Positions 1-32,000 of a DNA stretch of 32,000 bases are shown one piece after another. Position numbers and translations under genes: made by a program. How positions within the stretch are numbered: position 1 is the first letter of the stretch; each line of letters starts with the position of its first letter. Source of the DNA: Nitratidesulfovibrio vulgaris str. Hildenborough (GTDB lineage Bacteria; Desulfobacterota; Desulfovibrionia; Desulfovibrionales; Desulfovibrionaceae); the NCBI RefSeq assembly GCF_000195755.1, contig NC_005863.1:120001-152000 (forward strand), given 5' to 3'. The notes under the pieces are model-generated. The model was not told the DNA's origin and ran no database searches. It saw only the letters and a list, made by a program, of their open reading frames with translations.

Positions 1-796
1 GCACGTAGTCTGCGAAGCCCACAGTGGGCACACGATTGACGGTGTCCGTCCACCGGGCCTCGGCCTCGGCGGGGACGACGGACCCGGTCGCCTCGTCGCG
101 TAGCGAGAAATACAGCCCGAAGGCCAGACCTTGGGCCTCCTGCGATGCCAGCACCGCCTTCTGCCATTGCTGGAAGGTCTGCACCTGCCGGATGCTGAAG
201 TCCTCCACGGCATAGGGCCCGCCCTGCCGCAGGTCGGCGCGGATGTCGGCCAGCATATAGTCGCTCGATTCGGAACCGTCGGTCAGCAGCACCACACGCC
301 GTGCCGTGGGAACGATCTTTCGCAGCAGGGACAGCGATTCGCGCACGTGCCAGCGTTCGCTCACCCCCGTGACGTTGGGTGCGGGGTACCCATAACGGGC
401 AAGAGGGGCGTTGACGCCACAGAACACCACCTGCGGCGTGTCGCGCCCCAGAAGATGGGGCACCACCAGCAGTTCCTGCACCGCATCGTCCACGGCGACC
501 ACCACCTGCGGCTTCTCCTCCGTGATGCGGGAGGCGATGGCAAGGGCCTTGCGCCGCTGGCTTGCGGGGTCGAGGTCGTGCTTGGCGTCGAGGTGGAACG
601 TCCTGATGGTGACGGGAAACCCGCGCAGGGCCGTCTGCAATCCCCGGTCGATGTTGCGGCACCAGATGAAATCGTCGTCGTAGCTGTGCACCACGAAGAG
701 CAATGCGGGTCTGGCTGGCGCAACGGCGTCGGCGAGGGCTGTCGCGACCACGCACAGCGAGAGGATGCAGAACAGACAGGCTACGGGCCAGCGCAT
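1..796 (-). CDS. Periplasmic ABC-type substrate-binding-like domain protein, N-terminal part. The gene continues past the left edge and is probably the sensor module of a signalling protein.
   Basis: Absent from the ORF track because it runs off the window. The reverse-strand ATG at 796-794 opens a frame that stays open to position 2. It encodes MRWPVACLFCILSLCVVATALADA (signal peptide), then LLFVVHSYDDDFIWCRNIDRGLQ...QVVFCGVNAP...NVTGVSERW, the pattern of COG2984/PF04392-type binding domains. Codons are GC3-rich. Confidence 0.6.
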   Translation of the reverse strand, partial: MRWPVACLFCILSLCVVATALADAVAPARPALLFVVHSYDDDFIWCRNIDRGLQTALRGFPVTIRTFHLDAKHDLDPASQRRKALAIASRITEEKPQVVVAVDDAVQELLVVPHLLGRDTPQVVFCGVNAPLARYGYPAPNVTGVSERWHVRESLSLLRKIVPTARRVVLLTDGSESSDYMLADIRADLRQGGPYAVEDFSIRQVQTFQQWQKAVLASQEAQGLAFGLYFSLRDEATGSVVPAEAEARWTDTVNRVPTVGFADYV

Positions 797-1228
797 GAAG
801 AACCCCGGACATGGACGGCCTACGTCGCGGCCACCTCGGGCGAGGCGGCAACACGACTTCATGCACTCTATGTAAAGATGCCGTCCTTTGTCCACACGCA
901 TGGAACACGCGAGCGTACAGCCGAGAACGGAGTCCGCACGAAGTTGCACACGGCCCCGGCCCCCTGCTGCATCATGCTGCATGACGAGCGTCCCATACTG
1001 CACGGCGAAGCCGCACCAGACGGGCATGGCGCGTCGGTCATACGGCCCGTGCGCAGGTGCATGTCACGATGGAACGTCCGCGCCAGCTGGCGTAACAGGC
1101 GTACAGGAATGGTGCTTGTGCGCTCATGCGGACAAGGCGTGGCAGGCGGGCGCCTCTCCGGAACAAGGAAGACCGCCACGCCGTCTGGGTGCCTCCGGCG
1201 ATGGGGGCTGAAGCAGGGGACAGGACCC

Positions 1229-1270
1229 CGAAAAGAAACGGGGAGTGTCAGGAATACCGACACTCCCCGT
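1229..1270 (-). terminator. Rho-independent terminator downstream of the PEP-CTERM gene
   Basis: Perfect 12-bp stem: acggggagtgtc (1238-1249) pairs with gacactccccgt (1259-1270), with a 9-nt loop. On the minus strand it is followed by UUCUUUUCG. It lies 19 nt after the stop at 1289. Confidence 0.8.
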
Positions 1271-1288
1271 CCGGGTTCGCAGATGTTG

Positions 1289-1906
1289 CTAGACGTCGCG
1301 CTGGCGATTGCGGCGCAGCAGGGCGAGTGCACCGAAGCCGAGGCCCATCAGGATGATGGTCGAAGGTTCGGGCGTAGGCACGGTGGGGTCGTCGATGACC
1401 GCACGGTCCACGTTCAGGATGTGGAAGGCGTAGTTGCTGGTGCGGTAGCCGTTGGCGGGCTGGTCCCACGATGCGATGGGAATGGGGTTGGTGCCGTCGA
1501 AATCGAACCCCTGCGAGAGCAGGTCGCCGACGTTGAAGTTGTTGTACGTGGAGAGCGTGAGGATGTAGGACCCCGGCGCAAGATTCACGGTGTAGTACGA
1601 GTCCCAGTTGCCATGAGTGTAGAGAATGCCGTTGGATGCCGTGGAACCTGTCCTTCCCCCGTCATCCTGGAATTCGATCTTGTTCCCCGCCGCGCTCCAC
1701 AGGCCCAGCATGGGGTCGAAGCCGCCATCATCCCATGAGGAGCTGAAGAACGTGCGATCACCCGTCGTACTCACGTCAAAGTCGAATCTCAAGACTGTGT
1801 TGTGATACGGGAGGTTGCCGAAAAAGTCGTAGTCCATCGCCGCTGAAGCTTGCCCTATCTGTGAAAACATCATGAACATCGAAAGAAGTAAGATTCTGAT
1901 TGCCAT
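1289..1906 (-). CDS. Secreted beta-sandwich-like protein with a C-terminal PEP-CTERM sorting signal (recalled as the DVUA0089 family)
   Basis: An AAGGAG RBS lies 6-11 nt upstream of the ATG at 1906. The N-terminus is a signal peptide, MAIRILLLSMFMMFSQIGQASA. The C-terminus, VPTPEPSTIILMGLGFGALALLRRNRQRD, has the PEP motif, a TM helix and a basic tail. The ORF-track start at 1972 lacks an RBS and a signal peptide. Confidence 0.8.
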   Translation of the reverse strand: MAIRILLLSMFMMFSQIGQASAAMDYDFFGNLPYHNTVLRFDFDVSTTGDRTFFSSSWDDGGFDPMLGLWSAAGNKIEFQDDGGRTGSTASNGILYTHGNWDSYYTVNLAPGSYILTLSTYNNFNVGDLLSQGFDFDGTNPIPIASWDQPANGYRTSNYAFHILNVDRAVIDDPTVPTPEPSTIILMGLGFGALALLRRNRQRDV

Positions 1907-2485
1907 GGCCGACTCCTTTATTGCGTTATTCCACCTCCAAGCAAATTGCATTCCATAAAATTCTCCTTTCATGATACATTGTTATATGTGAAAGATGTGT
2001 CGAGAAACCTTACACTCACTGCCTTGCTTTACATGCCCCCCTCCTCCTCTCGCACGCTGGCGGGCTGCCGCCTCGCGGACGGCCCCTTCGCACCACCGCC
2101 AGAAGCGCCACCACAGGCAGAATGGCACACAACATACTGTCATTGCATGAAGTATGGTCTGCAAGGGCTCCGATACGCCACGGGCCCAGCGATGCCGACA
2201 CCAACGGACTATTGCCAGCGGACACGACAGGCACTACACCGGAGCACCGCAAGAACGGCTGCCGGGGCACGACGTGCCTGCGCCCTGCATGGCCCGGCCC
2301 GAACCTGCCTGAACCGGCCTGAACCGGACTGCCTGGGTCTGCCCAAGTCTGCCCCGATCCGGCAGGCGCACCCGGTGCCGGGGCTCACGCCTCACGGCAC
2401 GCACCTCGATCATCTACGGCAGGCAACCGTCCTGCGTTCGCACCTGCGCCGCCTTTGCGGTGCCAACCGTCTCCATGGAGAGAAC

Positions 2486-3358
2486 ATGACCGGCCCGGCT
2501 ATCAACAGTGCCTGCATCGTGGCAGGGGCTGTCCTCGGAAGCCTGCTCGCCCGCAGGGTGGGCAGTTCGTTCCAGAAGAACATCATGCTCGTGTTCGGCT
2601 GCATCAGCACCGGGCTTGGCATCTTCATGATAGGCAAGGCCCACGCCATGCCACCCATCGTCTGTTCGCTCATGGCGGGTACGGTGCTTGGGGAGTTGTT
2701 CCGGCTGGAGCATATCGTCGTGCGCCTCTCGCACAAGGTGGCGGGCTTCTTCGCCCGCCGGAGCGCACGACGGGCCGCGCGCAAGGCCGCCCGCATGACC
2801 GCGCAGGCAGGGGCGAACGCTACAGTCGCAGCCTCGGGCGCAGTCACGGGCACAGTCACAGGCGCAGCAGATGCAGGTACGCCGGATGCGGCGACACCGG
2901 CTTCACCATGCGCCGCGCCCGACGCCGCCAGACCCTCCGTGAGCATCGAGGCCATTCAGGAGCAGTTCGCCGTGTTCACCGTGGTGTTCTCCGCCAGCGG
3001 TCTCGGCTTCTTCGGCGCCATGCAGGAGGGGCTCACGGGCGACTTCACCATGCTGCTCATCAAGTCGCTTCTCGACCTGCCCACCGCCATGTTCATCGCC
3101 GCCAACATCGGTGCCGTCATCGGCGTCCTCTGCGTGCCGCAGTTCGTCATCCAGATGGCGGTGCTGCTCTCGGCGGGTTTCGTGTCCCACTGGGCGACGC
3201 CCGCCGTGCTGGCCGACTTCTCGGGCTGCGGGGGCTTCATCATGCTCGCCACGGGGCTGCGCATGTGCGGCATCGTGCAGTTTCCCATTCTCAGCATGCT
3301 GCCCGCCCTGCTGCTTGCCATGCCCGTGTCCGCCCTCTGGGTGCATCTCATCGGCTAG
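2486..3358 (+). CDS. DUF554 (YdfK/YqgA-like) integral membrane protein with a low-complexity Ala/Thr/Pro-rich central insert
   Basis: A GGAGAG RBS precedes the ATG at 2486. The sequence MTGPAINSACIVAGAVLGSLLARR...GLGFFGAMQEGLTGDFTMLLIKSLLDLPTAMFIAANIGAVIG is typical of DUF554. The upstream 180 codons of the track ORF are Arg/Pro-rich and look non-coding. Confidence 0.75.
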   Translation: MTGPAINSACIVAGAVLGSLLARRVGSSFQKNIMLVFGCISTGLGIFMIGKAHAMPPIVCSLMAGTVLGELFRLEHIVVRLSHKVAGFFARRSARRAARKAARMTAQAGANATVAASGAVTGTVTGAADAGTPDAATPASPCAAPDAARPSVSIEAIQEQFAVFTVVFSASGLGFFGAMQEGLTGDFTMLLIKSLLDLPTAMFIAANIGAVIGVLCVPQFVIQMAVLLSAGFVSHWATPAVLADFSGCGGFIMLATGLRMCGIVQFPILSMLPALLLAMPVSALWVHLIG

Positions 3359-3494
3359 CCACCGTTTGCCGTTGACCGGAAAGAGGTGCACGAACGGAAC
3401 AGGTCTGATACGCTGAAAGGGAGTACCAAGCCCATGCGTTGCAGCAGCGCGCCCAGAAGTTGCGGCCACGCCACACCCTTTCAAGGAGGACCCC

Positions 3495-4952
3495 GTGGAC
3501 AAGAAGCGATTGACGACCAACGCCGGCGCTCCCGTCGCAGACAACCAGAACGTCATGACGGCGGGGCCGCGCGGCCCTCAACTGCTGCAAGACGTATGGT
3601 TCCTTGAGAAACTCGCCCACTTCGACCGGGAGGTCATCCCCGAAAGGCGGATGCACGCCAAGGGGTCGGGGGCCTTCGGCACGTTCACCGTGACCCACGA
3701 CATCACGCGCTACACCCGCGCCGCCATATTCTCTGAAGTGGGCAAGAAGACGGACCTGTTCGTGCGCTTCTCGACCGTGGCGGGCGAACGCGGCGCAGCC
3801 GACGCCGAACGCGACATCCGTGGCTTCGCCGTCAAGTTCTACACCGAACAGGGCAACTGGGACATGGTGGGCAACAACACTCCCGTGTTCTTCCTGCGCG
3901 ACCCGCTCAAATTCCCCGACCTCAACCACGCCGTGAAGCGCGACCCGCGCACCAACCTGCGCAGCGCACGCAACAACTGGGACTTCTGGACCAGCCTGCC
4001 CGAGGCCCTGCATCAGGTCACGGTCGTCATGAGCGACCGGGGCATTCCCGCCACCTATCGCCACATGCACGGCTTCGGCAGCCACACCTTCAGCTTCATC
4101 AACGCAAAGGGTGAACGCTTCTGGTGCAAGTTCCACTTCAAGACGCAGCAGGGCATCAAGAACCTGACGGATGCCGAAGCCGAGGCCATCGTCGGCAAAT
4201 GCCGTGAAAGCCACCAGCGCGACCTGTACGACAGCATCGAACGGGGCGACTTCCCCCGATGGACCATGTATGTCCAGGTCATGACCGAAGAGAAGGCGGC
4301 AGCCCTGCCCTACCACCCCTTCGACCTGACCAAGGTCTGGTACCATGACGACGCGCCGCTCATCGAAGTGGGCGTTCTAGAACTGAACCGCAACCCCGAG
4401 AACTACTTCGCAGAGGTCGAACAGGCGGCCTTCAACCCGGCCAACGTGGTGCCGGGCATCGGCTTCTCGCCCGACAAGATGTTGCAGGGGCGGCTGTTCT
4501 CGTATGGCGACGCCCAGCGCTACCGCCTTGGCGTCAACCACCACCTCATCCCCGTCAACATGCCCCGCTGCCCCTTCCACAGCTACCACCGTGACGGCAT
4601 GATGCGCGTGGACGGCAACCACGGCAGCACCCTCGCCTATGAGCCGAACAGCTACGGCGAATGGCAGGAACAACCCGGCTTCGCCGAACCGCCCCTCGAA
4701 CTGAGCGGCGCGGCAGCCCACTGGAACGCACGTGAGGACGACGCCGACTACTTCACCCAGCCGGGCAAGCTCTTCAGGCTGATGACCCCAGCGCAGCAGG
4801 AGGAACTCTTCGGCAACACCGCCCGCGCCCTCGGCGATGCGCCCGATGCGATCAAGCTGCGGCACATCGGCAACTGCCTGAAGGCCGACCCCGCCTACGG
4901 AAACGGCGTGGCGAAGGCTCTCGGGCTCGACCCCGCAAAGGCACTGGGCTAG
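3495..4952 (+). CDS. katA: Monofunctional heme catalase (small-subunit type)
   Basis: An AAGGAGG RBS lies 5 nt before the GTG start. Hallmarks are [37 protein letters not shown]-like ([20 protein letters not shown]), [22 protein letters not shown], and a proximal Tyr region [14 protein letters not shown]. Confidence 0.97.
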
Positions 4953-4976
4953 CCCGCACCCTCCCCGTAACGACAC

Positions 4977-5014
4977 CGAAGGCCCCGCGACCAGTCATGG
5001 TTGCGGGGCCTTCG
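4977..5014. terminator. GC-rich stem-loop between the convergent katA and the 5171-5650 ORF (possible bidirectional terminator, no clear U-tract)
   Basis: cgaaggccccgc (4977-4988) pairs perfectly with gcggggccttcg (5003-5014). The 14-nt loop contains an extra ACCA/TGGT pairing. Confidence 0.4.
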
Positions 5015-5170
5015 ACGATGGTGCCGGTACGTTGCACTTGCTGTGGTCGCCCGACCGTACCCCGCCGATGCATGTCGCTCGGGGACGAGTGCCGCCGCGC
5101 GACTGCGCCGAACATCCGGGCAATGGTCGCGGGCACCTGCGGGACAGGAAGAACCCCGGCGAACGTGCAC

Positions 5171-5650
5171 CTAGTAGCGCGGGCGAACCCGTTCGGTGGC
5201 ACCGCCCGAACCGCCAGAACCACCCGCCCCACCAGACCCGCCCGACTGTTTGGCGAGTTCGGCCTGCGCCTCGGCAAGCTGCCCCTGAATCTGCACCAGT
5301 TCAGAGCGTTTGGCCTCGATGAGCTTCTGCTTCACCTCGTCGGGCATGGATGATGCTTCAAGCTTCTGGATTTCCGCCTCTATCTCCTTCATCCGCTTGC
5401 GAAGGTTCTCGATGACCTGTTCGGCGGCGGACTTGGCGTCTTCCGACTTGTCCTGCCCGGAGGCGGCCTGCATCTGCTTCGACAGTTTCAGCCCATGCTC
5501 CGAGATGCTCACGACATCGCCGCCGGATGAGGCGGGCTTCGTGGTGCCGTCCGTCTCTTCCGTCCCCGCGGTACGGGCAAGTCGCAACGTACTGCCCGAC
5601 GTCGCGCCGGACGCCCTGCCGTATTGCTCCATGTCGATGGTGATGCCCAT
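5171..5650 (-). CDS. Hypothetical coiled-coil protein with a Gly-rich tail (FlxA-like pattern)
   Basis: An AGGAG RBS lies upstream of the ATG at 5650. ENLRKRMKEIEAEIQKLEASSMPDEVKQKLIEAKRSELVQIQGQLAEAQ resembles the FlxA-like heptad pattern, and the C-terminus is GGSGGAGGSGGSGG. It lies downstream of chrA on the same strand. Confidence 0.7.
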   Translation of the reverse strand: MGITIDMEQYGRASGATSGSTLRLARTAGTEETDGTTKPASSGGDVVSISEHGLKLSKQMQAASGQDKSEDAKSAAEQVIENLRKRMKEIEAEIQKLEASSMPDEVKQKLIEAKRSELVQIQGQLAEAQAELAKQSGGSGGAGGSGGSGGATERVRPRY

Positions 5651-5838
5651 GACGACTCCTGATTTCAGGTGATGCTGCGCTGTGGCATGACCTCTTGTCG
5701 GCAGTCCGTCGCAGAACCTTTAGAGTGACGACTACCGTGTGCGGCAGAGGGCACGTGCGGCGCATTCACGAGTGCGGTGCCTCACGCCCCGCGCAAGGCA
5801 AGGCATGCATCCGGAAACCGCCGCACAGGTACCGCCTG

Positions 5839-7179
5839 TCACAGCAGCAGCTTCATGGCCCAGCCGGACAGGGCGCACAGCCCCAGCGTCACCCCCATGC
5901 CCAGACGGAAGCGGGTCATGGCGAAGACGGCGACGGCGCTCAACGCAAAGGCCCCGGCATCGAAGCTTGCCAGCACCGGAACGGGCAGCAGCAGCCCCAC
6001 GGGGCCGTCCCAGTCCTGAACCCGCGTGAACAGGGTATGCAGGCCGAACCATGCAGACAGGTTGAGGATGACCCCCACGACAGCTGCGGTCACTCCGGCG
6101 AAGGCCGCGGAAAGCGCCTTGTTGGCCCTCACCTTCTCCATGTACGGGGCACCGAGGAATATCCACAGGAAGCACGGCGTGAACGTGACCCACACGGCAA
6201 GCGTACCCCCGAGGACGCCCGCCACGACCGGATGCAGGGCACCGGGTGCCGCGTAGGCGGCCATGAAGCCGACATATTGCAGCACAAGGATGAGCGGGCC
6301 GGGGGTCGTCTCCGCAAGGGCCAGTCCGCTGATCATGTCCCCCGGCGAAAGCCACTGGTAGTTCTCCACCGCCTGCTGGGCCACATAGGTCAGCACGGCA
6401 TAGGCACCGCCGAAGGTGACGACCGCCATCTTGCTGAAGAAGAGCGCGATGTGCGCGTACACGCTGTCCCACCCTGCCAGCCATCCGCTGGCCGCCACGG
6501 GTATGAACCAGAGGGCCGACCACATGGCCAGCGTGCGCAGGCTTCTGCCCGTGTCGGGGTGGACGTGGTCGGGCAGCGGTTCTGCGTCTCCGGGCACAGC
6601 GGCCCCGGCGGCCCCGGCAGGCGCGGCAGCCCTGTCACGCCCCGCCTTCAGCCAGCCCAGCAGGGCCGCACAGCCGATGACCCACGGAAAGGGAACCCTG
6701 AACGCGAAGAGCGCCATGAAGGCCATGCCCGCAAGACATACGGCGAAGGGCGTTCGCAGCGACTTCCTGCCCATGCGCAGCACGGCACCGATGACGATGG
6801 CGAGGACGGCGGGCTTCAGGCCATAGAACAGTGCCTCCACTGCTGGCACCTGACGGTAGCCCGCATACAGGATGCTGAGGGCCATGATGACGCAGTAGCC
6901 GGGCAGGATGAAGAGCGTGCCCGCCACGATGCCGCCCCACGTCCGGTGCAGCAGCCAGCCCACGTAGGTGGCCAGTTGCTGCGCCTCCGGCCCCGGCAGG
7001 AAATGGCAGTAGTTCAGGGCATGGAGGAACCGCTCGTTGTCGACCCACTTCTTCTCTTCGACGAGGGTCTTGTGCATCAGGGCAATCTGCCCCGCAGGGC
7101 CGCCGAAGCCCAGCAGGCCGATGCGCAGCCACGTGCGGAACGCCTCGGAGAAGGAAGGAACCTGCCTTGCGTCCATCAT
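5839..7179 (-). CDS. chrA: Chromate ion transporter (CHR family, two-domain long form)
   Basis: FRTWLRIGLLGFGGPAGQIALMHKTLVEEKKWVDNERFLHALNYCHFLPGPEAQQLATYVGW, with a second repeated half ...FGGAYAVLTYVAQQAV...GLALAETTPGPLI. The start is 6 nt after the chrB stop. Confidence 0.95.
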   Translation of the reverse strand: MMDARQVPSFSEAFRTWLRIGLLGFGGPAGQIALMHKTLVEEKKWVDNERFLHALNYCHFLPGPEAQQLATYVGWLLHRTWGGIVAGTLFILPGYCVIMALSILYAGYRQVPAVEALFYGLKPAVLAIVIGAVLRMGRKSLRTPFAVCLAGMAFMALFAFRVPFPWVIGCAALLGWLKAGRDRAAAPAGAAGAAVPGDAEPLPDHVHPDTGRSLRTLAMWSALWFIPVAASGWLAGWDSVYAHIALFFSKMAVVTFGGAYAVLTYVAQQAVENYQWLSPGDMISGLALAETTPGPLILVLQYVGFMAAYAAPGALHPVVAGVLGGTLAVWVTFTPCFLWIFLGAPYMEKVRANKALSAAFAGVTAAVVGVILNLSAWFGLHTLFTRVQDWDGPVGLLLPVPVLASFDAGAFALSAVAVFAMTRFRLGMGVTLGLCALSGWAMKLLL

Positions 7180-7185
7180 GCGCCC

Positions 7186-8160
7186 CTATGCCGACCCGGC
7201 GTGCCTGAAGTGTTCGTACAGCATGTCCAGCAGTCTTCCGCCGTTCTCGACCCGGCGCCGGTCGTCGTCGCTGCCGAGGCAGATGCCGTTCAGCAGGGCG
7301 AGCACGCCCGCCGATTCGGGGCGCACCGGGGCGCGTTCGTCGAGGTCGATGTCGTGCACGACCTGTCCAAGCATGGCGAGGGCCTTGTCCGCCCCGAGAC
7401 CGAAACGGCGCAACAGCACTTCGAACGTGCAAAGCGGCCCTTCGTGCGTGAAGTCGCCACCCACCATGTCGAACAGGATGGCCCCCTCGGGCGCGTTGTC
7501 AGGGTCGAACATGACCGTCGCCCCGGCGTCGATGAACCGCCGTATGAGCCATGAACAGGCGATGCGGTCGACATGCACTCCGGGCCGTGTCGCCCACACG
7601 CGCCCTGCATAGTCGGCAACGTCAAGCGTGCCGGGGCCGGGGCGCACGCCCTGCGCCTGTTCCTCGAGCCAGCCGTCGAGGGCTGACAGCAGCCCTTCGA
7701 CAGCGCCGCGGCCTTGCGCCCCGAAGAAGTCGAGGGCCAGCACCGCCTCGTAGCGGGCCTTGAGTTGCGTGCACCACTGGCGGGCCTGCTGGACGGCGGC
7801 ATCATCGGCCGAAGAGGGTGCCGTCAGTCCTTCGACCAGCGGCTGGAACTCCCCGGCGAGGCTGCGGTAGTCGGCCTCGCGGGCCTCGGTGAACAGGCGT
7901 CTGATGTCCGCATCGGAAAGCCCGCCGCCATCGAGACCGTCGAAGGTGGCACGGCACACATAGGCCTTGCCTCCGCCCTGCTCTATCTCCTGTGCCAGCC
8001 AGACGAGGGCGTCACGATGCGGCGCGGTGTCGGGCAGCACGTAGACCGAGTTCTTCACGGGCATGGCACCCAGTGCCGCCAGCCTGCGGGCGACCTTCGC
8101 CCGCAGATACGGGGGACGGGGCGGGATGTTGTGGATGCAGAGCAACCACGGGTGGTGCAT
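7186..8160 (-). CDS. chrB: Chromate resistance protein ChrB
   Basis: The start is placed at the ATG at 8160 (MHHPWLLCIHNIPPRPPYLRAKVARRLAALGAMPVKNSVYVLP), the canonical ChrB N-terminus. The C-terminal domain reads WATRPGVHVDRIACSWLIRRFIDAGATVMF. The longer track ORF (to 8448) overlaps the rhodanese gene out of frame. Confidence 0.9.
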   Translation of the reverse strand: MHHPWLLCIHNIPPRPPYLRAKVARRLAALGAMPVKNSVYVLPDTAPHRDALVWLAQEIEQGGGKAYVCRATFDGLDGGGLSDADIRRLFTEAREADYRSLAGEFQPLVEGLTAPSSADDAAVQQARQWCTQLKARYEAVLALDFFGAQGRGAVEGLLSALDGWLEEQAQGVRPGPGTLDVADYAGRVWATRPGVHVDRIACSWLIRRFIDAGATVMFDPDNAPEGAILFDMVGGDFTHEGPLCTFEVLLRRFGLGADKALAMLGQVVHDIDLDERAPVRPESAGVLALLNGICLGSDDDRRRVENGGRLLDMLYEHFRHAGSA

Positions 8161-8176
8161 CCCGTCCTGCGCCGCT

Positions 8177-8488
8177 CTAGCCTTTCCCACGATGGGCCTC
8201 CCACGCTGCAAGTCCGCCGTCGAGGATGCGCACGTCGCATCCCTTCGCGGTGAGGGTCGCGTGCACGGCGGCACTGACCGAACCGCCCCGCACGCAGTAG
8301 ATGACCACGGGCTTGTCGGGTGCAAGCTCATGCGCCCATGCCTCAGCCTCTTCGGGCGAACGCCACTCGGCCCCCGGAATGCCGCCCCCTGCGGCAGCAC
8401 GGTCGGCGGGCCGCCGCACATCGAGCAGCCTGACGGCCTTGGCTGCAAGCAGCCTTTCGAGTTCGTCGGGTGATATCCTGTCTGTCAT
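8177..8488 (-). CDS. Single-domain rhodanese-like sulfurtransferase
   Basis: 103 aa with LLDVRRPADRA...KPVVIYCVRGGSVSAAV (an active-site Cys loop) ...LDGGLAAWE. It lies directly upstream of chrB. Confidence 0.85.
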   Translation of the reverse strand: MTDRISPDELERLLAAKAVRLLDVRRPADRAAAGGGIPGAEWRSPEEAEAWAHELAPDKPVVIYCVRGGSVSAAVHATLTAKGCDVRILDGGLAAWEAHRGKG

Positions 8489-8524
8489 GGTCGACTCCTC
8501 CGGGCATGACGCCCTGCGGATGAA

Positions 8525-8545
8525 GGGGCCGGGAACCCCGGCCCC
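8525..8545 (-). terminator. GC-rich hairpin between the small ORF and the rhodanese gene (weak terminator or processing signal)
   Basis: ggggccggg (8525-8533) pairs with cccggcccc (8537-8545) around a 3-nt loop. On the minus strand only a weak T-containing tail follows. Confidence 0.3.
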
Positions 8546-8551
8546 ACGGGT

Positions 8552-8830
8552 CTATCCGCCGAAATACTTCAGGCAATCCTGAAGGTTCGCCGTATGGCTG
8601 GCAATCTGCTTGCCGAACCTGCACTTCAGGTCGTCCACGAGATGATACACGTATTCCTGTGCGGCCTCATCGCCGTATTGCTTGCGGAACATCTCGGCGT
8701 TGGCAAGCACCTTCGAGAAATCATGACGCTCGTACTTCGACTCGGGCGCGTCAATCCACTCGTGAACCTCGCGGTATTCCTTGCCGGTTCGCGCCACGCT
8801 GGCGGCGATGTGTTCATTGAGTTCAGGCAT
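8552..8830 (-). CDS. Small conserved hypothetical protein (92 aa)
   Basis: An AGGAGA RBS lies 5 nt before the ATG at 8830. The sequence MPELNEHIAASVARTGKEYREVHEWIDAPESKYERHDFSKV... has balanced composition. The 60-codon N-terminal extension in the track ORF is Arg/Pro/His-rich and covers an 18-bp tandem repeat. Confidence 0.7.
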   Translation of the reverse strand: MPELNEHIAASVARTGKEYREVHEWIDAPESKYERHDFSKVLANAEMFRKQYGDEAAQEYVYHLVDDLKCRFGKQIASHTANLQDCLKYFGG

Positions 8831-8886
8831 GGGGGTCTCCTGTCGTTGTGGTCGGTATGGACGTTGTGGGCGTTCCCGGCCCAATT

Positions 8887-8922
8887 GCACCGGATGCAGC
8901 GGGTGCACCGGATGCAGCGGGT
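8887..8922. repeat. 18-bp perfect tandem duplication, gcaccggatgcagcgggt x2
   Basis: Units at 8887-8904 and 8905-8922 are identical. GCACCGG recurs at 8940-8946. The repeat lies in the divergent intergenic region between the small ORF and the MFS gene. Confidence 0.9.
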
Positions 8923-9017
8923 GCGGGAATGTGCCGGTCGCACCGGGTACGCGGAATGCCCGGCAGGGCCGGGTGCGGCGTTGCGCCACCGACCGGGAAG
9001 ACGCCTTCACGGTCTTT

Positions 9018-9087
9018 CAATTGCACTATATGTCTCGCGCAGGATATGTCAATTGACATCTTTTGCGACGAGCTTATAGTGCAACTG
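9018..9087. promoter_or_regulatory. Long-range inverted repeat (candidate operator pair) bracketing the MFS promoter
   Basis: caaTTGCACTATA (9018-9030) matches the reverse complement of TATAGTGCAActg (9075-9087). The 10-bp core is perfect and 12 of 13 positions match. A third CAATTGCAC copy lies at 8882-8890. Confidence 0.5.
9053..9080 (+). promoter_or_regulatory. Near-consensus sigma-70-type promoter for the MFS gene
   Basis: TTGACA (9053-9058), a 16-nt spacer, then TATAGT (9075-9080), 83 nt upstream of the ATG at 9163. The -10 hexamer lies inside the right arm of the inverted repeat. Confidence 0.5.
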
Positions 9088-9162
9088 TGACAGGTTGAAC
9101 CGCGTCGCACAGACGGTACCCGCAGCCCGTCGCGCCCATCATTCTCGAACCACGGACGCGCC

Positions 9163-10374
9163 ATGAACACGCACCTCATCACGGCCCTGTGCTCTGTCGG
9201 CTTTCTTGCCCGGTTCTCCTACGCCCTTGCCCGCAACCCCGTCCTGCCCCTCTTCGCCCTGTATCTGGGCGCAGGGCCCGAGGCCATCGGGCTGGCCGTG
9301 GGCATCTCCACGGTGACGGGCATCTTCTTCAAGATGCCTGCCGGGGCCATCTCGGACATCATCGGACGCCGCAGGACGATGCTGGCGGGGCTTTGTTTCT
9401 TCGCCTTCGTCCCGTTCCTGTACTTCTTCATCTCCAGCTACGAGGCCCTCGTGGCCGTACGCTTCCTGCACGGATTCGCCACGGCCATCTACGGCCCTGT
9501 CGCCATGGCGGTGGTCGCCGACGTGGCAGGCGCGAGAAAGGGCGAGATGCTGTCGTGGTTCTCGTCCGTCGCCATTCTCGGAACGCTTGCCGGTGCCCCG
9601 GTGGGTGGCCTGCTGGTCTCGCTTCTTGGCGGCGTGCAGGGGGCCACGGCCACGACGTTCCATGCGGTCTACGGCATCGTGGCGGTCACGGGGCTTGCCG
9701 CCCTGCTGCTGGGCGTGAAGATACTGCTCAAGGAGGAGACGGCAGCCGGGGCCGTGCAGGGTTCGCGATGGGAACGCTTCGTCTCCGGCATCCGCGAGGT
9801 CTCCGGAGACAGGCGGGTCGTCGCCGCCTCTGCCATGGAGGGCGTGCAGAACATGTCCATGGGGGCGCTTGAGGCCTTCCTGCCCGTGTATGCGGTGACG
9901 GTGGCGGGTCTCTCGGCGTTCGAGGCCGGGCTTCTGTGGGCGGGGCAGGTGGTGACCACCATGCTTGCCAAGCCCCTCATGGGCAGGTTCTCGGACGGGC
10001 ACGGGCGCAACGGACTCATCGTCGCCGGGCTGCTGTGCTGTGCCGTGCCCTTCGCCCTCATCCCCCTGCTGCGCGACTTCACGTCGCTGTTCCTCGCATG
10101 CCTCGTGTTCGGACTGGGCGAGGCGCTTGTCACCTCGTCTTCAGCCGCGCTGGTGGCAGACCTTTGCAAGGCCCGCAACTATGGCACCGCCATGGGCGTG
10201 TTCGGAACCATCTTCGACATCGGGCATGCCTCCGGCCCCATCCTGGGCGGCGTACTCGTGGGCCTGCTGGGCTACGGATGGGCCTTCGGCATCATGTCGC
10301 TGGTGCTGGTGGCCAGCATTCCGTTCTTCATCGCCGCCATGCGCGGCAACGGCGTACAGGAAGGACAGGCCTGA
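9163..10374 (+). CDS. MFS transporter (12-TM type)
   Basis: 403 aa, hydrophobic throughout. It carries an MFS loop motif, GAISDIIGRRRTMLAGL, between TM2 and TM3 and a repeated second half (GRFSDGHGRNGLIVAG). Confidence 0.9.
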   Translation: MNTHLITALCSVGFLARFSYALARNPVLPLFALYLGAGPEAIGLAVGISTVTGIFFKMPAGAISDIIGRRRTMLAGLCFFAFVPFLYFFISSYEALVAVRFLHGFATAIYGPVAMAVVADVAGARKGEMLSWFSSVAILGTLAGAPVGGLLVSLLGGVQGATATTFHAVYGIVAVTGLAALLLGVKILLKEETAAGAVQGSRWERFVSGIREVSGDRRVVAASAMEGVQNMSMGALEAFLPVYAVTVAGLSAFEAGLLWAGQVVTTMLAKPLMGRFSDGHGRNGLIVAGLLCCAVPFALIPLLRDFTSLFLACLVFGLGEALVTSSSAALVADLCKARNYGTAMGVFGTIFDIGHASGPILGGVLVGLLGYGWAFGIMSLVLVASIPFFIAAMRGNGVQEGQA

Positions 10375-10706
10375 CGAAGGGGGGCGCGCAGTTGGCCGAG
10401 ATAGAGGCGCAAAACGATGACATGGGGTGTACAGACGCGCACAGGCGCGCACGGGCGGAACGGGAACAGGGCTGTCAGGGCACGCCTGCCCCTCGGGCGG
10501 CATGAGGCGATGGCAGGACAGCAACGCACCTGCGCGTGACGCAGTGGCACGGTGCGGCGACACTCCCGGCACGCCTCGGGGACACGGGACAGACACGCGC
10601 GTCGCCACAGGTCGGCACGACCACGCCAAGGGGTGACTTGACGGGCACCACGTTCATGTCCATAGCATGTAACCATGTGCACACCCGCCCCGCAGGAGTA
10701 TACGCC

Positions 10707-12206
10707 ATGACAGCCCCCCTCACCGCACGGCACCAGACGCCAGACGCCCCTGCCGCGACGCCAGCCACCGCGGCAGGGGCGCAAGACCCGCACGCCCCCC
10801 CAATGGCGCCCCGGACAGCCTCCCTACCGGCCCGGTCACCCGCCCGGCCGCCTGCCAGACTGCCCGCCCGTTTGCATGTGGAGGTGACCACCCGGTGCAA
10901 TCTCCAGTGCCCCATGTGCGTGAAACAGGCGCAAGGCTGCCGCATCGAAGAGGCCGACCTGCCTCTTGCGCTCTTCATGCGCCTCGGCAGCGTGTTGCCG
11001 TCGGTACGCAGCCTCGTGCTGAACGGCATCGGCGAACCCCTGCTGCACCCCGACCTGCCCGAGATGCTGCGCTTCGCCCGCAGCCTCATGCCCCCTGACG
11101 CCAGCATCGGCTTCCAGACCAACGGCCACCTCTTCACCCCCGACCTCGCACGACAGGTGGTGGAGGCGGGGGTAGACCGGCTGTGCCTTTCGGTGGATTC
11201 ACTCGGCAGCCCCGACAGCATGTCCGCACCCGGATGCCCGCACGGCGAAACGTTGCGCGCCGACATGGGCCACGGGGGCGGCAGACCGGACATCGTGGCG
11301 CAGCGTCTCGCCTCCGTCATGACCATGCTGCGCGCCATCCCCTCGCCGCGCCCGCACGGGCTGCAACTGGGGTGCGAGTTCGTGCTCCTGCGCGACAACG
11401 CCCATGAACTGCCCCGGGTTGTGCGCTGGGCCGCGCAGCAGGGCGCGTCGTTCATGCTGGTCTCGCACGTGCTGCCCTATGACGCCAAGACGGCGGAACA
11501 GTCGCTCTTCAGCGCCGACACCGCCGAGGCGCTGGCGTTCGTCGCCGCGCACCGCCAGAGGGCCGCGGAACAGGGGCTGGACATCTCGACCTACTTCGAC
11601 GTGCTGTGGAAGTTCCACAAGTCACCGCAGGAGAAGGCCGTCGTGGACTACGTGGGGGCCATGCAGGACGAGGCCGTGGCGCACGGGCTGTCACTGCATC
11701 TGCGAAGGCTGCTCGACCCGCACAGGGGAGAAACGGTCGCGCTGTCGCCACAGGCACTCGAAGCCCTGTTCGCCGAGGCACAGGCCGAGGCCGACCGCGC
11801 GGGCCTCGACCTCTCGCTGCCGCAGACAGGGGCGCGGCTGGACAGGCACTGCGCGTTCATCGAAGAGGGCGCGGCCTTCATCGCCGCCGACGGCGGGGCG
11901 CACCCGTGCCAGTTTCTCTGGCACCGCTACGCCTGTCATCTCGACGGCGCGACCAAGCAGGTGTACCCGCGCCGCTTCGGGTCGCTGGCGGAGACACCCC
12001 TCGAGGAGATGTGGGACGGAGAGGCATGGCGGGCCTTCCGTGACGAGGTGCTGGCCTACGACTACCCCGACTGCACCAACTGCCCCACCGTGCCCTGCGA
12101 CGACATCACGGGCACGTTCGGCGACTTCGAGATGGACTGCCACGGTGTCACCGTGCCCTGCGGGCACTGCCCGTGGTGCCTTGGCGGCGTGCAGTGCCTC
12201 GATTGA
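10707..12206 (+). CDS. Radical SAM enzyme with a C-terminal SPASM/twitch-type Cys-rich domain
   Basis: An AGGAG RBS lies 8 nt before the ATG at 10707. The CxxxCxxC motif is in VTTRCNLQCPMC, followed by LNGIGEPLLHPD. The C-terminal Cys clusters are CAFIEEGAAFIAADGGAHPC, YPDCTNCPTVPC and CGHCPWC. The start is uncertain, with in-frame alternatives upstream to 10536. Confidence 0.85.
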   Translation: MTAPLTARHQTPDAPAATPATAAGAQDPHAPPMAPRTASLPARSPARPPARLPARLHVEVTTRCNLQCPMCVKQAQGCRIEEADLPLALFMRLGSVLPSVRSLVLNGIGEPLLHPDLPEMLRFARSLMPPDASIGFQTNGHLFTPDLARQVVEAGVDRLCLSVDSLGSPDSMSAPGCPHGETLRADMGHGGGRPDIVAQRLASVMTMLRAIPSPRPHGLQLGCEFVLLRDNAHELPRVVRWAAQQGASFMLVSHVLPYDAKTAEQSLFSADTAEALAFVAAHRQRAAEQGLDISTYFDVLWKFHKSPQEKAVVDYVGAMQDEAVAHGLSLHLRRLLDPHRGETVALSPQALEALFAEAQAEADRAGLDLSLPQTGARLDRHCAFIEEGAAFIAADGGAHPCQFLWHRYACHLDGATKQVYPRRFGSLAETPLEEMWDGEAWRAFRDEVLAYDYPDCTNCPTVPCDDITGTFGDFEMDCHGVTVPCGHCPWCLGGVQCLD

Positions 12207-12350
12207 ACGGCGCGCCGGACATGGCGCGGAGAGACCGTGAAGCTGGCGCAGGCGCGCAAGGGCGAAGCACGAACATACGGCTGCACTGGCTTCCGGCTTC
12301 CTTGAGCTGACGCGGGCACGCAAGGTCGAAGACAGCCGCCCCCCGCAAGG

Positions 12351-13400
12351 TCAGACGAAGCACCCCGCCAGCACCGGGTCGTCGTCGAGCATGGCCCGCA
12401 CTTCGGGCAGGCAGTCGCGCAGCGACAGCACGGTGAAGAAGTCGTCCTTGACCGACGGCGCCACGCGCACCGCCTCAAGCCATTCCGCCTTGCTGAACGG
12501 GTCGGCGCGTATGGCGTCCCAGAAGCCCGTCTTCGTGAACAGCCTGTCGATGGTGGCCGTCTCCTGCCGCTGGAGGCGGCGCATGAGGTAGGTCGCCACC
12601 CCCACCTGCAACCCGTGCAGGCGCGGACGTGACGCCGTGGCGTCCAGCGCGTGCGAGACGAGGTGCTCGCTGCCGCTGGCGGGGCGCGACGAGGCGCAAA
12701 TCTCCATGGCGATGCCGTTGAGCATCAGCGCCGTACCGAGCAGGCTCATGCCCTGCGCGTCGAAGGCGGGCGCGGCCATGAACTGCCGCACGGTGGCGTC
12801 GGAGAGGAGCGCGGCGAGGTCGTTCACCGGTTCGCCCGTGTTGTGGAAGGCCAGCTTCCAGTCCACCACGGCGGAGAGTTTCGAGGCAAGGTCGCCCACC
12901 CCCGACAGCCAGAGGATGCGCGGTGCAGACAGGCACACATCCACGTCGATGACCACGCCCTGCGGCAGCCTTGCGGCCAGCGACCTGCGCCTGCCGTTGA
13001 GGGTGAGACTCGCCTGCGGGCTGCAGAAGCCGTCGTTGGACAGCGAGGTCGGCGCGGCGAAATAGGGTACGCCAGCCAGAAAGGCCATGTACTTGGCCAT
13101 GTCCAGCGCCTTGCCGCCCCCAAGCCCCACGATGGCGCCGACCTTGGCGGGCAGTGCCGCGAAGTCGTGCACCACCTCTTCGAAGGTGTTGTCCGCGACC
13201 TCGGCCCATGACGCGGCCTCGACGCCCTCCTGCGCGAAGCCCCCGCGCACGGCCTCGACCACCGGCTGCGGCAGCCCCGTGCTGGCAAGGACGGCGACCC
13301 GCACGTACCCGCCACGGCGCAGGTACACGCCAAGGCGCGCCAGCGCGCCGGGCTTGATGCGCACCAGCCCCGGCACGGAAATGTATGTGGCCCGGTTCAT
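12351..13400 (-). CDS. sn-Glycerol-1-phosphate dehydrogenase family enzyme (AraM/EgsA-like, Fe-ADH_2 superfamily)
   Basis: A GGAGGAGGG RBS precedes the start. Motifs GLGGGKALDMAKY, FAAPTSLSNDGFCSPQASL, GVGDLASKLSAVVDWKL and SGSEHLVSHALD match my recollection of the G1PDH NAD/Zn/substrate motifs (PTAASHDGIASP, SGSEH.FSHALD). Confidence 0.8.
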   Translation of the reverse strand: MNRATYISVPGLVRIKPGALARLGVYLRRGGYVRVAVLASTGLPQPVVEAVRGGFAQEGVEAASWAEVADNTFEEVVHDFAALPAKVGAIVGLGGGKALDMAKYMAFLAGVPYFAAPTSLSNDGFCSPQASLTLNGRRRSLAARLPQGVVIDVDVCLSAPRILWLSGVGDLASKLSAVVDWKLAFHNTGEPVNDLAALLSDATVRQFMAAPAFDAQGMSLLGTALMLNGIAMEICASSRPASGSEHLVSHALDATASRPRLHGLQVGVATYLMRRLQRQETATIDRLFTKTGFWDAIRADPFSKAEWLEAVRVAPSVKDDFFTVLSLRDCLPEVRAMLDDDPVLAGCFV

Positions 13401-13569
13401 GCCTTCCCTCCTCCGGTCTGCGGTACGTGGGTCACGTCACCCCCAATCTCGCATGTCCGGGACGATTTGGACACCCCCGGAGGGCTTGTGGCTGGCGACG
13501 TGGCGACACGCGACGCACCGCACATCAGGCACACCGGCCCGTCAGGCCCGTCAGATATGTCAGGCAAGC

Positions 13570-15753
13570 CTAGGGCTTGCGGCGCGTGAAGGACAACATG
13601 GTGATGTCGTCCGACTGTTCGGCCTCGCCCCGGAAGGCCAGCAACGCCTCGTGAACGCCCGTGAGCATGTCGGCAGGCGTGCTGGCGCGGTGCGCGGCGA
13701 CCACGTCATGCAGCCGCACCATGTCGAAGAGTTCCAGTGCCGGGTTCATGGCCTCGGTCACGCCGTCGGTGTAGACGAGGCAGGTCTGCCCCTCCTCCAG
13801 CGTCGCCGTGAAGCCCTCGTAGTCCACATCCTCGAACGCCCCCACCATCGGGCCGCTGATGCCCTCCAGTTCAAAGGGCGGGGCAGTGCCCTCGCAGTCC
13901 ACGACGCAGGGCTGGCAGTGCCCGCCGTTGGCGTATTCCAGCACGCCCGTCTGCGGGTCGAAGGCGGCGATGAACAGCGTCACGAACATGCAGCCGGGGT
14001 TGTTCTGCGCCAGCTGCGCGTTGACGCGCATCATGGCCTCGGCGGGCGACAGCCCCTGCGCCACGGCGTACCGGCACAGGGTGACCACCATCGCCATGAA
14101 CAGGGCCGCGGGCACGCCCTTGCCGGAGACGTCGCCGATGACGAACACCTGTCTGCCGTCGGGCGCGGTGAGAAAGTCGTAGAGGTCGCCGCCCACCTCC
14201 TTGGCGGGTTCGAGGAAGGCGTGGGCCGAGAAGCCCGGACGCACGGGGCACGCGTCGGGCGCGGGCAGGATGCCCATCTGGATGTCGCGCGCGGCGTCGA
14301 GTTCACCCTGAATGCGCTCCTTGGCGGCTGTGGTCTCCATGAGGGCGCGCACGTTGCGCGACAGCGCCTCGCCCATGAAGGCGAAGGCCCGCGCCAGTTG
14401 CCCCACCTCGTCGCTGCGCCGGGTGAACAGCCCCTCGGCGGCGAAGGTCGCGGCGTCGGGCGCGCTGAAGTCCAGCGACGACAGCGCATGGGCCTTGCGC
14501 GTGAGCATCCGCAACGGGGCGATGAGACGTGCGGTGATGCCGAGGGTCGCCGCAAGGCTGACCAGCACGGCGATGGCGGCAAGGAACGACAGCTTGCGCA
14601 CCAGCGCGTTGGTGGGGGCCTCTATCTCGGCCACCGGGGCGGCGGAGACGACATACCAGTCGAGGGCCTTGAAGTACGCGATGCGGAAGATGGCCTGACC
14701 GAGGGGCGACGACGCGGCAGAGACCACCTCGACCCGGCCCTGTGCCCGCGCCGTGGCGAGGGCGTCGGCGGGGATGGTGCCGTCGCTGCGCCCAAGCGGG
14801 TTGCCTTCGTGGGCCAGCACCTCGCCCCTGCCGGACAGGAGCGCGATGTAGCCGCTGCCGCTCAGCTTCAGGGTGGCGAACTTCTCTTGCAGGCTGCGGA
14901 TGATCTGTTGTTCGCTGAAGAGCGCCTGCTTCTCGATGTCGGACAGCAGCAGCGCGGAGACGGCGACACTCTCGCCGTCGGGCATGGGCAGGAAGTAGAC
15001 CAGCATGGGCGCGCCGGACGGGGCTACGGCTGTGCCGGTGGCGGGTGTGGCGGCAGAGGCAACGGGCGCTGGCGTCTGTGCATCCGCCTGTGCGTCCGCC
15101 TGTACGCCGGTCGGGACTGACGAAGCCGTATCGCCTTGCGCCGTCGCGAGGGGCAGCCCGTCAACGATAGCCGCGCCGGGGGCAGCGGCAGTGCCGGAAG
15201 CGACAGAGGCACCGACAGCGGACGCACCGCCCGAGGCTTCGAGCACGGCGAACTCGCCGTCCTGCGGCAAAAGCACCGGAGACAGCAGCGACCGCACCGG
15301 GCGACCCTTGAAGTCGGTACGCGACGGGTCGGCGAGCACAGTGCCGAGAAGCCCCGTCCCGGCCCGCGGGCGGCCCTGCGCGTCGACGATGTCCATGTGC
15401 ACGCCGAATTCGGCGAGACGCCCTATCCAGTTGGCGACGAACCGTTCGCGCACGTCGGGCGGCATCTGCGCCACATCCTGCCATGTGGCCCGCGCAAGCT
15501 GGGTGAAACGACGCAGCTGTTCCTTGCGCAGCAGCACGTCGACGACCTTGTTGCTGAGCAGGTTGAGGTAGCGCGAGTCGATGCCGTCTTCCATCAGGGT
15601 GATGACGTTGCCGAAGGCCTCGCGTTCGAGTTCGGCGTTGGACTGCCGCAGGTCGCGGTAGGTGAACGAGATGATGGGCACGGTCGCCAGCGCGATGGAG
15701 CACGCCACGAGAAGAAAGAGCTTGGTTCTGAGCGAGATGGTCATGGCTGGCAT
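13570..15753 (-). CDS. Membrane sensor Ser/Thr phosphatase: TM, periplasmic sensor region, TM, HAMP, then PP2C/SpoIIE domain
   Basis: The N-terminal TM is LFLLVACSIALATVPII, the second TM is LSFLAAIAVLVSLAATLGI, followed by a HAMP-like ARLIAPLRMLTRKAHALS. The SpoIIE signature is AARDIQMGILP...GGDLYDF...FVIGDVSGKGVPAALFMA...ANGGH...YTDGVTEA. An alternative start at ATG 15744 overlaps the stop of the upstream small ORF as ATGA. Confidence 0.9.
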   Translation of the reverse strand: MPAMTISLRTKLFLLVACSIALATVPIISFTYRDLRQSNAELEREAFGNVITLMEDGIDSRYLNLLSNKVVDVLLRKEQLRRFTQLARATWQDVAQMPPDVRERFVANWIGRLAEFGVHMDIVDAQGRPRAGTGLLGTVLADPSRTDFKGRPVRSLLSPVLLPQDGEFAVLEASGGASAVGASVASGTAAAPGAAIVDGLPLATAQGDTASSVPTGVQADAQADAQTPAPVASAATPATGTAVAPSGAPMLVYFLPMPDGESVAVSALLLSDIEKQALFSEQQIIRSLQEKFATLKLSGSGYIALLSGRGEVLAHEGNPLGRSDGTIPADALATARAQGRVEVVSAASSPLGQAIFRIAYFKALDWYVVSAAPVAEIEAPTNALVRKLSFLAAIAVLVSLAATLGITARLIAPLRMLTRKAHALSSLDFSAPDAATFAAEGLFTRRSDEVGQLARAFAFMGEALSRNVRALMETTAAKERIQGELDAARDIQMGILPAPDACPVRPGFSAHAFLEPAKEVGGDLYDFLTAPDGRQVFVIGDVSGKGVPAALFMAMVVTLCRYAVAQGLSPAEAMMRVNAQLAQNNPGCMFVTLFIAAFDPQTGVLEYANGGHCQPCVVDCEGTAPPFELEGISGPMVGAFEDVDYEGFTATLEEGQTCLVYTDGVTEAMNPALELFDMVRLHDVVAAHRASTPADMLTGVHEALLAFRGEAEQSDDITMLSFTRRKP

Positions 15754-16115
15754 GTCCGGTGAGGCGTTGCAGGTTCATGGATACGGAAGGCGGACAGGGG
15801 GCGGGCCGTCCCGTCCGTGGCGCAGCCTGTGGTGCGACAGGTGATACTGTGGGCGATACTGGTGACGGGATTGGGGGCGTTGCGACGGGCCGTGGCGCTG
15901 TCATTGCGGATGATGACGCCGCAGGCAGGGAGAGTCGTGTCGCCGCCCACATCGACGCCCACGCGGGGCCCCATGGCGTGAAGGACACCACCGGACACCG
16001 TGTCCGACGCGAGGCCCACGGTACCGGAGACGCGACAGGCGATACGGGTGACGGGATTGGGGACAGCGTCGGGGCGGTGGCGTCCCTTGCCCCACGGGCG
16101 ACACGGAGACATCAT
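15741..16115 (-). CDS. Candidate hypothetical protein (124 aa) with an internal PNPVT(R/S)IA repeat, translationally coupled on both sides
   Basis: The ATG at 16115 overlaps the EBP stop (ATGA, 16112-16115). Its own TGA at 15741-15743 overlaps ATG 15744 of the phosphatase (ATGA). By hand count third codon positions are about 80 percent G/C with a C preference, like neighbouring genes. No homology was recognised. Confidence 0.45.
   Translation of the reverse strand: MMSPCRPWGKGRHRPDAVPNPVTRIACRVSGTVGLASDTVSGGVLHAMGPRVGVDVGGDTTLPACGVIIRNDSATARRNAPNPVTSIAHSITCRTTGCATDGTARPLSAFRIHEPATPHRTCQP
15830..16085. repeat. Two ~60-bp imperfect direct repeats 186 bp apart
   Basis: The core GGCGATAC(T/G)GGTGACGGGATTGGGG at 15852-15876 and 16038-16062 matches at 24 of 25 positions. 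Both copies are preceded by GCGACAGG and followed by (C/G)GTGGCG. Copy 1 also has a 12-bp mini-duplication, gtgatactgtgg/gcgatactggtg. Confidence 0.85.
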
Positions 16116-17839
16116 GCCCTGTCGTCCCCGCCGGAGATGGCGAAGCGCAGCAGCTTCTTGCGAAGCCCCTCGCGGGTGATGCCCAGAAGTTCGGCGGCGC
16201 GACTCTTGTTGCCGCCCGCGTGGTCGAGGGCGGCGAGGATGGTCTCGCGTTCGAGTCCGTGCAGGTTGAAGCGGTCGGCGGCATCGGCCCCGCCGGAGAT
16301 TCCGGGCTGGCCGGCACCCGCGGATACGGCGGCGACAAAAGCAGGCGACGGGCTGGCAACGGACGGCGGCTGGTACCCTGCGCCCGGGAACGCCCCGGCA
16401 TCCGGCAGGGAACCCGCGCCGGGGAGTGACCCCGCAGGGCACGGCGCACCACCGGCACCTGCGGCACCACCGGAACCCTCTGCGCCAGCCGTGAGTCCCG
16501 GCGCGTGACCGGCCGACCCGGCAGATGCCGTCTCCCGGCCTGCCGACGCTGCGGCTGTTCCGCCCCCCGCACCGCCTCCCGACCCGCCAGCCCCGACGGG
16601 CCCGGCGATACGGGGCGACAGGTCGCCCACCTCCACACGGTCGCCGATGGTGAGCGCAGCGGCACGTTCCATCTCGTTGTTCAGTTCACGCACGTTGCCG
16701 GGCCACGCATAGCGGCGGAGCAGGTCGCGCGCGCCGAACGAGATGGTCAGCCGGGGCCGTCCCATCTGGGCGCAGTGCCGTTCGAGGAAATGCTGTGCCA
16801 GCAGCAGGATGTCGTCGCCGCGTTCGCACAGGGGCGGCAGGTGCACCTCTGCCACGTTGATGCGGTAGTAGAGGTCTTCGCGGAAACGCCCTTCGCGCAC
16901 CGCCTGTGCGAGGTCTGCGTTGGTGGCTGCCACGACCTTGATGTCGACGGGTATGGCGCGGCTGCTGCCCACGCGCACCACCTCGCGCCCTTCGAGGACG
17001 CGCAGCAGCTTGGCCTGATGCGGCAGGGGCATGTCGGCGAGTTCATCGAGGAAGAGCGTGCCGCCGTCGGCCTCTTCCACGAGACCCTTGCGCGCCGAGA
17101 CGCCCGTGGCGACCCCGCGTTCGATGCCGAACATCTCGCTCTCGAACAGGGCTTCGGGGATGGCGGTGCAGTTGACGGCGATGAACGGCCCCTCGCGCCG
17201 TGGCGAACTATAGTGGATGAGCTTCGCCACCACCTCCTTGCCTGCCCCGGTGGGGCCGAGAAGGAGCGTGTTGATGGGCCGCCGTGCGATGGAAAGGGCC
17301 ATGTCGGTCACGGCGCGCATGGCGGCGCACTGCCCGATGAGACGCCGGGGCTGGAAGCTGTCTTGCAGGGTATGGGCGAGACGCTGGTTGCGTTCGGTCA
17401 GCAGGCGGCGCGCCTCTTCGAGTTCTTCGTTGCGGTCGCGCAATTCGGCGATGAGTTGCGCCTGCTGGAATTCGCGTGCCTCGACCTTGACCAGCATCAT
17501 GCCGAAGGCCTCGGCAAGGCGGGTGTAGCGTTCAGGCACGGTGCCCGCCCCCGGCTTGGGTGACGTCTGGGGTGACGACTGGGGTGACGGCTGCTGCGCC
17601 CCTTGGCCCGAAGTCTGCGCTGACGCCTGCGATGGCGTCTGTGATGACGTCTGTACTGAAGTCTGCCCCGAAGCCTTTGATGACGCCTGCCCCGGCGTCT
17701 GGCACGGCGTCTGACCCGAAATCTGAAACGACGCCTGAGGTGCGGTCAGGCCGAAGAGTCTGTCTTCACTGGCGGGGCGACCCCATGCGAGGTCGTCGCA
17801 GAGGTCGATGAGGTTGTCGAGCAAGTCGTTCTCGTCCAT
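16112..17839 (-). CDS. Sigma-54 enhancer-binding-protein-family AAA+ transcriptional regulator with no receiver or sensor domain and a variant GAFTGA loop
   Basis: Walker A is LLLGPTGAGKE, Walker B is GGTLFLDE, and the R-finger region is FREDLYYRINV, followed by WPGNVRELNN. The C-terminal Fis-type HTH is GGNKSRAAELLGITREGLRKKL. The loop reads GIERGVATGV where the family has GHEKGAFTGA. Confidence 0.92.
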   Translation of the reverse strand: MDENDLLDNLIDLCDDLAWGRPASEDRLFGLTAPQASFQISGQTPCQTPGQASSKASGQTSVQTSSQTPSQASAQTSGQGAQQPSPQSSPQTSPKPGAGTVPERYTRLAEAFGMMLVKVEAREFQQAQLIAELRDRNEELEEARRLLTERNQRLAHTLQDSFQPRRLIGQCAAMRAVTDMALSIARRPINTLLLGPTGAGKEVVAKLIHYSSPRREGPFIAVNCTAIPEALFESEMFGIERGVATGVSARKGLVEEADGGTLFLDELADMPLPHQAKLLRVLEGREVVRVGSSRAIPVDIKVVAATNADLAQAVREGRFREDLYYRINVAEVHLPPLCERGDDILLLAQHFLERHCAQMGRPRLTISFGARDLLRRYAWPGNVRELNNEMERAAALTIGDRVEVGDLSPRIAGPVGAGGSGGGAGGGTAAASAGRETASAGSAGHAPGLTAGAEGSGGAAGAGGAPCPAGSLPGAGSLPDAGAFPGAGYQPPSVASPSPAFVAAVSAGAGQPGISGGADAADRFNLHGLERETILAALDHAGGNKSRAAELLGITREGLRKKLLRFAISGGDDRA

Positions 17840-17886
17840 CGTGTCCGGTTCCTTCTCCGCCGGGGCGCATGGCCCTGCGGCACGGC

Positions 17887-18927
17887 CTACCGTTCCTGAA
17901 GCGACTGCACCCAGCGCAGCACCTCGGCCACGGGGCCGATGAGTTCCTTGGGGATATAGGCGTTCTCGGTGCCTTCGGCGAAGAGGCTACGCGCCAGCGG
18001 CACGTTCTGCATGACGGGAATGCCCTCTTCGCGGGCTATCTCCACCATGCGGCGCGCCATCAGACCCTCGCCCTTGGCGAGGATGACGGGCAGCGGCGTC
18101 CTGTCCTTCTCGTAATCCAGTGCCACGGCGAAATGGGTGGGGTTCGTCACGATGACCTTCGCCTTGCGAACGTTCGAGAGCGTGTTCTGTGCCAGCATCT
18201 CCTGATGCAACTGCTTGCGCTTGCCCTTGATATGGGGGTCGCCCTCCATCTCCTTGTACTCGCGCTTGACCTCGTCCTTGGTCATCATATGCTGCTTGTT
18301 GTACTGCCAGCGCTGGTAGAGATAGTCCAGCGCGGCGATGACGCAGAAGACCACGGCAGCCATGAGCACCATGTCGCGCGCCGCCGTGCCCAGCACCTTC
18401 AACAGCAGCCCTATGTCGCCGTCGGGGATGGAGAACAGCCCGCGCATGTGGTCGGACATCACCTTCCACACCGCCCAGCCGAGAACGCCAACCTTGATGC
18501 AGTTCTTGAGCAGTTCTACCGCGTTGCGCATGGAGAACACCTTCTTGAACCACTTGCCGGGGCTGATGTTCTCAAGCTTGGGCATGGCCCCCTTGAAGGC
18601 GAAGAGCACACCCGTCTGCGCCAGCGTGCCGAGAAACGCCGCCATCATGGCAAGGCCCACCACGGGCAGCACGATGCCCACGGCGGCATGCACCACCGCC
18701 GTGCCCAGAAGGGGCAGCGCCTCGTCGAAGGGCATCGCCATGTGGCGCATCGAAAGTTCCGTCACCTCCATCAGCGAGGCGAAGATGGATTCCCCGGCGA
18801 AGGCGAAGTACCCTGCCACCGCAAGCACCGTCACCGCCGACCCGATGTCCTGACTCTTGCAGATGTCACCCTTCTCGCGCGCCTCGCGCAGGCGTTTGGG
18901 TGTTGGCTGTTCGGTCTTGTCGCTCAT
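17887..18927 (-). CDS. sctU: T3SS export-apparatus autoprotease / substrate-specificity switch (YscU/FlhB family)
   Basis: The start at ATG 18927 (MSDKTEQPTPKRLREAREKGDICKSQD) overlaps the sctT stop as ATGA. There are four TM segments. The NPTH autocleavage site is in KVIVTNPTHFAVAL. Confidence 0.95.
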   Translation of the reverse strand: MSDKTEQPTPKRLREAREKGDICKSQDIGSAVTVLAVAGYFAFAGESIFASLMEVTELSMRHMAMPFDEALPLLGTAVVHAAVGIVLPVVGLAMMAAFLGTLAQTGVLFAFKGAMPKLENISPGKWFKKVFSMRNAVELLKNCIKVGVLGWAVWKVMSDHMRGLFSIPDGDIGLLLKVLGTAARDMVLMAAVVFCVIAALDYLYQRWQYNKQHMMTKDEVKREYKEMEGDPHIKGKRKQLHQEMLAQNTLSNVRKAKVIVTNPTHFAVALDYEKDRTPLPVILAKGEGLMARRMVEIAREEGIPVMQNVPLARSLFAEGTENAYIPKELIGPVAEVLRWVQSLQER

Positions 18928-19739
18928 GGCAGCAGCCCCTGAAGCGTGGCGAGGCCGCCCGCGAAGTCGGCATACAGCCCCGGTGCATGGGCCACCAGCG
19001 CCCCGAAGTAGAGCAGCAGAAGCAGGCTTGCCACCGCACTCTTCACGGGCATGGCCAGCACGTAGACGTTCAGCTGCGAGGCGAAGCGGTTCACCAGACC
19101 CAGCGAGAGGTCGGCCAGCAGGCACGCCACCATGATGGGCCCCGCCAGCAGCAGCATGTGGGTCATGAGCCACGCCACCTTTCCGGCGAAGTACAGGGGC
19201 AGGTCGGCCCGCCATGACAGCGGCGTCAGCGAAGGCACGGGCCATACCTCGTACGAGGTGTAGAGCAGCCCGAGAAAGGCTACGAAGGCTCCGCTGGCGT
19301 AGAAAAGGTACATCATCACCTGTAGCAGGAAGGCGCCGGTGGGCGAGGTCTGCTCACCCGACATGGGGTCGGACTCTTCAGCCATGGACGCGCCGCGCTG
19401 GTTGTCGATGAGAAAGCCCGCACTCTGCACGGCCCAGAAGGCCATGCCCGCCAGAAGGCCCATCAGCAGCCCCAGCAGCGTCTCCTTGAGCAGCAGCGCC
19501 CCGTAGTGGCCCATGAGCGAGGGGTCGAAGATGTGCCCGTGCGGCAGCTGCCCCACGATGACGGGGTGCAGCGGCAGATAGCATGCGAAGACGAGCACCA
19601 GACGCAACTGCCCGGAGACGACGTTGCCGCCCATGAAGGGGGCCACCTGCGCGATGACGAACAGACGCGGCATCCCCACCAGCAGGGCCAGCATATGGTC
19701 GTATACGGCCAGTTGGTCGAGTATCGTCTCCAGCGTCAT
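18924..19739 (-). CDS. sctT: T3SS export-gate protein (YscT/FliR family)
   Basis: 271 aa and polytopic. The sequence PRLFVIAQVAPFMGGNVVSGQLRLVLVF... sits between sctS and sctU with a 6-nt gap on one side and a 4-nt overlap on the other. Confidence 0.9.
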   Translation of the reverse strand: MTLETILDQLAVYDHMLALLVGMPRLFVIAQVAPFMGGNVVSGQLRLVLVFACYLPLHPVIVGQLPHGHIFDPSLMGHYGALLLKETLLGLLMGLLAGMAFWAVQSAGFLIDNQRGASMAEESDPMSGEQTSPTGAFLLQVMMYLFYASGAFVAFLGLLYTSYEVWPVPSLTPLSWRADLPLYFAGKVAWLMTHMLLLAGPIMVACLLADLSLGLVNRFASQLNVYVLAMPVKSAVASLLLLLYFGALVAHAPGLYADFAGGLATLQGLLP

Positions 19740-19745
19740 GGTCGC

Positions 19746-20006
19746 CTACAACAGGTAGAACTTGACGAATATCTCGTCTGCGAAGCGCAGCAGTTCACCC
19801 CCGAACCAGCCGCCCATGAGAAAGAGCGTGAGCACCACGGCGATGAGCTTCACCCCGAAGGTGAGCGTCTGTTCCTGCAACTGCGTGATGGCCTGTATGA
19901 GGCTGAGCACGATACCCACCACAGACGCCACGATGATGGGCGGCATGGAGAGCATCAGCACAAGGTACAGCGCCTTGACCGCGTATGTCATGGGCATCGA
20001 ATCCAT
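19746..20006 (-). CDS. sctS: T3SS export-gate protein (YscS/FliQ family)
   Basis: The start is ATG 20006, preceded by a GAAGGAA RBS. ALYLVLMLSMPPIIVASVVGIVLSLIQAITQLQEQTLTFGVKLIAVVLTLF closely parallels the recalled YscS sequence. The track extension to 20195 runs into the tandem repeat. Confidence 0.93.
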   Translation of the reverse strand: MDSMPMTYAVKALYLVLMLSMPPIIVASVVGIVLSLIQAITQLQEQTLTFGVKLIAVVLTLFLMGGWFGGELLRFADEIFVKFYLL

Positions 20007-20113
20007 GGGGTTCCTTCTCGTGCCCGCGCGTGCGGGATGACGGCGTGTGCCGATTCCTGACCTGACACCGGGGTGCGTGGCGGGCGGTATCGCCTGACCG
20101 AATAACAGCGTGC

Positions 20114-20225
20114 GCCGACGTCTGGCCGGATGACGGCATCTGCCGACGCTTGGCCGCATGACAGCGCCTGCCGACGCTTGACCGGATGACGGCATCTGCC
20201 GACGCCTGGCCGGATGACGGCGTCT
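20114..20225. repeat. 28-bp tandem repeat x4 in the sctV-sctS spacer
   Basis: Units are at 20114-20141, 20142-20169, 20170-20197 and 20198-20225, with consensus GCCGACGCYTGGCCGGATGACGGCATCT and 1-5 mismatches per unit. Each carries the mini-palindrome GCCGgatgaCGGC. A degenerate fifth copy lies at about 20279-20307. The unit length is not a multiple of 3. Confidence 0.9.
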
Positions 20226-20313
20226 GCTGCGCCTGCCGTGTAACTACCGCCCCGTGTCGCGGCCCCCGTCCCCTGACTGGCCGGATGGCGCCGCCGACGT
20301 CTGCCTGCCTTGC

Positions 20314-20339
20314 ATACGCCTGCGGGGTTACAGGCGTAT
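20314..20339 (-). other. Perfect 9-bp stem-loop straddling the sctV stop codon
   Basis: atacgcctg (20314-20322) pairs with caggcgtat (20331-20339). The 8-nt loop contains the TAA stop (20328-20330). There is no U-tract, so this is more likely a stabiliser, attenuator or processing element than a terminator. Confidence 0.4.
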
Positions 20340-22421
20340 CCTGTTCACGGGTTGCACCGAAATCTCTGGCGTAAGCTCCTGATACGACATGACGGCGAGG
20401 GTGTAGTGGTCGCCTTCGATGAGACGCCGCACATACCGTCTGATATCCATCGAGGTCATGATGACGGGCTTCTGCGTCTGCTGGGCATACGGCCCTGCGG
20501 CATCGGCAACCGCCTTCATGAACCGTTCGGTCACGGCGGGTTCCAGCGCGAGGAAGGCCCCTGCGGAGGTCTGCCGGACGGCCTTGCGGATGGTCTCCTC
20601 CACGCCGGGGTCGAGCAGGATGGCGGGCAGCATGTTCTGCCCGCGCGAGTGCATGTAGCTTATCTGCCGCTTGAGTGCGCTGCGGACATACTCGGTGAGC
20701 ATGACCGTGTCCTTCTCCTTGGCACTCCATTCGATGAGTGCTTCGAGGATGCTGCGCAGGTCGCGTATGGAGACCTGTTCCTGCACCAGCCGCTGGAAAA
20801 TCTCTGCGATGCGCTGCACGGGCAGCAGGCGGGTGACTTCGCGCACGAGGTCGGGTGCCCTCTCCTCCATGCGGTCGAGAAGGTACTTGGCCTCCTGCAT
20901 GCCGATGAAGGTGGAGGCGTGGCGCGAAAGCACCAGCGAAAGATGGTACGCGAGAATGCGCGCATGCGACATGTGCCCGATGCCCGCCTTCTCAAGCAGG
21001 CGGCATTGCTCGTCGGGCACCCACAGCGGTTCGACCTCGGGCAGGAAGCGTTCGCCCTCGCGCACGGCGACGCCCATCATGGCGAGGTTCTCGCGGGTGT
21101 CGCGCACGAGGCTCATGCCCTTCTCGAGCACCCCGCGCGACATGGGTATCTCGTTGAGGTTCAGCACATAGCACAGCCCCGGCAGCGCGGGGTTGGGGCG
21201 CACGTTGATGCCCGGAAAGGGCACCCCTAGGTCGAAGTACAGCGCACGGCGCAGCCGCGCCAGTTCATCGTTGAGCGAGTCGTAGTCGAGGCTCTCGCCA
21301 AGGGCCGGAGAGAGGTCGAGGATGATGGGCACGGTGGGGGCGAAGTCGTCGCCCTGCTGTGCGCCGCCCCGTGCGGGGCGCGGCTTCACCGCCGGTGCCA
21401 GCGAGCGCGAGAGTTCGGCGCGCGGGTCGGTCTCTGCGGGCAACTCCGCCATGCGGCGCAGCACGTAGCCGAAACCGCCGAGGGCCAGCGCCAGCCCCAT
21501 CAGCTGCGGCTTGGGGAAGCCGGGCACCAGCGCGAAGAGAAAGACCAGCCCCCCCGCCATGAGCAGGGCCTTGGGCTGTCCGAAAATCTGCCCGCCAATC
21601 TGCGCCCCCACGTTGCCGCCCGAATCGCCCGACCGGGTGATGAGAATGCCCGCGGAGATGGACACCAGCAGCGAGGGTATCTGCGATACAAGACCGTCAC
21701 CGATGGTGAGGATGCCGTAGGTGTGCAGCGCCTCGCCCGCCGCCATGCCGTGCTGCGTGATGCCGATGACCGTGCCGCCCACGATGTTGACCAGCGCGAC
21801 GATCATGCCCGCGATGCTGTCGCCCTTGACGAACTTCATGGCGCCGTCCATGGCGCCGTACATCTGGCTTTCCTGCGACACGGTGTTGCGCCTGCGCTGC
21901 GCCTCTTCCATGTCGATGACCCCGGCGCGCATGTCGGCGTCGATGGACATCTGCTTGCCGGGCATGGCGTCCAGCGTGAAGCGCGCCCCCACCTCGGCCA
22001 CGCGTTCCGCGCCCTTGGCGATGACGAGGAACTGCACGATGGTGAGGATGACGAAGACCACCGCGCCCACCACGAAGTTGCCGCCCAGCGCGTATTCGCC
22101 GAAGACGAAGATGATCTCGCCCGCGTCTGCCTGCAACAGGATGAGGCGGGTGGTGGTGATGTTGAGACCCACGCGGAAGAGCGTGGTGAAGAGCAGCATG
22201 GTGGGGAAGACCGAGAAGTCGAGGATGGACTTCACGTACATCGACATCATCAGCATCACGAACGAGAGCGCCATGTTGGCGCCGATGAGCGTGTCGACCA
22301 GCGGCGTGGGCAGCGGCAGGATCATCAGGGCGATGACCACCACCAGCAGCAGCACGATGGCGAGGTCGTTGTGCCGGGTGACAGCCCCCACGGCGGTATT
22401 GGCGCGGGCGAGCATGCTCAT
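20328..22421 (-). CDS. sctV: T3SS major export-gate protein (YscV/LcrD/InvA/FlhA family)
   Basis: The start at ATG 22421 (MSMLARANTAV...) overlaps the sctY stop as ATGA. Conserved blocks are FPTMLLFTTLFRVGLNITTTRLIL, GAERVAEVGARFTLDAMPGKQMSIDAD and GAMDGAMKFVKGDSIAG. Confidence 0.97.
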   Translation of the reverse strand: MSMLARANTAVGAVTRHNDLAIVLLLVVVIALMILPLPTPLVDTLIGANMALSFVMLMMSMYVKSILDFSVFPTMLLFTTLFRVGLNITTTRLILLQADAGEIIFVFGEYALGGNFVVGAVVFVILTIVQFLVIAKGAERVAEVGARFTLDAMPGKQMSIDADMRAGVIDMEEAQRRRNTVSQESQMYGAMDGAMKFVKGDSIAGMIVALVNIVGGTVIGITQHGMAAGEALHTYGILTIGDGLVSQIPSLLVSISAGILITRSGDSGGNVGAQIGGQIFGQPKALLMAGGLVFLFALVPGFPKPQLMGLALALGGFGYVLRRMAELPAETDPRAELSRSLAPAVKPRPARGGAQQGDDFAPTVPIILDLSPALGESLDYDSLNDELARLRRALYFDLGVPFPGINVRPNPALPGLCYVLNLNEIPMSRGVLEKGMSLVRDTRENLAMMGVAVREGERFLPEVEPLWVPDEQCRLLEKAGIGHMSHARILAYHLSLVLSRHASTFIGMQEAKYLLDRMEERAPDLVREVTRLLPVQRIAEIFQRLVQEQVSIRDLRSILEALIEWSAKEKDTVMLTEYVRSALKRQISYMHSRGQNMLPAILLDPGVEETIRKAVRQTSAGAFLALEPAVTERFMKAVADAAGPYAQQTQKPVIMTSMDIRRYVRRLIEGDHYTLAVMSYQELTPEISVQPVNRIRL

Positions 22422-22777
22422 GAACGGTCTCCCGTGAGATGGCGGTAGGTCTCCACCGCGCCGTGCGCCTCGTCGTGCCTGCCCTGCTGCCACAGCGCCT
22501 GTGCGCGCAGGAGGTGCAGCGCGGCGTCGGCAGAGGTGAGCACCATGCCGTCGAGGGCCTTGTGCAGGTGGTCGAGGGCGGCGGCACCGTCACCCTCCGC
22601 CATGGCGACGGCGGCGAGGTTGCGGTACACGAGGCTGACCTCGGCCCTGGGGGCGTCGTCGGGCAGCAGCGCGGCGATGGCGGCGAAGGTGCGGCGGGCG
22701 CTCTCGTGGCGGCCCATGCGCAGGTAGAGGTAGCCGAGGACGCTCAGCGTCCGGCGGCATTCGGGGGCGACGGCCAA
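22418..22777 (-). CDS. sctY: YscY-like TPR chaperone (partner of SctX)
   Basis: A TTG start at 22777 lies 6 nt after a GGGAGG RBS and just after the sctX stop. LSVLGYLYLRMGRHESARRTFAAIAALLPDD and LLRAQALWQQGRHDEAHGAVETYRHL parallel the two TPR-like segments of YscY. Its position immediately upstream of sctV matches Ysc loci. Confidence 0.7.
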   Translation of the reverse strand: MAVAPECRRTLSVLGYLYLRMGRHESARRTFAAIAALLPDDAPRAEVSLVYRNLAAVAMAEGDGAAALDHLHKALDGMVLTSADAALHLLRAQALWQQGRHDEAHGAVETYRHLTGDRS

Positions 22778-22779
22778 GG

Positions 22780-23148
22780 CTAACCTCCCACCATCAATCC
22801 GGTGTAGGCCCGGAGAAGTTCGGTGTCGTCGATGAGCGCGGCAAGGTCGTTGCGGACGAAGTCGCGCACCGCGGGCGAGCGTTCGAGGCTGAGCGCGTCG
22901 AGGCACTGGCGCAGGTTCGCGCCGAAGACGTCGGGGCGCAGCATCTCGCCGTCACCCACGGGCGGGCAGAGGGCCTGTTCGACCAGCCTGCGCGCGTTCT
23001 GCGGCGCGAAAAGCTCTTCCAGCCCCGCCTCGTGCAGCACGCTGGCGGCAAGGGGCCGGGCCTGTGGCATGGTGGCGCGGAAGGTCTCCACATCCATGAC
23101 GTTCTGGATGCCCAGCGACCCGTCGAAGAACCCGGTGACGCGGCTCAT
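22780..23148 (-). CDS. sctX: YscX-like secreted export-apparatus accessory protein
   Basis: 122 aa, the same length as YscX, and it also begins MSR. LEELFAPQN and DDTELLRAYTGLM are loosely similar to YscX segments. It sits between the sycN-like and yscY-like genes. Its ATG overlaps the sycN stop as ATGA. Confidence 0.6.
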   Translation of the reverse strand: MSRVTGFFDGSLGIQNVMDVETFRATMPQARPLAASVLHEAGLEELFAPQNARRLVEQALCPPVGDGEMLRPDVFGANLRQCLDALSLERSPAVRDFVRNDLAALIDDTELLRAYTGLMVGG

Positions 23149-23519
23149 GCGCCCTCCCCGGGTGCGGTGGCCCTGTCGAGTACACCGGCAAGCAGCACGG
23201 CGGCGTTCTCCACGTCCACGGCGGTGGCTGTGCGCCCGTCAAGCCGGGTGAGCACCACGGCCTGCCCGCCGTGCATGCCGCCCTGCAACGGCAGGGGCCA
23301 TGCGTGGCGGTAGTGCGAAAGGTCGAGCAACCTGCGGGGCAGGTGCGTCTCGTGCGCAGGCACGGCACGGGCGAGATAGACCAGCAGCGTGTCGTCGGAA
23401 GGTTCGACATACAGCCGCCCCACCCCGTCGATGTCGAAGGCCGCAAGGCCCCCGGCAGAGGGCACGAAGCCGGTCATGCCCATGCGCCTTGCGAATGCGG
23501 CGATGGTGTCCTGAAGCAT
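23145..23519 (-). CDS. sycN: SycN-like class I chaperone (gatekeeper chaperone)
   Basis: LYVEPSDDTLLVYLARAVPAHETHLPRRLLDLSHYRHAWPLPLQGG parallels recalled SycN (LYLERHHEQLNLWLARSVPWH...WPLPLRCG). It starts 2 nt after the sctW stop, with a GGAGGGG RBS. Confidence 0.75.
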   Translation of the reverse strand: MLQDTIAAFARRMGMTGFVPSAGGLAAFDIDGVGRLYVEPSDDTLLVYLARAVPAHETHLPRRLLDLSHYRHAWPLPLQGGMHGGQAVVLTRLDGRTATAVDVENAAVLLAGVLDRATAPGEGA

Positions 23520-23521
23520 CC

Positions 23522-24646
23522 CTACCCCTCCTGCGCTGCCAGAAAGGCGTCTTCGCGGTCTATGGCCCTGTCCACGGCGTCCTGTACGGCGTCGAGCAGC
23601 TTCATGCGGCCCGCCGTCCCGTCGAAGAGTTGTGCGGGCACATTGCGTGTCATACGCAGAAGTTCCTGAAGGAACAGCACCTCATGCTCGATGTCGGGGG
23701 CCTTCGCCTGCGCCGCGATGCGGTCGATGTGCAACGCCCCCAGAAAGTTCTCCGACCGCAGGGCCACCACCTGCTCGAGCAGCCCCTGCGCCGTGAGCGG
23801 GCAGTCCTTCACGCCGTGCACGTTCTCCCACCGGGTCATCACGTCGGCGCACAGGGCGTGGGCGCTCTTGAGCAGCCGCAGCTGCCCGAGGCTGGTGTTT
23901 ACGCTCTCGAGGTGCGTGCCGTCCATACTCGGCATGTCCGAACCGAGGTCGCTGGACAGGGCGCGGTACAGGAAGCCGATGGCCACGTCGAACCGTTCGT
24001 CGCCGTAGCGTTCGTTGATGGTGGCGAAGACCTGCTCGACGGTGGTGAAGTCGCACACCGTGCCGCGGTAGAGGTCGCGCAGGGCGTCGGCATCGCCAAG
24101 GTCGGCGAAACCGGCAGAGGCGAGCGCCCCGTGCACCCCGGCGCGGATGGCGGGACCGTGTTCCGCCTCGAGGTCGGCGATGGCGCCGCGCACCGCCTCG
24201 CGCACGCCGTCGGGGATGGCGGGGTCGTCGTCGAAGGCTTGCAGGGCGTCGTGCAGGGCGGCCCATGCGTCGCTGGGGTCGGGAAACTGCGAAAGCGCCT
24301 CCTGGCGCGCCTGTTCCCTGCCCTGCTGCGACTTGAGGCTGTCTTTCAGCCTGTCCAGCCCCTCGCCCTTGCCCGCCTGATGCATCAACTCCTTGTAGAG
24401 TTCGATGCGCTCGGCCATGGCGTCTTCGGTGCTCTTGCGTTCCTTGCGTTCGGAGAGTTCGAAGTCGTCGGTGGTGTCGGCGGCGAAGGTGAGTTCCTCG
24501 GCGGCATCGGCAAGCAGCGACAGCGGCGAATCGACCACGGTCGCGGCCCTGCCCAGCAGGGTGCCCGCGGCCCCGTCCGGCCCGTCCTGAACGTTCGCAA
24601 GTCCGGGCTGGGCAGGCCCCGACACGCCACGCAGGTCGATCGACAT
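23522..24646 (-). CDS. sctW: T3SS gatekeeper (YopN/InvE/MxiC/HrpJ family) with a fused TyeA-like C-terminal domain
   Basis: A GGAGGA RBS lies 7 nt before the ATG at 24646. The central HrpJ-like region reads ALSQFPDPSDAWAALHDAL...FLYRALSSDLGS. The last ~90 aa (QVVALRSENFLGALHIDRIAAQAKAPDIEHEVLFLQELLRMTRNVPAQLF...AVQDAVDRAIDRED) align with the recalled TyeA sequence. At 374 aa it is about YopN plus TyeA in length. Confidence 0.88.
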   Translation of the reverse strand: MSIDLRGVSGPAQPGLANVQDGPDGAAGTLLGRAATVVDSPLSLLADAAEELTFAADTTDDFELSERKERKSTEDAMAERIELYKELMHQAGKGEGLDRLKDSLKSQQGREQARQEALSQFPDPSDAWAALHDALQAFDDDPAIPDGVREAVRGAIADLEAEHGPAIRAGVHGALASAGFADLGDADALRDLYRGTVCDFTTVEQVFATINERYGDERFDVAIGFLYRALSSDLGSDMPSMDGTHLESVNTSLGQLRLLKSAHALCADVMTRWENVHGVKDCPLTAQGLLEQVVALRSENFLGALHIDRIAAQAKAPDIEHEVLFLQELLRMTRNVPAQLFDGTAGRMKLLDAVQDAVDRAIDREDAFLAAQEG

Positions 24647-24885
24647 AGTGTATCCTCCACAAAAACTGCTGTGCATGTCCCCAATCTATCTACAAGAGCA
24701 GACGCCACCGGCCCATGGAAACGGGCCTGACGCCCGCCGCAGTGAGCCGAGTCGCGCCGTACCGTGCCTGTGTGATACGTCAGCACACTCTGCCGCACGC
24801 CACCTGATGCAGTCGGGCATGGCACCTGCCGCGCACTCTCAGGACTTACGTCCGTAGCAGCAACAACGTTGCAGATACACACCTT

Positions 24886-24901
24886 TGCGAAAAGCGGGCC
24901 A
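24886..24901 (-). promoter_or_regulatory. Candidate sigma-54 (-24/-12) promoter for the sctW operon
   Basis: The minus strand reads TGGCCCGCTTTTCGCA against the consensus TGGCACG-N4-TTGCW. GG and GC are at the correct 10-nt spacing and 11 of 12 specified positions match. It lies about 230 nt upstream of the sctW ATG. Confidence 0.4.
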
Positions 24902-25101
24902 GAAGGTCCACATCCTACCACGCATCCACACGCATTGGCACTTGAAGAGACACCCGAGAAAATGCTTTAATGCGCTGTACAACGGCTAGTTAAATGACAT
25001 ATTCCGGGGCATGTCGGCAACAGCGCATGATGGTACACCCTACCTGCTGGCAGCCGCCCTACTCCGGTCACCGAAGCCGTGCAGGAGACGACACACCCGC
25101 A

Positions 25102-25118
25102 GCGACACGCGCTGTCGC
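25102..25118. promoter_or_regulatory. Palindrome GCGACA-N5-TGTCGC, a candidate shared upstream activator site
   Basis: The arms are perfect 6-bp matches (25102-25107 and 25113-25118). It lies nearly midway between the two divergent -24/-12 candidates, about 200 bp from each. Confidence 0.35.
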
Positions 25119-25292
25119 ACTGGCACATGGTACAGTCATGGACAGCACGCCAACAACACTGCCGCAAGGCGGCATATAAAGGCAACGATGTTGGCACTTC
25201 GAGAGGGGTACAACGGGCAGACAAAGGCGAAGCACCGGGTCTGACATCACAAACCACTGCAATGACACACTCTGCACCCCGCAAAGGGGGCA

Positions 25293-25308
25293 TGGCATAC
25301 TTGCTGCT
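25293..25308 (+). promoter_or_regulatory. Candidate sigma-54 (-24/-12) promoter for the translocator operon
   Basis: TGGCATACTTGCTGCT has TGGCA at -24 and cTGCT at -12 with correct GG-N10-GC spacing. The predicted start is about 25320, leaving a ~33-nt leader that contains the AGGAGG RBS of the ORF at 25353. Confidence 0.45.
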
Positions 25309-25352
25309 ACGGCGGAATCGTCCGCACCCGAACACCGCAGGAGGAACCGACC

Positions 25353-25655
25353 ATGGCTTTCACCGAACAGGATTTCGAAGCGCAACAGGCACAGCTGCGT
25401 CAGCTTGAAGACGAACTCTCGCGCCTCGACGCGCAACTGGACGCCCAGATGAAGGCCGCCGGTGTCTCCGGGGCCGACCTCGCGGCGGTCGACACCGCGA
25501 CCCTGCCGCCCGAAGTGGCCAAGGCCTTCACGCAGGCGCAGGAGAACGCGAAGCGCGAGGGCGAGGCACGCGCCAGCCGTTGCACCACCGCAGCCACGGC
25601 CACGACCTCGGCCAAGATTCCCGGCGCAGGTCGCCGCGGTGCCGTCCGCCTCTAG
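25353..25655 (+). CDS. Small coiled-coil protein in the LcrG/PcrG position (putative tip-protein chaperone or regulator)
   Basis: An AGGAGG RBS precedes the start. The 100-aa protein has an N-terminal heptad region (EAQQAQLRQLEDELSRLDAQLDAQ) and a basic tail ...GRRGAVRL that recalls the LcrG/PcrG tails (MMRGQII, LMRGLMI). It is first in a gene order that parallels lcrG-lcrV-lcrH-yopB-yopD. Confidence 0.6.
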   Translation: MAFTEQDFEAQQAQLRQLEDELSRLDAQLDAQMKAAGVSGADLAAVDTATLPPEVAKAFTQAQENAKREGEARASRCTTAATATTSAKIPGAGRRGAVRL

Positions 25656-25690
25656 CGGGTGAACTTCCAGCCAGCAGCAAGGAGAACATC

Positions 25691-26200
25691 ATGTCGCAAG
25701 TGAACAACACCTCCCTTTCCGGGATCATGAATTCCATCGACCTTGGCCCCACGCAGAGCCTCCAGATGCTCTTCGCCAAGCTCAACCTCGCACAGGCGCA
25801 ACTGGCCAAGAACGGCGCCATGGACAACATCAAGAAGATCCAGGACAGTCAGGAGGCACAGAAGGAATGCGCCGCCATGATCCAGAAGGCGCGCGAACTC
25901 CAGAATACGGCCAAGAACAACAATGGTACCACCGACATGCCCGCCGACATGAAGGCCTTCTTCACCAAGAACAACCTGAAGTGGGACACCAAGGGCAACG
26001 ACGACCATCACAACAAGGACGAGTGGGACTACAACATCCAGCAGCTCACCTCGTACCGCGACCAGCTGGGCACCGACACGCAGCAGCTCATGGTCTTCGT
26101 GCAGGACTTCATGGGCCAGTACAACTCGTACCTGCAGGGTGCCAACTCCGCCATCCAGCAGGGCAACCAGACCCTGCAATCCCTCGCCACGGGCCGTTAG
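25691..26200 (+). CDS. Secreted T3SS tip/filament-like protein (169 aa, EspA/SseB-sized, in the LcrV position)
   Basis: An AAGGAGAA RBS precedes the start. The protein is N/Q/K-rich, has no signal peptide, and has two long predicted helices (LQMLFAKLNLAQAQLAKNGAMDNIKKIQDSQEAQKE and TQQLMVFVQDFMGQYNSYLQGANSAIQQGNQTLQSL). GC is visibly lower than in the neighbours. It lies immediately upstream of the class II chaperone. Confidence 0.6.
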   Translation: MSQVNNTSLSGIMNSIDLGPTQSLQMLFAKLNLAQAQLAKNGAMDNIKKIQDSQEAQKECAAMIQKARELQNTAKNNNGTTDMPADMKAFFTKNNLKWDTKGNDDHHNKDEWDYNIQQLTSYRDQLGTDTQQLMVFVQDFMGQYNSYLQGANSAIQQGNQTLQSLATGR

Positions 26201-26208
26201 GAGACGCC

Positions 26209-26709
26209 ATGAGCACCAGCTATCAGCATTCCGGGCCGGAATTCACCGAAGCACAGATGCAGGCCATGGTAGACGGGCTGTTCGCCGGGGCCTCCATCGG
26301 CGCGGTGTGCAACATGCAGCAGGAACAGCTCGAGGCGGGCTACGCCCTCGCCTACAACCTGTACACCGCCGGGAACTACCGCGATGCCGAGACCATGTTC
26401 CGCGCGCTGTGCGTCTACGACCACAACGACGAACGCTACTGGCTCGGCCTTGCCGGGTGCAGGCAGGCGCAGGGCGACCTTGCCGGGGCCATCGACGCCT
26501 ACGGCCTCGCCGGTGCCGCCAGCGCCCTCGGCGACCCCGCCCCCTTCGTGCATGCGGGCATCTGCTACATGAAGCTGGGCGACACCGAGAACGCGCGCAA
26601 CACCTTCGCCGGGGTGCCCTTCATCGGCGACCCCGACAACGACACCCATGCCGCCATGCACCGCAAGGCAGAGGCCATGCTCGAACTGCTGGCCGGGGAG
26701 AGGCCATGA
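26209..26709 (+). CDS. lcrH: Class II T3SS translocator chaperone (LcrH/SycD/IpgC/SicA family, TPR)
   Basis: The start is ATG 26209. LEAGYALAYNLYTAGNYRDAETMFRALCVYDHNDERYWLGLAGCRQAQGDLAGAIDAY closely parallels the SycD sequence LEQLYSLAFNQYQSGKYEDAHKVFQALCVLDHYDSRFFLGLGACRQAMGQYDLAIHSY. Confidence 0.92.
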   Translation: MSTSYQHSGPEFTEAQMQAMVDGLFAGASIGAVCNMQQEQLEAGYALAYNLYTAGNYRDAETMFRALCVYDHNDERYWLGLAGCRQAQGDLAGAIDAYGLAGAASALGDPAPFVHAGICYMKLGDTENARNTFAGVPFIGDPDNDTHAAMHRKAEAMLELLAGERP

Positions 26710-27713
26710 GCGCCCTGACCGTCGGCGGGCTTTCCGGCACCACCGGCGTGGGCGACATCTCGCTCGACCCCACACCGCGGTTCCGCATCACCACCGGCGC
26801 GACGCTGCCCCCGGCCCCCGGCGGGGCGGACGGCACCTCGAAGGCCGACCTTCCGGTACTGGCCCCGCCCATGGGCGGTCTGGCACTGGAGACGCTCATG
26901 TCCGCCCTCGGCAATGCCGAGCGCAGGCAGGCGTGCAAGAACGGTGTCGACCAGATCAAGTCCAAGGCCGCCGACCAGGCCAAGATCAACGAGGAAAGGC
27001 TGGAGCAGATCTCCAAGCGACTTGAGGACATGCGCTCGAAGTCGGTGCTCAACGGCTTTCTGAAGGCGTTCAAGATCATCGGCATGATCGTCGGCGCCAT
27101 CGCCTCCATCGCCACCACCGTCGTGGGCGCGCTCACCGGCAACCCCCTGCTGGTGGCTGCGGGCGTCATGGGCATGGCCATGACCCTCGACGCCGTGCTG
27201 AGTACGGCCACGGACGGCAAGATAAGTTTCATGTCGGGCATGACAGAGCTTGGCAAGGCCATGGGCATGAGCGATGAGGCCGCCAAATGGTTCGGCTTCG
27301 GCATGCAGATGGCGGTGACCCTCGTCGCCGTGGGCCTCAGCCTCGGGGCGGGTTTCGCCAACGTCAGCTCTTCTGCCGCCAACCTCAGCACCACGGCGGC
27401 GACCAAGGCCCTCGACTTCGCCATCAAAGCGCAGCAGATAGGCCAGTTCGTCAACGCGGGCGTGGCCGTGGCGCAGGGCAGCGGCGCCATCGCCGGGGCC
27501 GTCATCGACTACCGCATCGCCTCGTCACAGGCCGACAGCAAAGAACTTGAAGCGATACTTGAACGCATTCGGGAAGCCATCGACTTCGAACACGACTTCC
27601 TTGAGGCGGAAATGAAACGGGCCGAAGAACTCATGGGCAAGGTGGGAGAAATCGTCAAGGATTGCGCAGAGGCACAGACTGCCATCCTTGGTGGAACCCC
27701 CGCCATGGCCTGA
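26706..27713 (+). CDS. sctE: Major hydrophobic translocator (YopB/IpaB/PopB/EspD class)
   Basis: The start overlaps the lcrH stop as ATGA, after a GGGGAGAGG RBS. A coiled coil (AADQAKINEERLEQISKRLEDMRSK) is followed by two long hydrophobic segments (FKIIGMIVGAIASIATTVVGALTG...LLVAAGVMGMAMTL and FGFGMQMAVTLVAVGLSLGAGF) and a C-terminal coiled coil. Confidence 0.85.
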   Translation: MSALTVGGLSGTTGVGDISLDPTPRFRITTGATLPPAPGGADGTSKADLPVLAPPMGGLALETLMSALGNAERRQACKNGVDQIKSKAADQAKINEERLEQISKRLEDMRSKSVLNGFLKAFKIIGMIVGAIASIATTVVGALTGNPLLVAAGVMGMAMTLDAVLSTATDGKISFMSGMTELGKAMGMSDEAAKWFGFGMQMAVTLVAVGLSLGAGFANVSSSAANLSTTAATKALDFAIKAQQIGQFVNAGVAVAQGSGAIAGAVIDYRIASSQADSKELEAILERIREAIDFEHDFLEAEMKRAEELMGKVGEIVKDCAEAQTAILGGTPAMA

Positions 27714-27724
27714 CGGAGTACGAC

Positions 27725-28558
27725 ATGACGACCATCACCAACGTCCGCGATATTCCGGGGTTCAACCAGTCGCAGTACGACACGCTCGTCGCCACGGCCC
27801 GCGGTCAGAACATCGACCCGGCGGCCATCGACATGGCCCTGTTGCAGGCCGTCAACGCAGGCAGCAACTTCTCGGCGGCGCTCAACAGCGTCACGGGCGA
27901 CCTGCCGCGCCTCTCGCTGCCGCACAACAACGCCCTCAGCCATCTGGGGTCGCTCGACATGGCTCCCTCGCCGGGGGCTACGCTCATGTCGCTCATCACC
28001 TCCATGGCTGCGGACGAACGCAAGCAGAACGCGCAGATGCGCATCGAAGAGACCAAGGCCATCGTCGAGAAGATCATGGACCAGGCCGACGAGATGCGGA
28101 ACAAGGCCATCGTCCAGCTTGTGATGGGCGTGGTCTCGGGGGCCATCAGCATCGCGCAGGGCGTCGCCAGCATGAGCATGCAGGCCAGCGCCATGAAGCA
28201 GCTTGACGGCTTCCAGACCGGTTCGCAGATAGCCACGCAGAAGGGGCTGCCCAACATGGCCAAGTCGTTCGACGCCATGTACCAGAGTGGCATGTCCAAG
28301 CTGACGGCGCAGCAGAACGCCCTCAACAGCGGCTTCACCGCCGGCAACAGCGCGGTGGCGGGCATCAATCAGGCCGTGGGCGGCTTCTTCGACGCCGCCA
28401 TCAAGGAGATGGACGGAGATGTCGAACGCATGAGGGCCAGCCGCGACGCCATGAAGCAACTCGACGACGCGCTGGCGCAACTCATCCAGAAGACCCTCTC
28501 CGGCATGGACGCCATCCAGCAGAACATGAACCAGACCCGTACACGCATTCTGGGCTGA
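27725..28558 (+). CDS. sctB: Minor translocator (YopD/IpaC/PopD/EspB class)
   Basis: The start is ATG 27725, 7 nt after GGAG. There is a single central hydrophobic segment (AIVQLVMGVVSGAISIAQGVASM) and a C-terminal amphipathic or coiled region (RDAMKQLDDALAQLIQKTLSGMDAIQQNMNQ). It is positioned after sctE. Confidence 0.8.
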   Translation: MTTITNVRDIPGFNQSQYDTLVATARGQNIDPAAIDMALLQAVNAGSNFSAALNSVTGDLPRLSLPHNNALSHLGSLDMAPSPGATLMSLITSMAADERKQNAQMRIEETKAIVEKIMDQADEMRNKAIVQLVMGVVSGAISIAQGVASMSMQASAMKQLDGFQTGSQIATQKGLPNMAKSFDAMYQSGMSKLTAQQNALNSGFTAGNSAVAGINQAVGGFFDAAIKEMDGDVERMRASRDAMKQLDDALAQLIQKTLSGMDAIQQNMNQTRTRILG

Positions 28559-28564
28559 CCGACC

Positions 28565-28581
28565 GGGGCCCGCAGGGCCCC
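28565..28581 (+). other. Intra-operon GC hairpin after sctB
   Basis: ggggccc (28565-28571), loop gca, then gggcccc (28575-28581). No U-tract follows. It lies between the sctB stop and the next RBS. Confidence 0.3.
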
Positions 28582-28610
28582 GGCCTCACTGCACGACACC
28601 GGGAGAACAC

Positions 28611-29066
28611 ATGAGCAGGCTGGACGACTTGGCGCGCCACGTGGCGCAGGCGGCGGGGTGGGCCACCCCGCAACCCGGCGGCGACGGCGCGTACGCCTTC
28701 CGTCTTGAGGGCGACCTCGACGTGACGCTGTTCTCGCCCGACGGACGCACGGGTATCATGCGGGCCGACCTCGTGCCCCTGCCCGACGACAGCCGCGCCG
28801 CAGACACCCTGCTGGCCGACAGCGCCCGCCACGCCCTCGCACGGGGGCGCACCCGCAAGAGCGTCATCGCCCTTGACGGAACCATGCTCGTGTTGCATCG
28901 CCAGTTGAACGTGGACACCGCATCACCCGATGAGGCGGCAGCCGCCATGCGCGACTTTCTCAACGATCTCGCATGGTGGAAGCGCATGCTCGCACCGTCC
29001 GCGCAGGGCAGTGCCCCTGCGGGGGGCGCGATGCCCGCCGGTGTGCCCTGGATTCCCATTCGCTGA
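28611..29066 (+). CDS. Class I (CesT/SycE-fold) T3SS chaperone in the YscB position
   Basis: A GGGAGAA RBS precedes the start. The pattern is AYAFRLEGDLDVTLFSPDGRTGIMRADLVPLPDD...LLADSARHAL...ALDGTMLVLHRQL...MRDFLNDLAWWKRML. It lies directly upstream of the secretin, like yscB/pscB, which is the SycN partner in Ysc systems. Confidence 0.7.
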   Translation: MSRLDDLARHVAQAAGWATPQPGGDGAYAFRLEGDLDVTLFSPDGRTGIMRADLVPLPDDSRAADTLLADSARHALARGRTRKSVIALDGTMLVLHRQLNVDTASPDEAAAAMRDFLNDLAWWKRMLAPSAQGSAPAGGAMPAGVPWIPIR

Positions 29067-29152
29067 AAAGGTGGTGGCCGTTGCCTAGTTATCGTTCCCG
29101 TTGTCGTGTTCCCCGTGACGCCACGCCACACCGCACCCGCGCCGCCCGCCTC

Positions 29153-31243
29153 ATGACGGGCGGCTTGCGCCCGTCTGATACGCCCGGTACGCTCGGCGCG
29201 CCTGATATTCACGACGGCGCGCACCGACCAGTGATTCTGCACTATCCATGTCCATCGGGGCTGAAAACGGGTGCTTGTACGCCCGCCATTCACGATGGCG
29301 CTAGTACGCCCGGCACGCGGAACAGCCTGCGCCCGTACCTCGCGGCCATCTTCGCCGTGCTGCTGTTCATGCTGTGCCTTCACGCGCCGTCACGGTGCGA
29401 GGCCGCACCCGCCTTTCCGCACACCTATTCGCACTATTCGGAACAGGAGCAACTGACCGCGCTGCTGGCCGACTTCGGGCGCACGCAGGGCCTTGCCACG
29501 TCGTTCTCGCCCGGTGTCACGGGCACGGTCAGCGGCAGGTTCGAGGACGTGGCCCCGGAGAAGTTCCTTCAGGGCATGAAGGCGGCCTTCGGCGTGTCGT
29601 GGTACCGCCTCGGCCCCACGCTGCATTTCTACCATGAGGCCGAGACCACGCGCATCTTCATCTCGCCGCGGGTCATGAGTGCCGAGTCGCTGTACCGCAT
29701 GTTGCGCCAGTCTTCGGTGCTGTCGCCGCAACTGCCCGCCGAACTCATGCCCGGCGGCGCCATGGTGGTCGTCTCCGGCCCGCCCGCCTACCTCGACCAG
29801 ATTCAGGCCGCGGTGACGGCCTTCGAAGAGGCCCAGACGGGCAACTTCGGCATGAAGGTGTTCCCGCTCAAGTACGCGTGGGCCGAAGACATCACCGTCA
29901 ACAGCATGGACAAGACCGTCACCCTGCCCGGTGTCGCCAGCATCCTGCGGGCCATGGTCAGCGGGTCGCCCTCGAGCGCCACGCGCGTCACGCAAGAGAC
30001 CGCCACGGTGGACAAGCTTTCCGGCACGGGCCTCATCTCGCAGGGGCGTCAGCAGAAGGAGTCGGGCCAGTCGAATCAGGCGCAGCGCGGCGGGCAGGCC
30101 TCGCAGCAGGATTCGGGCGGGGCGCAGGACGGTCAGCAGGTGAGCATCATGGCCGACCCGCGCGTCAACGCCGTCATCGTGCACGACGCCGTGTACCGGA
30201 TGCCCTACTACGAGTCGGTCATCGGCGACCTCGACAGGCCGGTCGAACTCGTGGAGATACACGCCGCCATCGTCGACATCGACACCAACTTCAAGCGCGA
30301 CCTCGGCGTCACCTATCAGGCCACGGTGGGCAAGGACCAGCGGTGGGCGGGCGGTGCCGACGTATCCACGGGCACCGACAAGTTCACCCCCCTGCCCGTA
30401 CCCGGCGTGCCGCAGGGCAGCGGCCTGACCCTCTCCACCATCTACACCATGGGGTCGGACTACTTTCTCGCCCGCATCAACGCCCTCGAGAAGAACGGCG
30501 AGGCCCGGATGCTGGGGCGGCCCTCGGTGCTGACCGTGGACAACGTGCAGGCCACCCTCGAGAACACCAGCACCTATTATATACAGGTGCAGGGCTATCA
30601 GGCCGTCGACCTCTTCAAGGTCGAGGCGGGCACGGTGCTGCGCGTGACGCCGCACATCATCAACAACGACGACGGCACCGACGCCATCAAGCTGGTGGTG
30701 AGCGTGCAGGACGACCAGAACAACCAGACCACGCCGACCTCGACCTCCACCACGCAGGCCATCCCGCCCATCAAGCAGACGAAGATCAACACGCAGGCCA
30801 TCATCGGCGCGGGACAGAGTCTGCTGATTGGCGGCTACTACTACGAACAGAAGGCCACCAGCGCCGACGGCGTGCCCATCCTCATGAACATCCCGGTGCT
30901 GGGCAACCTGTTCAAGACCCAGTCGAAAGAGAACAAGAGGATGGAACGCCTCATCCTCATCACCCCCAAGGTGGTGCGCCTCGACAACCTGCCGGGGACC
31001 CCGCCACGGGTCGACGACCCCGCCTTCCACCGCACGGCCACCCAGTCGGACTATGCCGAACGCACCCCCACGCCGCCCCCGTCGCGCCGTAGCGGTTGCA
31101 GCCGCGCGCCCGACAATGCGCCGGAAGCGGCTTCGGGTGCGGCAGGTGGCACGGGAGGAACAGGGGTGACAGCGAACACAGAAGGCGGCACCACGCCCCA
31201 AGCGGCCACATCCCCTGTCCCTGCGTACGGAGTCGCCCCATGA
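29153..31243 (+). CDS. sctC: T3SS outer-membrane secretin (YscC/InvG/HrcC family); the start codon is uncertain
   Basis: The N-terminus LTALLADFGRTQGLATSFSPGVTGTVSGRFEDVAPEKFLQGMKAAFGVSWYRLGPTLHFY parallels YscC. The secretin core reads ADPRVNAVIVHD...GRPSVLTVDNVQATLENTSTYY...INTQAIIGAGQSLLIGGYY...PILMNIPVLGNLFK...ERLILITPKVV. A signal-peptide-like segment (LAAIFAVLLFMLCLHAPSRCEA) begins only near 29330. The first in-frame ATG (29153) gives a ~60-aa odd extension, and alternatives are GTG 29231 and CTG 29327. Confidence 0.9.
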   Translation: MTGGLRPSDTPGTLGAPDIHDGAHRPVILHYPCPSGLKTGACTPAIHDGASTPGTRNSLRPYLAAIFAVLLFMLCLHAPSRCEAAPAFPHTYSHYSEQEQLTALLADFGRTQGLATSFSPGVTGTVSGRFEDVAPEKFLQGMKAAFGVSWYRLGPTLHFYHEAETTRIFISPRVMSAESLYRMLRQSSVLSPQLPAELMPGGAMVVVSGPPAYLDQIQAAVTAFEEAQTGNFGMKVFPLKYAWAEDITVNSMDKTVTLPGVASILRAMVSGSPSSATRVTQETATVDKLSGTGLISQGRQQKESGQSNQAQRGGQASQQDSGGAQDGQQVSIMADPRVNAVIVHDAVYRMPYYESVIGDLDRPVELVEIHAAIVDIDTNFKRDLGVTYQATVGKDQRWAGGADVSTGTDKFTPLPVPGVPQGSGLTLSTIYTMGSDYFLARINALEKNGEARMLGRPSVLTVDNVQATLENTSTYYIQVQGYQAVDLFKVEAGTVLRVTPHIINNDDGTDAIKLVVSVQDDQNNQTTPTSTSTTQAIPPIKQTKINTQAIIGAGQSLLIGGYYYEQKATSADGVPILMNIPVLGNLFKTQSKENKRMERLILITPKVVRLDNLPGTPPRVDDPAFHRTATQSDYAERTPTPPPSRRSGCSRAPDNAPEAASGAAGGTGGTGVTANTEGGTTPQAATSPVPAYGVAP

Positions 31244-32000
31244 GCAGTAGCGGCGACATCATCCTTCGCGTCTTCTCCGGCCCCCATACGGGGGCCGAGG
31301 TGGTGCTTCCGCCCGGCGACCATGTCATCGGCACCGAAGACTCGTGCGACATCATCCTCTCCGACGGCGGGCTTGCGCCACGCCACGTCTCCATCGGCGT
31401 CACCGCCGGAGTGCCCGGTGCGCCATCCACCGTCCACATCACCCCGCTTGACGGCCCGGTGCGCTACGACGATGCCGAGGTGCCCGCCACGGGCGTGACC
31501 CTCGCCCCGGCGACCCCCTGCCACATCGGGGAGACCTGCCTTGCATGGAACACCCCCGGCGCACCGTGGGAGACCTTCGACCTGACACCGCGCCAGTCCG
31601 TGACGGCTGCCGACGCGGCAGCGGGAACATCCGCCATGGCGGGTGGCGACCCTGCGGCGTCCACGCTTTCCGCCAATGCGGCCGCCAGTGCATCCCCATC
31701 GGGCGCGGCGGGCGATGCCCCCTCGGGCGCATCCCAGACGCCAACACTTTCGGCAACGCCTGCCAACGAAGTTGACGACCTCGTACTCGGCAGCCCCACC
31801 CGGCCCCACCACGAAAAACGCTGGCGGTCGGCCCTGCTGGCTGCCGCCGTCATGCTGCTGTGCACCAGCACGGTGGTCATCACCCTTGAGACACGCCCGC
31901 CCGCACCCCCTGAACGCGCGGCGCACCTTGCGGCGCAGCTTCATGCCGCGGGACTGACCGCCTTGCGCGTCGAGGCACGCCCCGAAGGGGTGGTCGTCTC
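31240..32000 (+). CDS. sctD: T3SS inner-membrane ring protein with an N-terminal FHA-fold domain (YscD/EscD/PrgH family), truncated by the window end
   Basis: Absent from the ORF track because it runs off the window. Its ATG overlaps the sctC stop as ATGA. ILRVFSGPHTGAEVVLPPGDHVIGTEDSCDIILSDGGLAPRHVSI parallels the YscD sequence [43 protein letters not shown]. A TM segment (WRSALLAAAVMLLCTSTVVI) follows near 31810-31870. Confidence 0.85.
   Translation, partial: MSSSGDIILRVFSGPHTGAEVVLPPGDHVIGTEDSCDIILSDGGLAPRHVSIGVTAGVPGAPSTVHITPLDGPVRYDDAEVPATGVTLAPATPCHIGETCLAWNTPGAPWETFDLTPRQSVTAADAAAGTSAMAGGDPAASTLSANAAASASPSGAAGDAPSGASQTPTLSATPANEVDDLVLGSPTRPHHEKRWRSALLAAAVMLLCTSTVVITLETRPPAPPERAAHLAAQLHAAGLTALRVEARPEGVVV

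Follow-up and report, generated by a model that had tools for sequence, protein, structure and literature searches.

The phenylalanine of the GAFTGA motif is regarded as a defining and essential residue of sigma-54 activators. HrpR and HrpS are a paralogous pair of enhancer-binding proteins (EBPs) that form a hetero-hexamer, carry the canonical GAFTGA motif and have almost no N-terminal extension. [quoted passage not shown] Partner-switching with a PP2C phosphatase that is linked to T3SS occurs in Bordetella (BtrU/BtrV/BtrW) and Chlamydia (RsbU).

In PspF, F85 and T86 are the contacts to region I of sigma-54; open complexes no longer formed with any of the tested pBpa substitutions in GAFTGA, and sigma-54 trapping was lost as well, except with G83pBpa (PMC3467059). 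The motif serves as a filter in genome-wide sigma-54 surveys (Francke 2011; PLoS One 2025). In TyrR, DhaR, HupR, R. capsulatus NtrC and VpsR, GAFTGA carries substitutions or deletions and the proteins are sigma-70 dependent (Francke 2011). In the alignment of that study, the TyrR-like entries (GAYP_N) show another residue in place of the Thr as well as an internal deletion of the motif.

DVUA0100, the regulator gene that ends the T3SS operon on the Desulfovibrio vulgaris megaplasmid, has been described previously. Francke 2011 (BMC Genomics 12:385, Additional file 3; gi 46562157, NC_005863) lists it as “GVATG__V, F3->A, probably inactive”, classes it as “not probable”, and counts 7 cases of the GVATGV type. 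Kazakov 2015 (BMC Genomics 16:919) reported the same motif, for this one protein, and stated that the “substitutions do not prevent activation”. Both promoters of the locus were predicted there (DVUA0106 -257, the minus-strand site, and DVUA203 -62, the plus-strand site), as were a UAS palindrome with paired sites (supplement), a third site (DVUA0106 -227), and a T3SS regulon of DVUA0100 with DVU4010 as an additional third target. The same study covers the sigma-54 regulome of D. vulgaris Hildenborough with its 36 other EBPs. The motif, the two promoters, the palindrome and the regulon are therefore known already. The two studies disagree on the activity of DVUA0100, and searches of the accessible literature retrieved neither a published experiment on any GVATGV protein nor anything relevant on T3SS regulation in Bilophila. 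What is added here is that the loop constitutes a conserved cross-phylum class that adjoins sigma-54-type promoters; neither of the earlier papers described this class.

Results

The regulator gene and its T3SS operon

We analysed a window of 32,000 nt, which is 100% identical to plasmid NC_017311. The features are compiled in Table 1. The protein encoded by DVUA0100 matches an N. vulgaris protein at 100% identity, and the EBP gene proposed in a preliminary description of the window, which gave no strand, is indeed an open reading frame at that position on the minus strand.

Table 1 Features of DVUA0100 and of the surrounding T3SS locus (positions refer to the window)
Feature	Position	Strand	Basis
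EBP gene DVUA0100	16112..17839	-	ORF, 575 aa; Pfam PF00158 + AAA_lid_14 + HTH_8
N-terminal motif LIDLCDDLAWGRPASED..LFGLT, residues 3-32	17744..17833	-	conserved; two short helices predicted
Low-complexity S/T/Q/P insertion, residues 36-99	17543..17734	-	12- and 24-nt tandem repeats; pLDDT <50
Long helix / coiled coil, residues 103-162	17354..17533	-	opens with conserved RLAEAFGMMLVKVEAREF, runs into AAA+
AAA+ sigma-54 interaction domain, residues 167-332	16844..17341	-	PF00158, E=2.9e-61
Walker A GPTGAGKE	17234-17257	-	read off translation
L1 loop FGIERGVATGV, residues 237-247	17099..17131	-	aligned to NifA and FlrC loops
GVATGV, residues 242-247	17099-17116	-	tip of L1 loop
Walker B GGTLFLDE	17042-17065	-	read off translation
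AAA+ lid domain, residues 339-412	16604..16825	-	PF25601 (AAA_lid_14), E=1e-20
GNVREL sensor II motif in lid	16682-16699	-	translation
Disordered Gly/Ala-rich linker, residues 416-519	16283..16594	-	pLDDT <50 (AF2)
Fis-type HTH, DNA-binding domain, residues 529-566	16142..16255	-	PF02954 (HTH_8), E=4e-13
sctU, gene directly upstream of DVUA0100	17887..18927	-	PF01312, E=7e-117
Cache/HAMP-SpoIIE (PP2C) membrane phosphatase DVUA0099	13570..15753	-	Pfam SpoIIE, HAMP, Cache
Sigma-54-type promoter TCTGGCCCGCTTTTCGCAA, yopN...sctU-EBP-SpoIIE operon	24885..24903	-	PWM 12.8 bits
Third UAS-like site TGCAACGTTGTTGCT	24859..24873	-	just downstream of minus-strand promoter
Predicted UAS pair GCCAACATCGTTGCC + GGCAGTGTTGTTGGC	25149..25195	.	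palindrome GCCAAC-N3-GTTGGC
Sigma-54-type promoter CATGGCATACTTGCTGCTA, translocator/secretin operon	25291..25309	+	PWM 17.4 bits

The PF00158 match covers profile positions 1-167 of 168. The translation and the homologue alignments show that the ATN of sensor I, the arginines of REDLYYR and the GNVREL motif are all intact and conserved. The C-terminal Fis-type HTH that is typical of EBPs is present (HTH_8), with GNKSRAAELLGITREGLRKKL nearly invariant, and is predicted to bind the UAS. The description of the AAA+ core as otherwise canonical was thus accurate, as Walker A and B, the arginines, GNVREL and the Fis-type HTH were all seen. The linker between lid and HTH varies in length and sequence between homologues.

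DVUA0100 follows sctU, and the genes further upstream are yopN/tyeA-sycN-yscX-yscY-sctV-sctS-sctT, which confirms that it is embedded in the T3SS operon. The membrane phosphatase gene DVUA0099 is predicted to be co-transcribed with DVUA0100, and its product is a candidate input to the EBP. The sctU-EBP gene order is kept in seven other loci. Bilophila and five further loci (L003, L005, L126, L127 and L128) share the same operon order with the EBP gene as the sole EBP gene, and a SpoIIE phosphatase gene follows the EBP gene in L003, L004, L126, L127 and L128. At L004, T3SS genes are absent within 10 kb on either side of the EBP-phosphatase pair.

The N-terminal module

No Pfam domain was matched in residues 1-166, and NCBIfam likewise gave no match for the N-terminus, in partial agreement with the earlier statement that a sensor domain is lacking. 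Nevertheless, the protein has a conserved N-terminal helical module of ~165 aa, or about 100 aa without the insertion. The homologues share the motifs LIDLCDDLAWGRPASED..LFxLT and RLAEAFGMMLVKVExREF, followed by a helix of 60 residues. Residues C14, A18, L28, L31 and T32 of DVUA0100 are invariant in both alignments (A1 and A2). AF2 predicts helices at residues 3-18 and 25-32, as well as the long helix at residues 103-162, the latter with pLDDT values of 70-89. The AFGMM motif gives a HAMP-like impression; no Pfam or NCBIfam domain was matched there.

The S/T/Q/P-rich stretch of the preliminary description exists, but it is a repeat-derived insertion. It is present in both N. vulgaris homologues of alignment A1 and missing from the 12 non-vulgaris homologues.

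The L1 loop of DVUA0100

The register of the L1 loop was set by phmmer alignments of DVUA0100 to EBPs with solved structures. FGIERGVATG-V aligns with FGYEKGAFTGA of FlrC and FGHEKGAFTGA of NifA, placing Ala244 on the Phe of GAFTGA and Thr245 on its Thr, with one residue deleted just past the motif. The alignment moved no Phe or Tyr into the loop. No other register places an aromatic residue at the tip; HMMER sets a single gap after ATG. Hence the reported replacement of GAFTGA by GVATGV was reproduced by both translation and alignment: at position 3, where canonical EBPs have Phe or Tyr, DVUA0100 has Ala244, and at position 4 it retains the usual Thr/Ser as Thr245.

The loop had been called “degenerate”, which is contradicted by its conservation. 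The variant is fixed in a large group of proteins and goes along with further, correlated changes, and G[VIA]A[TS]GV is kept in 119 of the 119 close homologues in which the loop was found. The conservation also bears on the idea that DVUA0100 is decaying or non-functional on a dispensable megaplasmid, so that the loop changes would be drift. The long low-complexity, repeat-derived insertions in the N-terminus and the linker are compatible with this idea. However, the AAA+ core, the HTH and the loop are conserved across 45 homologues with 48-99% identity, the open reading frame is intact, the operon position is conserved, and the loop recurs in many species (see below). We regard decay as refuted by this conservation and its probability as negligible.

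A class of EBPs with GVATGV-type loops

When species genomes were scanned at the DNA level, at least 120 species proved to have the loop, with Acidobacteriota, Myxococcota, Geobacteraceae, Planctomycetota and Nitrospira among them. The signature of this class (class B) is FG-I/V..G[VIT]A[TS]GV, which lacks one residue relative to the canonical GAFTGA loop. The survey of the Phe position that had been proposed comprised 135 relatives: all 71 loop-class proteins have Ala at position 3, while all 64 canonical proteins have Phe or Tyr. At position 4, the class consistently has T or S. Correlated changes include FG-Ile/Val instead of FG-His, the one-residue deletion and one position of the L2 loop; one position of the sensor-II helix is also class-specific.

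The domain content is that of ordinary EBPs: in most cases GAF or FHA precedes the AAA+ domain, and a Fis HTH comes last. For 84 class-B proteins scanned, HTH_8 was found in 79, GAF in about 48, and FHA in 9. Judged by sequence, the class spans many phyla, and most of its members are one-component regulators linked to GAF or FHA. The class was not resolved as one clade in a neighbor-joining (NJ) tree of the AAA+ core from which the loop had been masked (the largest pure clade comprises 16 of the 71 proteins), and therefore no single origin is claimed. The identity of the AAA+ cores is 0.48 within the class and 0.46 between the classes.

Sigma-54 is listed for Lawsonia, Solibacter and D. magneticus, and the obligate intracellular pathogen Lawsonia intracellularis retains both sigma-54 and a GVATGV EBP (Francke 2011 tables). 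The rpoN gene of D. vulgaris Hildenborough is DVU1628. PexR (NAR 2025) was considered as a precedent and rejected, because it has a canonical GAFTGA motif and acts with sigma-54.

Sigma-54-type promoters in the T3SS locus

The two -24/-12-like promoters reported earlier exist, at 24886-24901 on the minus strand and at 25293-25308 on the plus strand. A consensus scan of the window (<=2 mismatches) was in itself not above chance, with 22 matches versus 18.8 expected; the two promoters are credible only because they are conserved across species in position and orientation. The operons are divergent, and the plus-strand promoter CATGGCATACTTGCTGCTA precedes the ATG at 25353 by 44 nt. Both promoters reappear at corresponding positions in four species of Desulfovibrionaceae that have diverged (58-69% GC), and L005 has one of them. 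In Bilophila, L126 and L128, counterparts of both promoters were identified, that of the minus-strand promoter in the same location and that of the plus-strand promoter 29-38 nt upstream of the ATG; L005 likewise has a counterpart of the minus-strand promoter in this location. Paired UAS palindromes are situated between the promoters in four species, including the divergent regions of Bilophila, L126 and L128. A further candidate pair of GCCAAC-N3-GTTGGC sites is located in the window at 31740-31776. Predicted -24/-12 promoters at the target genes, as expected for an EBP, are thus present as a divergent pair that recurs in relatives.

The minus-strand promoter TCTGGCCCGCTTTTCGCAA reaches only 12.8 bits and has TCGC where the -12 consensus is TTGC, and the promoter of the yopN operon has TCGCA at -12 in four of five species. 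A -12 variant matched to the loop class was considered and rejected, as promoters next to other class-B genes have the canonical TTGC. TCGCA can therefore be no more than a peculiarity of the T3SS clade, with the PWM being biased against its detection.

Sigma-54-type promoters beside class-B genes

At class-B loci, 24 PWM hits of >=16 bits were observed, compared with 2.8 in shuffles. At >=14 bits, 21 of the 49 hits are located no more than 350 bp from a class-B gene and are oriented away from it, against an expectation of 2.0, giving p=7e-17, a significance that is overstated because promoters must lie between genes and the null was uniform over the sequence. Only 1 of the 49 adjoins a class-B gene and points toward it. 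The adjacency is guilt by association, and the promoters could be fired by another, canonical EBP whose gene lies elsewhere.

These results are relevant to the possibility that DVUA0100 is sigma-54-independent, as are TyrR, DhaR, HupR, R. capsulatus NtrC and VpsR, and acts at sigma-70-type promoters or as a repressor, in which case the -24/-12-like sequences would be used by another factor or have no function. The exchange of Phe for Ala and the loop shortened by one residue are what such a protein might show, the contacts of F85 and T86 to region I and the loss of open complexes upon pBpa substitution in PspF (PMC3467059) point in the same direction, and DVUA0100 was rated “not probable” and “probably inactive” (Francke 2011). 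In contrast, most of the TyrR-like and other “inactivated” entries of that study have lost the Thr or carry a deletion in the motif, while the class of DVUA0100 keeps A-T-G in a fixed loop. Furthermore, every ATPase motif is kept, four species retain both promoters and the UAS pairs beside the EBP locus, and strong promoters flank the loop genes across phyla (21 away versus 1 toward). The conserved promoters and the class-wide adjacency therefore support sigma-54 dependence, and the “tension” that had been seen between loop and promoters is not upheld. Of the two options offered at that time, a non-canonical contact to sigma-54 is favoured on these grounds, and a sigma-54-independent regulator is unlikely.

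Alternatively, DVUA0100 might bind the UAS and form rings and yet be incapable of remodelling sigma-54 alone. It would then act only as part of mixed hexamers that include a canonical EBP, similar to HrpR/HrpS or FleQ/FleT, or compete for the enhancer and dampen activation. Heteromeric EBP pairs do control T3SS, HrpRS being an example (PMC3105312), and 36 other EBPs of D. vulgaris Hildenborough would be available (Kazakov 2015). The UAS-like site just downstream of the minus-strand promoter could be repressive. Against this, no further EBP gene was found in the 32-kb window or in the seven related T3SS loci, and among the matches listed a second EBP gene is present at 4 of 120 loop-class loci and is canonical in 2 of these 4. 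An adjacent partner EBP of class-B proteins was rejected on the latter basis. The strict conservation of the loop tip would also be unexpected for a loop that does no work. We consider a co-activator or anti-activator about as improbable as sigma-54 independence.

Discussion

A probable sigma-54-dependent activator with a non-aromatic L1 tip

The data are best explained if DVUA0100 is the sigma-54-dependent, autoregulated master activator of the megaplasmid T3SS, with a non-aromatic tip of the L1 loop, and we regard this as likely. Kazakov 2015 had independently arrived at the same regulon. Dimers of DVUA0100 would bind, via the C-terminal Fis-type HTH, to the pairs of GCCAAC-N3-GTTGGC sites that lie within the divergent control region. 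The bound protein would form an AAA+ hexamer, and ATP hydrolysis would remodel sigma-54 RNA polymerase at the two divergent -24/-12 promoters. The plus-strand promoter would drive the translocator/secretin operon, and the minus-strand promoter yopN-...-sctV-sctSTU-EBP-SpoIIE, resulting in positive autoregulation.

The GVATGV tip would be the part of DVUA0100 that touches region I of sigma-54. In the loop class, the essential Thr is kept and the aromatic residue is swapped for small or beta-branched aliphatic residues, and we infer that the loop still engages sigma-54, like an aliphatic pore loop. The activity of DVUA0100 is probably gated via the conserved N-terminal helical/coiled-coil module; more speculatively, in most relatives the co-transcribed membrane sensor PP2C phosphatase may also gate the EBP.

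For the class as a whole, the balance of the evidence leans towards GVATGV-type loops marking a widespread, functional second class of sigma-54 activators, which would remodel sigma-54 without an aromatic residue. If this is true, the rule of the aromatic contact is wrong or incomplete, and a part of the sigma-54 regulome has been systematically missed, especially in Acidobacteriota and the former Deltaproteobacteria. EBPs of the loop class are discarded by genome-wide sigma-54 surveys because the filters require GAFTGA (Francke 2011; PLoS One 2025). The class offers natural variants for probing the role of the L1 tip, i.e. the grip on region I versus sensing of the -12 fork. DVUA0100 is thereby identified as the likely master switch of a T3SS that occurs in D. 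vulgaris, in the human gut pathobiont Bilophila wadsworthia and in the pig pathogen Lawsonia, and the sensor phosphatase is a possible input to this switch.

Comparison with known systems

DVUA0100 shares the AAA+ fold family with canonical EBPs such as PspF, NtrC, NtrC1, NifA, FlrC and FleQ (E=1e-55 to 1e-70 to solved structures). Common features are Walker A and B, sensor I, the Arg fingers, sensor II, the lid and the Fis HTH, as well as UAS and -24/-12 promoters by the target genes, which are predicted in the DVUA0100 locus. In contrast to canonical EBPs, DVUA0100 has the tip GVATGV without an aromatic residue, FG-Ile instead of FG-His/Tyr, a loop that is one residue shorter, and no receiver, GAF or PAS domain.

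DVUA0100 resembles the sigma-54-independent homologues of the TyrR/DhaR/HupR type in that the L1 region of its PF00158 domain is non-canonical. However, its Thr is kept and the shortening occurs only after the motif, so that the L1 region is not disrupted in the manner of these proteins, and -24/-12 elements precede the ATG of the translocator operon by 29-44 nt in four species.

A likeness to HrpR/HrpS of Pseudomonas syringae had been suggested, and these are also EBPs for T3SS without a classical sensor domain, acting via sigma-54. The likeness is weak. DVUA0100 is a single EBP gene, both in the window and in the seven related T3SS loci, instead of one of a pair, it has an N-terminal module of ~165 aa instead of almost no extension, and the predicted promoters lie directly on the T3SS structural operons, bypassing a sigma-factor step of the hrpL type.

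As in the BtrU and RsbU modules, a SpoIIE/RsbU-type PP2C sensor phosphatase is encoded together with T3SS genes. In contrast to BtrU/V/W, for which counterparts of the STAS protein and the anti-sigma kinase were not found in the window, the phosphatase gene DVUA0099 is paired with an EBP gene.

Gene, domains, and L1 loop of DVUA0100

Over positions 15500-18500 the identity to NC_017311 (strain RCH1) is 100%, and the window matches the megaplasmid of Nitratidesulfovibrio (Desulfovibrio) vulgaris. The product of DVUA0100, the enhancer-binding protein (EBP) gene of the type III secretion (T3SS) operon, has the same sequence as a protein of N. vulgaris named "sigma-54 interaction domain-containing protein". 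The AAA+ core had been described as otherwise canonical, and this was borne out, i.e. Walker A, Walker B, sensor I, the arginine fingers, and GNVREL are all intact and an HTH_8 domain is present. The GVATGV motif in place of GAFTGA is real and had been correctly located. In an alignment to EBPs with solved structures, FGIERGVATG-V aligns onto FG(Y/H)EKGAFTGA, with Ala244 at the Phe position, Thr245 at the Thr position, and one residue deleted directly after the motif.

Features of DVUA0100 and its surroundings (window positions unless residues are stated)
Feature	Position	Strand	Remarks
DVUA0100 (plasmid pDV1)	16112-17839	minus	ORF, 575 aa
GVATGV	17099-17116	minus	coding sequence
PF00158	residues 167-332		Pfam, E=3e-61
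AAA_lid_14	residues 339-412		Pfam
HTH_8	residues 529-566		Pfam
S/T/Q/P insert	17543-17734		long, disordered, repeat-derived
Gly/Ala-rich linker insert	16283-16594		long, disordered, repeat-derived
EBP-SpoIIE spacer	15754-16111		358 nt
25-nt direct repeat	15852-15876, 16038-16062		GGCGATAC[T/G]GGTGACGGGATTGGGG
DVUA0100 operon			yopN/tyeA, sycN, yscX, yscY, sctV, sctS, sctT, sctU, EBP, Cache/HAMP-SpoIIE phosphatase
Divergent operon			translocator chaperone, translocators, CesT-type chaperone, secretin
yopN-operon promoter	24885-24903		predicted
UAS-like palindrome pair	31740-31776		22 bp apart
Sigma-54 promoter match	1939-1957	minus	TATGGAATGCAATTTGCTT, 22 bits
PEP-CTERM protein gene	1289-1972	minus
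ABC_sub_bind gene	2-1063

The GVATGV finding has already been published and is not new. DVUA0100 (gi 46562157, NC_005863) is included in a sheet of EBPs "inactivated by small changes" (Francke et al. 2011, BMC Genomics 12:385) with the entry "GVATG__V, F3->A, np (not probable)", together with the orthologues of D. vulgaris DP4 and Miyazaki, and with D. magneticus, Lawsonia intracellularis, Geobacter lovleyi, and Solibacter usitatus. This is contradicted by Kazakov et al. (2015, BMC Genomics 16:919), according to whom the substitutions do not prevent activation. A literature search found no experimental work on DVUA0100 or any GVATGV protein.

Conservation of the GVATGV-type loop

The pattern FGIE[KR]G[VIA]A[TS]GV was found in 119 of the 120 best homologues of DVUA0100, including Desulfovibrionales and Bilophila; in the remaining one the loop was not located by the search pattern. 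The term "degenerate", used in the preliminary description, is therefore inaccurate. When 1.84 billion representatives were searched exhaustively with phmmer, the best 150 matches exhibited two sharply distinct loop types, FG-I/V...G[VIT]A[TS]GV in about 67 and, almost throughout the others, the canonical-type FG-H/Y...GAFTGA. Alignment of these proteins showed that the GVATGV type (class B) is one residue shorter. Its specific columns are Ala instead of Phe (100%, the outcome of a survey that had been proposed), Ile/Val instead of His/Tyr after FG (100%), and Val instead of Ala; outside the loop, the classes differ at an L2-loop position (S293) and a sensor-II-helix position (E389).

A DNA scan with the back-translated loop pattern, using one genome per species, revealed class-B loops in at least 120 species, the matches listed including Acidobacteriota, Thermoanaerobaculia, Myxococcota, Geobacteraceae, Thermodesulfobacteriota, Planctomycetota, Gemmatimonadota, Nitrospira, Ignavibacteria, and some Beta- and Gammaproteobacteria. 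Among 84 full-length class-B proteins, HTH_8 is present in 79, GAF domains in about 48, FHA in nine, and receiver domains in only two; a few are giant STAND or kinase fusions, and class-B proteins are otherwise ordinary one-component EBPs. The loop apparently marks a large functional class. Gene decay is extremely improbable, and judged from these sequences the loop is a conserved variant.

Synteny and predicted promoters of the T3SS loci

DVUA0100 is the penultimate gene of its operon, and the same operon with the EBP gene after sctU is found in Bilophila (L001, L002) and five further T3SS loci (L003, L005, L126, L127, L128). In the window (19746-22493) and in the same interval of L001, L003, L005, and L126-L128, no sctR (FliP family) gene lies between sctV and sctS, the order being sctV, sctS, sctT, sctU; sctR must be located elsewhere, probably in the other operon outside the window. 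A convergent block 3′ of the EBP and SpoIIE genes is conserved in L126 (13680-21347), L127, and L003 (13342-21170). It codes for two uncharacterised proteins, one of ~500-575 aa and the other of ~700-830 aa, for an MFS protein of unusual length (~800-870 aa), and for an ABC_sub_bind protein; another ABC_sub_bind gene is present in the window.

The T3SS loci were scored with a weight matrix (PWM) of 84 D. vulgaris sigma-54 promoters, with the three DVUA0100 targets left out. The predicted translocator-operon promoter recurs 29-44 nt 5′ of the first ATG in the window, Bilophila, L126, and L128, and the predicted yopN-operon promoter in the window, Bilophila, L005, L126, and L128. The two -24/-12-like sites proposed previously are thus conserved in relatives, and they are the same pair that the supplements of Kazakov et al. 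list as TCTGGCCCGCTTTTCGCAA for DVUA0106 and CATGGCATACTTGCTGCTA for DVUA203, with the upstream activating site (UAS) motif GCCAAC-N3-GTTGGC. In each species having both promoters, the interval between these contains two UAS-like palindromes separated by 21-35 bp.

The yopN-operon promoter (orthologous sites in L001, L005, L126) has TCGCA at -12 in four of five species, the usual sequence being TTGCA/T. TTTCGCTA is found at DVU4010, which is also a predicted target of DVUA0100, and TCGC occurs in only one other PWM entry, DVU1164. The variant was not seen beside other class-B EBPs and may be clade-specific. A second UAS-like palindrome pair, reading GTCAACTTCGTTGGC (one mismatch) and GCCGAAAGTGTTGGC (two mismatches) on the minus strand, lies in a stretch without annotation close to the window end, ~500 nt beyond position 31243, where the secretin ORF ends. 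DVUA0100 might use it as an additional enhancer; within the window, the sequence around it showed no sigma-54 promoter of at least 10 bits. The top promoter match in the window, upstream of the PEP-CTERM protein gene, is given as DVUA0089 with the regulator DVUA0057 by Kazakov et al., and is therefore unrelated to the T3SS regulon.

Predicted promoters adjacent to class-B genes

For 120 species loci among the matches listed (914 kb), 24 PWM hits of at least 16 bits were obtained, versus 2.8 in dinucleotide shuffles. At a threshold of 14 bits there are 49 hits, of which 21 are located no more than 350 bp from the class-B gene and are directed away from it, being placed either immediately 3′ of it on the same strand or upstream in divergent orientation. 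By chance 2.0 would be expected (binomial p=7e-17), a significance overstated by the uniform null because promoters must lie between genes. Only one of the 49 hits points toward the gene, which rules out a composition artefact. Such a site is present at 21 of the 86 loci with both flanks available (about a quarter), which we judged to be high for two intergenic regions flanking one gene. An ORF typically starts 12-110 nt beyond the hit. The adjacency is an association, not proof. In other phyla, small ORFs of 50-125 aa, crudely called, follow many of these promoters (L089 4549-4719, L123 4289-4459, L088, L065, L047, and others).

The missing Phe had been taken to imply either a non-canonical sigma-54 contact or sigma-54 independence. 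The conserved, adjacent sigma-54 promoters favour the former, and independence of the TyrR/HupR type is unlikely. Alternatively, DVUA0100 could be a co-activator or anti-activator requiring a canonical EBP. In class B an adjacent canonical partner is not the rule, since a second EBP gene occurs in only four of the 120 loci listed, and we regard this role as improbable. Considering the directly observed sequence features, conservation, synteny, and promoter and UAS conservation and adjacency, DVUA0100 is probably a sigma-54-dependent, positively autoregulated master activator of the T3SS with a non-aromatic L1 tip, which would bind DNA, form hexamers, and contact sigma-54. The loop keeps the Thr and has a beta-branched residue at position 2 (Val, Ile or Thr); speculatively, on general AAA+ principles, its shortening by one residue may shift the register of the tip, an aliphatic side chain then taking the place of Phe.

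N-terminal module and neighbouring phosphatase gene

Residues 1-166 of DVUA0100 have no Pfam match, in line with the reported lack of a sensor domain, but a conserved helical module exists there; the likening to HrpR/S was inaccurate. An AF2 model (45-sequence alignment, mean pLDDT 70) predicts helices at 3-18 and 25-32, disorder at 36-99, a single helix of 60 residues (103-162) that continues into the AAA+ domain, and a disordered Gly/Ala linker (416-519) followed by the HTH. Homologue alignments show strong conservation of residues 3-32 and 105-125, with the motifs LIDLCDDLAWGRPASED..LFxLT (C14 and T32 invariant) and RLAEAFGMMLVKVExREF; the module may serve as an input domain. The S/T/Q/P stretch consists of 12-nt tandem repeats and is missing from the non-vulgaris homologues aligned. 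Close homologues (80-95% identity) vary in length from 532 to 575 aa, and the sole N. vulgaris relative aligned differs chiefly in this insert and the Gly/Ala linker.

A Cache/HAMP-SpoIIE phosphatase gene directly follows the EBP gene in the window, L003, L126, L127, and L128, and likewise in L004, where the 10 kb to each side contain no T3SS genes; it is missing from Bilophila and L005. This arrangement suggests, short of proof, that the phosphorylation state may feed into EBP activity. The two genes overlap or nearly abut in relatives (spacing of about -4 to +15 nt). The longer spacer of the window, in which Kazakov et al. placed the hypothetical ORF DORF807, contains three copies of a direct repeat, two of them 96% identical at a distance of 186 nt and the third weaker.

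Comparison with PspF

Filters based on GAFTGA discard class-B proteins. A functional natural F-to-A class, if true, would surprise specialists, because F85 and T86 of PspF touch region I of sigma-54 and every GAFTGA position is sensitive (PMC3467059).
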